64,000 nt of DNA from Fibrobacter sp. (GCA_045617325.1 JAZLIJ010000066.1:1787-65786), one strand, 5' to 3'. Counted from the stretch's first letter, positions 1-64,000 are shown. Notes: a model not told the origin generated them from the sequence alone. Translations and numbers: made by a program.

Positions 1-975
1 GCTGACCCATTGAGTTGTGTCCGCTGTTCTGAAATCCAAGTTGAGATGGATGTACTTGTTGCTGTCTGCATCGGCTGTGATGTAGGAAGCCGCAGTTGTT
101 ATGCCAACGTTGAAATCTGGCGTAAAGTCAATAACCGTGGAATCAAAAATCGAGGGGTATATATCCCAAATACCCTGACCTGCATTGGGGTCCGCCATGG
201 ACATGTATGGCGGCATGTAGGATGAATAGGGATTTGGTATCGGCTGGTACATCAGATGCACGTTGTCACCGTCTTCGAAGTCGTCGATGAGGAGCACCTT
301 GTCGCTGATGGTATCCTTGTCCGTTGTGTCGGTGGGTGTTTCCGGCTGCTTTTCTTCGGAGACGATTGTGTCTCCTGCATTTGCTGTAATGCTGAAGTCA
401 AGCGTGTCGATTGCCGCCGTTGACGGGATGAATACGAAATTCAGCTTGCCCGCCGGGAGGTTTCCGAAGACGAACTTGCCGTTTGTGACTTCTGCGGAAT
501 GGTTGAGGCCGCGCATCTTGATGATGCCGTTTGCCTGCTCGCATTTTGTGCAGCCGAAGTCGGCGAGATTCTTTTCGACGTAGACAGTCTTTTGCAAAGT
601 CTGTTTGCCAAGGTCAATCGCGTTTTCGCCGTCGTAATCGACGCTTAGCTGGATTGCCTGGCTGTCAAGGGCCGCTTCCATGGTGTAATTGCCCTTGGCC
701 ACATTTTCCATGGTGACGACGCCGTTGGAATCGGCATTGGCGCTGTAGCCGCTTGTTGCTCCGTCGATGCTTTCTCTGTCAATGAGCGTTACCCTTGCCA
801 TGGGGGCTGGGTTGCCTGCGACCAGAATCTGTGCTGTAATGGCATTGCCCGCTTCAGTACCGCTTGGTCCGCCGCCTGCTACATTGTTATCGGAACAGCC
901 ACACACGGCGAGACCGAATAAGAGGCTTGCCGATGCTGCGACTTGCGCGAAAGTGGTACGTTGTTCCTTGAGCAT
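1..975 (-). CDS. putative lipoprotein, N-terminal 325 codons only (gene runs off window start); carboxypeptidase-regulatory-like beta-sandwich repeats followed by a CBM-like region
   Basis: Absent from supplied ORF track (no stop inside window). My reverse-strand translation from ATG 975-973 stays open to position 1: MLKEQRTTFAQVAASASLLFGLAVCGCSDNN (signal + lipobox Cys) ... ADSNGVVTMENVAKGNYTMEA ... TNGKFVFGNLPAGKLNFVF ... LLIDDFEDGDN. Same architecture and same upstream partner as CDS 29271-30494. Plus-strand ORFs listed here have non-protein-like composition. Confidence 0.6.
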   Translation of the reverse strand, partial: MLKEQRTTFAQVAASASLLFGLAVCGCSDNNVAGGGPSGTEAGNAITAQILVAGNPAPMARVTLIDRESIDGATSGYSANADSNGVVTMENVAKGNYTMEAALDSQAIQLSVDYDGENAIDLGKQTLQKTVYVEKNLADFGCTKCEQANGIIKMRGLNHSAEVTNGKFVFGNLPAGKLNFVFIPSTAAIDTLDFSITANAGDTIVSEEKQPETPTDTTDKDTISDKVLLIDDFEDGDNVHLMYQPIPNPYSSYMPPYMSMADPNAGQGIWDIYPSIFDSTVIDFTPDFNVGITTAASYITADADSNKYIHLNLDFRTADTTQWVS

Positions 976-1007
976 ATTCTGAAAATATATAATTTTTGAT
1001 GTAAAAT

Positions 1008-1874
1008 TCATTTTGTTCCTCCCTTGTCGCCAGGCGCTGAAGGTCCCGTTGCCGGGTCGTCTACTTTGTCGGAGAGGGGGAACATGGAAATGTTCAGTGC
1101 ATAAACTCTATCGGCGTGTTCGCTGCGACGTGCGAATTGCAAGAGTCCGCGACGAAATTCCTCGATTTTGTGCTTGATTTCCGGTAAATCCGCTTCGTCA
1201 GCGGTAAAGACAACACTTGAAATGTCGCGGTCTTCCGTTTTATGACGGTCGAGCGATTCCTGTGCAAGCTCCAGGGTATGCCTGTGGAAGTCGCGGACGG
1301 CGCGACTTTTCACTTCGCCACCGGTACTCAGAATCTGGTCCGTGATGTTCCAGCCGCCGCATCCATCGGGAACGACAAGCCCGAGCTGCTTCAGGATGCC
1401 AAGCGCGTTTCTCGCTTCATCCTGCGAAATGGGCGGGTTCAGGTGCTTCCCGAGGGAGGTTATGCTGCTTGTGTCCTTCGTGATGCCGATGAGGGCGCGG
1501 AGCGCGGCGCAGGCCCAGCTGCCAAAGTAGGCCATTTCAGGCGCCGAGAGAATTCTCGTCTCGAGCGAGCGGAGTTCCAGAAGCTTGTAGTAGAGTTCGG
1601 AGAGGGTCTGCTTCGCCTTTGTCTTGTTGAAGCGGTATAAAGTCTTGAAATATTCCGCTCTGCGATCGTCCAGGCCGCAGATGCGAATGAATACGGGAAT
1701 TGTCCCTTCGTTTAAATGTCCTTCTTTCTGGAATACTCTCACGAGCCAGGCCGGGTCCACGCCGGTTTTCTGGCCGAGGTAGCGATATGAAGTGAACGGG
1801 TTATCCTTCTTGGATTCGATGAACCAGTCCTTCAAAAATTCGCGATATTCTAGATAGTCTAAAACTTCAGGCAT
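1008..1874 (-). CDS. TIGR02147 family protein (Fibrobacter paralogous family, HTH-like N-terminus)
   Basis: ORF 1008-1931; likely start at MPEVLDYLEYREFLKDWF (1874), which matches the family N-terminal D/EY-REFLKD motif. It is a paralog of 30494-31372. Family assignment is from memory of the TIGRFAM description, not a search. Confidence 0.65.
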   Translation of the reverse strand: MPEVLDYLEYREFLKDWFIESKKDNPFTSYRYLGQKTGVDPAWLVRVFQKEGHLNEGTIPVFIRICGLDDRRAEYFKTLYRFNKTKAKQTLSELYYKLLELRSLETRILSAPEMAYFGSWACAALRALIGITKDTSSITSLGKHLNPPISQDEARNALGILKQLGLVVPDGCGGWNITDQILSTGGEVKSRAVRDFHRHTLELAQESLDRHKTEDRDISSVVFTADEADLPEIKHKIEEFRRGLLQFARRSEHADRVYALNISMFPLSDKVDDPATGPSAPGDKGGTK

Positions 1875-1935
1875 ACTCTCAATATATATATGGAGGCTTT
1901 CTCCAATGTAAATTTTTTTATTCAGCCCCAAAGTT

Positions 1936-1956
1936 CTGTTGAAAATTTTTCAACAG
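1936..1956. promoter_or_regulatory. perfect 10-bp-arm palindrome CTGTTGAAAA-T-TTTTCAACAG upstream of the TIGR02147 gene (candidate operator or weak terminator of the upstream operon)
   Basis: Read directly from sequence. It lies 62-82 nt upstream of the preferred ATG at 1874. No U-run follows on the minus strand, so it is not a canonical terminator. Confidence 0.3.
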
Positions 1957-2038
1957 TTTACACCAAAACACATACAATTTTAGAAAAAGTGTTGATAAAA
2001 TGCACTATTGTAAAAAAAAATATGCAAATTGGAGCGCT

Positions 2039-2926
2039 TTAGCGGTTGCTTGGAAAGTTTTCCGCCTCCAGGAAATTGAAAAGCTCCGGAATGAGAGCCT
2101 TGGCGTCGTTCATGCCTAGATTGTAGAAATCCTCGAGCTTGGACCTGTCCTTTTCAAGTCGCGTCATCTGGAGGGATTTGCTTGGGCGGATGATGAACGC
2201 TTTTTTACAGGATATCCACTGTTTTAGCAGTTCCTGGTCATCGTTGTAGCGGATGTGACGCTCGGCAATCGCCTTGACGAAAAGCGGATATTTTCGGTAG
2301 GCGCATCTTATCAGGGGCAGGAATGCGTTACGCGGCTTGACGTAATTTGCAGGCCGTGTCAGTACAATCACCTGCTTGTGAAAACCGAAATTGTCCATCA
2401 TCTTGAAGGGGATGCAGTCGCTCATGCTTCCGTCAAGGTATTTTTTCCCTTGGATAGGCACTATTTGGCTGAAAAGCGGAAGGGAGGCCGATGCGCGAAC
2501 ATAATTCAAGTCGTCCTCGTTCCTGAGGTCGTGTATGGCTGGGTATTCCGTCTGGCCGGTTGCTACATTGGTGCAGGTAACGTAAAATTGGGAGTTGGCT
2601 GCATTTTTTCTGAATGTGTCGTAGTCAAATGGGTCTACTTCTTGCGGGAGAGTATAGTAGCTGTACTTGACATCGAAAAAGTTGCCTGTGCGAATCAGGT
2701 TTGCAAATCCCATGTAGCGCTTGTCATCGGAATGCAGCACGTCGATGCGGTAATTTCGCTTGCGCTGTTCCGAAAGGTAGTTGCAGAGATGTGTTGCTCC
2801 GATGGACGATCCTGCGTATGCCCCGAATTGGAGACCGTTGTCGTGAAGCACGTCCAGGACTCCTGCCGTGTACGCTCCGTGCGTCCCTCCGCCTTCAAGA
2901 ACTAGCGCTGTATCATCGTATCTCAT
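2039..2926 (-). CDS. patatin-like phospholipase family protein
   Basis: Has an LEGGGTHGAYTAGV oxyanion-hole glycine loop, a GSSIG (GxSxG) nucleophile elbow and a YLDGSMSD catalytic Asp motif. Only 7 nt separate it from the upstream Nudix gene. Confidence 0.85.
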   Translation of the reverse strand: MRYDDTALVLEGGGTHGAYTAGVLDVLHDNGLQFGAYAGSSIGATHLCNYLSEQRKRNYRIDVLHSDDKRYMGFANLIRTGNFFDVKYSYYTLPQEVDPFDYDTFRKNAANSQFYVTCTNVATGQTEYPAIHDLRNEDDLNYVRASASLPLFSQIVPIQGKKYLDGSMSDCIPFKMMDNFGFHKQVIVLTRPANYVKPRNAFLPLIRCAYRKYPLFVKAIAERHIRYNDDQELLKQWISCKKAFIIRPSKSLQMTRLEKDRSKLEDFYNLGMNDAKALIPELFNFLEAENFPSNR

Positions 2927-2933
2927 AGGCGGC

Positions 2934-3464
2934 CTACAGCAGGGCTATCCACTGATAGTCCTTGGGATGGTCTACGAATCTTTCAGGGTGCGCCTTGTGC
3001 ATGTCGAGAAATTCCTGCTTCGACATCCATACGAAATCATCGACTTCACCGGGTTGCGGCACGAGACTTGCCTTTTCGCTATCGTCCAGGAGAATGCGGT
3101 AGGTGTCGTAGTATTCGTTGTCGAGGTAGGCGCCGCCATTCAAAATGTTCTCGTGCGTAGCTTCGAACAGGTACACCAAATCCTCCGCCTGCTTCTTTAC
3201 GCCCAGTTCCTCGGAAAGTTCGCGGAGCCCTGCGGTGCGGCTGTCGTCTCCTGCGGTGATGTGGCCTGCGCAGCTTGTGTCCAGAAGATTCGGGTTGTTC
3301 TCCTTCTGCTTGCTGCGGAGCTGGAAAAGAATGTTGCCGTCCTTGTCGAAAGCCCAGATGTGTACTGTCCGGTGCCATAGCCCTTTGCTATGGACTTCGG
3401 TACGTTCGGCGCTGTAGCCTGCGTGTGTTCCGTCCTTGTTCAAGATGTCTATGAATTCCTTCAT
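2934..3464 (-). CDS. NUDIX hydrolase
   Basis: Nudix box GHITAGDDSRTAGLRELSEELGV (Gx5Ex7REUxEExGU). Only 10 nt downstream of the kinase stop. Confidence 0.85.
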   Translation of the reverse strand: MKEFIDILNKDGTHAGYSAERTEVHSKGLWHRTVHIWAFDKDGNILFQLRSKQKENNPNLLDTSCAGHITAGDDSRTAGLRELSEELGVKKQAEDLVYLFEATHENILNGGAYLDNEYYDTYRILLDDSEKASLVPQPGEVDDFVWMSKQEFLDMHKAHPERFVDHPKDYQWIALL

Positions 3465-3474
3465 GGGGTTTCTC

Positions 3475-6030
3475 TTAGGCGTTTCTTAGAATTTTTTCCA
3501 GTTTGGCGACGATGCTTTGATAATCGTACAATAGATTTGCGTGATGCGATTCAATATAATCAAAATTCTTTTCCGCGTACGCCGTCTCGAAGTGTTTTGC
3601 ATAGGCGGATAGATTGAGGCTTCCGATGGTGAGAGATGAACTCTTGATGTTGCGGATGACCTTGTTGTAGTTTTCCCAGTCCTTTTCCTCAAAGAGTTTT
3701 TGCAGTTCTCCGTCTTTTCGCTTGTTGACGTATTCCTCCAATACATCGATGAAAAACTCCCTGTCGTTCATGCAATGGCTGATTCCTATGCGCGTGTCGA
3801 TGAAGTTCAGGCTTGAGAGAATCTCGTTTATGTTTCTCCGCGGGGATGGAATTGGGAAATGACTTGCTGTTGTCTCCGGCCCAAGGCTTTCCTTTGATGT
3901 GGACTCGTTGCTCTCGATGAAATCTGACGGGAGGTAAAGTCGGAGAATGGTGTATAGGGCGTCTTCGCGGATGGGCTTTGAAAGATAGTCCGTGAATCCC
4001 ATCTGCAAGTAGTCCTCTTTGGCATCTGTCATGGAATTTGCAGAAAGCATGATGATGGGCGTATTCTTGTTGGAATGCTGGATGGTTCGCATTGTTCTCA
4101 GAACTTCGACCCCGCTCATGACGGGCATCATGTGGTCCATGAAGATGATTTCGTAATGTGTCTGCTGGATATATTCAAGGGCGGTTTTCCCGTTCGAGGC
4201 TGCGTCGATTTTAATTTGTGTGTCTTTCAAAAATTCCTGCATGATGTGGATGTTCATGGGAACGTCATCGACAATCAGAATGCGGGCGTTTGGAGCCTTG
4301 ATGTTTGTGCTTGCCAATTCTTCCTGGAAACTCTGTTCATCTTTGCGTCTTGCCTCGAATTCTCCGATGGGACGCGTCTGCTTGACAATTTGCGGAAAGG
4401 AAACTGTAAAGGTGGAACCCTTTTCGTAAACACTCTTGACTTGGATTTTGCCATGCATCATGTCCACCAGGTGCTGCGTCAGGTTCAATCCGAGACCGGA
4501 GCCTTCGATGTTCCGGTTCTTCTTTTCTTCAAGACGCTGGAACCTGTCGAACAGTTTCTGCGAATCCTCTTCCTTGATTCCGATTCCTGTATCGGATACG
4601 GAGATGATGAGCTGTATTGGCTTTTCGCGCTGGACGACGCTTTGGTCAGGACCCATGTTCTCAAAATCCACCTTGAGCTGGATTTCGCCCTTGAAAGTGT
4701 ACTTGACAGCATTGGAGAGGAGGTTGTTTATGACTTGGCGAATGCGGAATTCGTCGCCTTCCAATCGTGACGGAAGCTCTGGATTGACGCAGACTTTCAG
4801 TTGCAGCGACTTGTCCTTTGCCTGGGTGCTGATGAGGTTGTAGCAGTCGGTTATTAAAGAAAATACGCTGTATTCCGATGCGATAAGCTCCATCTTGCCG
4901 GATTCGATTTTGGATATGTCCAGGATGCCGTTGATGAGCGACAGGAGCATCTGCCCTGCGGTCTTGATGTTCTGCGAGTAGCCTCGTAGCTTAGGATCGT
5001 TACATTCCTTGTACAGCACCGAGTTCATGCCGAGAATGCCGTTGAGTGGCGTTCGCATCTCGTGGCTCATGGTGGCGAGAAATTGACTTTTGGCCTTGCT
5101 CGACTTTTCGGCGGCGAGTTTCGCCTCTCGGAGGCTCTTGGCTGCTCTGTAGGAACGCTCCGAAAGATAAAGGTAAATGAAGCCTATGATGAATAGCAGA
5201 AGTAGAAGGCTGAAAACCCAGAGGATGAGGAATACGATGTGGGATAGTCCTGTGGCGACCGTATCTTCCGACACCATGCCGATGAGCTTGTAGCCAGGAA
5301 CGTCCAGTTCTGTTTCGAAGAAGTAGTAGCGTTTGCCTTTGATGGTGCTTGCCACGGCGACGGACTTGGACCAGTATAGCAGCTGGCTTAGTTTTGCCCT
5401 TACGGGCTTTGTGATGTCGCTTGCCCAGAAATTGATGTTGATTGGGGATTGGGTGCGGGAGCCTATAATTTCCCTGTCATTGTCGTCGATGACGATGGCA
5501 TATCCCTGGCCATTGAAACTCTGGATGCCAAAATGCGAAGAGGCCCTTTGTTCGTTGAAAAACTTGAAGAGGACGTAGCGGACGTTCTTGTTGTTGAATA
5601 CGGGGGTCGTGAGAAGTAGCCCGTGCCCCTTGACGTAGCTGATGGCCTGGTGCCCTTGGAAAGAACGCCTGATTCCTGGAAAAGTTTTTGTATTGATGAA
5701 CTCTTCTCCGTTGGAATGAAAGTGCGTTCCGTCGAGTGCTATGAGCCCGTAGGATTCCTGCGGATTGCTTTTTTTGTGGGAGGCTATGATTTTTGAAGAT
5801 AGCTCGTCATCGCCCTTGATTTCATCGGCCATGTAGGAGAGTTCGCTCAGTTGAAATTGAATCTTTGAGGTGAGAAGATTGGACAATTCCGAGGAATGCA
5901 GCGAGACCTGCTTTGAAACATGGTCCTCGAACAAGAGGGTGAGGCGGTTTTTGAGAAGAACGCTTACAATGCAGAGTACCGACAGGATGGTAATTGTGCC
6001 GATGAGCATTCGAAGGCTAATTTTTTTCAT
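3475..6030 (-). CDS. hybrid sensor histidine kinase/response regulator with degenerate C-terminal Hpt domain
   Basis: N-terminal TM, extracytoplasmic domain and second TM. H-box FLATMSHEMRTPLNGILGM, ATPase G-boxes (DTGIGI, GSGLGL) and receiver ILIVDDVPMN...FMDHMMPVMSG. The Hpt-like tail reads VIRNIKSSSLTIGS, with Arg (codon 3652-3654) where the phospho-His is expected. Confidence 0.9.
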   Translation of the reverse strand: MKKISLRMLIGTITILSVLCIVSVLLKNRLTLLFEDHVSKQVSLHSSELSNLLTSKIQFQLSELSYMADEIKGDDELSSKIIASHKKSNPQESYGLIALDGTHFHSNGEEFINTKTFPGIRRSFQGHQAISYVKGHGLLLTTPVFNNKNVRYVLFKFFNEQRASSHFGIQSFNGQGYAIVIDDNDREIIGSRTQSPININFWASDITKPVRAKLSQLLYWSKSVAVASTIKGKRYYFFETELDVPGYKLIGMVSEDTVATGLSHIVFLILWVFSLLLLLFIIGFIYLYLSERSYRAAKSLREAKLAAEKSSKAKSQFLATMSHEMRTPLNGILGMNSVLYKECNDPKLRGYSQNIKTAGQMLLSLINGILDISKIESGKMELIASEYSVFSLITDCYNLISTQAKDKSLQLKVCVNPELPSRLEGDEFRIRQVINNLLSNAVKYTFKGEIQLKVDFENMGPDQSVVQREKPIQLIISVSDTGIGIKEEDSQKLFDRFQRLEEKKNRNIEGSGLGLNLTQHLVDMMHGKIQVKSVYEKGSTFTVSFPQIVKQTRPIGEFEARRKDEQSFQEELASTNIKAPNARILIVDDVPMNIHIMQEFLKDTQIKIDAASNGKTALEYIQQTHYEIIFMDHMMPVMSGVEVLRTMRTIQHSNKNTPIIMLSANSMTDAKEDYLQMGFTDYLSKPIREDALYTILRLYLPSDFIESNESTSKESLGPETTASHFPIPSPRRNINEILSSLNFIDTRIGISHCMNDREFFIDVLEEYVNKRKDGELQKLFEEKDWENYNKVIRNIKSSSLTIGSLNLSAYAKHFETAYAEKNFDYIESHHANLLYDYQSIVAKLEKILRNA

Positions 6031-7117
6031 CGACTTCTACTCCCTGGACGAACCAATTGAAGTTTTCCTGCATTTCGTAGTCTGTCATGCTTTCGCCGGA
6101 GTCAATTCTCACGACGCCTGCGTTGTCAACAATCTTTCCGTAGAAGACATCGAATGAGCCGTTTAAAAGATGCTGCCATTCTTTTGCAACAAAAGCCCTT
6201 GTTTCCGGGCTGACGCGTTTGGTGAAAGGGGCTAGCGAGATGATTCCGCTTTCGATTCCGAGCCAGTAATTCTTGTTTGAGTATTTTCCCTGGATAACCT
6301 CGAGGATGCGGGGCTTGTAGAATTGTTCCCAATTCCAAAGGGCTGCTGTCATGAAGTTCTTTGGATAAAGCTTGCTGTTGTCGAAGTTGTAACCGATGAT
6401 GCCGATATCATTTTTTTCTGCAATTTCGTAGGGGCTAAGCACGTCGGTATGGACCGTCAGAATGTCGATGTTATGATTTTGAATAAGTTTCTCGGTCGCC
6501 TTTGCTGCGATATCGGAGTCTGTCCAGGAACGAGTCCATGTCACGTGGACGGTTGCTTCGGGATTCACCTTTTTGACTCCCAAGGTGAACGCGTTGATTC
6601 CGCGGATGACTTCCGGGATGTCGAATGCGGCTACATAGCCGATGTGCCCGTTTTTTGTTTCCATACCGGCTACGATGCCGGACAGGTAGCGTATCTGGTA
6701 AATTCTTGCAAAGTAGGTCGAAAGGTTGCGGGAGCGCTTGGTCCCCGTGGCGTGGAAAAATTTGACTTCTGGGTGGAGCTGCGCTACAAGCAACTCGTAT
6801 GGACCGAAGCCGATGGAATTGCATACGATGATTCTTGCTCCATCGGCGATGGCTTTTTCCATGATGGGAATGCTGCTTGAATCCAGGGGGACGTTGTCGT
6901 AATAGGCTACGTCAAGGTTCAAGTCGCGAGCCGTCTTTTGCATGCTGATGTAATGCGACTCAGACCAGCTGTGATCGTCTTTCGGACCGTTCATGAGAAG
7001 GGCGACTTTCATTCCCTCCTTGGAAATCTCTGCATCGTAGTCATCGCTCCTTGTGAACCAAAGCCCGAGGGCGATGGTTAAGAGAATGGATACTATGATG
7101 ACAGAAAAAAACTTCAC
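6017..7117 (-). CDS. BMP-family (Med/PnrA-like) periplasmic ligand-binding protein, membrane-anchored
   Basis: N-terminal TM anchor. BMP-like blocks include KVALLMNGPKDDHSWSESHY and GYVAAFDIPEVIRGINAFTLGVKKVNPEATVHVTWTRSWTD. It overlaps the downstream kinase start by 14 nt and is 7 nt from the upstream kinase stop. Confidence 0.7.
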   Translation of the reverse strand: MKFFSVIIVSILLTIALGLWFTRSDDYDAEISKEGMKVALLMNGPKDDHSWSESHYISMQKTARDLNLDVAYYDNVPLDSSSIPIMEKAIADGARIIVCNSIGFGPYELLVAQLHPEVKFFHATGTKRSRNLSTYFARIYQIRYLSGIVAGMETKNGHIGYVAAFDIPEVIRGINAFTLGVKKVNPEATVHVTWTRSWTDSDIAAKATEKLIQNHNIDILTVHTDVLSPYEIAEKNDIGIIGYNFDNSKLYPKNFMTAALWNWEQFYKPRILEVIQGKYSNKNYWLGIESGIISLAPFTKRVSPETRAFVAKEWQHLLNGSFDVFYGKIVDNAGVVRIDSGESMTDYEMQENFNWFVQGVEVDEKN

Positions 7118-7124
7118 GAGAGCC

Positions 7125-9833
7125 TCACATGCAGTTCTTTATCATGTCCAGCAGCGCTTTGTACTTGGCCATGACCATGGAGTGGTTTGACTTGATGTAG
7201 CTGTAGCGCTTGTCCTTGCATGCCTGTTCCAGGGCCTTTGCCGCTTCGGCTATATCCGTGGCGCCTATGGTTTGGCTTGAACTCTTGAGAGCGTGGATTG
7301 CGATTTGGTAGTTCTGCCAGTCCTCGGAACCGAAGTAGCTGGAAAGTTCGCCCGACTTGTCGCCTGTCTGGTATTCGGCAAGGATTTGGAGGTAGAAATT
7401 CTCGTCATTGATGCAGTAGCTTAGTCCCTGCTTTACATCAAGGATTTTTTCGAGATTTTCCATTTTCGAGTTGTTGTCGGAAATCTGCTCGGGTTCAGCG
7501 ATGGGCTGGGTTATCGTCTTGAATATGACTGTGGATGGCCGCTGCCTGCCTTCGATAGTGTGGCTGGTCTGTATCCTGTGGACTTTTGTCTTGGATGACA
7601 TGGTGGATGAATTTTCGCTTCCGTTCTGTTTTGTTGGCGATGTAAGCGTCTCGCTGTCCATGTCGTCGCTAGTTAGAATCAGATTCTTGGGCAGGTACCA
7701 CTTCAGCATTCGGATGAAGTCGTGCTCCTTGATAGGCTTGGAGAGGTAGTCTGCGAAACCTTCCTTGAGATAGTTCTCCTTTGCGCCGACGATAGCGTTT
7801 GCGGTGAGCATGATGACCGGGGTGTCCTTGTTGATGTATTCTCCCAAGTCCTTCATTTTCTGGAATGTCTCAAGACCATCCATGACAGGCATCATGTGGT
7901 CGAGGAAGATGAGGTCGTAGTGATTCTGCTGTACCATTTGCAGGCATTGCTTGCCGTTGGATACCAGGTCAACGTTTATCTTTGTATCCTTGAGGAGCCC
8001 CTGTACGACCTTCAAGTTGATTTCGACATCGTCAACGACGAGAACCTGGGCGCCCGGGGCGAACAGCTTGTCGTTTCCGACGGATTGCAAAATCATGGAA
8101 CTCTTGTACTTGTCGGAGAAGTTTCCCATGGGCTCGTCGCTCTTGACGATTTGCGGAATTTGAAGTGTGAATACGCTTCCCTTGCCGAGTTCGCTTTCCA
8201 CGTTGATGGAACCGTTCATCATTTGGACCAGCTGCTTTGTGATGCTAAGGCCGATTCCTGTACCTTCCAGGTAGTTGTTCGTCTTGTTGTCAACGCGGTC
8301 GTAATTTTCAAAAATCTTCTTGAGATTTTCAGGCTTGATTCCTATGCCTGTGTCCTTGACGACCACGTTCAGCATGACTTCTGTTTCAAGTCCAAGCCCG
8401 ATGTGTGCCGTTGGCCTGTTCTCGAATGAAACGCTTAACGATATGCTTCCTTCTTCAGTGTACTTGACGGCATTGGAAAGCAAGTTGTTGATAATTTGCC
8501 TGATTCTCACCTCGTCACCGTAGAGCTTGGATGGTAACATGGGGTCGGTATTGATGAAGAACTTGATGTTCTTGGCGTGTGTCCTTGCCGAGGTGATGTT
8601 GTAGCAGTCGTTCAATACAGAGAACAGCTCGTAGCTTGTGTTTTCGAGCTGCATCTTGCCAGCTTCGATTTTCGAAACATCCAGAATATCGCTGACGATG
8701 GATAGCAAAAAGTGCCCTGTACTCTGAATGTTGGTTGCGTATTCCCTGATGGATTCCTTGTCGGTTTCCTTCATTATCATTGCGTTCATGCCGAGGATGC
8801 CGTTGATTGGGGTGCGGATTTCGTGGCTCATCTTGGCGAGGAAGGATTTCTTCGCCCTTGTGGCGTTGAGGGTGCGGATCTGGTTCCTGTGATTTGCAGT
8901 GCAGAAGAATGCAATCAAGAGGAATAGAATCAGTGAAATGGCAATGTTTCTCTCGAATGTCTGGTGCACTTTGGCGAAAAGTTCGTCCTCGTTCATGATG
9001 ATGGACACGTACCAATTGTCGTAAATGGTGGTTGTGAACACCATGCGCTGCTTGCCGTCCATTTCAATGTGGAAGGGCTTGTCCTTGGAAGCCATGATGA
9101 GCCGTGCAAGTTTTTCCTTTTCTGTTCCCCAGTATTTGTCGCTAAGGTAGTTTTCGCCTATGTCGGAGTCGTTGGACTTTGCTATGACGATTCCTGTACG
9201 GTCCAGGAGAATGCTTGTGCCCATGTTGTTGATTTGGACTTGGCGAAGCAGTTCCTGGAGGTTTGTTGCGGTGAGATCCAGTGAAACGACGTTTTTTTTG
9301 TCGGCAAGCCTGCGACAGATGGAAATGATGATGGATTTTGTCTGGCTGTCCACGTATGCAGGGACCAGTGCAATTTCTCCCTTGGCTCGAGCGGCTTCTA
9401 TATACCAGGGACGCTCCATGGGGATGTAGTCCTCCTCCGGGACCCAGCCGACTCCATCTATATAAGTATCGTTGAAATAACCGTAAAAGCCGGTGAACGC
9501 TTCCCCAATTTGTCTGGAGTAGTTGTTTGTGAAGTGGATAAGAATATCCTTGATGTCTTCTGTGCTTTTTCCTTCTTTGAGCATGTGCTCAATGAGGTCT
9601 GCCGTGATATTGACTGTGGAAATGCTCTTTAGCAGATGGTTGCGGAGCTTTTCGGAACTTTCGTTTACGGATTTTTGCCCGATGGTGATGATATCTTCCT
9701 TGGCTAGGTCCGAAAATGACTTGAATGTGAAGCTTACGATACCTGCAATGGCGCCTATCGTCATGATAAGCGTAATGATATACTGGATCCAAAACTTTGT
9801 TTTTTCTTTTTTTGTTTCTGCGTCAAAATTCAT
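7125..9833 (-). CDS. hybrid sensor histidine kinase/response regulator with Cache-like sensor and intact Hpt domain
   Basis: TM, roughly 250 aa Cache-like extracytoplasmic domain, then TM. H-box FLAKMSHEIRTPINGILGM, ATPase DTGIGI/GTGIGL, receiver VLVVDDVEINL...FLDHMMPVMDG, and Hpt motif AIHALKSSSQTIGA (His codon 7293-7295). Confidence 0.9.
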   Translation of the reverse strand: MNFDAETKKEKTKFWIQYIITLIMTIGAIAGIVSFTFKSFSDLAKEDIITIGQKSVNESSEKLRNHLLKSISTVNITADLIEHMLKEGKSTEDIKDILIHFTNNYSRQIGEAFTGFYGYFNDTYIDGVGWVPEEDYIPMERPWYIEAARAKGEIALVPAYVDSQTKSIIISICRRLADKKNVVSLDLTATNLQELLRQVQINNMGTSILLDRTGIVIAKSNDSDIGENYLSDKYWGTEKEKLARLIMASKDKPFHIEMDGKQRMVFTTTIYDNWYVSIIMNEDELFAKVHQTFERNIAISLILFLLIAFFCTANHRNQIRTLNATRAKKSFLAKMSHEIRTPINGILGMNAMIMKETDKESIREYATNIQSTGHFLLSIVSDILDVSKIEAGKMQLENTSYELFSVLNDCYNITSARTHAKNIKFFINTDPMLPSKLYGDEVRIRQIINNLLSNAVKYTEEGSISLSVSFENRPTAHIGLGLETEVMLNVVVKDTGIGIKPENLKKIFENYDRVDNKTNNYLEGTGIGLSITKQLVQMMNGSINVESELGKGSVFTLQIPQIVKSDEPMGNFSDKYKSSMILQSVGNDKLFAPGAQVLVVDDVEINLKVVQGLLKDTKINVDLVSNGKQCLQMVQQNHYDLIFLDHMMPVMDGLETFQKMKDLGEYINKDTPVIMLTANAIVGAKENYLKEGFADYLSKPIKEHDFIRMLKWYLPKNLILTSDDMDSETLTSPTKQNGSENSSTMSSKTKVHRIQTSHTIEGRQRPSTVIFKTITQPIAEPEQISDNNSKMENLEKILDVKQGLSYCINDENFYLQILAEYQTGDKSGELSSYFGSEDWQNYQIAIHALKSSSQTIGATDIAEAAKALEQACKDKRYSYIKSNHSMVMAKYKALLDMIKNCM

Positions 9834-10025
9834 AATCGTTCTTGGTTGAATTTTAAAATTCGATGAAGATATACCTTTATAAATTTAACATGAATTGGGT
9901 GGGAAATTTTAGACAATCTTTTTTTTGTGTAATATTTTTTTAAGAAAATGGGGCTGTAGGCGTTTTTGTCTATTGCATGAATGTTTGCAAATTGTGAATA
10001 AAATGTGAGCATTTTACCGCGCCAT

Positions 10026-10950
10026 ATAATTAATTATGAGTTATAAATTACGAAGTATGAGATTTTTGCATCTGGAGATGCGGATTTAGGGAACAATGAA
10101 CAATGAACAATGAACAATGAACAATGAACAATTAACACAAATGCGTAAGGCGAGAGCAGCGCGAATGCTTGCATTCGCATTGCCGAGCCAAGCATTGAAC
10201 GCCGTAGGCGTTCGCAGCGGCGGTTATGAAATATCAAAATGCAAGCATTTTGCTGCTTCATAACCTTGCATGCTGTTGGCACGGGAGCGGAGCGACTGTG
10301 CAATGAACAATGAACAATGAACAATGAATAGGAAATTATGAGTTATGAGAGTAAATGTTGCCTTGGATCCTCCCCAAAGGGGATAAGAATTGATTCAAAT
10401 CAAAGATATGACTTTTTTAGTAGGAAGTAGACAGTAGGCAGTAAACAGGAGTAAGTGAGGCGCTTCGCGCGGGGCTGGCTTGAGTTATGAATTATGAGTT
10501 ATAAGTTATGAGATGAAAGTGAGGCGGCTTCGCCGCAGTTTTATTCCGAAACAAGATGCGTTAGGGATGCGCAAGTGGGATTCCGGCTCGGAGGCCGGGA
10601 TGACGGGGCCGAAAACGGTCATTCTGGAGGCTCGGAGAGAGAATCAAGGATGAAGGATGAAGGATGAAGGATGAAGGATGAAGGATGAAAGATGAAGGAT
10701 GAGTTATGAAGTATGAGTTATGAATTATGAGATTGGATGATTTGCTAGACGGTTTCGACATCTTTTTCGTTTCCGTATGCTCCATGGACCATGCGCTCCC
10801 TATCTGCCGACAGGCAGACTCGCGATGACATTCTTGTAAGTAAAACGAAAAAAGCACAAAACCCAAGCCCTGCGCATCTCCAGCAGCAATTCCTGTTTAC
10901 TAACCACCAACCACTAACCACTTGGAAATGAGCTTTCCAAACGGCAACCA
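10026..10950. repeat. mosaic intergenic element cluster A (heptamer arrays + GC hairpin modules)
   Basis: A gene-free gap of about 1.1 kb, of which 10026-10950 is this mosaic. Heptamer arrays at 10034-10061, 10091-10125 (GAACAAT x5), 10301-10328 (CAATGAA x4), 10418-10459, 10485-10519, 10646-10736 (13 units, mostly AAGGATG) and 10900-10922. Hairpins: gcgaatgc/gcattcgc 10161-10178, gaacgcc/ggcgttc 10197-10213, caaaatgc/gcattttg 10235-10252. Modules are shared with the other clusters (see findings). Confidence 0.9.
10646..10736. repeat. 13-unit heptanucleotide tandem array (AAGGATG x6, AAAGATG, AAGGATG, AGTTATG, AAGTATG, AGTTATG, AATTATG, AGATTGG)
   Basis: Counted directly; a single 7-nt register is kept over 91 nt while the unit sequence drifts. 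Confidence 0.9.
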
Positions 10951-10954
10951 TCAT

Positions 10955-11851
10955 CTACCGATGCCAGAATGTAGTCACTTTTTGGTAACGGGAGATATCT
11001 GCCATCGCAGCGGCGGCGGCGGCGGCTTTTTCATGCGACTCGAAAATGCCGAAGACGGAAGCTCCGGAGCCACTCATCAGTGCGCATTTCGCTCCGAGTT
11101 CCAGGAACTTCTGCTTCATTTCAGCGACAAGCGGATGCTTCGGGAAGACGGAAACTTCGAAAGCGTTGTAGAAAGAATCTGGATGCAGACAATAGGATGT
11201 TGCAGACAAATTGCCGGATGCCGGATGCTGAAGCGCAGAAGATGCATTTTCACAATTCGCCTTGTACTTTTCCCAGCGATCGGGGCCGGATTTTGGGACG
11301 CCCGCGTAGGCATCCTTCGTCGGAACGGCATCCAAAGGAGTCGCAATGAGGAGCGCCTCGCCCGCTGGCAAATCCAGCGGAGGAACGAAAGTCAAACGTT
11401 CACCGATACCTTCTGCAAAGGCGGTTCCGCCACGAACGAGGAACGGCACGTCGGCACCGAGTTTTGCACCGATTTGCTCCAGCGTTTCAAACGGAAGATT
11501 CAAATTCCAAAGCTTGTTCAGCAGACGAAGTGTCGCGGCAGCATCGGCACTGCCACCGCCAAGACCAGCCCCCAGCGGCATCACCTTCTCAAGATGAATG
11601 TCGGCTCCGAGCGAGACATTCGCAAAATTTTTCAGCGCAACCGCCGCCTTGTACACCAGGTCCGATTCCACGGGGTAATCCTGCGGCTTGTTATAAGTCA
11701 AGCAAATTTCGCCATCTTCACGAAGCGTCGCCTCGACGGTATCGCCTGCGTCAACGGTCTGGAAAACAGTGCCAAGGTCATGATAGCCATCTTCGCGTTT
11801 GCGGATGACATCGAGAAACAAGTTGATTTTTGCAGGAGCGTATTCGATCAT
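10955..11851 (-). CDS. ispE: 4-(cytidine 5'-diphospho)-2-C-methyl-D-erythritol kinase
   Basis: N-terminus APAKINLFLDV, GHMP-kinase ATP loop PLGAGLGGGSADAAATL, and 298 aa length are typical of IspE. Confidence 0.9.
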   Translation of the reverse strand: MIEYAPAKINLFLDVIRKREDGYHDLGTVFQTVDAGDTVEATLREDGEICLTYNKPQDYPVESDLVYKAAVALKNFANVSLGADIHLEKVMPLGAGLGGGSADAAATLRLLNKLWNLNLPFETLEQIGAKLGADVPFLVRGGTAFAEGIGERLTFVPPLDLPAGEALLIATPLDAVPTKDAYAGVPKSGPDRWEKYKANCENASSALQHPASGNLSATSYCLHPDSFYNAFEVSVFPKHPLVAEMKQKFLELGAKCALMSGSGASVFGIFESHEKAAAAAAAMADISRYQKVTTFWHR

Positions 11852-12039
11852 AGCGGTTGGTTTGTTAGTTTGTAGTTAGGTTTACAGCAGAAAGTCGCTA
11901 AACCTATCGTCTTTCATCTATACCCTATTAATTCTTTTGCGACGGGAAGTGCGCTGACGCTGAAAATTTAGCTTTTTGCGATTATTTTAGCGACAAGAAA
12001 TGCGAAAGTTCACCAAAACAAGCCTCAAAAGCGACAATG

Positions 12040-12274
12040 TACAGATAAATCTAGGGAAAAGACGGCATTTATCGGCCCACCTGCAAAGTTCCGTGTTTTA
12101 AGGCAAAAGTAAACGGCTTGCAGAGCGAGTTCCCGGCTCGTAGGCCGGGATGACGGTGAAGTGAATATGCTGGAAAATGCACAAGCAGCATTCCCTACAG
12201 CTTCTCGCCTCAGCAATTTTTCTGCTTACTAACCACCAACCACTAACCACTCCGCCGCAGATTTAACGCAGCAA
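12040..12274. repeat. mosaic intergenic element cluster B
   Basis: Contains module TCCCGGCTCGTAGGCCGGGATGACG (12131-12156), the 23-mer CTAACCACCAACCACTAACCACT (12229-12251, identical to 10900-10922) and CCGCAGATTTAA (12255-12266). It ends at the ftsK stop. Confidence 0.8.
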
Positions 12275-15200
12275 TCACCCGAATTTTCCGGAGCGTTCGA
12301 GATTCATGAGACCGTCCATATCGACGAGCATGGCGCGGGGCTTCGAATTGCCCTTGCTAGGTCCGCAGACGCCAAGGCCGTAAAGCTGATCCACAATTTT
12401 TCCGGCGCGGCTGTAGCCTACGCTGAAGTGGCGCTGCACCGCCGAAGTCGAGAGGCCGTTCACGCTAATCGCCCATTCGGCGACCTCGAACAGCAGCTTG
12501 TCCAGCTTCTCGTTTTTCAGATTGCCGCCTTCTTCCCCATCCTCGTCATCGCCGCCAGTAATGTCGAAGGATTCCACCTGCGGATAGCAGACGTTCTGGT
12601 TGGAGCAGGCATCGGCCAGCTTTTCCGCCTCCTCGTCGCTCAGGAATGCGCCATGGACGCGTTCCGGGTCAGGGGCGTTCACGGCCTTGAAAAGCATATC
12701 GCCGCGACCGAGCAGTTTTTCGGCGCCGGCGTGGTCCATCACCGTGCGGGCGTCAATCTGCGAAGCGACCTTGAAACTGATGCGGGTCGGCAAGTTCGCC
12801 TTGATGATGCCCGTGATAACCTTCACCGACGGACGCTGCGTCGCAAGCACCAGGTGAATTCCGACGGCACGCGCCTTTGCGGCTAGGCGGGCGACCGACT
12901 TTTCAATTTCCTTGCCGGCGACCATCATCAAGTCCGCCATTTCGTCGATGATGACGACGATGAACGCCATGCGGTGCCCGCGATCTTCTTCGGGGACTTC
13001 GTCCGGGAGCTCGTTGGCATCGAACTTCGCATTGAAACCGCCAATGTTTCTCACCTTCGCCATGGCAAGCACTTCCGTGCGGCGGTCCATTTCGTAGCAG
13101 AGCCACTGCAGCGCCTGGATGGCGATTTCGGGCTTCGTAATCACCGGGGCGAGCAAGTGCGGAATGTTCTCGTACATCTTGAGTTCCACGGCCTTCGGGT
13201 CCACAAGAATCATGCGGAGCTCATCGGGCGTCTTGCTGAAGAGAATGCTCGCCATGAGCGCATTGATGCAGACGGACTTACCGGAACCCGTCTGACCGGC
13301 GATGAGCAAGTGCGGAGCCTTCGCCAAGTCCATGGTGAAAGCCTCGCCCGTAATGTCCTTTCCGAGCGCCACGAGAATTTTTTCCGGGGACGGCTTGAAA
13401 TGTTCGCTCATGAACACGTCCCTGCAAAATACCGTCTGGAACTTGCGATTCGGAATTTCGATGCCCACGGCGGCCTTGCCAGGAATCGGAGCCAGGATGC
13501 GCACAGAACTCACGCGAAGCGGAAGCGCCAAGTCCTCCTGCAACGCAGAAAAGCGGCTTACCTTCACGCCCGGTCCCGGTTCCACTTCGAAGCGCGTAAT
13601 CATGGGGCCCGTCTCGCAGCCGATGACGCGACCGCGCACCTTGAAGTTCTCGAGTTTTTCTTCGAGCATCTTGCCGATATCGTTCAATTCCTCTTCGGTG
13701 TAATCGGCGGTCTGCACCTCATGCGTATCGAGGATATCCTCGATGCTTGGAATCTTGTACTTGTCGAAAGCGGCGGTTGAATCCGGATGCGGAATTGCAG
13801 CGGCACTCCCTTCGGGCATTCCGGAGCGTTCCAGAATCGGCTCGAAATCGTTTTCTTCCAGCGTATTTTCCGGTTCATCAACTTCTTCAGGAGCCTCGTA
13901 ATGGAAACTTGTCGGCGCATCGTCCTGTTCTGCTGTGGAAGCAGAGGCTGCAACCGAGGATGCAGCGGTTTTCGCAGATACCCTAACAGCAGACGCATCC
14001 GCCTTCCGGGATGCTGACTTCGGCTCCGCCTTGGCGCGGGACTTTTTGGCAGTAGCGGCACGGGTCGCAACCAACGTCTCATTTTGTTCGCCCTTATCCG
14101 CTTGCGTTTCTGACGATTCCGTCGGAACTTCCTGGACAGATTCTACCGCAGAAGATTCCGAGCGGCGCACGTCGCCCTTCACCTGCATTCTGCCGGGGCG
14201 TCCCTTTTCCCAGTCGATAAAGTCGCGTGCCCTGCGAAGCGCCGCAATCCGCTCCTTGATTTCAAGAATCTGAAGCGCATTCATACGATGCTCATTCAGG
14301 CGCAGTTCCTCTTCGAGACGGCGAATTTCAGGATCCCTGTCATCACCCACCTCGTTACCATAATCAAATTCAGGTACAGCTGGAACTGGAGCTTCGACAA
14401 TAGTCGGCGCATCAAAATCACGCCCCGAGTCCATCTCAGGAATATTTCGAGATTTTTCTATGCGAGGTTTTTCAATCACCTGCGTCGGAGCTTCATCAGG
14501 TTCAATGAAAACCTCCTGTTCATCAAGCCAGTTGCGACGTCCATTGAACGGCACAACCTTCCCTTTTCTACGCATTTTCGATTCATTCGGCACAAAAATC
14601 ATAGTTTCGTCGTCCATCATCACACCTTTACGACGACGGTTCGATTCCACAGAAAGTTCCACAGGTTCGGCGTCCACGACCTCGGCCGTTTTCTCCCTCG
14701 AAGAAATCAAATTTGACAAATAGTTCGCCGTCTGCCCGATAAAGCGGAAATGCCTCGGTCGAAGGCCAAACGATAGAACAAGAATCAAGCAGAACGCGAC
14801 TAGCGAAATAATCAGCGACGCGAACTTGGATTCCATTCCGAAAACAGGAATCGAAACATTCTGCACCAGGAACTGTCCAATGACGCCACCGTTCATGGAG
14901 AGAATTTCATCGGAAACATGCGCAACACCGTAATTTTTCAGTGCCATGAAAAAAGACACATTCAAAACCAAAAGCGAGAAACCAATTGCAAAACGCAGAA
15001 GTTTAACACGAAGCGAGGAGAGCGCAATTAAAAGCCCCCAAAGCACAAGGGCAATTGTAAAGAAAATAACCGAGACCTTGCCGAAAACAAGCGTCACGAC
15101 ATGGGGAAAAAGTCCGCCAAAATAAGGTCCAAGCCAATTATGCGAAGCCCCGCTGTAGACGCCAGTCACACATCCAAGCAGAAGCATGCAACCCACGGCA

Positions 15201-15316
15201 AAAAGGAACCAGCCACCGACAACAACTCCAAAACAGGAATCGTTATTTTCGGGAACAGAAGACTTACTTTTTGAGCTTGTAGCGCTCTTTGCACTCTTTT
15301 TCTTTTGCGCAGCCAA
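12275..15316 (-). CDS. ftsK: DNA translocase FtsK
   Basis: N-terminal multi-TM domain, long low-complexity linker, and a C-terminal motor with Walker A GQTGSGKSV, DEMADLMM and ATQRPS. Winged-helix gamma domain at the end (VSTSAVQRHFSVGYSRAGKIVDQL). Confidence 0.95.
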   Translation of the reverse strand: MAAQKKKSAKSATSSKSKSSVPENNDSCFGVVVGGWFLFAVGCMLLLGCVTGVYSGASHNWLGPYFGGLFPHVVTLVFGKVSVIFFTIALVLWGLLIALSSLRVKLLRFAIGFSLLVLNVSFFMALKNYGVAHVSDEILSMNGGVIGQFLVQNVSIPVFGMESKFASLIISLVAFCLILVLSFGLRPRHFRFIGQTANYLSNLISSREKTAEVVDAEPVELSVESNRRRKGVMMDDETMIFVPNESKMRRKGKVVPFNGRRNWLDEQEVFIEPDEAPTQVIEKPRIEKSRNIPEMDSGRDFDAPTIVEAPVPAVPEFDYGNEVGDDRDPEIRRLEEELRLNEHRMNALQILEIKERIAALRRARDFIDWEKGRPGRMQVKGDVRRSESSAVESVQEVPTESSETQADKGEQNETLVATRAATAKKSRAKAEPKSASRKADASAVRVSAKTAASSVAASASTAEQDDAPTSFHYEAPEEVDEPENTLEENDFEPILERSGMPEGSAAAIPHPDSTAAFDKYKIPSIEDILDTHEVQTADYTEEELNDIGKMLEEKLENFKVRGRVIGCETGPMITRFEVEPGPGVKVSRFSALQEDLALPLRVSSVRILAPIPGKAAVGIEIPNRKFQTVFCRDVFMSEHFKPSPEKILVALGKDITGEAFTMDLAKAPHLLIAGQTGSGKSVCINALMASILFSKTPDELRMILVDPKAVELKMYENIPHLLAPVITKPEIAIQALQWLCYEMDRRTEVLAMAKVRNIGGFNAKFDANELPDEVPEEDRGHRMAFIVVIIDEMADLMMVAGKEIEKSVARLAAKARAVGIHLVLATQRPSVKVITGIIKANLPTRISFKVASQIDARTVMDHAGAEKLLGRGDMLFKAVNAPDPERVHGAFLSDEEAEKLADACSNQNVCYPQVESFDITGGDDEDGEEGGNLKNEKLDKLLFEVAEWAISVNGLSTSAVQRHFSVGYSRAGKIVDQLYGLGVCGPSKGNSKPRAMLVDMDGLMNLERSGKFG

Positions 15317-15407
15317 TCAAAATCCTCCAAAAGTAGATTTCAAATATAGGTTTTATTTGTGACACATTCACTGACACGAATCTTACTTTTTTTATCTTTT
15401 CCGCGAC

Positions 15408-18400
15408 ATGGCGTTCAATATTCTAAAAAAAATAAAAATTCCTAAAAAATTAAAAAAACTAATTTACGGTATTCTCTCCACGACGATTACCGTAAGCTTG
15501 ATTCTTGTTTTCGGAAGCACTCAAAGCGACATTACAGACCGGGTTTCCACAGGCAAGGAATCCTTAATAGAGAATATTAAAATTGAAGCGAGTAGCGCCA
15601 TCAACAGATCCATCAAAGCAGCGCGTCCAGGTGCAGAATCATTAGAAAATATTTTCTACGACCTTTTCTTCAAAAAATTGACATACAGGGAACCCGTTGA
15701 GGGCGGAGCCGTCAAAAAAGTTTCCACAGCCACAAGCTACGACCCCAACATCCTTATTGTCGATGTTGACGAACCATCGCTAGACAAACTCGGAAGCTAC
15801 TATGAATGGGACCGCTCCATCCACGCCAACGTGGTCAAGAACTTGAGCAACGGAGGCGCCTCTGCCATCAGTTTCGATATTCTGTTCAAGAACGCGGACT
15901 TCGGAAAGCAAAAAACGAATCAGGTCGTAAACGTTCTAAAGAGCATCTATCCCGATTCTACCTGGGATACGCAAGCATCCACCATCCAGTCCGGCTTCAA
16001 CTACGACTCGCTCCTTGTGCAAGAAATCAAGGACGACGGAAACGTCATCGTATGCAGCATGTTCGATGATAGGAAATCCTACAAGCACGAATCCCAGTGG
16101 GCACCACTCAGTTCGGAAGAACGCGCCGATTCCATCGGTTACACCTCCACCTTTGAATATTCCCAGGCAGACAAGCCACAAAACATCGAGCCCAAGGACC
16201 TCCTCGACAACATCTTTCCGAAATTAGCCAATGCAGGACGCTTCATGGGTTCCGTCAACGCCTACCCCGACGATGACGGAGTCGTGCGCAATGTGGCAAT
16301 GCTCTACAGATTCCCCAATCCGGAACTCTACGAAAATATTCCAAGTAAAATTTACTCCACCATGTCGCTCATGACAGTACTTCACCTTTTCCACCAAAAG
16401 CCGTCAAACGTGCAAATCAAGATGGGCAAGTACATCGACATAGGAAAGCCCTTCGGCATCTACAGGGAAATGGACGGAAGCTACCACGTCACCTATCCGC
16501 AGTTCAGCTACCCGATGTTCCTTTCGCTCCGTGAAAAACTTATCAATATTCACAAAACCAAGAAGCTGAACGACGAGTTCGTTGACGTATCCACAAGCAT
16601 CATCGCCATCAACAGTAAAGACGACGGGCTCATTTTCGAAATAAAAGTCGGCGACGAATACCAGACGCTCACAAGCAAACTTTCAAACACACTTCTCAAA
16701 CTGGACACGACAATATTCCACAAAATCCCAAACGGGAAATCGCTGAAACTTGGCGAAGGAATTGAGCTTTCAAGCGACACGGAAATCGAGGGAGCCTATC
16801 TTCTGAGGGACGAAGAAGAAGACGAAGAAGCGAAAATCACGCCTTTCGCACTGAACACCATCAACTTTTTCAAAGATTCTCTTGAGAACATTCCTGTAGG
16901 CAAGCAAAAGCATCTTTCGCTGAACCTTGACCTCCGCTACGACAAGGAAAAGAAACAGTGGAATACACAGTTTATGGTCTTGACGAAGAAGGTTCTCGAC
17001 GACATCCGCCTAACCCCAGACAAGGCTATTGCGGACCTGAAACCAGGCGAAGAACTCCGCTTCGGTGAAAACAAAAGAATTCCTATCAACAAGTATGGGC
17101 GCTACCAGGTCAACTACAAGGGACGTTACAATACGGACGAAGTCAATCGAGTTTTCCAGCACATTTCTTATTATGACGTGACCAAGAACCGCATCGACCC
17201 CGCCTTTTATCAGGGTAAAATTTTCATTCTCGGATCGGCGGCGGCGGCCTTGTTCGATTTCAAGCCTGGTCCGCACGAAGAAAACAACCCCGCGGTGCTC
17301 ATCCACGCGACAATTATCAAGAACATTCTCGAAGATGACTACCTCACGACTCTAGAGGAAAATTACCAGCGCATCATTGTCATCATCCTGGCCATTATAT
17401 GCATGCTCCTAGGTCTCTATCTGAAAAGCTACCTGTCGCTTGGCATTTCGATGCTCCTGATCTCAATCTACGGCATTGTCGCCTACCACTACTTTGAAAT
17501 GGGCCTCTACATTGGCGTTTCAAAGCAAGTGCTCGCCATATTGCTTACAAATATCGTTGCACTCGTTGTCCAATTCTACTTTGAAAACAAGGAAAAACGC
17601 TTCCTCGACAACGCCTTCAAACAGTACATCTCCCCCGAACTGATCAACGAAATGGTCAAAAACGAAGTGATGCCAGAACTCGGTGGCAACAAGTCGAACA
17701 TCACGGCGTATTTCACCGACATCGCCAGTTTCTCCACATTCTCCGAAAAAATCGGTGACCCGACCAAGCTTGTCGAACTTTTGAATGAATACTTGACTGC
17801 AATGACAGACACTCTTCTAGAGAACAAGGGTACTCTGGACAAGTACGAAGGCGATGCCATTATCGCATTCTTCGGAGCACCGATGCCACTTAAAAACCAT
17901 GCGCAAAGCGCCTGCGATACAGCAATCGACATGCAGAACAAGCTCATGGGTTTGCGTCAAAAATGGGTTCATGAACAAGGCAAGTGGCCAACCGTTGTCC
18001 ACGACATGCACATGAGAATCGGAATCAACTCCGGAGACATCGTTACGGGCAACATGGGGTCTACCATGCGCAAGAACTATACGATGATGGGAGACGCTGT
18101 GAACCTCGCTGCGCGCCTTGAAAGTGCAGCAAAGCAGTACGGGGCATACATCCAAATTAGCGAAGACACGCAAAAGCATCTTGAAGAGGGCAAATACATC
18201 TACCGTTCTCTCGACACGATTCGCGTTATCGGAAAAAGCCTTCCAGTCAAGACATTCGAGCTTTTGCAGAGAGCCGACTGCGCAGACAAGGACAACTTGA
18301 ACAAACTTGTAGAGATTTGGGAATTGGCTCGTGAAGCCTATCTCGCCATGGAATGGAACAGGGCCATAGAACTCTTTACGCAATGCCTAGACTTTGAGCC

Positions 18401-18539
18401 TCATCTGCCCTCACGCGATCCAGGAAGCAAGACTTGTCCAAGTCTCATCTACATCAAGAGATGCGAAGCCTACAAGAAGAATCCGCCCGTTGAAGCCGGC
18501 GAAACCTGGGATGGTATCTTTACCGCTACGGAAAAATAA
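15408..18539 (+). CDS. CHASE2-domain membrane adenylate/guanylate cyclase (class III) with C-terminal TPR-like tail
   Basis: N-terminal TM, large extracytoplasmic domain, three or four TM helices (res ~655-725), then a class III cyclase core ITAYFTDIASFSTFSE...DKYEGDAIIAFFGAP...MGDAVNLAARLES. Confidence 0.85.
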   Translation: MAFNILKKIKIPKKLKKLIYGILSTTITVSLILVFGSTQSDITDRVSTGKESLIENIKIEASSAINRSIKAARPGAESLENIFYDLFFKKLTYREPVEGGAVKKVSTATSYDPNILIVDVDEPSLDKLGSYYEWDRSIHANVVKNLSNGGASAISFDILFKNADFGKQKTNQVVNVLKSIYPDSTWDTQASTIQSGFNYDSLLVQEIKDDGNVIVCSMFDDRKSYKHESQWAPLSSEERADSIGYTSTFEYSQADKPQNIEPKDLLDNIFPKLANAGRFMGSVNAYPDDDGVVRNVAMLYRFPNPELYENIPSKIYSTMSLMTVLHLFHQKPSNVQIKMGKYIDIGKPFGIYREMDGSYHVTYPQFSYPMFLSLREKLINIHKTKKLNDEFVDVSTSIIAINSKDDGLIFEIKVGDEYQTLTSKLSNTLLKLDTTIFHKIPNGKSLKLGEGIELSSDTEIEGAYLLRDEEEDEEAKITPFALNTINFFKDSLENIPVGKQKHLSLNLDLRYDKEKKQWNTQFMVLTKKVLDDIRLTPDKAIADLKPGEELRFGENKRIPINKYGRYQVNYKGRYNTDEVNRVFQHISYYDVTKNRIDPAFYQGKIFILGSAAAALFDFKPGPHEENNPAVLIHATIIKNILEDDYLTTLEENYQRIIVIILAIICMLLGLYLKSYLSLGISMLLISIYGIVAYHYFEMGLYIGVSKQVLAILLTNIVALVVQFYFENKEKRFLDNAFKQYISPELINEMVKNEVMPELGGNKSNITAYFTDIASFSTFSEKIGDPTKLVELLNEYLTAMTDTLLENKGTLDKYEGDAIIAFFGAPMPLKNHAQSACDTAIDMQNKLMGLRQKWVHEQGKWPTVVHDMHMRIGINSGDIVTGNMGSTMRKNYTMMGDAVNLAARLESAAKQYGAYIQISEDTQKHLEEGKYIYRSLDTIRVIGKSLPVKTFELLQRADCADKDNLNKLVEIWELAREAYLAMEWNRAIELFTQCLDFEPHLPSRDPGSKTCPSLIYIKRCEAYKKNPPVEAGETWDGIFTATEK

Positions 18540-18718
18540 AGGGAGAACCTGTTTCAAAACACCGAACAGGCAGTAAAAGACAAATGGTTTGATTTCACAG
18601 ATAAGATGCAGGAAGCATCCTCGCCCAATCGAGATGCTTTAGCAATGCAACGGCGGGATCCGGCTCGGAGGACGGAATGATTTTTTAGTAGACAGGGAGA
18701 AGTCTTGCAACCACAAAA

Positions 18719-18739
18719 AATCCCGCTTAACGCGGGATT
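18719..18739 (-). terminator. rho-independent terminator for the folK-dNK-panC transcript
   Basis: Stem AATCCCGC/GCGGGATT with loop TTAAC. An A-run on the plus strand (18715-18720) gives a U-tract on the minus-strand RNA. It lies 31 nt past the panC stop. Confidence 0.7.
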
Positions 18740-18769
18740 CCAACAAAGTAGCTTCGCCCAGACCGCTTA

Positions 18770-19621
18770 CTAGCCCAACTCAATATTATCAATGAGGCGA
18801 GTCTTTCCGAAGAATGCCGCAACAAGAATCACAGCCTTGTCTTCAGGTCCAAGGACACCGACGCACTTCTGCAAATTCTTCTGATTTGCAAGCTCGACAT
18901 ACTGCACCATACCGCGCTTCGAGATGATACTCTTAATCGCAATATCACGAATCTTCGATACGCAGCGTTCGCCCCCCTTGTATGCGGCCAAAGCCTTTTC
19001 AAGCCCTTCGTGAATGCCAAGCGCAAGCGTTTTTTCCTCTTCGCTCAAGTATTCGTTGCGGCTGGAACGTGCAAGACCGCTTGCCTCGCGAACAATATCC
19101 ACGCGGCGAATTTCTATGTCGAAGTTCAAGTCCTTCACCATGCGCTCGATAAGGAACACCTGCTGGTAATCCTTCTTGCCAAAGAAGGCCTTATGCGCAC
19201 CGGTGATTAAGAACAACTTAGAAACAACCGTCAAGACGCCACGGAAATGCCCCGGGCGGTAAGCGCCGCAATAGAGGCATTCCAAAGCTTCATCGCGAAC
19301 CAATGTCAGGGGGTCACCATCCGGATACATCTCCTGCACCGAGGGAGCAAAAACAAAATCCGCGCCGATAGATTCAGCAAGTTTTGCATCCGCTTCCAAG
19401 CGTTTCGGATACTTGTCAAGATCCTCATTTTTACCGAACTGGATGGGATTCAAAAATACACTCACCACAGTCACATCGCATTCTTTTACGGAAGCCGTAA
19501 TCAAAGCGCCATGTCCTTCGTGAAGCGCCCCCATGGTAGGAACAAGACCGATGGTCTTCCCCTGCGCTGCAAGGGGTTTCAAGACTTGACGCATTGCTTC
19601 GATTGACTTGATTATCTGCAT
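18770..19621 (-). CDS. panC: pantoate--beta-alanine ligase
   Basis: Contains VPTMGALHEGH (HIGH-like motif); 283 aa with typical PanC layout throughout. Confidence 0.9.
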   Translation of the reverse strand: MQIIKSIEAMRQVLKPLAAQGKTIGLVPTMGALHEGHGALITASVKECDVTVVSVFLNPIQFGKNEDLDKYPKRLEADAKLAESIGADFVFAPSVQEMYPDGDPLTLVRDEALECLYCGAYRPGHFRGVLTVVSKLFLITGAHKAFFGKKDYQQVFLIERMVKDLNFDIEIRRVDIVREASGLARSSRNEYLSEEEKTLALGIHEGLEKALAAYKGGERCVSKIRDIAIKSIISKRGMVQYVELANQKNLQKCVGVLGPEDKAVILVAAFFGKTRLIDNIELG

Positions 19622-19623
19622 AG

Positions 19624-20274
19624 TTAATTACCTTCTGGAACAAAATAAGTCGTCTGACCTGGGCATGCCGCAATAGCGTCCATGACCAATTTCAAATGAT
19701 TCTCGTTATGTGCAAAATCGATATTGTCCGTATTGATGATGAGTACAGGAGCATCGGCGTAATGCCAGAAATGATGGTCGTAACGGTCCTGCAAATCTTT
19801 TAAGTAATTCCCTTCGATGGATTTTTCCATGGAGCGACCGCGCCCCTTAATCCGATTCAAAAGCGTAGGCACGCTAGCCTGCAAATACACAATCATATCC
19901 GGCTTCGGCACCTCGTGAACCAGCGCGTGAGCCACCTGTTCGTACATAGTCAGTTCACTTTCCGAAAGGTTCTGGGCTGCAAAAATTCGATCTTTATCAA
20001 ATGTATAGTCGCAGACTAGAAGATTATGGAAGAGGTCACTCTGCAAGGCGGAATTCTGTAGTTGCTTATAACGATCGAGCAAAAAATAAAGCTGAGTCTG
20101 AAATGCGTAAGCTTCCTTATTCTCGTAAAACTTATTGAGAAAGGGATTCTCAGCAAAATTTTCTTCAACAAGCATGGCGCCCCATCGCTCGGCAAGAGCA
20201 TGCGCCAACGTGGTCTTTCCAACACCAATGACACCATCAATTGCCAAAAAATGAACGCCCTTATCGGTCAACAT
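19624..20274 (-). CDS. deoxynucleoside kinase
   Basis: P-loop IDGVIGVGKTTLA plus dNK family blocks ENPFLNKFY and FQTQLYFLLDRY. Confidence 0.8.
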   Translation of the reverse strand: MLTDKGVHFLAIDGVIGVGKTTLAHALAERWGAMLVEENFAENPFLNKFYENKEAYAFQTQLYFLLDRYKQLQNSALQSDLFHNLLVCDYTFDKDRIFAAQNLSESELTMYEQVAHALVHEVPKPDMIVYLQASVPTLLNRIKGRGRSMEKSIEGNYLKDLQDRYDHHFWHYADAPVLIINTDNIDFAHNENHLKLVMDAIAACPGQTTYFVPEGN

Positions 20275-20275
20275 C

Positions 20276-20788
20276 TCACGGTTCCTCTTCTTTTATGACA
20301 CGGAAAGGAATCTTTTTTTCTTTTTCCAAAAGATTCTTCAATAAATCAGCTACAGTCAAATGCGTTTTAGGATCAATCCAATCCGGAGCAATATCGTTCA
20401 AGGGGACAAGCACAAACTGCCTGTTGTAAATCTGCGGATGCGGTAAAGTCGGACGACCAGAAGTTTGCAATTCTGTTCCGTAAAAAAGCAAATCCAAATC
20501 AATTTCCCTCGAATTCCAGTGTCCACGAGCCTTACGTCCAAGGACCAATTCGGCCCCTTTCAAAAAATGCAAAAGACGCGTAGAATCGCCATTGTACCAA
20601 AAGCTCACCACTTGGTTGAAATAGGGACCCTGCCCCGCCGGTCCAACAGGCGGAGTTTCGTAAATAGGGCTTTCCAGCCAACCACCGGAAGAAACCTTTC
20701 GAAGCATATCCCTGCCAGCCGCCAAATTCGCCGACCGGTTTGGAAGATTGCTTCCTAAAGCCACAAAAACTCTTTCAAAAGAATTCAC
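20276..20788 (-). CDS. folK: 2-amino-4-hydroxy-6-hydroxymethyldihydropteridine diphosphokinase
   Basis: N-terminus VFVALGSNL, IDLDLLFYG and PHPQIYNRQFVLVPLNDIAP are typical of HPPK. Confidence 0.85.
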   Translation of the reverse strand: MNSFERVFVALGSNLPNRSANLAAGRDMLRKVSSGGWLESPIYETPPVGPAGQGPYFNQVVSFWYNGDSTRLLHFLKGAELVLGRKARGHWNSREIDLDLLFYGTELQTSGRPTLPHPQIYNRQFVLVPLNDIAPDWIDPKTHLTVADLLKNLLEKEKKIPFRVIKEEEP

Positions 20789-21078
20789 ATTTCAAATATA
20801 GCATTTTTTAAAAATTCATCCTTGAAAATACATTTAAGGTCTAAATATTTGACTTAGAACACATAAAAACGCAAAAAAAACATATTTTTCCTTAATTTTT
20901 ATAAAAAAAACATTAAAAATTATGACAATGCAAAAAATTTTATGTATTTTATGGGGCGTTCCGATTTAGGGATAAAAATTTCAATTTCATTTTGTGGCAA
21001 AATGCCCAAATTATTTTTTCAATAAAATTTTTCTAAACCATAAAATTATTTGTAGAAACATCTATACAGGACGCTATC

Positions 21079-23238
21079 GTGCCCAGAACAACTAAAAATC
21101 AAGATTCTGAACAAAATAACAAGCAACAATCTTTAGCCGACATTGTCTACCCTGAAAGCTCCGGAATACCGGTCCCGGAATACTTGGGTACAGCGGACCA
21201 GATTCCAAACGAAGCAGCCCCTACAGAACAGGCACAGCCCAAGCGCAAAATCAGAAAGCCCATGGTAAAGCCTGTTTCCAAAAGAAAGCCTCGTAGAGAC
21301 GCTGCATTTGCAGAACAGGAACAGGAGCAAATGCAGCCACGCGAGAACGACGGTTACAGAGTCGCCGATGGCATCGAAGCCGCCGAAAAAAGACTGGCAC
21401 AAGAACTTGGCGTTACCAATCTGAACGATGTTTCCGACACATTTATCGGTGGAATCCAGGCAAGTGCCGCCCCGCAGGCCGCACCATCTGCTGAAAATTT
21501 CGGCGGTAGCGAAGAAATCATTCCGCAGGCATCCTTCGCAAGCACACCGGACGAAGCCTCCGAGCCTCTTCCGTTCGCAGCAGCTCCGGCAGAACCGAGC
21601 GAAACAAGCGTCGAGACAAGCGCCGAAGCAAATGCAAATGGCGAAGCCGCCCCCGCCCCGCAGGCAGAAGCAAACGCTCAGCCCGCCGCCGAAAATGGTC
21701 AGGCACAGCCAAGCGAGAATCAGGAAGACCGCCGCTTCAACAACCAGAACGGTCGCTTCAACCAGAACGGAAGATTCAACAAGAACAACAAGTTCAACAA
21801 GAACAACCGCAGAAACTTCCAGCAGGAAGAATTCGTAGACGACTCCGCGACGCTTCCGCCTCCAGGCTCCGAGGCAATCCTCAAAGCAAAGCAGAACTGG
21901 CTCAAGTTCGGCAAGCTTTCCATGAGCGAACTCCAGGAACTAGCCTTGCAGAAGGAACTCGACTTCCGCAGAATGCGCAAGCAGTCGCTCAACTACATTT
22001 TGCAGAGCACCGAAAACGAAGGCAACATCATTTATACAGAGGGCGTCCTCGAAGTGACTCCGCAAGGCAACGGTTTCTTGCGCACTCCGGATTTGAACTA
22101 CCAGACGAGTTCCGACGACGTCTACGTAAGCCAGAACCTCATCCGCAAATTCAACCTCAAAATCGGCGACACCATCGAGGGCCTCGTCCGCACTCCGCGC
22201 GAAGGCGACAAGTACTTCTCCATGCGCCGTATCGACCGCGTAAACTTCGAGGAACCGGACAAGATGCGCCGTCGCGTCGCATTCGAATACCTGACGCCAA
22301 TTCACCCCGAAGAAAAGATTCATTTGGAATGGAACGAGGCGGAATACAGCACCCGCATCATGGACCTGTTCTCCCCCATCGGTAAAGGCCAGCGAAGCAT
22401 CATCCTCGCTCCTCCGCGTACCGGTAAGACAGTTCTCCTGCAGAACGTGACCCGCGCCATTGCGCAGAACCATCCCGAAATCATCCTCATTACGCTCCTC
22501 ATCGATGAACGTCCGGAAGAAGTCACCGAAATGCGCGACATCATCACGGACATCAAGGAACGCGCGGCAATCAAGGGCATCGACATCAGGGCCGAAGTGG
22601 TCGCCTCCACATTCGACGAACCGCCAGAACACCACACCCGCGTGGCGAACATGGTTCTCGAAAAGGCGAAGCGTCTCGTCGAAAGCCAGAAGGACGTGGT
22701 CATTTTGCTTGACTCCATCACCCGTTTTGCACGCGCGAACAACGTCGTCATTCCGCATTCCGGCAAGATTCTCTCCGGCGGTGTGGATGCAAACGCCATG
22801 CAGTTCCCGAAGAAGTTCTTCGGCGCAGCCCGCAAGATTCAGGACAAGATTCGCGTCATCAAGAACGAGGACGGAACCGAGACCGAGGAAATCCAGAAGA
22901 ACGGCTCCCTCACCATCATCGGCACGGCCCTTATCGAAACAGGCAGCCGCATGGACGAAGTGATTTTCGAAGAATTCAAGGGTACCGGCAACATGGAACT
23001 CGTGCTCGACCGCCGCATCGCAGAAAAGCGCATCTGGCCAGCCATTGACGTGTTCAAGTCCGGCACCCGAAAAGAGGAACGACTGCTCTCGCTTCTGGAA
23101 CAAAACGCCGCCTGGAACTTCAGACGCGGAAGCCAGAACGAGACAGAAACCGGCATCATGGAAAACCTTCTCAAGCTCATGGGCAAGCTCAAGACAAACG
23201 CGGAACTTTTGGCAGTTCTTTCAAAGCCGAAGGTTTAA
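21079..23238 (+). CDS. rho: transcription termination factor Rho with ~270 aa N-terminal low-complexity extension
   Basis: GTG start. The C-terminal ~450 aa are canonical Rho: Rho_N LSMSELQELALQ, RNA-binding GFLR...YVSQNLIRKFNLKIGD, Walker A APPRTGKT, and DSITRFARA. The N-terminal part is A/P/E/Q-rich and includes RRFNNQNGRFNQNGRFNKNNKFNKNNRRNF. Confidence 0.95.
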   Translation: MPRTTKNQDSEQNNKQQSLADIVYPESSGIPVPEYLGTADQIPNEAAPTEQAQPKRKIRKPMVKPVSKRKPRRDAAFAEQEQEQMQPRENDGYRVADGIEAAEKRLAQELGVTNLNDVSDTFIGGIQASAAPQAAPSAENFGGSEEIIPQASFASTPDEASEPLPFAAAPAEPSETSVETSAEANANGEAAPAPQAEANAQPAAENGQAQPSENQEDRRFNNQNGRFNQNGRFNKNNKFNKNNRRNFQQEEFVDDSATLPPPGSEAILKAKQNWLKFGKLSMSELQELALQKELDFRRMRKQSLNYILQSTENEGNIIYTEGVLEVTPQGNGFLRTPDLNYQTSSDDVYVSQNLIRKFNLKIGDTIEGLVRTPREGDKYFSMRRIDRVNFEEPDKMRRRVAFEYLTPIHPEEKIHLEWNEAEYSTRIMDLFSPIGKGQRSIILAPPRTGKTVLLQNVTRAIAQNHPEIILITLLIDERPEEVTEMRDIITDIKERAAIKGIDIRAEVVASTFDEPPEHHTRVANMVLEKAKRLVESQKDVVILLDSITRFARANNVVIPHSGKILSGGVDANAMQFPKKFFGAARKIQDKIRVIKNEDGTETEEIQKNGSLTIIGTALIETGSRMDEVIFEEFKGTGNMELVLDRRIAEKRIWPAIDVFKSGTRKEERLLSLLEQNAAWNFRRGSQNETETGIMENLLKLMGKLKTNAELLAVLSKPKV

Positions 23239-23248
23239 CGAACATTTG

Positions 23249-23285
23249 CGGCGGCAAGGCAACCAAAAGCCTTCCGCCTTTTTTA
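23249..23285 (+). terminator. rho-independent terminator after rho
   Basis: CGGCGGCAAGGC ... GCCTTCCGCC stem (one bulge) followed by TTTTTT. Confidence 0.6.
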
Positions 23286-23494
23286 CATTTTGCACGCTCC
23301 ACAAAGTCTCCCTGGACCCTATCAGTCACACAACGCCCTCCAGGGTGACTGAAGCGATAGAAGCCAAAACGATGTTCACCGCAACGTCATCTTGGAACCG
23401 GTCGTCCAGGAGCGAAGCGATAAGAGCCAAAAGAAGCATTTTTTATTATTATCAACACTTTGATAAACAGAGTCTATTTTTAAAGGATATAAAT

Positions 23495-24295
23495 ATGAAG
23501 ATTTTCTTTGCAGGTACAGGCAACATGGGCGGCGCGATTCTCCGCGGACTTTTGAACGCTGGAACACAAGCCCAGGATATTTACTTTCTCGACCCAAGCG
23601 ATAAGGCTGCAGAAGCTGTAACGGCACTCGGCTGCGTTCGCGTCAACACCTTTGCAGAAGGAGTCGGAAATGCCGACGTCACGTTCCTCTGCGTGAAGCC
23701 GCAGATTTTCAAGCTTGTTTCCGCCGAATGGAAAAAAGCGACTGCATCAATCGAAACGACGAAGACTTTCATCAGCATCATGGCGGGTGTTGCTCGCAAG
23801 AGCCTCGTCGAAGTCCTCGGAGACAAGAACCAGGTGCTCCGCGTAATGCCGAACCTCCCCCTCACCGTCGGCAAGGGTTCCGTCGGCCTCGCAACAGACG
23901 GAGTCTCCGAAGAAACGCTCAAGCTTGCTGAAAAAATCTTTGGCAACATCGGTGTCACCTGCCGCGTCGCAGAATCGCTCATCGATGCTGTCACGGGACT
24001 TTCCGGCAGCACTCCTGCTTACGTCTTTGAATTCATCGAAGGCCTCACTCGCGGCGGCGTAAAAGCTGGCCTCACCCGCGATGTCGCTCTCAAGCTCGCC
24101 CTCGGCACCATCGAAGGCAGCGTCGAACTCGTGAAGCAGACCGGTAAGAGTCCATGCGACTTGTGCGCCATGGTCTGCTCTCCGGCAGGTACGACAATTG
24201 CAGGTATCGACGCTCTCGAAGAAGGCGCATTCCGCAGCACGCTCATCAAGGCCGTTGTCGCCGGCACCGAACGCAGCAAGGAACTGGGGAAATAG
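23495..24295 (+). CDS. proC: pyrroline-5-carboxylate reductase
   Basis: Start at MKIFFAGTGNMGGAIL (Rossmann GxGxxG), inside the longer ORF 23045-24295. P5CR C-terminal block SPAGTTIAGIDALEEG. Confidence 0.9.
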   Translation: MKIFFAGTGNMGGAILRGLLNAGTQAQDIYFLDPSDKAAEAVTALGCVRVNTFAEGVGNADVTFLCVKPQIFKLVSAEWKKATASIETTKTFISIMAGVARKSLVEVLGDKNQVLRVMPNLPLTVGKGSVGLATDGVSEETLKLAEKIFGNIGVTCRVAESLIDAVTGLSGSTPAYVFEFIEGLTRGGVKAGLTRDVALKLALGTIEGSVELVKQTGKSPCDLCAMVCSPAGTTIAGIDALEEGAFRSTLIKAVVAGTERSKELGK

Positions 24296-25008
24296 GGGCT
24301 AGTGGTTGGTGGCTAGTGGTTCGTAAGCAGGATTAGTTTGGCGGCTGCGCCGCGTGGGTTGTTGCCGCGAGATGCATTTGCGATGCGGCGTTAAATCTGC
24401 GGATGTAGGGGCTAGTGGCTAGAGGCTAGGTTCTAGGGTGGAGAGTGGCGCCTTCGGCGCAGGTTTACTCAGCTGCGAGATGCAGTAGGGATGCAACTTG
24501 CGCATTTTCCTGCACACCCCCCTTCCACGTCATCGCGAGCCTGCCTGTCAGCGGGCAGGGAGCGAATGCGATTTACGCATCTTTCAGCATTCCCCCCCAT
24601 CCACGTCATTGCGAGCCTGCCTGTCGGCGGGCAGGGAGCGACGCGACGAAGCAATCTCTTGAGGCTGTTGTTTAATTATAAGTTATGAATTACGAGACGC
24701 TTTAGAGTCGCATCAATAAACTGCAAGACCCTCAATCAAGTCGAGGGAGACAAAGAGGAAAAAAAACTCAAACCCTAATCCGCGCATTTCTAGATGCAAC
24801 CATCCTTAAGCCCAAATTCTACGCCTACAGATTCATAGCGACATGCACAACCAATCTCATAATTTATAATTTATAGTTCATAATTGTTCATTGCACAATC
24901 GCTTCGCTCTTGTGCCAAATGCTGGCCTCGGTCATGTCCGTGCAAGCACGGCCGCGACACTCGACCTACGCATTTGTGTTAATTGTTCATTGTTAATTGT
25001 TAATTGTC
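24296..25008. repeat. mosaic intergenic element cluster D
   Basis: Starts at the proC stop and ends 1 nt before the ATG at 25010. Heptamer arrays at 24298-24322, 24411-24438, 24674-24696, 24856-24897 and 24974-25008. Two tandem copies of module CACGTCAT(C/T)GCGAGCCTGCCTGTC(A/G)GCGGGCAGGGAGCGA lie at about 24523-24570 and 24601-24650. Also carries TTAAATCTGCGG at 24391-24402. Confidence 0.85.
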
Positions 25009-25009
25009 C

Positions 25010-26323
<1,314 letters not shown>

Positions 26324-26333
26324 CAAACTTCTG

Positions 26334-27269
26334 CTATTTTCGCTTTTCTCGCGGATGGAACTGCCGATGTTCCAATTTTATAAAATCTTTATCGATATGC
26401 GTATAAATTTGTGTTGTACTGATATCGGCGTGCCCAAGCAATTCCTGCAATACACGAAGATCCATGCCTGCTTCTAGGCAATGCGTCGCGAAACTATGCC
26501 GAAACGTATGTGGTGAGACTTGCTTAGACAAGTGCTGCGTATGTTGCTGGACTATTTTCCATGCCCCCATGCGACTCATCGGCTTTCCGCGAGAATTTAG
26601 AATAACATTATCCGTACAAGGTTGCGTCAGCGGACGTCCTTCTTCAAGCCAAACCCGCAAATTATCTTTTGCCTTGCTTCCAAGCGGAACGAGACGCTGT
26701 TTGTTCCCCTTGCCAATCGGCAAAAGCCATTCATTTTCCAAATCCAGCTGAGAAACTTTGATATCAAGCGTTTCGGAAATACGAAGTCCGGCGCTGTACA
26801 TGAGCTCAAAAAGAGCGGTATCACGCAAAGGATTTTTTCCATTTGCAGCGCTTTCGAAAACACTGTCAACTTCCTCACACGTCAGAAATTCTGGGAGATA
26901 TCGACCTAGTTTCGGATTTGCAAGCATCGATTCGGTACTATAGTCATACTCGCCCTGATTTTGCATATACTTGAGAAATCCACGGAGGCTTGAAAAATGT
27001 CTAGCTACGCTTGTAGCCGCATAAAAGCCATCGTCATCAGCTCCCTTTTTAAATACAGTTTTTTTTTCAATAATACGCCCTGCCATCCAAGTTAAAAATT
27101 CATCCAATACAGGTGGCGTCAATTCTTTTAAATCTAATTTTCGATTATCAAGCCATGCTATAAAATGACGCAAATCTTCCTGGTAGCTTTGGATTGTCTT
27201 GGGTGAAAGACTACGTTCCACTCCTAAATGCGAAAGGTAAGCATCAAGTCGATTCGAATTAAGACTCAT
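26334..27269 (-). CDS. site-specific tyrosine recombinase, XerC/XerD family
   Basis: SAM-like N-domain (LSPKTIQSYQEDLRHF). Catalytic region RISE...HTFRHSFATHCLEAGMDLRVLQELLGHADISTTQIYTH, carrying the R..HxxR..Y signature. Confidence 0.85.
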   Translation of the reverse strand: MSLNSNRLDAYLSHLGVERSLSPKTIQSYQEDLRHFIAWLDNRKLDLKELTPPVLDEFLTWMAGRIIEKKTVFKKGADDDGFYAATSVARHFSSLRGFLKYMQNQGEYDYSTESMLANPKLGRYLPEFLTCEEVDSVFESAANGKNPLRDTALFELMYSAGLRISETLDIKVSQLDLENEWLLPIGKGNKQRLVPLGSKAKDNLRVWLEEGRPLTQPCTDNVILNSRGKPMSRMGAWKIVQQHTQHLSKQVSPHTFRHSFATHCLEAGMDLRVLQELLGHADISTTQIYTHIDKDFIKLEHRQFHPREKRK

Positions 27270-27286
27270 ACAACAAATTTACTTTA

Positions 27287-28039
27287 TCAAAAAGAAACCT
27301 TGTACATTTTCGGCCAAAGCTTCCCGGTAATCCAGAAATTCTTGCCGTCGTAGGCGATGCCGTTCAACACGTCAATTTCCGGATACTTCGCACGCAATTC
27401 GCGGGCCTTCTTCGAAAAATCAAGATACTTGATGACGTCGCCACTCGGAAGGCTGATGACAGCAATCAAATCAGTCTGCCACACATTCGCATACAAAGTA
27501 TCGCCGACCGTTTCCAATTCATTCAGCAATTTCAGCGGACGCCCCGCATCCTTGACGCGGATAATTCCCGTAACATAAAAGCCGCTCGGAGAAATGCGCA
27601 AAAGTTCATCGGAGCCGTTGCTCATCAGAAGTTCGTCGCGCCACAGCGAGAGCCCCCAGCCTTCCGTCGGAATGCGGAATTCGCCTTTCAGCTTGAACGG
27701 CCTGCGGTTATAGATGAAAGCCTTGTGCGATTTCCAGGTCAAGTAGAAAATATCGTCGCCAAGAATCACGGAACCTTCGCCAAAGTAACGTTCCTCAAGA
27801 CGCGCAGAATCAAGAACTTTCCCTTTCAACGTGCAGCGATACAGCCCCGATTTTCCATAAAGACCAGTCGTCTCAATCAAGTCGTTCCCGTCAAAGGTCA
27901 ACCCCTGCGTAAATCGAGAAGTCTCATGAGCCACAGAATCGAGAATCACAGGTTCCACACGCGGAGTCTGCGAAAACGCCTCCGGAGCAAGAACCAAGCA
28001 TGTAAAAAGCACAGCTAAAAAGGGAATTTTCTTAAACAT
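27287..28039 (-). CDS. glutaminyl-peptide cyclotransferase (plant/bacterial beta-propeller type), secreted
   Basis: Signal peptide; blocks FTQGLTFDGNDLIETTGLYGKSGL, EGWGL and LNGIAYDGKNFWITGKLWP. Confidence 0.75.
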   Translation of the reverse strand: MFKKIPFLAVLFTCLVLAPEAFSQTPRVEPVILDSVAHETSRFTQGLTFDGNDLIETTGLYGKSGLYRCTLKGKVLDSARLEERYFGEGSVILGDDIFYLTWKSHKAFIYNRRPFKLKGEFRIPTEGWGLSLWRDELLMSNGSDELLRISPSGFYVTGIIRVKDAGRPLKLLNELETVGDTLYANVWQTDLIAVISLPSGDVIKYLDFSKKARELRAKYPEIDVLNGIAYDGKNFWITGKLWPKMYKVSF

Positions 28040-28130
28040 GGATTAAAAATAGAATTAGTAGATAATAGACAGCAGAAAGTAAAAAGCATAGCGGCGGTAA
28101 AACGCCTGCAAATTTTCTACATTTGCGCGC

Positions 28131-28697
28131 ATGGGCGCAATCAAGGAACCTGCAAAGGTCAAAATTATTGTAGGCATCTTGGCAAAAGATGCCGCTGCCG
28201 TGGAAAACGTTCGAGCCACGCTTCGAGAAAAATTCGGCGAGGAAGACTTCAACCTCCCCCCGTTCCCGTTCACGTTCACAAACTATTACAAGGAAGAAAT
28301 CGGCGAAGCCCCCGTGCGCGCCTTTTTCAGCTACGAGCAGCTCGTGGACCGCACCGAAATCGTCGATATCAAACTTTGGACAAACGACGTGGAACTGCAA
28401 ATCGCCGAAGCCGCAGGAACTCCCGGATTACGTCCCGTGAACCTCGACCCCGGCTACATGACGCTAGGCCAGTTTTTCCTCGCGACAACCAAGGACCAGC
28501 GACAGCGCGTCTACATGCAGCGCGGCATTTTCGTCGAACCGACGCTCTACTTTCAGGACGGACATTTCCACCACTTCGACTGGACCTACCGCGACTATCA
28601 AAGCGAGTCCTACATCAAGTACTTGGAAGAAGTGCGCAAGCGCCTCGCCTACCAACACACCACAGGGAAACCGTACAATAAGAGAAATGAAGGATGA
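28131..28697 (+). CDS. DUF4416-like protein
   Basis: N-terminal KVKIIVGIL and PFPFTFTNYYKEEIG blocks recalled from the DUF4416 family; not verifiable here. Confidence 0.5.
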   Translation: MGAIKEPAKVKIIVGILAKDAAAVENVRATLREKFGEEDFNLPPFPFTFTNYYKEEIGEAPVRAFFSYEQLVDRTEIVDIKLWTNDVELQIAEAAGTPGLRPVNLDPGYMTLGQFFLATTKDQRQRVYMQRGIFVEPTLYFQDGHFHHFDWTYRDYQSESYIKYLEEVRKRLAYQHTTGKPYNKRNEG

Positions 28698-28839
28698 AGG
28701 ATGAAAAACGAATCTTTTGATTTTTCTCATTTTGTTTACTCTACGGCGTAGCCGTCATTATTTACATCTTTCATTTTTCACCTTTCACTTTTCATTTTCA
28801 AAAAAAAATACAACCTGCCCCCAGAAATCTCAAACCTAT

Positions 28840-29211
28840 ATGAAAGCTGGAATTTTTACAATTCTCCTTCTCTGCTGCTCCAACGTATTCATGACATTCG
28901 CCTGGTACGGCAACTTAAAGCTCAAGGAAATGCACATCAGCACCGACTGGCCGCTGATTCTCGTCATCCTCGCCTCATGGGGCGTCGCCCTTCTAGAATA
29001 CAGCTTCATGATTCCTGCGAACAACATCGGCAGCCGCATCAACGGCGGCCCTTTCAGCCTAATGCAGCTGAAAATCATCCAGGAAGCCATTTCGATTACC
29101 GTATTCACGACGATTGCAGTGACCGTTTTCCACACCGAGACGCTGCAATGGAATCACATTGTCGCATTTCTCTTCATCATCGGAGCGGTTTTCTTCGCCT
29201 TCTTGAAGTAA
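28840..29211 (+). CDS. small DMT-superfamily membrane protein (DUF486-like)
   Basis: Start at MKAGIFTILLLCCSNVFMTFAWYGNLK (codon 42 of ORF 28717-29211). Four hydrophobic helices in 123 aa. Confidence 0.6.
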   Translation: MKAGIFTILLLCCSNVFMTFAWYGNLKLKEMHISTDWPLILVILASWGVALLEYSFMIPANNIGSRINGGPFSLMQLKIIQEAISITVFTTIAVTVFHTETLQWNHIVAFLFIIGAVFFAFLK

Positions 29212-29244
29212 AAAAATGGCGGCACCCCACCACAGGATGCCGCC
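29210..29244 (-). terminator. rho-independent terminator after lipoprotein gene 29271-30494
   Basis: Stem GGCGGCA (29218-29224) / TGCCGCC (29238-29244). The plus-strand A-run 29211-29216 gives a U-tract on the minus RNA. Confidence 0.6.
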
Positions 29245-29270
29245 TCCCTATGCACCAATGCACCAAACTT

Positions 29271-30494
29271 TCATCGGCCTAAGTTCGGCCAATCCGTAGC
29301 GGAGATGCCGACGATTCCGATATTGTCCAAGTAGAACTCCACATCTTCGGTCGCGACGAAGTTGATCGAATTCACATGGTCGAATGTAGCGCCCGCATTT
29401 CTAGCTTCAAATTCCGCAGGCGTTACAGTAAACTTCTGCCACTCATCAGTCAATTCCACAGGCACGCTGTAGAAAGCCTGATTTCCATCTTCGTCCATGC
29501 AAGTCAATTGCAGATAAATGCTGTTATTTCCTTTCGCATAGAACGTGATTGCCTTCATCGCACTCAAGTCGTAGAACGAAGGTACCGTATCGTTCACATA
29601 GAAGAAGTCATTTCCTAGCGTAAATCCCGAGGAGATGTAGCGTGTATCGAACGTCTCGTCCATATCCAGAATCACATGGAAACTCGAGCCGCTGTACGCG
29701 CCGTCCTTCGTCAAGATTTCATCGTCCCACACGCCCGCATTGGAACGGCTCTTGCCACCTTGAGCTGAATCCGTGCTGAGGAACCACCAGCCCTCGCCAA
29801 AAGTCTGCCCGAGAATGGTACGGCGGCGGCTCCAGTTTTCAAAATTTTCCACCAGGATAAAATCTTCTTCGACAATCTCCAAGGTGTTGAATACACCCGC
29901 TTCCACCTGGAACGAATGAACTCCGGTAGCGGTTTCCACAAAGGCGTAATAGACACCAACAGGAACGTTCTCGAATTCAAAATTGCCAGAAGCATCCGTT
30001 TTCACGTCCCTATCAAGCAACTTGATATTCGTATTCTTCAACACCTTTCCAGATTTCGAAATGTGACCGGAAAGTTTCAGCGAGCTATCCAAAGTCACAT
30101 TCACTTTTTCAGCGATATGCCCAATCCATTTCAAGGCAGAAAGCGAATCACCCGCAGAAACTTCCAGAAATCGATTCTTCAACGCATTCGTATCAACAGC
30201 AATGCGTCCCTGTTCATCAGTGCTGCCGTTCCATTCGAGCGCTAACGAATCATGCTGCAAACTCCACAGACGAGCACCAGCGCGGGCATACGCCTTGCCG
30301 GCATTATCCTTCGCGAAAACGAACACCTCGTTCGAGGCGATTTCGCTTTCACCTGCATTGCTGCCCGTGCCATTCGCCACATCCGACGAAGAACACGCAA
30401 AGCAAGCGGCAGAAATTGCAGCCACGACAAGCGGTTTCGCCTTTGCAACAGCGAATTTCGAAAGAGCAAGGACACTAACACACCCCAAATGCAT
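29271..30494 (-). CDS. lipoprotein with carboxypeptidase-regulatory-like domains and C-terminal CBM-like module
   Basis: Preferred start is MHLGCVSVLA...ISAACFACSSS (lipobox), whose ATG overlaps the upstream TGA (TGATG, 30492-30496). Contains TDASGNFEFENVPVGVYYAFVE and FILVENFENW ... ITFYAKGN ... EFYLDNIGIV. Confidence 0.65.
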   Translation of the reverse strand: MHLGCVSVLALSKFAVAKAKPLVVAAISAACFACSSSDVANGTGSNAGESEIASNEVFVFAKDNAGKAYARAGARLWSLQHDSLALEWNGSTDEQGRIAVDTNALKNRFLEVSAGDSLSALKWIGHIAEKVNVTLDSSLKLSGHISKSGKVLKNTNIKLLDRDVKTDASGNFEFENVPVGVYYAFVETATGVHSFQVEAGVFNTLEIVEEDFILVENFENWSRRRTILGQTFGEGWWFLSTDSAQGGKSRSNAGVWDDEILTKDGAYSGSSFHVILDMDETFDTRYISSGFTLGNDFFYVNDTVPSFYDLSAMKAITFYAKGNNSIYLQLTCMDEDGNQAFYSVPVELTDEWQKFTVTPAEFEARNAGATFDHVNSINFVATEDVEFYLDNIGIVGISATDWPNLGR

Positions 30495-31372
30495 CACCTG
30501 CCCTCCTTCGCGCGTGGCACCAGCTGGAATCCCACATGGCACACGCGATCCGGTTCACGATCGTCACGAGCTATCGCCAAGATGCGGTCCCTGAACGACG
30601 CAATTTCCATACGCACCTTTTCAAAACCGGCCTTTGAAAGGCTGCAAGTCACACTCGAAAAACTGCGGTCGTCAATGCCGAATTCATCATAAACTTCGCG
30701 ATTGATTTCCAAGTTTTTCAAATGGTACTTGCGAAGCATCGTCGAACGCACTCGCGGCGGAGTCGAAACAATCGGATCCTTCACCTGATACACGCCAGAT
30801 TCGTCCTTGACAACGAAGCCGGCTTTCGTCAAATAGTCAATGCCGCTCTGCACTTGCGGCGCACGAAGCACCGGCGTGAACATGCGACCAATTTCGGCCG
30901 TAGAAACACCTGCAGGCAGCAGTGGCAGCAAATCCCTGAGCACCGGATAATACCACTTCGAGAAGAACTGCAACGCAGAATCCTGCAACGCAAATTCCTC
31001 CTTGCCGGCACGAACCGTCAAGAGCTTCCTCAAAAGAGATTCCCTTTCGTCCACATTTTTTTCGTTCCCAAACCGCACCATATCGAAGAAATATTCCGCC
31101 TCGTCCGAAGAGAGACCTAAGAAATCAGAAACAGACTTGGCGTTTTTCAGGGAAAGCGGGCGCGACCCATCCAAAATTCTCGAAAAAAATGCAGAGCCCT
31201 GAAGCCCCATGAGTTCCTGGAGCATGCGCAGAGAAGAGCCATTTTTCTGCAATATTTCCAAAACAGCCTTGACGTACTCGCGATAGTCGAAGTACATAAA
31301 GACATTGACTGCGCTAGAAACTTCGCTTTTCGCGGCATCATCTTTTGCAGTATTTTTGGAAACACTTTTCAT
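30494..31372 (-). CDS. TIGR02147 family protein
   Basis: Contains YFDYREYVKAVLE and LSLKNAKSVSDFLGLSSDEAEYFFDMV (HTH-like); paralog of 1008-1874. Confidence 0.65.
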   Translation of the reverse strand: MKSVSKNTAKDDAAKSEVSSAVNVFMYFDYREYVKAVLEILQKNGSSLRMLQELMGLQGSAFFSRILDGSRPLSLKNAKSVSDFLGLSSDEAEYFFDMVRFGNEKNVDERESLLRKLLTVRAGKEEFALQDSALQFFSKWYYPVLRDLLPLLPAGVSTAEIGRMFTPVLRAPQVQSGIDYLTKAGFVVKDESGVYQVKDPIVSTPPRVRSTMLRKYHLKNLEINREVYDEFGIDDRSFSSVTCSLSKAGFEKVRMEIASFRDRILAIARDDREPDRVCHVGFQLVPRAKEGR

Positions 31373-31461
31373 ATCATCAAATATATGTTTTTAGAGCAAA
31401 TAATCAATATAAGCAGTGAAAATTTTTTATTACTTTTTCATTATTTTTGGAAACAGATTTG

Positions 31462-31895
31462 GATGCAGCATTAAATCTGCGGAAGAGGGGCTAGGATTTA
31501 GTGGTTAGTGGTTGGTGGTTGACGCCTTTGGCGTCCGCTGCTTCGACTCGGATATAGAAATGAGCGAGCTCATTTCTGCATCTCTCGCCTTGCTCGCTCT
31601 TGGTAAGCAGTTGAATGTTTGGCGCTTCGCGCGAGAATTTTTCGGAAGCGAGATGCATTCGGGATGCGCAGGAAGATCCCGGCTCGGGGGCCGGGATGAC
31701 GTTGCTCCGCATAGTCACCCTGGAGCGAAGCGATAGGGCCGAGATGACGAGTCTAAGGTGACGAGGACAAGCACTACTCAAGCAGCAAATCCGCGCATCT
31801 CGCTTTCACAAAAAAAAGCTTCTCCAGATGTAAAACGAAATCCTAGATTCTAGCCACTAAATCCTAACCTGCGCATTTTCAGCAGCAAACCAGCC
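31462..31895. repeat. mosaic intergenic element cluster F with imperfect terminal inverted repeats
   Basis: Left end: GATGCAGCATTAAATCTGCGGAAGAGGGGCTAGGATTTAGTGGTTAG. Reverse complement of right end: GATGCGGCTGGTTTGCTGCTGAAAATGCGCAGGTTAGGATTTAGTGGCTAG. The interior carries the 71-nt module 31540-31610 and TCCCGGCTCGGGGGCCGGGATGACG at 31677-31701. Confidence 0.75.
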
Positions 31896-31899
31896 GCAT

Positions 31900-33879
31900 C
31901 TAGATTCGAATCATCATCGTCCTATTTTGAACGCGAATCAGGTAATTGCCCGTACGCACGCCGTTCAGGCGGGCTTCGCTGCCGTAGCCTTTGCGGACAA
32001 CGACGCCATTTGCATCCAGGAGCATCCAGTCCGCAGCCTTCGACATACGAACCACTTTCGCCCGCACATCGTAGCGGAACTGCACATCGAGTTCAGGCTT
32101 AGACACGAGAGCGGTCAAGGAGGAATCCGCTTTCGCGGGCTTGAATTGGATATTTCCGACAAACAGTTCTTCAGAATTTTCGGAAACAGTCATGTACAAA
32201 TCCTGAATGCCCTTGAAGTCCTTGAGGTCGGAGCAAGCGACATCCACCCAGCGAGTATCGCCGCAAGAAATCGGAAGCGAGCACTTAGAAACGACATCGC
32301 CTTTCTTACTTTCCTTGTGCAGTTCAAGCGTACCGCCGGAGCAGTTTTTCAGCTGAACGCTCACGCCGGATTCCTTGATGGAATCGGCAATCACGTTTTC
32401 GAAAATTGCATAGCCGCCATCCTTAATTGCAAGCTCATCCTTATCCGTGAGGCGGACGCGGATGCCGTTATCGAAGCCGTTTCCGGGAATCGTATCGCGA
32501 ATAATGCGCAAAAAGTCGAGACGATCGAGTTCAGCGTAGTTTTTACCTTTCGTAATTTCGACAAAGTTACTCCCGCGTTTGAGCTTTGTCGGAATGTAGA
32601 CAATGGACTTTTCCGGAAATTCGCTCCAGGCACCCGTCAGCGGCAACTGAACTTCCTGCGTCTTGCCGTTGATATCCACGAAATGCGAACTGCCATTCGC
32701 GCCATTGTCAGTCCAGTCGTTGTCGTAACGATAACGAATCAGGTAATCACCCGCCTGCGGAATGTTCATCGGCAAACGGATTTTGCTGTCGTCGTAGTTG
32801 ATGTAGGCGACGAATTCACCGCCCGAAGCCTTGGAGCTGCTGGAAATATCGACATGCGTCAAAATGCCGTGTTCCGCTTCGGCGCTCAAATAGCGTCCCA
32901 TGAACGGCTGCCCCATCTCGGGCCAGTTGTCTTCGGTAAACACGAGATCGCGCACCTGAATGTAGGACTTTCCACCCTCATCCTTATTGTAATAGTGATT
33001 CACAAAACGCAAGCGATTCACATCCTCGAACGCCTCGCCGCCGCCGGTGCCGTAATAACGACCATAACGCTGCATCATCAGCGTACCGCCGCCTTCCAGA
33101 AGCGCCTTGCCCGACTTGTCCACATAGCCGCCGTCAATTCTGTTCGAGCGGCCAACCATCGTCTTATAGGTATTGTTTTCAAGGTCGGCGTTGTACTTGC
33201 AACAGTTGTCCCAAGAAGTAAACAGGAAGTACTTGCCATTATGCTCCAAGAGGCTTGCAGCCTCGATGCCGGCACCACCGCGATTTGCAATGTTCACCAT
33301 CTTCGCGCCACTCTTCACCTTGCCCGTCGTTTCGTCCAGTTCGATGATATGGATACCCGTTCCCCACGAGCCAAAAGCCATCCAGACTTTTCCGTTGAGG
33401 TCCTTCAGCACAGCAGCGTCAATCGCATTGTACGAATCGCTCTTGACCGTATGAATTACCTCGCCCTGGTCCGTCCAGCCGTAGCCGGGTTTTGTCGGGT
33501 CGATTTCCTTGCTCGACATGAACCCCATTCCCGAAGAGCGGATGCCCATTTCGGAGCCGCAATAGTACATGCGGTATTCGCCGCCAATGTAGTGAATATC
33601 CGGCGCCCAGATGTCCTTCATGTTCGGAGCGTAGTTGTAAAGCCACTTTGAAAATTCAGGCATGGCGGGTTCGCCATTTTTCCAGTTCAGGGCATCCTCG
33701 GACGTCTGAATCAACATGTGATTGTCCGTATCGACAAGCACGTAGCCGTCATCGTAACGGATAATGTCGGGATCATGCCCCGCCCACTTGGTTTCCTTCG
33801 CATACCAGTCCGCAGCGAATGCAACAGAAAAAGACACACCCAGCGTAAAAGCAAAATATTTCGAGATTTGCATACCCAA
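31900..33879 (-). CDS. secreted glycoside hydrolase family 43 enzyme with CBM6-like modules and C-terminal sorting-type domain
   Basis: Signal peptide. GH43 blocks GHDPDIIRYDDGY, WAPDIHYIGGEYRMYY and GIEAASLLEHNGKYFLF. CBM6-like GGEFVAYINYDDSKIRLPMNIPQAGDYLIRYRYDN. The last ~75 aa (...GVRTGNYLIRVQNRTMMIRI) resemble a beta-sandwich secretion tail. Confidence 0.8.
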   Translation of the reverse strand: MGMQISKYFAFTLGVSFSVAFAADWYAKETKWAGHDPDIIRYDDGYVLVDTDNHMLIQTSEDALNWKNGEPAMPEFSKWLYNYAPNMKDIWAPDIHYIGGEYRMYYCGSEMGIRSSGMGFMSSKEIDPTKPGYGWTDQGEVIHTVKSDSYNAIDAAVLKDLNGKVWMAFGSWGTGIHIIELDETTGKVKSGAKMVNIANRGGAGIEAASLLEHNGKYFLFTSWDNCCKYNADLENNTYKTMVGRSNRIDGGYVDKSGKALLEGGGTLMMQRYGRYYGTGGGEAFEDVNRLRFVNHYYNKDEGGKSYIQVRDLVFTEDNWPEMGQPFMGRYLSAEAEHGILTHVDISSSSKASGGEFVAYINYDDSKIRLPMNIPQAGDYLIRYRYDNDWTDNGANGSSHFVDINGKTQEVQLPLTGAWSEFPEKSIVYIPTKLKRGSNFVEITKGKNYAELDRLDFLRIIRDTIPGNGFDNGIRVRLTDKDELAIKDGGYAIFENVIADSIKESGVSVQLKNCSGGTLELHKESKKGDVVSKCSLPISCGDTRWVDVACSDLKDFKGIQDLYMTVSENSEELFVGNIQFKPAKADSSLTALVSKPELDVQFRYDVRAKVVRMSKAADWMLLDANGVVVRKGYGSEARLNGVRTGNYLIRVQNRTMMIRI

Positions 33880-34291
33880 CCCTCTTTTTGCTCTAAATCT
33901 ATATTTTTGATATAGGAAACGTTCTAGTCAAAAACCTTTCTTATGGAAAAAATGTCAAGAGTTGCCATTTGCAGCGACCGATTCAATCACAAATTCAACA
34001 CGCCATTTAATTTTACACAATGTCCAAACTTTATTGATGACGATGTATCACTTTGCGGTATAGCGACGGAACAGTCAAATCCTTCCTTAAAAGTTTCTCA
34101 ATTAATTCACTATAACATAATTTTATTGATTAGGATTTACAAACCAAAATCAAATTTTGCAACACAAAAAAAAAGAATAATACCGAAATCACCACAATTC
34201 TCTTTCATTTTCATCAACACCCAGCCTTATTGTATATAAATTAAATTTACATTTAACAAATCGACGAAAACATTTTCAAACGTCAACAACA

Positions 34292-35649
<1,358 letters not shown>

Positions 35650-36036
35650 AAATCGTCCCTGTAAATGCGAAAATGGATAGAAGTTAAATCATTCAAACGT
35701 ATTATTTCAAGATAATACAATTCCCGGAAATGTCAACCAGACAATTCTACAGCAGCGGTGAATTTGCAGAAACATTTTCTACAATTAAGCGCATTCGTGA
35801 AATTCCAAATATTATCAACAACAAAACGCAGATCGAGTTCAAGCGAACAGCTGGTGACGGACGGAACAAATAAAGTCTTGGCTTCGGTTTTATATTTTTC
35901 ATACTTTACAAACTACTCCTTGTACAGGCAAAAAACAAGAGGCTTCATTTCTCTAAAAAAATTAAAATCTTAGAATGTCATATTTTGACAAAAGCCTATT
36001 TTTTCTCCTTTTGCCTCAATTTTTCAAAAATTTCTC

Positions 36037-36065
36037 TTGCCATTCCTACAGGAATTTCGTATATT
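36037..36065 (+). promoter_or_regulatory. sigma-70-type promoter for the trp leader (TTGCCA-17 nt-TATATT)
   Basis: -35 TTGCCA at 36037-36042, 17-nt spacer containing the palindrome TTCCT-AC-AGGAA, and -10 TATATT at 36060-36065. Only 7 nt separate the -10 from the leader ATG, implying a leaderless or near-leaderless transcript. Confidence 0.45.
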
Positions 36066-36072
36066 TTGGCAC

Positions 36073-36123
36073 ATGAAAAACGTAACAACAAGCATCAAGT
36101 TCTGGTGGTGGCAGACCCTATAG
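36073..36123 (+). CDS. tryptophan attenuator leader peptide MKNVTTSIKFWWWQTL
   Basis: 16 codons plus stop, read directly. There are three consecutive TGG codons at 36103-36111, immediately upstream of alternative hairpins and a terminator, and 129 nt upstream of trpB2. Confidence 0.75.
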   Translation: MKNVTTSIKFWWWQTL

Positions 36124-36164
36124 TTAGGAGTCTGGTATTTTTGTTTTAGTTTTCATAAAGAATC

Positions 36165-36191
36165 AGGCTCCTCGAAAGGAGCCTTTTTTTA
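36165..36191 (+). terminator. attenuator terminator of the trp leader
   Basis: AGGCTCCT (36165-36172), loop CGAA, AGGAGCCT (36177-36184), then TTTTTTT. The upstream AGGAG (36126-36130) can pair with CTCCT of the left arm (antiterminator). CAGAC (36112-36116) and GTCTG (36130-36134) form the anti-antiterminator next to the Trp codons. Confidence 0.75.
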
Positions 36192-36251
36192 TGACACTGG
36201 ACCGAACGAGGAGCCTGCAAGTTACACCCTACATTAACGAGGATAAATAAA

Positions 36252-37637
36252 ATGAGAAATTCTCTCAAGATTGACGGACAGTGCAAGACTTACCTTAAAG
36301 AAGACGAGCTTCCGAAGGCATGGTACAATGTACGTGCCGACATGAAGAAGAAGCCGGCTCCGCTCCTCAACCCGAAGACTTTGAAGCCGGTCACTTTCGA
36401 AGACCTGCAACCCGTTTTCTGCGACGAATGCATCAAGCAGGAACTGGACGAAACGACAGCCTACTTCCCGATTCCGGAAGATATCCTGACGTTCTACAAG
36501 ATGTACCGCCCGAGTCCGCTCGTGCGCGCCTACTTCCTGGAACAGGCCCTCGGCACGCCGGCCCACATCTACTACAAGTTCGAAGGTAACAACACGAGCG
36601 GCAGCCACAAGCTGAACTCCGCCATCGCCCAGGCCTACTACGCAAAGCAGCAGGGTTTGAAGGGCGTCACCACGGAAACGGGTGCCGGCCAGTGGGGCAC
36701 GGCGCTCAGCATGGCTTGCGCCTTCTTCGACTTGGATTGCCAGGTTTACATGGTCAAGTGCAGCTACGAACAGAAGCCGTTCCGCCGCGAAGTGATTCGC
36801 ACCTACGGCGGCAAGGTGACTCCGTCGCCTTCCATGACGACCGAAGTCGGCCGCAAGATCAACGCGGAATTTCCGGGTGCAACGGGCAGCCTCGGCTGCG
36901 CCATTTCCGAAGCTGTGGAAGCGGCTCAGGCCCAGGAAGGCTACCGCTACGTTCTTGGTTCCGTGCTGAACCAGGTGCTTTTGCACCAGACGGTGATTGG
37001 CCTCGAAACCCAGGCTGCCCTCAAGAAGCTTGGCGTCAAGGCCGATACCATCATCGGTTGCGCAGGCGGCGGCAGTAACCTCGGCGGCCTCATCAGCCCG
37101 TTCGTCGGTGAAAAGCTCCGTGGCGAAGCGGACTACAAGTTCATCGCCGTGGAACCGGCAAGCTGCCCGAGCCTCACTCGCGGCAAGTACGCCTACGACT
37201 TCTGCGACACGGGCTGTGTCTGCCCGATGGCCAAGATGTACACGCTCGGAAGCAAGTTCATGCCTTCCGCAAGCCACGCAGGCGGCCTCCGCTACCATGG
37301 CATGAGCACCATCCTTTCGGAACTTTACGACCAGAAGTTGATGGAAGCCCGCTCCGTGGAACAGACGAAGGTGTTCGAAGCAGCCGAAATATTCGCCCGT
37401 ACCGAAGGCATCCTCCCCGCTCCGGAAAGTAGCCACGCCATCCGCGTCGCCATGGACGAAGCCCTGGAATGCAAGAAGACGGGCGAAGCGAAGAACATCG
37501 TGTTCGGCCTCACCGGCACCGGTTACTTCGACATGATGAGCTACGCTCGCTTCAACGACGGGACGATGGGCGACTACATCCCGACCGACGAAGAAATCCA
37601 GGCCAGCTTCGCTAAGATGCCGAAAGTAGAGTTGTAA
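36252..37637 (+). CDS. TrpB2-type tryptophan synthase beta subunit (stand-alone TrpB-like PLP enzyme)
   Basis: 461 aa, the long TrpB2 form. Contains LPKAWYNVRADM, PLP-lysine region NTSGSHKLNSAIAQA, GCAGGGSNLGG and HAGGLRYHGM. No trpA is adjacent. Confidence 0.85.
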   Translation: MRNSLKIDGQCKTYLKEDELPKAWYNVRADMKKKPAPLLNPKTLKPVTFEDLQPVFCDECIKQELDETTAYFPIPEDILTFYKMYRPSPLVRAYFLEQALGTPAHIYYKFEGNNTSGSHKLNSAIAQAYYAKQQGLKGVTTETGAGQWGTALSMACAFFDLDCQVYMVKCSYEQKPFRREVIRTYGGKVTPSPSMTTEVGRKINAEFPGATGSLGCAISEAVEAAQAQEGYRYVLGSVLNQVLLHQTVIGLETQAALKKLGVKADTIIGCAGGGSNLGGLISPFVGEKLRGEADYKFIAVEPASCPSLTRGKYAYDFCDTGCVCPMAKMYTLGSKFMPSASHAGGLRYHGMSTILSELYDQKLMEARSVEQTKVFEAAEIFARTEGILPAPESSHAIRVAMDEALECKKTGEAKNIVFGLTGTGYFDMMSYARFNDGTMGDYIPTDEEIQASFAKMPKVEL

Positions 37638-37730
37638 AAAGGATACCTCGCCTGCGACGATCCGTCAATACGGGTCGCCAACGGCTCACTGTTAAACAAT
37701 AATCGATTCAAGCACAGCTAAAATTAAACG

Positions 37731-37771
37731 CACCAGCCAAATTCAAGAAAAAATTTTGGCTGGTGTTTTTT
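37731..37771 (+). terminator. rho-independent terminator after trpB2
   Basis: CACCAGCCAAA (37731-37741) / TTTGGCTGGTG (37755-37765) followed by TTTTTT. Confidence 0.7.
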
Positions 37772-38024
37772 ATATAACCTAGTCATGCATCGCAGGAGCT
37801 TTCATCGCGCTAGCCATCAGCATGAAGAGTTTCATCCACAGAAAGTTTTATGTTGCAAACGCGTCATTGCACAGGCAAAGGGATTTTTTGCAATTTTTCA
37901 AAACAAAATAATCACTATTTATGTTTTTCATTCAAACTATAAAAAAAAATAAAATCCCTTGACAGAGCACTTAATTCAGTATATATTTGAGCAGTAGCAC
38001 AAAAGTGCAACACACGGAGAACTT

Positions 38025-38633
38025 ATGATAGAGCGCATACACGGAATATTGGCAGAAAAAGCACCGACATTCGTTGTCGTGGATTGCAACGGAATCGGTT
38101 ACGGAGTCAATGTTTCAGCTTATACAGCGCAAAAACTTCCCGAAGAAGGCGTAGAAGTGACGCTTTACACGAATCTCGTTGTTCGAGAAGATTCCATGAC
38201 GCTGTTCGGATTCGCCGACAAAACGGAAAAAAAGCTTTTCCTGATGCTACTCGAAGTGAACGGAATCGGTCCGAAAATGGCACAGCGCATTCTGAGCGGA
38301 GTCTCCCCGACCGACCTTTTGAGCATGATAGCAAGCGACAACAAGGCCTCTCTTGGCAAAATCAAGGGTCTCGGCAAAAAGACCTGTGAACAGATGACGC
38401 TTGCGCTCAAAGATAAAGCAGGAACAATGCTACAATCCATGGACAATGTGGAAATCAGCGGACTTTCAAATGTGGCAGTACTGACAGGAGCAAGGCAGGA
38501 AGCAGTCCTTGCGCTGCACACGCTCGGAGTAAAGGATCCGGCAGCAGAAAAGGCCGTCTTGAAAGCCGCAGAAATCCTCGGCGACGCAGCAGACGCAACA
38601 GCGCTCATCCCAGAAGCACTGAAGTACCTGTAA
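38025..38633 (+). CDS. ruvA: Holliday junction branch migration complex subunit RuvA
   Basis: N-terminus MIERIHGIL...VVDCNGIGYGV, with HhH motifs VNGIGPKMAQRIL and IKGLGKKTCEQM. Confidence 0.9.
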   Translation: MIERIHGILAEKAPTFVVVDCNGIGYGVNVSAYTAQKLPEEGVEVTLYTNLVVREDSMTLFGFADKTEKKLFLMLLEVNGIGPKMAQRILSGVSPTDLLSMIASDNKASLGKIKGLGKKTCEQMTLALKDKAGTMLQSMDNVEISGLSNVAVLTGARQEAVLALHTLGVKDPAAEKAVLKAAEILGDAADATALIPEALKYL

Positions 38634-38689
38634 AATGAGGACTGAATATTCAAGATTAAATTTTGCAACAAGCAAAGCTATCAGCAAAA

Positions 38690-39187
38690 AAAAATGAAGG
38701 ATAAAAGATGAAGGATAAAAAAATCACAAATAAGAAAACAAATAATTAATTTTCCCCCTATACCCTATTCACAATTCCCTATTCACTGTTCAAGATTCTC
38801 AGCACCGATGCCCAAACAGATTGCTTCGTCCAGCCGGCTCGCCATGACGTACAAGGCGAGTGTTGCGAAAAAATGCTTGCATTTTTTCATTACCGAGCAG
38901 CAGGGTCATGCGCTCCGCGCAATGACATGGGAGCCGAGAGCAGCGGCCACGCTTGCGAGGACATTGCCGAGGCGAACCTGTCATGCGCTTGTGCCATGAC
39001 GCACAAGGTTATCAAACGCGGGAGCTTGCTCACGCATTTGACAATCGCAGAGTCATGCACAAAGTACAACGACGTAAAAAACAATCTCATAACCCATCCT
39101 TCATTCACTATTCACTATTCACTATTCACTATTCACTATTCATTGTTAATTGTTAATTGTTAATTGTTAATTGTTAATTGTTAATTT
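38690..39187. repeat. mosaic intergenic element cluster G separating ruvA from ruvB
   Basis: 14-mer duplications at 38693-38720 (ATGAAGGATAAAAG/A) and 38763-38790 (CCCTATTCACAATT/CCCTATTCACTGTT), a GC-rich hairpin-bearing core, then the 84-nt heptamer array 39104-39187. Confidence 0.85.
39104..39187. repeat. 12-unit heptamer array (TTCACTA x5, TTCATTG, TTAATTG x5, TTAATTT) ending 4 nt before the ruvB ATG
   Basis: Counted directly; one register throughout. Confidence 0.95.
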
Positions 39188-39191
39188 CCCC

Positions 39192-40229
39192 ATGGACGAC
39201 CAGCGCATTATTTCTCCACAAAAAGGCTATTTCGACGAAAGCGACGCAGAAAAGAATCTGCGACCGCCCAGCCTTACAGAATTTACCGGCCAGGACGATA
39301 TCAAGGAAAGCCTGTCCATCGCCATCGAAGCGGCGAAACACCGCGGCGATTCACTTGACCATTGCCTTTTCGCAGGGCCTCCGGGACTAGGCAAGACAAC
39401 TCTAGCAGGCATCATCGCGAAAGAGATGGGCGTGAACATCCACATCACAAGCGGTCCCGTCCTCGAAAAAGCGAGCGACTTGGCGGGCCTCCTCACCAGC
39501 CTACAGGAAAACGACGTTCTCTTCATCGATGAAATTCATCGGTTGAGCCGCGTCGTCGAGGAATACCTCTACCCCGCCATGGAAGATTTTAGGTTCGACA
39601 TCATGCTGGATTCGGGTCCTGCGGCACGCAGCGTGAACCTGCCGCTCAAGCATTTCACTCTCGTCGGCGCAACCACTCGAAGCGGACTTTTGACAGGTCC
39701 ACTCCGCGACCGCTTCGGCCTGCAGTACAGGCTTGAGCTTTACAACGAAAAAGACATCGTCAAGATTCTGATGCGAAGCGCAAAGATTCTCAACGTGAAG
39801 CTGACCGAAGAAGCTGCCGAAGTCCTCGGCGGACGCTGCCGTGGCACCCCGCGTATCGCAAACCGCGTGTTGCGCCGTTGCCGAGATGTAGCTCAAGTCC
39901 GCGGAACAGGCATCATCGATGTGCAGGCGGCTTCCAAGACACTCGACATGCTCGGTATCGACAGCGAAGGTCTCGACCCGATGGATAGGAAGATTCTCGC
40001 CATGACCATAGACAAGTTCGGAGGCGGTCCCGTGGGTCTCGGCACCATCAGTGCAGCTATGGGCGAAGAACCGGATACTTTGGAAGAAGTCTACGAACCG
40101 TACCTAATTCAAAAGGGGCTGCTTTCAAGGACCCCCCGCGGAAGAATCGCGACGCAGAATGCCTACAGGATGTTCCACAAGACACCACCTGTACACTTGC
40201 AAAGCGAGCAGACTGAACTGCCACTTTAA
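39192..40229 (+). CDS. ruvB: Holliday junction DNA helicase RuvB
   Basis: Start at [10 protein letters not shown]. Contains [13 protein letters not shown], Walker [12 protein letters not shown], Walker [10 protein letters not shown], and sensor residues. Confidence 0.95.
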
Positions 40230-40231
40230 CA

Positions 40232-41674
40232 TCACTTGAATTCAGGAGCAACGGTCAGCACAAGGCTCACCCCATGCAGCCCGTGGAAACCGAACTGCAC
40301 ACGAAACAGGTACAAATCCGGGGTGCGGACACGAACGCCAAACCCCCAGGAATTGTACAAGCGCTTGAAGGACCATCGATTCACTTCGTCAGAAATCATC
40401 GAATATTCGTTAAAGAAGACTCCATCCACATAACGATCTATAGGCCAGCGATATTCACCCGAAAGTCCCATGACAAAAGGCGCACTCCAGGAGTTCGTGT
40501 AACCACGCATCGGAAAACGCGTATTCAGATATGGATACGCAGAAAACGGAGTACCGCCCTTTTCAACCTCCCAGACACCAATAAACCGATATTGGAAAGC
40601 CAAGACTCGACGTTCAAACAAAGTCTCCAGGACATTTTCCGGACGCCAAACACGCAAAGCCTTATCCAACGAGAAATCGGTATAAAAGCGCCGCGTTACG
40701 CGAGCTTCCTTCGCAGACAAAATATACTTGTCGGTCTTGCCCAATAAAAAATAATGCTGCAAAATAATATCCATGCGAAGATAGTCATGATTCTTGCCAC
40801 CATCTTCGATAAAACCCCGCCTCATCGACCCGTCATAATTTCCGCTTTTCAAATCGACTCCATCATAATTGCCGACAACAACATAAGTACCCTCAAAGGT
40901 AAAACGAGTACCACGAGACGGAGCGAACGGACAATCAAGGTTGTCATAGACTAGGGCAAATTCCACAGGAATTTCAACAAAATTCTGATATAAGCCTCGA
41001 TCTTCAATCAAAAAACGACTATCGTCAAAAATGGTATCATTCATTGTCGTAGGCAGCCCCTCATCATGCAGCTTCACATCCATGCTGAAGGAGGCGTTTA
41101 AATTTCGCGATTCCGTCAAAGGGAACCCCAGCCGAAATCCAAAACTGATTGTCGAATCGGCCTGAATATACTGTTCCTTCGTCATGGGAACAATAAAGTA
41201 GTCGTCACGATTGAAGTCCAACCTGAAATTGAATGCGCCAAGAAGCGGCATTCCAAACAAGCCCTGCTTGGAATAACGGACCCTCAAGTCAAAGTCACTG
41301 TTTGCGAAGAAATGTCCCTCAGTTACAAAATAGTCCCTGTCAAAAATCATGTTTCTGTGGCGGTAGTCGGCACCAAGCATCGTAGACGTTCCCGGCTTCA
41401 GGTTCGTCACCGGATAAATCATGATATTCTTTTTTTCGCCAAAGGATATCATATCAACCATTTTTTCAATAACGCCATTACTGAAAGCGTAATGCAGAGG
41501 CTGCGATATTGGATAAATGACATAGCCAAAGAAAGGCTGAATAATATGGAAAAAGGGCCACGATAGAACGTCCATCACCGATGAAGACTTGGATGTGGAA
41601 TCAGACGAGGTCTCCGCAACCGCAGAAACCGCCATGACACAAACAAACGCCAATAAAACAAACAAGCGACTCAT
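40232..41674 (-). CDS. Omp85/BamA-superfamily outer-membrane beta-barrel protein without recognisable POTRA domains
   Basis: Signal peptide. Barrel signature FPMRGYTNSW...GLSGEYRWPI. Alternating beta-strand pattern through to the C-terminal ...VLTVAPEFK. Confidence 0.6.
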   Translation of the reverse strand: MSRLFVLLAFVCVMAVSAVAETSSDSTSKSSSVMDVLSWPFFHIIQPFFGYVIYPISQPLHYAFSNGVIEKMVDMISFGEKKNIMIYPVTNLKPGTSTMLGADYRHRNMIFDRDYFVTEGHFFANSDFDLRVRYSKQGLFGMPLLGAFNFRLDFNRDDYFIVPMTKEQYIQADSTISFGFRLGFPLTESRNLNASFSMDVKLHDEGLPTTMNDTIFDDSRFLIEDRGLYQNFVEIPVEFALVYDNLDCPFAPSRGTRFTFEGTYVVVGNYDGVDLKSGNYDGSMRRGFIEDGGKNHDYLRMDIILQHYFLLGKTDKYILSAKEARVTRRFYTDFSLDKALRVWRPENVLETLFERRVLAFQYRFIGVWEVEKGGTPFSAYPYLNTRFPMRGYTNSWSAPFVMGLSGEYRWPIDRYVDGVFFNEYSMISDEVNRWSFKRLYNSWGFGVRVRTPDLYLFRVQFGFHGLHGVSLVLTVAPEFK

Positions 41675-41706
41675 TCGCCACCAAAACTATAATTATATTA
41701 GAGTCA

Positions 41707-44136
41707 ATGTTTTCTCTTTTTGCAAAAATCATCAAAAGAGCGGCCAATTATTCAAAAGCCTCTCTACTTGTTATCTTCGCCTTGCTGCTATTGAGCATCA
41801 TTCCTATCAAAAATTTACATTGGGAATTGCAATTGCAGGATACTTTGAAAGGCAAGGACGCCGTCACCGAATTTCAGGAAATCGAAGCTGCCTTCGGTGG
41901 ACTGGGCAGTCTCATAGCCGTCATCCAATCTGAGGACAGTCTATACAATTACAACATCGCAAAGAAACTGACCAATGAGCTACGCAACAATGCCGCAGTT
42001 CATTTCACCGATTTTGACACCGACATCGAATTTTACAAGAAAAACAAATTCCTCTACGCCAGCGAAAACGACATCGATACACTGGTTAGCCGCATAGAGA
42101 TTCTGCGTCAGCAGTTCATCAAAAAGAACAACCCGCTTTTCGTCGATTTGAACAGCGAAAATTCCGAAGCAGCCCCATCCACTGATGAAGGCTCCCGAGA
42201 AGGCCTCCTCAACGACCTTGAAAAAAAATACTTCGACAAGCTAGCAATAAGCCACTCCAACAAATCAGGTACCATCCGCATCGTCGAAATATACCCGACC
42301 CATTCGCTATCGGATTTACAGGCAAATCGCAATTTGGTTTCACAAGTAAAGGATTTTTTTGAGCAGGAACGCACAAAAAAAGAGTTCAAGTTCTACTTCA
42401 CAGGAAAGGTTTTTGCATCAGTGCAAACAGGCAAAAAGCTTCTTCCCGAAGCAAAAATTGCGGGCGGAATCACGGCGTTGTTCATACTGATTCTCCTCAT
42501 CATCCATTTCTACAAGCAACCGCAGCTGATTCCCATAGCGGTGCTTCCCCTCACCACACCCATCGTCTTTACACTAGCACTTGCATCCCTCATCTATGGC
42601 CGCATCAACCTTTTCACGCTGATGCTAGCCATATTGCTTCCTGGGCAAGCCTGCCAGACGCTCAACCACGTATTGAACCGCTACTACGAGGAACGAGAAA
42701 GCAAATTGAGCCCGCACCTGTGCATCGAGAGCGCCATTCTCGGAATCGGCCCTTCGACCGCCGCAGCCAGTTTCATCTTTGCATCGCTATTCGCAAGTCT
42801 CACCCTCATACCATTACCCGGACTGCAGGAACTGGGCGTCATGGGCGCTATCGGCTGTATTTTGAACTGGGCACTCTGCATCCTCCTCGCCGCAGCACTT
42901 CTAAAATACAGTCAAAAAAAGTCACCATTCGCAGTTATTCACAGGCCCCGCCTCAACAATTGCAAAATGACGATGCTTCCCAATCGGCTCAACTGGGCGA
43001 TATTCACGACTATCATTGTAGCAAGTCTTTTCGGTTACTACTTCGGTGGCAAGGAACTCAATTTCAGTTACGACTTTAACACCACAGAACTCAAAAATTC
43101 CGACCCAACGGTGGATTCGCTCATTGCGCAAACTGGATTTTCGAATTTTTCACCAATCATTCTTCTTTTACCAAACGCACAGGAGGGCGAATTTCTTCTA
43201 AAGGATTACAGCACCCTCAAGGCAAAGGGTGAAATTTCATACATAGACAAGATTTTCACACTTGCGCAATTTTCACCGAATCTTCAAGAAGAAAAGATGG
43301 AAAAGCTCCGCAGGCTCCATAGCGTCATCAGCAAGGATTTTCTGAACTTTCTCTCACCCTCCGAGCGCGACAACCTCAAGATGATTTCGCAAGCCATCGA
43401 AATGGACGAGAGCGACGAAATCGAGCCTCCAGAAAATATCGCAAATAAATTCAGAGACAGACATGGAAAGCAAGGTGTTTTTGCATTCGTCTTTTCCGAC
43501 ATCAACCAGGACAACGGACTGGAATGTCGTCGGTTGAACCGAGACCTTCAAAAGCTGGAAGGAATCAGGAACGGAAAATACCTCATCGCAGGAACAGCCA
43601 TCACCCGCGCCCAGTTCCTCGACAAAATTCTATCCAACACAGGAAAAGCAATTGTTCTAGGTTCCATCCTTGTCTGGGTTCTGCTACTCGTATTTTACAA
43701 TCGTCTGAGCCGTGCAATTTTCACGCTGCTTCCGTCCATATTCGCAATGAGCTGGCTTCTCTTGACGCTAGCCCTCAAGGAAGTCGGCATCACGGCCTAC
43801 AGCGCCCTCGCCTTCCCGCTTCTCATCGGTGCAAGCGTAGACGGTTCGCTGCAATTCTGGGCGTCGTACTACGAAAAAATGCAAGGTACGGCACTCACGA
43901 TTCTCAGGCGCAAGTATTTTTCAATTATCGTATCGCAGCTTGCAGCCCTCATCGGAACCTACAGTTGCCTCATATCGTCGCATCCAGGACTTCGCAGCAT
44001 AGGCCAAGTCGTGTTGATAGGCTTAATTTGCATTTTTGCGGCACAATTCACGATTTTCCCGCTAATTGCCGGTTCCCTGGACCATCACCGACTTCGCAAA
44101 AGACTGAAAAAAGCGGAACAACGCAAACAAATTTAG
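41707..44136 (+). CDS. MMPL/RND-superfamily exporter (COG1033-like)
   Basis: Two blocks of 5-6 hydrophobic helices (res ~235-400 and ~640-790), each preceded by a soluble domain of about 200 aa. This is the 12-TM pseudo-repeat architecture of RND-type exporters. Confidence 0.6.
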   Translation: MFSLFAKIIKRAANYSKASLLVIFALLLLSIIPIKNLHWELQLQDTLKGKDAVTEFQEIEAAFGGLGSLIAVIQSEDSLYNYNIAKKLTNELRNNAAVHFTDFDTDIEFYKKNKFLYASENDIDTLVSRIEILRQQFIKKNNPLFVDLNSENSEAAPSTDEGSREGLLNDLEKKYFDKLAISHSNKSGTIRIVEIYPTHSLSDLQANRNLVSQVKDFFEQERTKKEFKFYFTGKVFASVQTGKKLLPEAKIAGGITALFILILLIIHFYKQPQLIPIAVLPLTTPIVFTLALASLIYGRINLFTLMLAILLPGQACQTLNHVLNRYYEERESKLSPHLCIESAILGIGPSTAAASFIFASLFASLTLIPLPGLQELGVMGAIGCILNWALCILLAAALLKYSQKKSPFAVIHRPRLNNCKMTMLPNRLNWAIFTTIIVASLFGYYFGGKELNFSYDFNTTELKNSDPTVDSLIAQTGFSNFSPIILLLPNAQEGEFLLKDYSTLKAKGEISYIDKIFTLAQFSPNLQEEKMEKLRRLHSVISKDFLNFLSPSERDNLKMISQAIEMDESDEIEPPENIANKFRDRHGKQGVFAFVFSDINQDNGLECRRLNRDLQKLEGIRNGKYLIAGTAITRAQFLDKILSNTGKAIVLGSILVWVLLLVFYNRLSRAIFTLLPSIFAMSWLLLTLALKEVGITAYSALAFPLLIGASVDGSLQFWASYYEKMQGTALTILRRKYFSIIVSQLAALIGTYSCLISSHPGLRSIGQVVLIGLICIFAAQFTIFPLIAGSLDHHRLRKRLKKAEQRKQI

Positions 44137-44324
44137 CCCCACCCTCGGACTCCCTTTTTAACCGACAAAAACAGGATATCCGTCGAGCCCTTTAAACTTG
44201 CCATTTCGCGAAACATATTTTCACAAGCTTGTTTAAATGAATTTCTTACATCATCCGTAATATTGTCTTTTTATCAAAAAGCTCTTTACCATAATGACTT
44301 ATTTTTTGAGCAATTTTGGAGAGT

Positions 44325-44924
44325 CTAATTTTCACAATAAGAACAAGTAACTCCATTATTTTCTCGTACAGAAATATTATACTCCATATTTGGCGGATCA
44401 TCCTTTCCAAAACAGGGGATTACAACCTTTAAACATTTCTGAGAGAATTTGTAAAACGGTTCCATCTTAGTTCCTTTTGGGAATAAATATTCCCCCTTAG
44501 TCATAGAAGAATCAACCCACTCAACAAACCATTTATAATTAGATTTTCTTAAATTCGTACGTTTCATCCGACCAAAGGAAAGAGGCGTTTTTTGTGGACA
44601 CCCGGCTTTTAAGCATGAATCCGAAACCATATTTGCCCATGGCGAAAATTCCTTTAGTAACAAGGTGTCATCAACAGTTTCTATCCAAACTGGAGTAAAA
44701 ACTCTCATTCCAGAGTTAAGTAAATCAACGTCATAACAATCTTTATCTAGGGACATATTGATATTAAACGTCATCCCGTCATAAAAACGTTCAACATTTT
44801 CAATTCGACAAAATACATCTTCTTCTTTCTCAGAGTTTTTTTGACAAGAAACAAAGGATCCAAGAAAAGCAAGCAATAACACATATCTTACGAAAAATTC
44901 TGCATAATATTTCATACAAACCAC
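44325..44924 (-). CDS. Cys-rich lipoprotein, unknown function (AT-rich islet)
   Basis: Lipobox LAFLGSFVSCQ and 11 further Cys residues. No recognisable domain. Confidence 0.5.
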   Translation of the reverse strand: MVCMKYYAEFFVRYVLLLAFLGSFVSCQKNSEKEEDVFCRIENVERFYDGMTFNINMSLDKDCYDVDLLNSGMRVFTPVWIETVDDTLLLKEFSPWANMVSDSCLKAGCPQKTPLSFGRMKRTNLRKSNYKWFVEWVDSSMTKGEYLFPKGTKMEPFYKFSQKCLKVVIPCFGKDDPPNMEYNISVRENNGVTCSYCEN

Positions 44925-45172
44925 CTATTTACTTTGATCAATAGGATGTTCAGGGCCTTTAAGTGGTGAAAAATATATAAAATTGGGAGTTTTCAAGAGT
45001 ACTTCCTTTTCTGCAGAAGAGCCTCCATCGTAATTTCAAGCGTGAGCCTCGTGGAGGTGAACTCGTCATTTTTGCGGATATCTTAACAAACAAGTTCAAC
45101 GAGCAAGTCTCTCCAATCATAGGAAATTATTTCGCAAGATTGGACTTTAGATTTGAAAACAATTAAACAAGA

Positions 45173-45532
45173 TTAGAAATAACAATAAATTCCAAAACCA
45201 AGCAGGAATAATGGCATCCACATACTTTTGTTGATTAAACCTATTTTTACATCAAGGAAATCAAGAAACAAAAGTATCGCGGCAAGCAAAAAGAAAACAT
45301 ACGAAAAAACATTTATCGTATCATTAATAGATGATTTTTCCAAATGGTAATAAAACATCACCCCCTTTAACGACATGAGAATCAAGGCAAAAGAGGTTGT
45401 TGCAGATAAAAAACGACTAATCACACGAGCTTCTTCAATCACGGGCAACTCCTTTTGCGCAAGCTTTACGAAGATTCGACAAATCACCTTTGCGTACAAA
45501 TAGGATCTTTTTAGAAAAAGGATTTTTTTCAA
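45173..45532 (-). CDS. small multi-TM membrane protein, unknown function (AT-rich islet)
   Basis: Hydrophobic helices FALILMSLKGVMFYY, VFSYVFFLLAAILLFLDFL and MPLFLLGFGIYCYF. The true start is possibly GTG at 45424, just after the upstream stop. Confidence 0.35.
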   Translation of the reverse strand: MKKILFLKRSYLYAKVICRIFVKLAQKELPVIEEARVISRFLSATTSFALILMSLKGVMFYYHLEKSSINDTINVFSYVFFLLAAILLFLDFLDVKIGLINKSMWMPLFLLGFGIYCYF

Positions 45533-45980
45533 TGGTGAAACTTTTCACAGGTTCATCAGTATAATAAATCTTTATTACATCATGCGAGGTTTCAGCAAAC
45601 AATTCCGTATCCTCATCAATAGCTCCAATTCCCAAAGTTAACGGAAATTCATAAGTCGCAATGTGAATCTTTTCTTCTTTTGAATTGACATAGAAAATTT
45701 TATACACACGATATATTCCATAAGGGCCATTTACAAACAACCTTAAAAAAGATGTCTTTACATCTTCCCCCAATACCGCCAACTTTTCATTTTGAGTTGT
45801 ACAGGATCCACCGTCATCAAAGGAATATATCGGCAAAATTTCTTCGCCCTTTCCTGGAAAATGTCCTCCTCGCCAAGCGATGAAACAAAAAAGTACAACA
45901 ACAGCAACCGATAAAGATATGAGCGCTTTTAAAATCAATTCGAAACAATCAAGTACTGTAGAAATATATTTCATATTCAT
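45435..45980 (-). CDS. membrane-anchored protein, unknown function (AT-rich islet)
   Basis: N-terminal TM ALISLSVAVVVLFCFIAW followed by a beta-rich ~140 aa domain. No motif recognised. Confidence 0.45.
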   Translation of the reverse strand: MNMKYISTVLDCFELILKALISLSVAVVVLFCFIAWRGGHFPGKGEEILPIYSFDDGGSCTTQNEKLAVLGEDVKTSFLRLFVNGPYGIYRVYKIFYVNSKEEKIHIATYEFPLTLGIGAIDEDTELFAETSHDVIKIYYTDEPVKSFTIEKNPFSKKILFVRKGDLSNLRKACAKGVARD

Positions 45981-46225
45981 TGTTTCTATGGTTTATAATT
46001 TTCTTTATATAGTTCGTGATGTTCGCATTGGCACGTACTTTCTTTTTTCGCTTCAATACGTATGCGCTCTTCGGAACATTCCCTATTTTCTTCACCGCAT
46101 CCCACTAGATTCAGCAAAGGGAACAGACAGGCTCATAAAAGACAATTTATTCTACCCACGAAGTCCCTTGTGCATTAGCTTTCAGAATTATTTCAAATAA
46201 ATTACAATATCACGGTCAATTAAAT

Positions 46226-46894
46226 TTACTTCTTGTCTTGTGGCACAAGGCGCTCGACGACGCGGAAAAGGTCGTTGTAGATTTCAAGAAAGTCCTCAAT
46301 CCAAATCGGGTCGTGCTCGCCAACAATGTGGAAAGTTTCTTCCAGGGTGTGCAGCGAATTGTAGAGGCCGACCATGGCACCAGCGGGCTGCACATACTGT
46401 CCCTTGTAAATGGAAGAGGCTGCAATTCGAGCGCGATAGCTGCGGCGAAGACGCGCAATGAGGGCTGCTCGCAAAGCCAAGAGTTCATCATGCGCCATCA
46501 GGAATTCCGACTTGTCAATCCACTGGTTCACCAGGTCGAGGCGATGCAAAATAGCGTCGCGTTCCGTAACAGGAACGAGCATCTTTTTTGCGTCCAGCAT
46601 GGTGCGGATTCGCTTCGAGATTTTTGTCAAAAGTTCAGCGTTCCAGAAAATCATCGGCGGGCGTTCATCAACAGCATTCTTGGAAACCATCGGGGCATGC
46701 GTCTTAAGCCAGCGTTCCAATTTGTCGCAGATGAGTTTCGCTTCCGGATAGCGATCAACGCAGACGTATTCCTGCGCGCGGTTCATCAGCGCATCCGCGT
46801 AAACCATCCGCCAATGCGGAAGCTTCCCGGATTTGCGGATGGCATCAATCCGTTGCTTGAGACCTGCGAGTATTTCTTCGAAATTCTGGACCAT
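46226..46894 (-). CDS. cytoplasmic helical protein, unknown function (last gene of stator operon)
   Basis: 222 aa with no signal peptide. Its start overlaps the MotB-like stop (TAATG). No catalytic motif recognised. Confidence 0.6.
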   Translation of the reverse strand: MVQNFEEILAGLKQRIDAIRKSGKLPHWRMVYADALMNRAQEYVCVDRYPEAKLICDKLERWLKTHAPMVSKNAVDERPPMIFWNAELLTKISKRIRTMLDAKKMLVPVTERDAILHRLDLVNQWIDKSEFLMAHDELLALRAALIARLRRSYRARIAASSIYKGQYVQPAGAMVGLYNSLHTLEETFHIVGEHDPIWIEDFLEIYNDLFRVVERLVPQDKK

Positions 46895-47556
46895 TACTTA
46901 CCGGCTCCAGCCTTAGCCATTTTCGGAGAGTCAATTTTTTGGAGCGGCGTGACGCCGATTTCCACACGGCGGTTCAGGCGGCGGTGCTCCTCGCTATCGT
47001 TCGGATACTTGGGCTGATGTTCAGCGAAGCCGGCGGCAAAAATTCTATCCGGCGGAAACCCTTGAGCCACCAGGGCGCGCACCACGTTGACGGCACGTTC
47101 CGAGGAAAGATGCCAGTTGGTGTAAGTGGAGGACTTCACCGGGGTATCGTCGGTAAAGCCGCTCACCATGATGACATCGCTTGTATCCAAGGCGTCGAGC
47201 AGGCCCTTGCTGATGCCTTCAATCACGCGGAAACCTTCCTGCGTGAGATTCGCACCATTCAGCGGGAAAAGGAAGCTCGCCTGGATTTGAATTTTACCGT
47301 CTTCCAAGGCGATAAGTCCCGCCTCGATGGAAGTCTGCAAGCTCTTGGAGAGGAGCGCGTTACGTTCCGCGGCGATTTTTCGCATCTGCTCCTGGCAGGT
47401 GAGCACTTCCTCTTCGGTTCGCGTCAAATCTTCCGCCTTCTGCTCCTTGAGGGTCGCCATCGCGACAAAAGCCAAAATGAACAGCGAGACGAGGGCGACG
47501 CCCAAGTCCGTATAAGCCATCCACGGATTGCTGTTTTCGTCCTTAATCCGACGCAT
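46894..47556 (-). CDS. MotB/ZorB-like stator subunit with OmpA-type peptidoglycan-binding domain
   Basis: NPWMAYTDLGVALVSLFILAF places the conserved Asp at the cytoplasmic end of a single TM. OmpA-like C-domain SGFTDDTP...LSSERAVNVVRAL...NRRVEIGV. Confidence 0.8.
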   Translation of the reverse strand: MRRIKDENSNPWMAYTDLGVALVSLFILAFVAMATLKEQKAEDLTRTEEEVLTCQEQMRKIAAERNALLSKSLQTSIEAGLIALEDGKIQIQASFLFPLNGANLTQEGFRVIEGISKGLLDALDTSDVIMVSGFTDDTPVKSSTYTNWHLSSERAVNVVRALVAQGFPPDRIFAAGFAEHQPKYPNDSEEHRRLNRRVEIGVTPLQKIDSPKMAKAGAGK

Positions 47557-47558
47557 AA

Positions 47559-49538
47559 TTAACCTTCGACCTTAGGCTGCGTTGAAGCGCCACCCAACGA
47601 GGAACGCTGCGTCTGTTCCAGCACTTCGAGGAGAATTTCCTGCGTCTTGACCGCATTTTCCATGAGCACTTCGCTGGCGCGTTCGTGGAAAGCTTCCAGG
47701 GACTGATTGAGGTGTTCGATGAACGTTTCCTCCTCGTCGCGTTCCGCGGTGTCGCCGGAAAGCTTTTCGAGAATTGTCTCGAGACCGCTGCGAAGCATTT
47801 CGAGGTTCGCGCTGAGTTCGGACTGGTTCACGCGCATGAGTTCCGCGGTTTCCACAATGTTTCCGCCGAGAGCGTCCGTTGCTTCCTTCTCCTTGACAAC
47901 GCGTTTGTCGATGCTTTCGGTGAGCGCCTTTTGCGCTTCGAGAAGCACGGCGGAAGTTTCGGAAAGTTTCTGGAAGGCGCCGAGAATATCGGAAGAAAGC
48001 GTGCCCAATTTTTCGGAAACGGACTGGCTGAGTTCGGCAGACCCCGCCTGCGCCTTTTCAGCCACCTGCAGGGCAACGTTCTTGAGCGTTTCAAGGCCGT
48101 CGCGCTGGGCATCCACATTGGCTGTCGCGCGTTCTTCGAGACGCTGCATGAAATCATTCCACTGTTCGTTCGACTGCTTGACCTGATCCGCGATGGATTC
48201 CGCAATGCTGCTGGAGGAATCTGCCATGGAATTCTGGGCGGATTCGCTCACCTTGTAAAGACCGTCGTAAACGCTACCGGACACATCGCTCAAGGCGGAC
48301 TTCACATCAGTCGCTACACCGTCAAGGCCGGACTTCACATCCACAGCCACTCCGGACAAAGCTTGCGCCACATCCCTGGAGACTGTTTCGAGGCCATTCT
48401 GAACACCGCCGGCAATATTTCCCACCTCACGTTCCAATTTGTCTGTAAAGACAGACATTTTTTCGTTCAGCATTTCCGGAATCGTTTGCACTGAGGCGGC
48501 TAGATTCTTGACACTCTCTTCCATCGGTGCAAATGCAGATGTAACAGAAGAGCTGACATCCGTCGCAAGGTTCGACATGGAATCGTTAAGCTTGCCAACA
48601 GACTGCGTCATATCGCCAGCCATCTTCTGAATAGAAGAATTCATCTTTTCGGAGAGTTCCAAGACAGAATCGTTGACATTCTTGGACATCGCTTGGACAG
48701 ATTCGTTAATCTTATCAGAAACGCTAGAAACAGAGCTCGAAATATTGCGGTCCATCTTTTCGGTGACAGAGGAAAGCTCCTCGCCCACCTTCGCAACAAT
48801 TCCGGAAAGTCCCACCTGCACGGAATCGGCAACCGCATTCAGCTTCTCGCCGACGATATCGAACAAGCGTTCCATTCCGCTCTTGTCGCTTTCTTCATCG
48901 ACTTCGACATCGCCCTGCATGTCCAAGGTGAGCGCATCAAGACGAGACATGAACTTTTCACGTTCAGAGACAAGCATGGAGCGGCAGGAACTCAAAATCA
49001 AGGCGGCGAACAAACCGCAAAGGCTCGTTCCGAAAATGCCCTTCATGTTCTGGAAAAGCACCTGGATGGTATCGAGCGTCCCTTGCGTCGTCGAGTTGTC
49101 GATGGCACCGCCGGCAGTCGCGACAGACTGCATCAAACCAAAGAACGTTCCCATAAGGCCAAGCAGAATGACCGTACTTCCGACACTGCGTGGCACAGAG
49201 ACAGACGCCGTCGAGGAAAGGACTTCAAAGGCAATCGGCGAATCCAGGCGAATCTTCTTTTGCAAAAGGCGCTTTGCCATTTCAATGCGCTTTGCGACAA
49301 TTCCGTCACCCTTAACAAAGAAGCTTCTCTTGCTTTCACAGGATTCGACAATTTTATTTTCATTTGCTATTTGTCTCATTTTTCTCAAAGTCGCAATCTG
49401 CTCAAATAGATACACGACAAAGATGGCAATCATGATTATCCAGCCAAACGCAGGAGCGCCAAAGTACATAGCGCCAGCCACAAGAGCCGAAAGACCGATA
49501 ATGGTCAAGAACAAAATCAAGTAGAATGTTTTTTTCAT
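47559..49538 (-). CDS. MotA/ExbB/ZorA-like proton-channel protein with ~460 aa C-terminal coiled-coil tail
   Basis: Four TM helices (about res 5-24, 29-46, 121-140, 166-186), with the MotA_ExbB-type LLGLMGTFFGLM and FGTSLCGLFAAL. The remainder is Pro-free, aromatic-poor and S/V/A/E/K/D/N-rich, with 11-residue periodicity. Confidence 0.8.
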   Translation of the reverse strand: MKKTFYLILFLTIIGLSALVAGAMYFGAPAFGWIIMIAIFVVYLFEQIATLRKMRQIANENKIVESCESKRSFFVKGDGIVAKRIEMAKRLLQKKIRLDSPIAFEVLSSTASVSVPRSVGSTVILLGLMGTFFGLMQSVATAGGAIDNSTTQGTLDTIQVLFQNMKGIFGTSLCGLFAALILSSCRSMLVSEREKFMSRLDALTLDMQGDVEVDEESDKSGMERLFDIVGEKLNAVADSVQVGLSGIVAKVGEELSSVTEKMDRNISSSVSSVSDKINESVQAMSKNVNDSVLELSEKMNSSIQKMAGDMTQSVGKLNDSMSNLATDVSSSVTSAFAPMEESVKNLAASVQTIPEMLNEKMSVFTDKLEREVGNIAGGVQNGLETVSRDVAQALSGVAVDVKSGLDGVATDVKSALSDVSGSVYDGLYKVSESAQNSMADSSSSIAESIADQVKQSNEQWNDFMQRLEERATANVDAQRDGLETLKNVALQVAEKAQAGSAELSQSVSEKLGTLSSDILGAFQKLSETSAVLLEAQKALTESIDKRVVKEKEATDALGGNIVETAELMRVNQSELSANLEMLRSGLETILEKLSGDTAERDEEETFIEHLNQSLEAFHERASEVLMENAVKTQEILLEVLEQTQRSSLGGASTQPKVEG

Positions 49539-49554
49539 TTTATACCTGCATCAA

Positions 49555-50463
49555 TTAAGCCTTGTACGAGGCCGTTGTTTCAAACAAATTCAATTGTCCT
49601 CTAGAAAATCCACGAAGGAACAGAGACCACTTGCTCTGGTACCATTCAATCACCTGGAGCGACAAACCTTTCGCATAGTCACAGAAATCATCTGTAAAAG
49701 CTAAAAATCCATTTTCATAAGCATAATGCGGATTCCAGTAACGACCGACATTTCGGGCACAGGAATTCGCAGTCAGGAAATACCTCGTCGGAGCCTTTGA
49801 CATAAAGGCGGCACTGAAACGTTTCTTCGCAAGCGCATTGAGCGACGTGCGAAGTGAAAGGACCATCGAATTTTCCTTTTCACGAAGCGAGGATTCCAGA
49901 CACGGAAGCAACTTGGATACCGGATCGACCGCACTTTCGGAATGCCAGTACTTGCACAACTTTTCTTGCAGCTGCATTACGCGACCATGGGTACGGACAA
50001 ACAGAGGTTCCGCATCGCTTACGAGCAAGTGAATCGTCGCCGAATAGAAGTTGTTGATGTCCTGCTTGTTGTTCTTGACGGTCAGTGCCCAGCCCTTTTC
50101 CTCGTCATGCGTCAAGAAGTTGCCCCCTTCCAGAAGCAAGCGCAGCACTTCGTCTGTCGAAAAACGCTGCATCCACTTGGTGCGGAATTCATCGTAGAGC
50201 TTGTTTGCATCCTTGATGATTTGCGGAAAGCCGGACTCACAAAGTTTCCAGGCGGATTCACTATACGAAATCTGTTCGGAACCGCCGACATTGGCAGACG
50301 GATTGTTGAGCATGGCATCCAGATGTTCGTAGAGCGCGATTGCCCACGTGACCATCATGGACTGAGATAACGTAGCAACCATCGTCGAACGGTTCGGGCG
50401 AACCGCCAATCGCACACTGGCACCAGTCATCTTGCGTATAGCTCGGCGAAAATACTCTTCCAC
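49555..50463 (-). CDS. cytoplasmic protein, unknown function (stator operon)
   Basis: 302 aa with no signal peptide or TM and no recognisable motif. It lies 16 nt upstream of the MotA-like gene. Confidence 0.6.
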   Translation of the reverse strand: MEEYFRRAIRKMTGASVRLAVRPNRSTMVATLSQSMMVTWAIALYEHLDAMLNNPSANVGGSEQISYSESAWKLCESGFPQIIKDANKLYDEFRTKWMQRFSTDEVLRLLLEGGNFLTHDEEKGWALTVKNNKQDINNFYSATIHLLVSDAEPLFVRTHGRVMQLQEKLCKYWHSESAVDPVSKLLPCLESSLREKENSMVLSLRTSLNALAKKRFSAAFMSKAPTRYFLTANSCARNVGRYWNPHYAYENGFLAFTDDFCDYAKGLSLQVIEWYQSKWSLFLRGFSRGQLNLFETTASYKA

Positions 50464-50472
50464 AGAAACTCC

Positions 50473-51195
50473 TTAGAAATCCGCTTCCAGGCGATGCCAA
50501 ATGCTTCGATTCACACGCTTCTTATTTGCCGAAAGTTCCTCGGCTTCGCTGCGAATATCCGCCTCATCGTTATCCTTGATCAGTTCACGAGGACCTTCGA
50601 ATTGCCCTTCCGCTTCGAGATACAAGCCGTAAACATTGTTGGATATTTTTGAATCCGTCGAAAAGACGGAACCGGCACGAATCGAAAGCGCATAGCGATT
50701 GTTCTTGAACTCGTTACGGATCAAAAAGACCTGCGGACATTCATCCACCCACAAGCCATAATAGTTATTCTCGAAATGAACATTTTCAAATACGCCACGC
50801 GAGCGGAAAAGAGAATTGCGGAAAGCATTTTTGACAACGAGATTCGAAACCTCAAATGGTTTTCTGTTTGAGATGAAATGGAAACCGTTCCAGCTTTTCG
50901 TAGAATCGACGCTCTGAAAAACGACAGGTTTAGCTTGGCTACCGGCAATTTTTACAGGACCACGCAAAACAAGCTTCGCATACTCCCCCATCAGCACCAT
51001 GACACCCGGTTCTACGACAAAGGAATCCGTCGCAGAAACAACAAGCCCTTCATCCAACTCATAGGGGCTGTCTTTCTCTTGCAAAAAAATCTTGGACTTC
51101 ATAGGAGACGGAATCGGCATCCCTGCCGCGTAAACCGAAATAGAAAGTCCCAAAGAGGCTAGAACAGACAAGGAATACTTCTTCAAGAAATTCAT
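50473..51195 (-). CDS. secreted protein with right-handed parallel beta-helix-like repeats (stator operon)
   Basis: Signal peptide ...SISVYA/AG. Repeated motifs: VVKNAFRNSLF, FENVHFENNYYGLWV, IRNEFKNNRYALSI, KISNNVYGLYL. Confidence 0.55.
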   Translation of the reverse strand: MNFLKKYSLSVLASLGLSISVYAAGMPIPSPMKSKIFLQEKDSPYELDEGLVVSATDSFVVEPGVMVLMGEYAKLVLRGPVKIAGSQAKPVVFQSVDSTKSWNGFHFISNRKPFEVSNLVVKNAFRNSLFRSRGVFENVHFENNYYGLWVDECPQVFLIRNEFKNNRYALSIRAGSVFSTDSKISNNVYGLYLEAEGQFEGPRELIKDNDEADIRSEAEELSANKKRVNRSIWHRLEADF

Positions 51196-52022
51196 TGTAA
51201 TTCACTCCTTAAAGAAATACTTTGAATAACATGGATATTGGGAATGGAATCATTTGCAACCAAATCACGGATGTTCAAGTCGCCATTGATTTCAAAATTT
51301 GCAGAAGACAATATACCATGAGTCACATCAAAAAGAATGGACCCCGACCCCACCACAAAATCGGAACTTTGAATCAGCACCTTGGATGTCGAATCAGCGT
51401 TTTCCTTGTACTTCAAGTTGACTTCGATTTTTGCAAAACGGACACCATCGCGAATGAACAGGTCTTGCAAAGTGTAATACTTGTAAACAGCCGTCTCACG
51501 CCCCTTGTCATGGATAATCACCTGACGTTCCCACGAATCCCCCAACTGAACAGAGCTTCCCGGAAAACTCGGCTGAACTTTCAGGAATAGAGGTATCAAG
51601 TTCAAATCATCGATACTTGGAAGATTGTGGGAATCTTTGATTACAGGATCCGACAGGGAACCGTCCTTCGCCAGCTTAAACTGGAAATTTTGAGTTGATA
51701 AATACTTTTCAACATTGCGAAATTCATCTACGGAACGCTTATCTGACTTGTAATCCACAGAATCAATAATCATCTCAAAGCGAGCGGTACCATCATCATA
51801 AGGCATCAGAAGATTCGACGACGCCTTCACCAGCAAATGCGTTTTCATGGATTCCGGATTCGGAGTCGAGGAATCAGACGGAAGCAGCGCATTCAGCGAA
51901 GCATCCAGCGTAAACTTCTGCGACGGAACATTCTGCGTATTGAAGGCCAGAAAAACATCGTCCTTGTCACAGGAGCTCAACAACAAAAAAATGGGTAAAA
52001 TCAAAAAACGATACAATTGCAT
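51192..52022 (-). CDS. lipoprotein, unknown function (first gene of stator operon)
   Basis: Lipobox FLLLSSCDK; beta-rich. Its stop overlaps the next start (ATGA at 51192-51195). Confidence 0.6.
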   Translation of the reverse strand: MQLYRFLILPIFLLLSSCDKDDVFLAFNTQNVPSQKFTLDASLNALLPSDSSTPNPESMKTHLLVKASSNLLMPYDDGTARFEMIIDSVDYKSDKRSVDEFRNVEKYLSTQNFQFKLAKDGSLSDPVIKDSHNLPSIDDLNLIPLFLKVQPSFPGSSVQLGDSWERQVIIHDKGRETAVYKYYTLQDLFIRDGVRFAKIEVNLKYKENADSTSKVLIQSSDFVVGSGSILFDVTHGILSSANFEINGDLNIRDLVANDSIPNIHVIQSISLRSELQ

Positions 52023-52138
52023 GGACCAAATTTAGTATTTGATACGCAAAACGACGGATGCAGCAGCATTAGCCAAAGCATTTACAAGCCAAATACACGA
52101 AAGACCGAGCGTTTCCGGTCAAAAAAGCTTCAACCGCA

Positions 52139-52687
52139 TCAAGGCATCTCTTTTTTCGCGGGCTTAGCACCTGTATCGCCCTTTTCAAGGCGCATCTGCT
52201 GGAAAAACGCTTTCAGCATTCCAAGGCATTCATCGGCAAAAACTCCTCCAGTCACCTGAACGGCCCTCTTAAGGGCGTTCCCCGTAATCACGTCGATAGT
52301 CGTGCCGCATCCGCCAAAGCGCGTATCCGGGGAACCGTAAACAACGCGACTGATGCGGCTGTTGAGGATTGCACCAGCGCACATCGGGCACGGCTCCAAG
52401 GTTACATACAAAGTACATCCATCCAGTCGCCAATTTTCAAGCGTCCCCGCCGCAGTCCCGATGGCTATGATTTCAGCATGCGCAGTGGCGTCCTTCATCG
52501 TTTCCACTTGATTGTAGCCTCTCCCAATCACGACTCCATCTTTTACAATGATGCAGCCAATGGGAATTTCCTTTTCGTCAAAAGCTTTCATCGCCTCGCG
52601 AATTGCCATTCGCATAAAGCGCTCGTCCACCAAGCGTTGGGAATCGACATCTGTCGTTGAATTTTGTATTTCGGAAATCGGTTGCAT
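52139..52687 (-). CDS. tadA: tRNA adenosine(34) deaminase
   Basis: Zinc motifs HAEIIAI and PCPMCAGA. The short basic C-terminal extension is unusual but in frame. Confidence 0.9.
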   Translation of the reverse strand: MQPISEIQNSTTDVDSQRLVDERFMRMAIREAMKAFDEKEIPIGCIIVKDGVVIGRGYNQVETMKDATAHAEIIAIGTAAGTLENWRLDGCTLYVTLEPCPMCAGAILNSRISRVVYGSPDTRFGGCGTTIDVITGNALKRAVQVTGGVFADECLGMLKAFFQQMRLEKGDTGAKPAKKEMP

Positions 52688-52757
52688 AATGAATTAACAA
52701 TTAACAATTAACAATGAACAGTGAATAGGGAATGATGGATGAATTATGAGATTGATT
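52688..52757. repeat. 10-unit heptamer array directly abutting the tadA start codon
   Basis: AATGAAT, TAACAAT x3, GAACAGT, GAATAGG, GAATGAT, GGATGAA, TTATGAG, ATTGATT. On the coding (minus) strand this reads ...TTCACTGTTCATTGTTAATTGTTAATTGTTAATTCATT-ATG, the same unit order as upstream of ruvB. Confidence 0.9.
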
Positions 52758-53029
52758 CGGCAGCGTTCTGAGACCAGTCTTCCAGGACCCCGAGCTGGGC
52801 TTTCACAGCAGCATCCCTAATACATCTCGCAGCCGCAAAAACTCGCGCCGGAGGCGCCAGGCATTCCTTTCATAACTTATAATTCGTAATTAATAACTTT
52901 CTCAGCCCGTGCCGCAGGCGCCTAACATCTCCTAGATTCCAGCCCCGAGCAGAAATTTCACTTGAACATTCTGCGAGAGAGAATTTTTGTACAATTCAAG
53001 CCCCTTTTCAACAAAAATAGGCTCCAAAA

Positions 53030-53232
53030 AAACATTTTCCCTCATTTGGAGTCTATTTTTACAAACAAACTAAACAACAAAAGATCATTCAACGAAAAAA
53101 AAACTCACCTTATGGACTCCATTTTTCATTTTTTCATCTTTTGGAGCCCATCTAGGATTCGATCCGAAACAATCATTCGCAAACAAAGTAAAAAAATAGA
53201 CTCCCAAAAAGCATTTTTACTCATTTGGAGCC
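53030..53232. repeat. pair of ~34-nt hairpin units with CATTTT-containing loops plus an inverted 13-mer
   Basis: GGCTCCAAAAAAACATTTTCCCTCATTTGGAGTC (53030-53063) and GACTCCCAAAAAGCATTTTTACTCATTTGGAGCC (53199-53232). GGAGTCTATTTTT (53058-53070) is the reverse complement of AAAAATAGACTCC (53192-53204). Confidence 0.7.
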
Positions 53233-53303
53233 CATTTTCAGCAAAAATCACACATTTCAGCGCCGAATTCCCACTTTCCCACGCCGAAAGCGCCAAACTG
53301 TCC

Positions 53304-53374
53304 CTGCTTGCCAAGAGCGAGCAAGGCGAGAGATGCAGAAATGAGTGCGCTCATTTCTATATCCGAGTCGAAGC
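53304..53374. repeat. 71-nt module, inverted copy of 31540-31610
   Basis: The reverse complement matches 31540-31610 at about 68 of 71 positions by hand alignment. It contains the internal palindrome AGAAATGAG..CTCATTTCT. Confidence 0.85.
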
Positions 53375-53440
53375 CGCGGCGCAGCCGCCTAACTTCACCC
53401 TGTTTACCAGCCACTATCACTGCTTACTTTCATCCGCATT

Positions 53441-54337
53441 TTAACGCAGCACCCCTCTCCTAATCGTAGGTACACTCGCAAGCAACTTCTTCGTGTATTC
53501 ATGCTGCGGATTCACGAGGACTTTACCCGCATCGCCGCGTTCCACGACATGTCCAAAATACATGACGATGACCTCATCGCTCAAGGCGCGAACCACCTGC
53601 ATATCGTGGCTGATAAAGAGGATGCTGAGCCCAAGTTCATGACGCAAGTCGTCCAGCAGATGCAGAATTTGCGCCTGCACAGACACATCCAAGGCGCTAG
53701 TCACTTCGTCGCAGAGGAGCACCTTCGGATTCACCATCAGGCTTCGAGCGATGCAAAGACGCTGGCGCTGTCCACCGGAAAACTCATGCGGAAACTTTTC
53801 GAGGGCGCCCGCCGGAATCGATACGCGGTCCAGCAACAGGCGCGCCTTGGCAACAGCTTCGTCAAAAGACATCCCACGGGCGACAACGGGAGCTGTCAAA
53901 ATTTCAGAGACGGTCTGACGCGGATTCAAGCTACTGAACGGATCCTGGAACACCATCTGCACCAAGTCGGAAACTCGGACTTTCACATGTTTTTCTGCAA
54001 CAGCGTTTTCCTTGTCGCCAATACAGAGCTTGCCACCGGCAACAGGCATTCCAAATAAATTAAATTCACCTTTCGCCATGGGCACAAGTCCAACCAACGA
54101 CTTCACAAGTGTTGACTTTCCACAGCCGGATTCCCCTACCACCGAAAGAATTTTCCCCTGCGGAAGCACAAACGAAACATCATCGACAGCGGTAAAGTAA
54201 TCCTTCACCTTGCCGAATACCCCTCCACGGACAGGAAACTTTACAGTAAGTCCCTTTACTTCTATTGCGGGAACATTTGAAGGAATGCTTGCGATTACTT
54301 TTTCAAAAAATTTCTCTGTCATCGAGCCGCCATGCAA
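53441..54337 (-). CDS. ABC transporter ATP-binding protein (oligopeptide/dipeptide OppF/DppF-like)
   Basis: Walker A GESGCGKST, signature FSGGQRQR, Walker B LLCDEVTSALD and H-loop. The ATG directly abuts the xseB stop. Confidence 0.85.
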   Translation of the reverse strand: MHGGSMTEKFFEKVIASIPSNVPAIEVKGLTVKFPVRGGVFGKVKDYFTAVDDVSFVLPQGKILSVVGESGCGKSTLVKSLVGLVPMAKGEFNLFGMPVAGGKLCIGDKENAVAEKHVKVRVSDLVQMVFQDPFSSLNPRQTVSEILTAPVVARGMSFDEAVAKARLLLDRVSIPAGALEKFPHEFSGGQRQRLCIARSLMVNPKVLLCDEVTSALDVSVQAQILHLLDDLRHELGLSILFISHDMQVVRALSDEVIVMYFGHVVERGDAGKVLVNPQHEYTKKLLASVPTIRRGVLR

Positions 54338-54547
54338 TTAAGCGTCTTCATCATCCAGGCTTTTCAACGCTTCCTGGACGTTTTTCTCGGTCGAAAGGAG
54401 GATTTGGCGGCACTTGCGCAAAAGTTCCGTGGCCTCCTGCACTTCACCAGCCAGTTCATCAATTTCCATTTCGGAGTTGTCTATCCGCTCCAAAATGGAT
54501 TCCAGGCGTTCCATGGCGTTTTTATAGTCGTTGTTTTCCGTACTCAT
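54338..54547 (-). CDS. xseB: exodeoxyribonuclease VII small subunit
   Basis: Start at MSTENNDYKNAMERLESILERID... 69 aa, with the helical hairpin typical of XseB. The longer ORF to 54712 is unlikely. Confidence 0.8.
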   Translation of the reverse strand: MSTENNDYKNAMERLESILERIDNSEMEIDELAGEVQEATELLRKCRQILLSTEKNVQEALKSLDDEDA

Positions 54548-54575
54548 GCCCTGAATATAGTTACATTTAAAATCG

Positions 54576-55292
54576 ATGAACTCATCTAAAATGCCAGTTG
54601 TCTCTTTTTTTGTCGGAATAGCGCTCCTTTTCGCAGGAGGGATGCTTTCGGGCTGCCTCGACCTTCCAAGCAGACCACATTCCATCAAGCCTATCGAAAA
54701 CGTAAGCATCACCTCTTTTCAACTAGAAAAAAACGATTCCACAGAGCTCAAAATATCACCTCTGTTCGAATCAACATTCCATGTCAACGTCACCCCAAAA
54801 TCATACAAGGACGAACTTGAGATTGAATGGTTCCGATCGGACAACGGCAAGGATTCGCTGCTCTGTAGCGGAGATTCCATTGTCATTTCACATTTGCCAA
54901 CTCCAAGCGAGATTCCAAACAAAGTCGTCCTAACAGACAAGGCGAACAACAAACTGGAAAAAGAATTCACAATTATAGTCAATACAGCGCCCACTATGGG
55001 AAGCATCGCCAAGCCGGACCAAGGCGACACCCTCTACGCAACCCCGACAACCGCAATTGAATTCTCATGGACATCCAGCGACTACGACCTATCAAATGGC
55101 GACAAGCTCAACCATACATTGGAAATAGACGGCGTGCAATACAACGTCGGACAGTTGAACAAGGTCGTACAATCCGGTTTCAAAAGCGGGGTACACCAAT
55201 TTCGCGTCATCGTCGAGGACAGATACGCCAGTGCGGACACGCTCTCCATGCATAAGTTTTTCGTCGTCGATACAACAGGAGGCGAACATTGA
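54576..55292 (+). CDS. lipoprotein with two Ig/PKD-like beta-sandwich domains
   Basis: Lipobox GMLSGCLD. Beta-sandwich-like repeats (ELEIEWFRSDNGKD..., AIEFSWTSSDYDLSNGD...). Confidence 0.6.
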   Translation: MNSSKMPVVSFFVGIALLFAGGMLSGCLDLPSRPHSIKPIENVSITSFQLEKNDSTELKISPLFESTFHVNVTPKSYKDELEIEWFRSDNGKDSLLCSGDSIVISHLPTPSEIPNKVVLTDKANNKLEKEFTIIVNTAPTMGSIAKPDQGDTLYATPTTAIEFSWTSSDYDLSNGDKLNHTLEIDGVQYNVGQLNKVVQSGFKSGVHQFRVIVEDRYASADTLSMHKFFVVDTTGGEH

Positions 55293-56857
55293 AACTTCGC
55301 ATTCTGATTCTTTTGGCAATATTTCTCTGTGCCATTTCCTGTACAAACTCAAGTGACGTATTCTTTGACGAAGCAGATTGCGTCGAGATTACCATGAACG
55401 TATCCGTTTCGCACACCTTCGACAAAAGCACAGAAATTGTCAAGGCTGACACTTTTGACATCAACGATTCCATCGTATTGCAAGTCAACATCCAGCCGAC
55501 AAAATCCATCAAGATGCAGTCGTACCGCTGGTTCCTGGACGGAAGCCCTTATAAGTCAGATTTTTCGTTCAAGGATAAAATAGCAAAGCCAGGCCACCAT
55601 ACGCTGACTTTCGAAATGAAGGACTACTACGGGGACATCCACCGCGATTCGCTTGAAATCTGGGTAGCGGCGCGCCCCGTGCTTGACGATAGCCTATATC
55701 TGCCGGCAGATGGAACGCAGGAAGTTTCAACGCTCGGCGGTCTCTCCTTTGCATGGAGCGCCCATACGGACTCCATCGACTTGCACCACTACTACCGCTT
55801 CATCCTCATGGAGCAGGGCTACTCGAACACAGAAATGAAGTTCAAGGCCATTGATACAATTCTCCAGGAGCCAACCTTTACGCTCTACGAGCGGCTTCCT
55901 CCACTTAGGGAATTTCTATGGACAGTGCAGGCCTGCAACGAATACAGTCTCTGTTCCGAGGAAAAAATTTCCAGCCACTTTTTCACAGGAAGCAACTACC
56001 AGGAAGGCGGCCTGCAAGGTTCCTTTACCACAAGCCAGGAACAAGCTCTGCCTATCATTTTCAAGCTGACACCGCTCAGCGACGACAATCATATACAAGC
56101 CGACATTTACAAGTTCAACATTTCCGAAATCCTTGGAAACTTCTCATTCAGCCCAGTTCCCGCAGGCAAATACAGAGTGGATTACGAATCCTCCTACAGC
56201 GACTTCGGCAAGGGTTCTTTTGAAGTAAAAATCAATCCAGGAACAGTCACTGAACTTGACCCCATTTTCATCAATGACACCATACCTCCTGTAATTTCAT
56301 CGATGGACGGAAGCGATACCGTTTTTTACGAGGACTCGCTCAAATTCATCATCAAGGACGGCGGCTTTCCTCTTTCGACACAAAAAATTTCTCTGCATAT
56401 CGAAGATCGAGCTCTCATCGGAAAAAGCCTAGAGGGCGACACGCTAACAGTTCATCTTTCAAACGAGGACAAATTCTGGAATTACCAACCGCTCGTCATC
56501 AAAGCTACAGACGCTAGCGGAAATACGGCGACCAAGACATTCTACTTGACACCGGGAGAACTTTGGTTTTCATCCAACAGCGACACCACTTTATACATGG
56601 GTGACAGTCTTCTCATTTTCTTTAGCAACCGGAATCCTTACGGGTTTGAAGTTGATTCCTTCTGGATTGACAATTTTACAGAATTCTATTCACTGATACT
56701 TATCAATGACAATTCACAGGAAAAGGAATCGACGTTTATTTTCGTGCCCCCCTGCGAAAAGCCTTCTACCCAGGAATTCATTTCGACAATCATCTACACG
56801 AACGGCATTCGCCAAACTAAAAAATGGAAAATCAAATTTCTGGAAAAAGAGGAATGA
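55289..56857 (+). CDS. lipoprotein with multiple Ig/PKD/FN3-like domains
   Basis: TTG start 5 nt after AGGAGG (55278-55283). Lipobox LCAISCTNSS. Contains YRWFLDGSPY...GHHTLTFEMKDYYGD. Confidence 0.6.
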   Translation: MKLRILILLAIFLCAISCTNSSDVFFDEADCVEITMNVSVSHTFDKSTEIVKADTFDINDSIVLQVNIQPTKSIKMQSYRWFLDGSPYKSDFSFKDKIAKPGHHTLTFEMKDYYGDIHRDSLEIWVAARPVLDDSLYLPADGTQEVSTLGGLSFAWSAHTDSIDLHHYYRFILMEQGYSNTEMKFKAIDTILQEPTFTLYERLPPLREFLWTVQACNEYSLCSEEKISSHFFTGSNYQEGGLQGSFTTSQEQALPIIFKLTPLSDDNHIQADIYKFNISEILGNFSFSPVPAGKYRVDYESSYSDFGKGSFEVKINPGTVTELDPIFINDTIPPVISSMDGSDTVFYEDSLKFIIKDGGFPLSTQKISLHIEDRALIGKSLEGDTLTVHLSNEDKFWNYQPLVIKATDASGNTATKTFYLTPGELWFSSNSDTTLYMGDSLLIFFSNRNPYGFEVDSFWIDNFTEFYSLILINDNSQEKESTFIFVPPCEKPSTQEFISTIIYTNGIRQTKKWKIKFLEKEE

Positions 56858-58230
56858 CCATGAATAAATTCTCATATACAGGTCTCCTTCTCATATTCCT
56901 CGCATTTTGCCTCGACGCCTGCGGCGATGATTATAGAGCGGAGGATTCTGATTTTCCGACAATCAAACAGAACATTTTTGTCGTGCCGGAGAATGCGTCA
57001 AGTAAAGTCTATCAGCATTACGTTCCCAAGACAAACAACATCGCAGAAGTGAACGTCAACGAAAAAATCAAGTTCGTCGCAGCCTATTCCATTGACGGAA
57101 GCTATACCGAGGCGACGGATTATGCCGCAGATAATTTCAAGCTCAAATGGACTTTAAAAAATGACGTGAGCCACAACATGGCCTTCCCCTATACATTTTC
57201 AGAAGCAGGCATCTACACCGCCTATTTGGAAACAACGGATTTGAACGGAGATTCCATGAAGGATTCCGTAGAGGTGTATGTCAACACTCATGTATCCATA
57301 GCCTTGAAAAACCCGCCCAACAAGTACAATCTCGTTGCCCCCAAAAATGATGACGGGCTAGAACTGCAATGGGAAGCAAACGGAATCGATCCCTGGGAAG
57401 ACTCCTATTGCACCTTGTACATTTCAGAAGACAGAAATTCCGTATGGGATACACCTCTGGGAAACCTGGCCTGCGACCAAGGCGCTACGCTCATGGGTTC
57501 CTTTATTCCGTCAACAACGAAAAGCACCGACACCTCCCTCACTTTTTATTGGGGAATGACGATAAACACCACTTCAAACGCTGGCGGATACGATCAGGAC
57601 ACTTCAAAAATTTTCACGTTTACAACCAAATTCACACGAGACTCCAATCCCATACTGACAATTCCCATCGTCCTCAAATCTTTTAACAACAAGTTCCCAA
57701 TAAAGACAGAAATCAAAATCATCAACAGCGCAGGGCGCGTCTTATCTACATTGTATAATTCTAATCCCCAGGCCGTATTCAGCCAAAGATTTCCGTCACA
57801 GTCCAAGTTGAAAATTGTCGCTTGCGAAATAAGCATGACAGAATACGGCTGCGACTCCACTACCATAGAGCTTCTTCCAAAGACAACGACGATTATCGAC
57901 ACTATTTATCTTCAAGATCGCACAAGACCGGGATTCACGCCATTCAAAACAAGAATTTCAAAGAAAGACTCCATCCAATTTTACGCCTTGGACAAAGGAT
58001 CGGGAATCAATCCTTCAACGGTTGCGGTCCAGTTGAACCAGGAGCAGCAAAAATTCATACAGGACAGTCTTTTAGTTTCCTTCAAGAACGCATGCAAGGG
58101 GACCTGCGAACTGGCTCTCTACGCAGAAGATTTCGCAAAGAATAAAAGTGCTGATATCTACTGGACTGTCACCACAGAAAAAGATTCCACATTCATCGAA
58201 GGGCCTTTTTCCAGATTGGGGGAACGCTAA
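56854..58230 (+). CDS. lipoprotein with PKD-like domain(s)
   Basis: ATGA start/stop overlap with the upstream gene. Lipobox FCLDACGDD. PKD-like block KFVAAYS...FKLKWTLKNDVSHNMAFPYTFSEAGIYTAYLETTDLNGDS. Confidence 0.6.
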   Translation: MTMNKFSYTGLLLIFLAFCLDACGDDYRAEDSDFPTIKQNIFVVPENASSKVYQHYVPKTNNIAEVNVNEKIKFVAAYSIDGSYTEATDYAADNFKLKWTLKNDVSHNMAFPYTFSEAGIYTAYLETTDLNGDSMKDSVEVYVNTHVSIALKNPPNKYNLVAPKNDDGLELQWEANGIDPWEDSYCTLYISEDRNSVWDTPLGNLACDQGATLMGSFIPSTTKSTDTSLTFYWGMTINTTSNAGGYDQDTSKIFTFTTKFTRDSNPILTIPIVLKSFNNKFPIKTEIKIINSAGRVLSTLYNSNPQAVFSQRFPSQSKLKIVACEISMTEYGCDSTTIELLPKTTTIIDTIYLQDRTRPGFTPFKTRISKKDSIQFYALDKGSGINPSTVAVQLNQEQQKFIQDSLLVSFKNACKGTCELALYAEDFAKNKSADIYWTVTTEKDSTFIEGPFSRLGER

Positions 58231-58851
58231 ATGAAAAAAATCGTATTCCTCATAGCGCTTTTCTGCAGCATTTCCATCGCAAAGGAATGCAGCACCAAGT
58301 ACCTGCACATGGCGACAAACCCGTCCGTGGTAGATATCTACATTGGCAACATCCAGTCTGATTTCGCGGACAAGCCGGCATATACATCGCCGTCATTCAT
58401 CCAAGTACCCTGCGAACAGAAGGAGATTCTCGTTTCCTTGTTCCACCCCGAATACGCAGACACGACAATAAGAGTCACCCTGTCCGACAACGACACCTCT
58501 TATTTGATTGTCGCCCTGCGGCAAATTTTCGACGAGGCGACGCTCCAGCAGAACAAGCAAATTCTCAAGCATCGAGCGCGCAAATCCGTAGGCAAGCACC
58601 TTATCAGGATTTCGATAGCGCCATTTGCCATCAGCGCCATATCGGCGGCAGTGACAGCCTACAATATAGGCAAGGCAGATGATCAGAAAAAAATTATCGA
58701 GAAAAGCCGCATCGTAGACGACAGCTACAGAAGTGCGAAAAAAGATTTTAAGGACCACAGGCATTACGCCAAAACGGCAAGAGTAAGCACAGGCATTTTC
58801 CTCGCGACAGGTCTCGCCGTTCTTGCGACAGGCATAGTACTTTCCTTCTAG
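58231..58851 (+). CDS. PEGA-like domain protein with C-terminal TM hairpin
   Basis: Signal peptide. PEGA-like LHMATNPSVVDIYIGN...VSLFHPEYADTTIRVTL. Two C-terminal TM helices, ending GIVLSF. The ATG immediately follows the upstream TAA. Confidence 0.55.
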   Translation: MKKIVFLIALFCSISIAKECSTKYLHMATNPSVVDIYIGNIQSDFADKPAYTSPSFIQVPCEQKEILVSLFHPEYADTTIRVTLSDNDTSYLIVALRQIFDEATLQQNKQILKHRARKSVGKHLIRISIAPFAISAISAAVTAYNIGKADDQKKIIEKSRIVDDSYRSAKKDFKDHRHYAKTARVSTGIFLATGLAVLATGIVLSF

Positions 58852-58858
58852 GTGCATC

Positions 58859-60520
58859 ATGAAGAAAATTATTCCATTGATTGTTTTTGCATTGGCAGCC
58901 ACAATTTGGGCAGAAGACCCCGGTGTACAGGCACAAGTCGAGCTTGTCTCGGGCACACGTCAAAAAGCGAGATTTCTCGGAATCCAGAACGATACCGTGA
59001 GTCTTGGCGGTTACATCCAGAACCAGTTCACCATCGTAAAAATTGCGAAGAACAAGTTCAAAAGAATCGTCGATGAAAAAGGAAACGACCTTCTCAACGG
59101 AAGCATCACCAATGCAGCGTCAAAAACGGAGCCGAAAATAGAGCCGCAGGCAAAAGCGGCAGAAGCGGTACCGGCACAAGCAAAGAATGCGGCATCCGAA
59201 GCTAAGGCATCTCCCGAAGTTCCTCTCAGAACTACGCAGAAGGAGGCTAGGACCGCAATGCAGGCGCCAACGACAACCGGGACATCCGCAAAGCAGGATG
59301 CCGCAACCGCAGCTGCATCGACAAACACAGAAGTCGAGGTCACGACGGCATTCATCGCCTACGATTTCAAAAACGGGGATTCGACAATCGCCACGCAGAT
59401 GTCGGCTCTCACAGCGCGTCTTCTGCGCGAAAACAGCGAAACACCGCAAGTTTTCCGCAGGGACAATTTCACCGACTGCGACGACAACATCTGCATTCAG
59501 AATAAACTTTACGCAAAAGGAATATCAACCATTTACTTTGGCAACATCCAGGCCATAGCAAAGACAGACAGCTTGAACGTGAGTCTCAAGCGCGTATTCT
59601 ACGAGGATTCGCTACCGACGATTCACATGTCACAAATGACGATATCGAGCGCCAACTTCCTCAGCGACGCCCTCACTGCAGAAAAGATGAAAAACTTCAT
59701 TCTGGACGCACAGGGACTTGACGCAAAAAACAAAAACACCAAGAGCTACATTCACATAGAAACAGACCCTGAAGGCGCCACTATCTCCCGCAGTGAAAAA
59801 AATTCCATCTGCAAATCGCCCTGCACCTTCGCGGTCCGCGATACGGGAAAATTTTCTCTACACGCCTTCTGGAAAGTGGACCAGCATCTCTGGGGAGCCT
59901 CGACGAACATTATTCCGATTCCCGGCGACACCGTCAAGACTTCGCTCAAGCTGAAAAAAATTGCACCGGAAATTCGCATCGTCACGCACCCGGATGACGC
60001 GGAAATTTACCAAGGCGGCACAGACATTACAAAGCACAGCAAGCCGCTCACGCGCTCTCCTGACAAAGTCTACGCCATGGACATGGGCTACGACAGTCTC
60101 CTCATCCGCAGGCCCGGTTTTCGCGATACGACCGTCAGTTTCTACATAGCACCCGTTCCGCAAATTGATTTGAATATCGATCTTGAGAAAGTAACAGACT
60201 ACGACGAAATCGAGCAGCAAAAGAAATGGATGCACGACAGAAAAATGCTGCATATCGGCCAGGGACTCATCGGAGGCGCTATCGGTTCTGCGATTGTCGG
60301 AGCCTTATTCCTGTACCTTGCGCACCAAGACTACAGCGATGCCGATGACATCAAGTCCGAGCTCAGCACTCCAGGTTCTCTCCAAGGCGAAAATTTCAAG
60401 AACAAACTCAAAAGAAATCACGACCTCGTTGACAACGGGGAGCAAAAAGTTATCATCGGCGGAACCTTAATCGGGGCCGGTGCAATCCTGTTCGGATTTG
60501 GTTTATACCTTACATTCTAG
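58859..60520 (+). CDS. PEGA-domain membrane protein with low-complexity linker and C-terminal TM hairpin
   Basis: Signal peptide, then an A/T/E/K-rich linker. Two PEGA units (IHIETDPEGATISRS...CTFAV; IRIVTHPDDAEIYQGG...GFRDTTVSFYI). Two C-terminal TM helices, ending GLYLTF. Confidence 0.6.
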   Translation: MKKIIPLIVFALAATIWAEDPGVQAQVELVSGTRQKARFLGIQNDTVSLGGYIQNQFTIVKIAKNKFKRIVDEKGNDLLNGSITNAASKTEPKIEPQAKAAEAVPAQAKNAASEAKASPEVPLRTTQKEARTAMQAPTTTGTSAKQDAATAAASTNTEVEVTTAFIAYDFKNGDSTIATQMSALTARLLRENSETPQVFRRDNFTDCDDNICIQNKLYAKGISTIYFGNIQAIAKTDSLNVSLKRVFYEDSLPTIHMSQMTISSANFLSDALTAEKMKNFILDAQGLDAKNKNTKSYIHIETDPEGATISRSEKNSICKSPCTFAVRDTGKFSLHAFWKVDQHLWGASTNIIPIPGDTVKTSLKLKKIAPEIRIVTHPDDAEIYQGGTDITKHSKPLTRSPDKVYAMDMGYDSLLIRRPGFRDTTVSFYIAPVPQIDLNIDLEKVTDYDEIEQQKKWMHDRKMLHIGQGLIGGAIGSAIVGALFLYLAHQDYSDADDIKSELSTPGSLQGENFKNKLKRNHDLVDNGEQKVIIGGTLIGAGAILFGFGLYLTF

Positions 60521-60563
60521 GATTTTGCAGAACAGGGAGTGGAAATTTTTCTAAATTTGGCCC

Positions 60564-61319
60564 ATGAAAAAAATCAAACTCTTTAAGATTATCTTCTCCC
60601 TGGTACTTATCCTCAGCTTCAGTTCCTTTGCTGCCGATGCAAATATTGCAGATTCAGTAAATTCCGTTCCTGTCGCCGTGGATTCCGCCAAGTCTGGTAT
60701 TTACACCCAGATTATCGACTGGTACAACGACAATCTGAATTACGGCACCATCACGCTCTTGATGGCTATCGAGAGCTCCTTCATTCCGTTCCCGTCGGAA
60801 CTGGTGGTGCCTCCAGCCGCATACAAGGCGCTCCAGCCGGAATCTGGCCTGAACATTGCCCTTATCATCCTGTTCGCAACTCTCGGCGCACTCATCGGTG
60901 CTTTCATCAACTATTACTTGGCAAAGTGGCTTGGCCGCCCCATCATCTACAAGTTCGCAGACAGCCGCCTCGGCCACTTCCTGCTTCTGGATGTAGACAA
61001 AGTCAAGAAAGCCGAGGATTACTTCCGCGAACACGGCGCCATTTCCACATTCGTCGGGCGCCTCATCACGGTCATCCGCCAGCTGATTTCCATTCCGGCA
61101 GGCCTTGCCAAGATGAAGCTTTTCCCGTTTACGTTATACACATTCCTCGGTGCAACCATCTGGAACTGCGTCCTTGCGCTTCTTGGTTACTTCGCCCACG
61201 GCCAGAAGGACATTATCGAAAAGTACAACTCGGAGCTTGCCATTGCGCTCCTCGGCTTTGGAGCGCTCTTTATCGGCTACATGGTCTGGAACGCAATCAA
61301 GCCGAAGAAGAAGATTTAA
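60564..61319 (+). CDS. DedA-family membrane protein
   Basis: DedA/SNARE-associated core: MAIESSFIPFPSELVVPPA..., GRLITVIRQLISIPAG. Confidence 0.8.
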   Translation: MKKIKLFKIIFSLVLILSFSSFAADANIADSVNSVPVAVDSAKSGIYTQIIDWYNDNLNYGTITLLMAIESSFIPFPSELVVPPAAYKALQPESGLNIALIILFATLGALIGAFINYYLAKWLGRPIIYKFADSRLGHFLLLDVDKVKKAEDYFREHGAISTFVGRLITVIRQLISIPAGLAKMKLFPFTLYTFLGATIWNCVLALLGYFAHGQKDIIEKYNSELAIALLGFGALFIGYMVWNAIKPKKKI

Positions 61320-61363
61320 ATTCTACAACTATTGCAACGACAACAGCAAAAGCAATCCATTTG

Positions 61364-61396
61364 AAAAGGCTAATACCCATGGTATTAGCCTTTTTT
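61364..61396. terminator. bidirectional rho-independent terminator between convergent DedA and MORN genes
   Basis: AAAA-GGCTAATACC-CAT-GGTATTAGCC-TTTTTT, a 10-bp stem flanked by an A-run and a T-run. Confidence 0.75.
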
Positions 61397-61435
61397 GTAA
61401 AGATTCCAAGGAATTTATTTCGACGCAATAAACGA

Positions 61436-62140
61436 TTAAAAATTGCAGTTCTTTACGCAGCGGTTGGAGACAAACACAGCTTCACTAACCACGGTTCCAT
61501 TCTTGTAAACGCGATACTTTCCGTGCAACATGCCTCGATCATAATCCAACTCGCGCTGAAGCGAACCAAACTCGTCATAGATTTTCACAGAGCCCTGCAT
61601 TTGTCCATGAAGATAGGGAATCTTGACACGCAACGTTCCATTTTCATCCCATTCCTCATGCAAGCCCTCCAAAATGCCCATGCTATAATTTTCTCGTATT
61701 TTCATCTTGCCATTGTCAAAATAGCTCAAGCTGATTCCGTTTTCGACGCCATTCACATAGCTCACGAGCTGCCACTGAAATCCATTTTCGTAATAACTCT
61801 TGAACAGCCCATTGAGCGTTCCATTTTTATACACGGCGTCAATGGCAAGCCTTCCATTCGGGTGGAATGTGCGTGATACGCCCTCGCGCGTTTCCGTACC
61901 CTTGAGAACGATATAGAATCTCGAAACTTTTCCATCAGGGAAAAACGCTCTGACGGTATCCAAGCCAGTCGCCCTTGGGGCGCTAGATGCACCAGAATAA
62001 TTTGCCGAAGGTGCAGAATAAGCGCGTTCATCGCGAGGAAGCGAGAAATCTTCGGCAATTGCGGTTCCACAGATGCAAATGGAGAAGAAAAATGAGGTTA
62101 AAAATGAGACTTTCATCACGCTAAATGTAGCTTTATTCAT
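61436..62140 (-). CDS. secreted MORN-variant repeat protein (YwqK-like)
   Basis: Signal peptide. Repeated F/Y-x-NG-x-L blocks of about 23 aa (FHPNGRLAIDAVYKNGTLNGLFKSYYENG..., YFDNGKMKIRENYSMGILEG...). Confidence 0.7.
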   Translation of the reverse strand: MNKATFSVMKVSFLTSFFFSICICGTAIAEDFSLPRDERAYSAPSANYSGASSAPRATGLDTVRAFFPDGKVSRFYIVLKGTETREGVSRTFHPNGRLAIDAVYKNGTLNGLFKSYYENGFQWQLVSYVNGVENGISLSYFDNGKMKIRENYSMGILEGLHEEWDENGTLRVKIPYLHGQMQGSVKIYDEFGSLQRELDYDRGMLHGKYRVYKNGTVVSEAVFVSNRCVKNCNF

Positions 62141-62165
62141 TCAGATTTAGTATTTTGTGGGCGTC

Positions 62166-63668
62166 ATGCATGTTACTTTTTTAAATCCTCCTTTCCACCC
62201 GATGTTCAGTCGGGAATCTCGTTCTCCTTGTGTCACTAAATCCAGCACGCTTTACTGGCCGATGTTCCTGAGCTATGCCGCAGGCGTATGCGAAGCCGAC
62301 GGCAACGAAATCCAGCTCATCGACAGTCCCGCCATGGAACTGGACCTTCCGCAGACGTTGGAAGGCATCAAGAAGTTTAATCCGGAACTGGTCATTTGCA
62401 GCACCAGCACCCCGAGCATTTTGAACGACCTCAAGGTCGTGAAGGCCATCAAGGAACAAATCGGCTGCAAAGTGGCCATCATGGGCACGCACGCCACGGC
62501 AGAGCCGCTTGAATCCATGGAAATGGAACCGTCGCTTGACTTCGTCGTCATCGGCGAAGCGGACTACACCTGCCGCAACTTGGTCCGTAGCCTCCGCGGT
62601 GATGGACAGCCGCTGAACCAGATTGCTGGTCTCGCCTTCCGCACAGAAGATGGCAAGGTGGATTTCCAGCCCGAAGGTCCGAAGATCGAGAACCTGGATG
62701 AAATCCCGTGGGTCTCCAAAGTTTACCGCAAGCATCTCTACAGCTGCTACAAGAAGTATTTCTACGGTGCAAACCTCAATCCGCTGATCGTGATTCTCTC
62801 CGGCCGCGGATGCCCGAACCACTGCAGCTACTGCGTGATTCCGCAGACTTTGAACGGTCACAAATTCCGCCGCCGCGACCCGAAGGACGTGGTTGACGAA
62901 TTGGAATACATCAAGAACAACTTCGAGGATTTGGGCGAAGTCTTCTTCGAGGACGACACCTTCACCGCAAGTCACGAACACGTGCGCACGATATGCAACT
63001 TGATTCTCGAACGCGGTTTAAAGATTACCTGGAGCTGCAACGCCCGCGCCGACGTGCCGCTTGATTTGCTCAAGCTCATGAAGAAAGCCGGCGGTCGCGA
63101 AATGTGCGTCGGCTTCGAAAGCGCCTCCCCGGAAGTTCTCGAGAAGATTCACAAGGGCGTCAAAAACACCGACAAGGCAATCGAGTTCACAAAGAATGCC
63201 CGTAAGGCAGGTCTTCTGGTCCACGGCTGCTTCATGGTCGGAAACCCTGGCGACACGCCGGAAACGCTCCGCATGACGCTCGACTACGCCAAGAAGTTGA
63301 ACCCGAACACAGCGCAATTCTACCCCATCATGGCATACCCCGGCACCGAGGCTTACAAGGAAGCTTTGGAGAGCGGCGCTTTGAAGACGAAGGATTACAG
63401 CCAGTGGCTCGACAAGGACGGCTTCCACCGCACGACGATTCAGCGCGGGGAACTCACAAGCCAGGCTCTTGTGGACTTCTGCGACCAGGCTCGCCGCGAA
63501 TTCTATCTGCGTCCGAGCTACATTTTGCGTCAGGGCATCATGGCCATCAAGAACCCGCGCGAACGCTACCGTGTATTCCGCGGCTTCAATACGCTTGTGA
63601 AGCACCTGTTCCGTAAGCATGGCGAGCTTGCGCCTGTCGCACGCCAGGCCCCGACCATCAAGCCGTAA
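62166..63668 (+). CDS. B12-binding-domain radical SAM protein
   Basis: N-terminal cobalamin-binding-like Rossmann region, then the radical SAM cluster motif GCPNHCSYCV (CxxxCxxC). ATG at 62166 (MHVTFLNPPF) preferred over GTG at 62157. Confidence 0.8.
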   Translation: MHVTFLNPPFHPMFSRESRSPCVTKSSTLYWPMFLSYAAGVCEADGNEIQLIDSPAMELDLPQTLEGIKKFNPELVICSTSTPSILNDLKVVKAIKEQIGCKVAIMGTHATAEPLESMEMEPSLDFVVIGEADYTCRNLVRSLRGDGQPLNQIAGLAFRTEDGKVDFQPEGPKIENLDEIPWVSKVYRKHLYSCYKKYFYGANLNPLIVILSGRGCPNHCSYCVIPQTLNGHKFRRRDPKDVVDELEYIKNNFEDLGEVFFEDDTFTASHEHVRTICNLILERGLKITWSCNARADVPLDLLKLMKKAGGREMCVGFESASPEVLEKIHKGVKNTDKAIEFTKNARKAGLLVHGCFMVGNPGDTPETLRMTLDYAKKLNPNTAQFYPIMAYPGTEAYKEALESGALKTKDYSQWLDKDGFHRTTIQRGELTSQALVDFCDQARREFYLRPSYILRQGIMAIKNPRERYRVFRGFNTLVKHLFRKHGELAPVARQAPTIKP

Positions 63669-63709
63669 CCGCGCGCCCGCGCACCTCCGCGACAGCTTTT
63701 TCGGAAATT

Positions 63710-63752
63710 AGCGGGATTTTCAAGCATTTTCGCTCGAAAATCCCGCTTTTTC
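63710..63752 (+). terminator. rho-independent terminator after the radical SAM gene
   Basis: AGCGGGATTTTC (63710-63721) / GAAAATCCCGCT (63736-63747) with a 14-nt loop AAGCATTTTCGCTC, followed by TTTT. A similar imperfect hairpin lies at 63889-63930. Confidence 0.65.
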
Positions 63753-64000
63753 GTTACTTTATTCACAACAACTTAGCAACAAACTCGTAAAAACAGCGCA
63801 TTTTCGCCTATCAGCGCGAACAAAAGCAGCTTTTCGCCCCGAAATCCCCGCAGAAACAAGCATTGAGCCACATACAACGTAATTTTTAGCGGGATTTTTC
63901 GCCATTTTCGGCAAAAAACCCCGCCTTTTTCGCCTATTTCGGTTTTCTTACAACAAAAACTGATTGACCTGCCGTTCCACATCTCTACTGCTAAGGGGCT

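Follow-up and report, generated by a model that had tools for sequence, protein, structure and literature searches.

Organization of the operon

The window, a 64,000-nt stretch of Fibrobacter sp. DNA, contains six tightly coupled minus-strand ORFs (g1 to g6) between positions 46226 and 52022. Of these, g1 and g2 share 4 nt (51192-51195), the next three junctions are spaced by 9, 16 and 2 nt, and g5 and g6 share the single nucleotide 46894 (Table 1). The initial annotation had described six minus-strand genes with coupling-type junctions, and lengths and coordinates were reproduced for all six ORFs; the AT-rich block that it had placed downstream is likewise found, with a GC content of 0.33-0.37 at 44000-46000 vs 0.45-0.56 in the operon. 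Promoter and terminator scans around the operon were uninformative, the counts being close to the shuffled expectation, and the two regulatory features in Table 1 are listed as suggestions. The tadA-like deaminase gene next to g1 is a conserved syntenic anchor and is not thought to be a functional part of the cassette.

Table 1. Features of the g1-g6 operon and its upstream flank (positions in the window).
Feature	Position	Strand	Description
g6	46226..46894	(-)	222 aa, cytoplasmic helical protein, ZorG position
g5	46894..47556	(-)	220 aa, ZorB-type subunit, single TM helix
g5 OmpA-like peptidoglycan-binding domain	about 46969-47268	(-)	Pfam OmpA
g5 Asp17 codon	47506-47508	(-)	start of TM helix
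g4, whole	47559..49538	(-)	659 aa, ZorA-type subunit
g4, residues 196-659	47559..48953	(-)	cytoplasmic helical tail of ~460 aa, hendecad periodicity
g4, residues 1-195	48954..49538	(-)	four-TM MotA/ExbB/ZorA-type channel domain
g3	49555..50463	(-)	302 aa, GTG start, cytoplasmic all-helical protein, ZorF position
g2	50473..51195	(-)	240 aa, secreted right-handed beta-helix protein, periplasmic add-on
g1	51192..52022	(-)	276 aa, exported lipoprotein, DUF6263-like, periplasmic add-on
Intergenic region 5' of g1	52023..52138	(-)	116 nt, candidate operon promoter region (suggestion)
Terminator-like hairpin after tadA	52103-52120	(-)	hairpin scan (suggestion)
tadA-like deaminase	52139..52687	(-)	Pfam MafB19-deam 130.8 bits, dCMP_cyt_deam_1 112.4 bits

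The membrane subunits

The PADLOC model ZorB3 matches g5 over its full length with 148.3 bits (E 5e-44), compared with at most 67 bits for ZorB1 and ZorB2, and in hhalign the protein is paired with type III ZorB at 100% probability (E 2e-39). The two align end-to-end, and Asp17, the GFTDD region and NRRVE do not vary; reciprocal HMM cross-scores of 125-148 bits, vs about 70 for other ZorB-like proteins, make the g5 family and type III ZorB reciprocally nearest B subunits. The N-terminal TM helix with a conserved Asp and the OmpA-like domain that characterize ZorB are both present: Asp17 of the AYTDL motif stands at the start of the helix, and the Pfam OmpA domain (57.8 bits) ends in NRRVEI, so the earlier description of g5 as a MotB-like protein with these features holds. 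In the PDB the nearest match is the peptidoglycan-binding domain of PomB/MotB, at about 72 bits, with 22 bits for 8qyd_F, and the NCBIfam MotB models remain far under their cutoffs. As judged from sequence homology, g5 is a ZorB homolog with the channel Asp and a peptidoglycan-binding OmpA domain.

In g4, the hydrophobic segments are confined to residues 2-52, 118-141 and 167-191 and are followed by a tail of ~460 residues with 3 prolines. When the g4 family was aligned with type III ZorA by hhalign, residues 1-202 matched residues 1-192 with 98% probability (E 3e-13), and the motifs LLGLMGTFFGLM and GIFGTSLCGLFA are invariant or almost so across the family. The curated models failed: Pfam MotA_ExbB gave 18.4 bits, under its cutoff of 22.9, and NCBIfam antiphage_ZorA_1, antiphage_ZorA_2 and antiphage_ZorA_3 gave 52.7, 23.8 and 20.3 bits vs cutoffs of 190, 100 and 250. 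Comparison with a type III ZorA HMM yielded only ~13-47 bits, and no DUF802 match was found with Pfam. The PADLOC models ZorA1 and ZorA3 reach ~37-40 bits in a collinear alignment that includes the tail, and ZorA3 is the top PADLOC model for distant members of the g4 family. Searches of the PDB with the single sequence and with a channel-domain profile returned an apolipoprotein, designed PPR proteins and ribosomal uL3 only, which were discarded as compositional or spurious; the apolipoprotein-type matches are explained by an 11-mer repeat in the tail. The label "fimbrial protein" attached to g4 is similarly a compositional artefact of its Ser/Val/Glu-rich tail.

The hydrophobicity spectrum of the tail has a peak at 3.66 residues, with a power of 352 vs a shuffled maximum of 107, and nothing at 3.50. 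The same peak, at 3.64-3.68, is found in the tails of an Azoarcus type III ZorA and of distant relatives, and the periodicity fits the right-handed coiled coil proposed for E. coli ZorA (PMC11946911). If fully helical, the g4 tail would be about 70 nm long. The TM segments and this periodicity bear out the initial view of g4 as a MotA/ExbB-like protein with four TM segments and a helical tail of ~460 aa, and the outcome that would have spoken against it, an ordinary ExbB, TolQ or flagellar MotA with a non-helical tail, is not what was found. A MotA/ExbB-type channel domain followed by a long helical tail is the architecture of ZorA, and profile comparison identifies g4 as a very divergent ZorA-type subunit and homolog of ZorA.

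The exported and cytoplasmic partners

The first two products are exported proteins, as had been proposed. The lipoprotein g1 carries a lipobox, LLSSC, with a Cys18 that no member of its family lacks; nine of ten members match Pfam DUF6263 (best E 5e-6), all under the curated cutoff; sequence and profile searches of the PDB found no relative. An N-terminal signal peptide can be read from the sequence of g2, and its secreted, beta-helix-like character agrees with an above-cutoff match to Pfam Beta_helix (28.2 bits, cutoff 25.9) and with 23 bits for NosD; its homolog in the distant locus L174 reaches 30.6 and 30.5 bits, respectively. No match to g2 was returned by a PDB profile search. Every Fibrobacteraceae locus that has enough flank carries g1 upstream of g2-g6, as does L174, and g2 is absent only from L107 among the loci compared. 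Both genes accompany the module in L174, there in a different genomic context.

Neither g3 nor g6 has hydrophobic segments, in line with their annotation as cytoplasmic, and both are predicted to be all-helical. No Pfam, PADLOC or NCBIfam family was found for g3, and no Pfam or PADLOC family for g6. The AF2 model of g3 (pLDDT 77.5, pTM 0.74), helical with a small hairpin, had no match at E<0.01 when compared by Foldseek with the PDB and BFVD, where generic helical bundles appeared at E>=0.02; that of g6, helical and of low confidence (pLDDT 66, pTM 0.41), gave no fold match in the PDB by Foldseek, apart from the same sort of generic helical bundles (E>=0.02). A conserved stretch of g3, H..GDAEK, could be read as a PD-(D/E)xK motif, a reading that was ruled out by the predicted helical structure of the region. 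Homologs of g3 lie upstream of the A subunit (105-326 bits), and homologs of g6 downstream of the B subunit (36-171 bits), in every distant relative.

A relationship of these two proteins with ZorF and ZorG was evaluated by phmmer, by hhalign, run with three profile sets in turn against block-reversal nulls, and by Pfam/PADLOC scans of divergent members, and no robust g3-ZorF or g6-ZorG link was obtained by any of them. For g3 and ZorF the successive profile sets gave no significant result, with an hhalign P of 0.04-0.19 and a score attained by 2-5 of 150 nulls, and an N-terminal match of 45 columns was equalled by 2 of 150. A Fibrobacteraceae-level profile of g6 aligned with ZorG end-to-end over 174 columns with a score of 24.2, which none of 150 nulls attained; with a broader profile the score was 19.2, attained by 53 of 150. 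The hhalign probabilities were at most 5% throughout, and DUF3348, DUF2894, ZorF and ZorG were not hit by any member of the two families at a threshold as loose as E<=10. Directly upstream of the A gene, where ZorF (DUF3348) would be expected, g3 occupies the position without a DUF3348/ZorF match. More generally, g1, g2, g3, g6 and their distant homologs gave no match to ZorC, ZorD, ZorE, ZorF or ZorG (PADLOC/Pfam, E<=10), and none of the subtype-defining partner sets (ZorC with ZorD, ZorE, or ZorF with ZorG) is found at the locus. The four partners match no enzyme family either, as anticipated by the initial annotation, which had seen in them no helicase, nuclease or Zorya effector.

Distribution, conservation and expression

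The operon is present in every Fibrobacter genome examined, and the same genes recur in the same order in at least ~40 independent Fibrobacter/Fibrobacteraceae loci, which argues that the arrangement is not due to chance and upholds the six-gene synteny across relatives that had been called for. tadA adjoins g1 in every such locus with enough flank; it is not beside the cassette in the distant L174 or L170. Across the genus, the median identity is 82% for g3, the most conserved accessory protein of the operon, 88% for g5 and 85% for tadA in the same genomes, while in this comparison g1, g2, g4 and g6 evolve faster (54-64%). No defence genes were found near the cassette, and the modules of distant relatives lie among housekeeping genes. 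The cassette is accordingly a vertically inherited core operon and not a mobile island.

The g3-g4-g5-g6 module forms a small family of its own, followed down to 22-27% identity of the A subunit, and the relatives among the matches listed come from Fibrobacteraceae and metagenomic lineages. Within it the four genes co-evolve, g3 and g6 together with g4 and g5, and they are the ancestral unit, to which g1 and g2 are an add-on in part of the clade. In proteobacteria the flanks of type III Zorya loci vary within genera, so that fixation is specific to the Fibrobacter-type family.

The envelope proteome of uninfected F. succinogenes S85, in which the operon corresponds to FSU_0284-0289, contains five of the six proteins: g1 (FSU_0289), g2 (FSU_0288), g4 (21 peptides, 41% coverage), g5 (FSU_0285) and g6 (FSU_0284). 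Between cellulose and glucose, abundance changes only ~1.2-fold.

Discussion

The operon is best explained, with a probability that we put at roughly 0.55, as a previously undescribed Zorya-type subtype, sister to type III, which forms a fixed and constitutively expressed core operon of Fibrobacter/Fibrobacteraceae. The Zorya-like ZorA/ZorB stator without a recognisable Zorya effector that had been proposed for this locus is substantiated by ZorB3 as the best model for g5 and by the homology of the g4 channel domain with type III ZorA. We infer for this machine a g4:g5 stoichiometry of 5:2, rotation, bundling of the tails and binding of the partners. In the periplasm, the g1 lipoprotein and the g2 beta-helix, which is of a carbohydrate-binding type, may sense or control the state of the wall or envelope, and the state that they read would decide when g5 engages; on the opposite side of the membrane g3 and g6, in the places of ZorF and ZorG, would receive or gate a signal at the g4 tail. 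The most likely role would be to act as a sentinel that responds to disturbance of the envelope, for which phage attack is the best-precedented trigger. Since the operon has neither a nuclease nor a helicase, its output is probably something other than the cutting of DNA by an enzyme that it encodes. Several findings count against this explanation: none of the accessory proteins could be assigned to ZorC, ZorD, ZorE, ZorF or ZorG or to an enzyme family, the models of g3 and g6 have no known fold, g4 fails the curated MotA_ExbB and ZorA cutoffs, and the distribution is atypical for defence, the cassette being fixed beside tadA, without defence neighbours, and with g3 and g5 conserved as tadA.

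The latter findings would also be understood if a ZorAB-type rotary complex had been domesticated, or had never served in defence, and played a constitutive role in Fibrobacteraceae, a possibility to be taken seriously even though we do not favour it. Monitoring or remodelling of the wall or outer membrane, vesicle production and envelope-stress signalling are conceivable examples, in which g1 and g2 might be periplasmic parts and g3 and g6 cytoplasmic regulators. Besides the position beside tadA in every locus with enough flank, the near-tadA identities of g3 and g5, the lack of defence neighbours and the housekeeping surroundings of distant relatives, this explanation draws on the S85 envelope proteome, which shows the proteins to be abundant and constitutively expressed in uninfected cells, on the lack of a nuclease or other effector domain, on two dedicated exported proteins that are found in no described Zorya type, and on a fixation that is family-specific when type III loci in proteobacteria are context-variable. 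Nevertheless, the sole experimentally characterised relatives are anti-phage systems, a constitutive, core status is also possible for sentinel defence systems, and the faster evolution of g1, g2, g4 and g6 would also suit an arms race. Tentatively, a ZorAB-type 5:2 motor with a 70-nm cytoplasmic tail might have been fixed as a Fibrobacteraceae housekeeping machine, in which the condition of the wall or outer envelope, read by the dedicated g1 lipoprotein and g2 beta-helix protein, is relayed to two novel proteins in the cytoplasm; if so, it would constitute a new class of transmembrane signalling driven by protons, and the anti-phage Zorya systems would have arisen from it or in parallel with it.

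It is rather unlikely that the operon is simply a genuine type III Zorya with two extra genes, diverged so far that g3 would be an unrecognisable ZorF and g6 an unrecognisable ZorG. Gene order is identical and sizes are similar, each of the four flanking proteins is soluble and helical, and both the end-to-end g6-ZorG alignment, in which N- and C-terminal motif blocks match, and the 45-column g3-ZorF match stand out from most or all of their nulls. However, the g6-ZorG score falls to the null level once diverse members are added, and neither the hhalign probabilities nor the searches at E<=10 connect the families. As its alternative to a defence system, the initial annotation had offered a different proton-driven trans-envelope machine, with surface adhesion or movement on cellulose as an example. 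Such a motor would deliver force to the cell surface in analogy to Agl-Glt, Tol-Pal or ExbBD-TonB. Fibrobacter depends on tight adhesion to cellulose, and the two exported partners, one of them a beta-helix of carbohydrate-binding type, would suit a motor of this kind, but we consider it very improbable: the long output element of g4 lies in the cytoplasm and no TonB/TolA/GltG-like periplasm-spanning partner is found, so that this proposal finds no support; moreover, g5 has a peptidoglycan anchor and not an ExbD/TolR domain, g1 and g2 are missing from some distant relatives (L174 has both), and abundance hardly shifts between cellulose and glucose.

Under the preferred reading, the Fibrobacter family provides a fourth, sequence-distinct set of partners on a Zorya-type motor, and with g1 and g2, periplasmic accessory proteins are for the first time found beside a Zorya-type stator. 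The machine is core, vertically inherited and conserved like the essential tRNA-editing gene tadA, and the main operon protein is abundant in the envelope of F. succinogenes, a key rumen cellulose degrader, where it is at present mislabelled "fimbrial protein". The cassette is either a new kind of fixed phage sensor or a Zorya-type motor for ordinary envelope upkeep, and it is a good system for asking what a ZorA tail signals to without a nuclease and whether Zorya-type motors have non-immune roles.

Comparison with known systems

The ExbBD-TonB and TolQRA-Pal systems are 5:2 proton-driven inner-membrane motors of the same superfamily; however, g5 has an OmpA domain in place of the ExbD/TolR domain, and ExbB and TolQ lack a long cytoplasmic tail. 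Neither an ExbD/TolR domain nor a TonB/TolA-type partner was found, and no operon partner shows TonB/TolA features in Pfam or NCBIfam, which speaks against the partners being known TonB/Tol/Pal components; F. succinogenes has a separate ExbBD-TonB set (FSU_2400-2403). MotAB and PomAB belong to the same superfamily too, with the g5 domain nearest to that of PomB/MotB and with a four-TM MotA-like topology in g4, but the 460-aa tail of g4 differs from the short C-terminus of MotA and the MotA_ExbB score is below cutoff. Fibrobacter is non-flagellated, and the short-tailed MotA with a MotA_ExbB score and the rotor of a flagellar stator are not found here, nor are there flagellar genes at the locus.

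The literature consulted distinguishes only three subtypes of Zorya (PMC11946911, PMC11890865). In type I (8QYD), a channel Asp and a dimeric peptidoglycan-binding domain in ZorB are combined with a ZorA tail of ~70 nm, the integrity of which is essential (PMC11946911). The tail length is comparable to that of g4, and this architecture is the basis of the mechanistic model proposed above for the Fibrobacter operon. Unlike in E. coli ZorABCD, ZorC and ZorD are absent here, and g5 gives only 22 bits with 8qyd_F and g4 no match. Type III consists of ZorF-ZorA-ZorB-ZorG, in whose flanking proteins DUF domains are the only ones assigned and neither a helicase nor a nuclease domain is predicted (PMC8565338, PMC11890865), and protects against phage (PADLOC, Payne et al. 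2021, PMC8565338); how this effector-less type works is left unexplained (PMC11946911, PMC11890865). Missing nuclease and helicase motifs are therefore not unusual for this branch, whose exact correspondence to g3-g4-g5-g6 in layout and sizes had escaped the initial annotation. The Fibrobacter cassette differs from type III in that homology could not be demonstrated between g3 and DUF3348/ZorF or between g6 and DUF2894/ZorG, that its A subunit has no DUF802 match, that it carries the two extra exported proteins g1 and g2, that vertical inheritance has kept it at a single chromosomal site while the surroundings of type III loci vary within proteobacterial genera, and that its hosts are Fibrobacteraceae and metagenomic lineages instead of Proteobacteria. 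It nonetheless shares with type III the order and approximate sizes of F-A-B-G in g3-g4-g5-g6, the nearest B subunit (ZorB3, 148 bits) and a homologous A channel domain (98% in hhalign), long A tails with the same 3.66-residue periodicity, and a soluble helical protein on either side of A-B, neither with a nuclease or helicase.

Organization of the operon and its products

By the ORF coordinates, g1 overlaps g2 by 4 nt and g5 overlaps g6 by 1 nt, the g2-g3, g3-g4 and g4-g5 junctions being gaps of 9, 16 and 2 nt, respectively, and the positions and lengths of the ORFs (table) are those of the initial annotation. Its description of the partner products was equally borne out. The lipoprotein g1 displays an LLSSC lipobox with a cysteine invariant across the family, which is consistently DUF6263-like (9/10 members), and g2, described as secreted and beta-helix-like, carries a signal peptide and a Pfam Beta_helix match above the cutoff (28.2 versus 25.9 bits), while g3 and g6, both predicted to be helical, are devoid of hydrophobic segments, in agreement with a cytoplasmic location. 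The AT-rich stretch noticed downstream is also present, the GC content being 0.45-0.56 in the operon and 0.33-0.37 at 44-46 kb. The three small ORFs of this block, one with a lipobox-like VSC (199 aa) and one with an N-terminal TM (181 aa), gave no Pfam or PADLOC matches. The content directly downstream of g6 varies among genomes, F. succinogenes encoding a Fib_succ_major protein there and Fibrobacter sp. UWEL a PDDEXK_2 protein; this region looks like a variable insertion spot.

Features of the operon region, with median identities relative to the window over 22 complete loci
Feature	Positions	Strand	Description	Median identity
tadA	52139-52687	minus	deaminase gene adjoining g1	85%
g1	51192-52022	minus	276 aa ORF	54%
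g2	50473-51195	minus	240 aa ORF	58%
g3	49555-50463	minus	302 aa ORF, GTG start	82%
g4	47559-49538	minus	659 aa ORF, ZorA-type	61%
g5	46894-47556	minus	220 aa ORF, ZorB-type	88%
g6	46226-46894	minus	222 aa ORF	64%
AT-rich block	44325-45980	minus	three small ORFs (199, 119, 181 aa)	
XseB-domain ORF	54338-54712		longest ORF, GTG start	

The stator core

Along its full length g5 matches the PADLOC ZorB3 model (148 bits, E 5e-44; ZorB1 and ZorB2 at most 67 bits), and it has the features noted for the MotB-like protein, a single TM helix with AYTDL (Asp17) at its start and an OmpA domain (57.8 bits) that closes with NRRVEI. The nearest PDB entries to its peptidoglycan-binding domain are PomB/MotB (~72 bits), whereas the type I ZorB of E. 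coli (8qyd) scores 22 bits only. Much more divergent than g5 from known families, g4 reaches 18.4 bits with Pfam MotA_ExbB, under the cutoff, 20-53 bits with the NCBIfam ZorA models (cutoffs 100-250) and about 40 bits with PADLOC ZorA1 and ZorA3, some alignments being collinear across the entire length; PDB searches with g4, including its channel-domain profile, found no match. Its hydrophobic segments are confined to residues 2-52, 118-141 and 167-191, in keeping with the MotA-like four-TM topology and the ~460-aa tail attributed to it. The hydrophobic periodicity of this tail has a sharp peak at 3.66 residues (hendecad; power 352, shuffled maximum 107) and no signal at 3.50 residues, and the same peak is found in Azoarcus ZorA (3.66) and in distant relatives (3.64-3.68). 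This fits the proposal that the tail of E. coli ZorA is a right-handed pentameric coiled coil ~70 nm long; every truncation tested in that tail abolished defence (PMC11946911). NCBI and UniProt label g4 orthologs (P0006, P0034 and others) as 'fimbrial protein' or 'Fimbriae-associated domain protein', although no fimbrial family matches; the label is most likely an artefact that stems from the Ser/Val/Glu-rich composition of the hendecad tail.

Relationship to type III Zorya

When g5 was compared with plasmids by tblastn, full-length matches of 35-37% identity were returned, and those of Azoarcus, Ralstonia and Caballeronia sit in operons annotated DUF3348, DUF802, OmpA and DUF2894, which is the ZorF-ZorA-ZorB-ZorG arrangement defining type III Zorya, a system experimentally found to protect E. 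coli from phage (PMC8565338). The records of proteobacterial type III loci (L029-L088) name ZorA and ZorB no more specifically than 'DUF802 domain-containing protein' and 'OmpA family protein', respectively. From end to end g5 aligns with type III ZorB, and the Asp, NRRVE and the region of GFTDD do not vary between them (profile-profile probability 100%, E 2e-39), and residues 1-202 of g4 align with residues 1-192 of ZorA (98%, E 3e-13), so that the proposed ZorA/ZorB-type stator is upheld by both subunits. The two B-subunit families are reciprocally nearest (HMM cross-scores 125-148 bits, against about 70 bits for 35 other ZorB-like proteins sampled from metagenomes). Some 35 metagenomic loci with other pairs of ZorA-like and ZorB-like proteins (L111-L168), whose B subunits score ~65-80 bits against the HMMs of both families, contain none of g1, g2, g3, g6, ZorF or ZorG.

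No recognisable Zorya effector had been seen among the partners, and PADLOC indeed gave no matches for g1, g2, g3 or g6; g3 and g6 also lack Pfam and NCBIfam families. The reasonably confident AF2 model of g3 (pLDDT 77.5, pTM 0.74) is a bundle of helices that includes a small hairpin, for which Foldseek found no match in either PDB or BFVD, and the low-confidence helical model of g6 (pLDDT 66) had no fold match. Compared with profiles from about 60 ZorF and ZorG sequences of type III loci, g6 (Fibrobacter/Fibrobacteraceae profiles) aligned with ZorG end to end over 174-175 columns, with motif blocks matching at both termini, and scored 24.2, a value reached by none of 150 block-reversal nulls (17.7 ± 2.2), but the score fell to 19.2, reached by 53/150 nulls, once the most divergent members were added. 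For g3 and ZorF the match covered at most 45 N-terminal columns (2/150 nulls reaching the score), and, even with the threshold relaxed to E<=10, direct scans matched no g3 or g6 family member to DUF3348, DUF2894, ZorF or ZorG. Since neither profile tests nor direct scans gave a robust link, g3 and g6 are regarded here as analogs of ZorF and ZorG by position, which may or may not be homologous to them. A C-terminal motif, G-x-x-N-S ... D/S-P-x-W/Y-x-x-x-F-L-x-Y/I-x-D/N-x-L, is common to ZorG (profile positions 170-202) and g6 (~174-210), and weakly to g3 (~229-261); with borderline statistics, it could be a shared tail-binding element or chance.

Conservation and genomic context

A word-indexed search found g3, g4 and g6 homologs exclusively in Fibrobacter. 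The g4 family is small: when its channel-domain profile was run as an HMM exhaustively against 1.84 billion representative proteins, just 43 clusters, mostly of 515-694 aa, were obtained at E<=1e-10. Scans of genomes and metagenomes, together with contig look-ups, yielded at least about 45 loci, and among the matches listed the order tadA-g1-g2-g3-g4-g5-g6 is kept in every Fibrobacter/Fibrobacteraceae locus with enough flank, except that one (L107) has lost g2, retaining g1 and g3-g6. There, just ~218 nt separate g1 from g3 (L107:7048-8995). Relatives whose A subunit is 22-38% identical have a g3 homolog upstream (105-326 bits) and a g6 homolog downstream (36-171 bits) of the A-B pair, yet they vary in g1-g2, both absent upstream in one locus (L170) and in the P0403 contig and both present, in a different genomic context, in another (L174; 186 and 180 bits). 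Therefore, the conserved unit is g3-g4-g5-g6, to which g1-g2 is linked as an add-on in only some of the clade.

Given the identities of g3 and g5 against that of tadA, two components are constrained like an essential housekeeping gene. In the window the operon is flanked by genes for an MMPL transporter, an ABC ATPase and XseB and by tadA, with generic-domain matches only in PADLOC, and the neighbours of the distant relatives include DnaG, GreA, ArgJ, Omp85 and ribosomal protein genes. The ORF with the XseB (exonuclease VII small-subunit) domain has a ~60-aa N-terminal extension, and its true start is probably further downstream than the GTG. Unlike the Fibrobacter operon, proteobacterial type III loci have flanks poorly conserved within genera (0/5 in Dyella, ~1/6 in Pseudoxanthomonas, partial in Stenotrophomonas). 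Flanks are also poorly conserved within Luteibacter and Xanthomonas (L029-L088). The operon consists of vertically fixed core genes and is not an island.

Expression and possible function

In F. succinogenes S85 the counterparts of g1 to g6, matched by order and annotation, are FSU_0289, 0288, 0287, 0286, 0285 and 0284, of which FSU_0289 is annotated as a lipoprotein, FSU_0286 as 'fimbriae-associated domain protein', ExbB/MotA, and FSU_0285 as 'putative chemotaxis MotB'. The operon is constitutively expressed: the envelope proteome of cultures without infection contained five of the six proteins, with 21 peptides and 41% coverage for FSU_0286, and abundance shifted ~1.2-fold between cellulose and glucose (PMC6851124).

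Based on the E. coli structure, we hypothesize that g4 and g5 would form a 5:2 complex anchored to peptidoglycan through g5, in which proton flow via Asp17 would turn g4 and its tail bundle, with g3 and g6 acting at the tail; g1 and g2 may act in the periplasm on an anchoring or sensing step. Sensing of phage or of envelope damage is the role best supported by precedent. A housekeeping envelope function, to which we give about one chance in three, is a serious rival, favored by the core, syntenic and strongly constrained character of the operon and by its exported partners. The machine for surface adhesion or movement also suggested in the initial annotation is unlikely, since the output element of g4 is cytoplasmic, the operon has no TonB/TolA-like transducer, g1 and g2 are absent from distant relatives, and abundance barely responds to cellulose.

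Comparison with known systems

Searches of the literature for Fibrobacter with Zorya or DUF3348/DUF2894/DUF802 returned only surveys of Tn7 cargo and (from 2005) of domain architectures, a preprint on E. coli Zorya II and two of three Zorya papers, and none of the literature searched uses the names Zorya-like, ZorA-like, ZorB-like or ZorAB-like; the types listed in those three Zorya papers are I-III only (PMC8565338, PMC11946911, PMC11890865). The closest known system to g3-g4-g5-g6 is type III, which has the same gene order and products of ~235-256, 736-810, 213 and 190-240 aa. The stator encoded by the operon is of the ZorAB type and sister to type III; a cytoplasmic partner pair of its own co-evolves with it, to which the Fibrobacteraceae version adds two exported partners.
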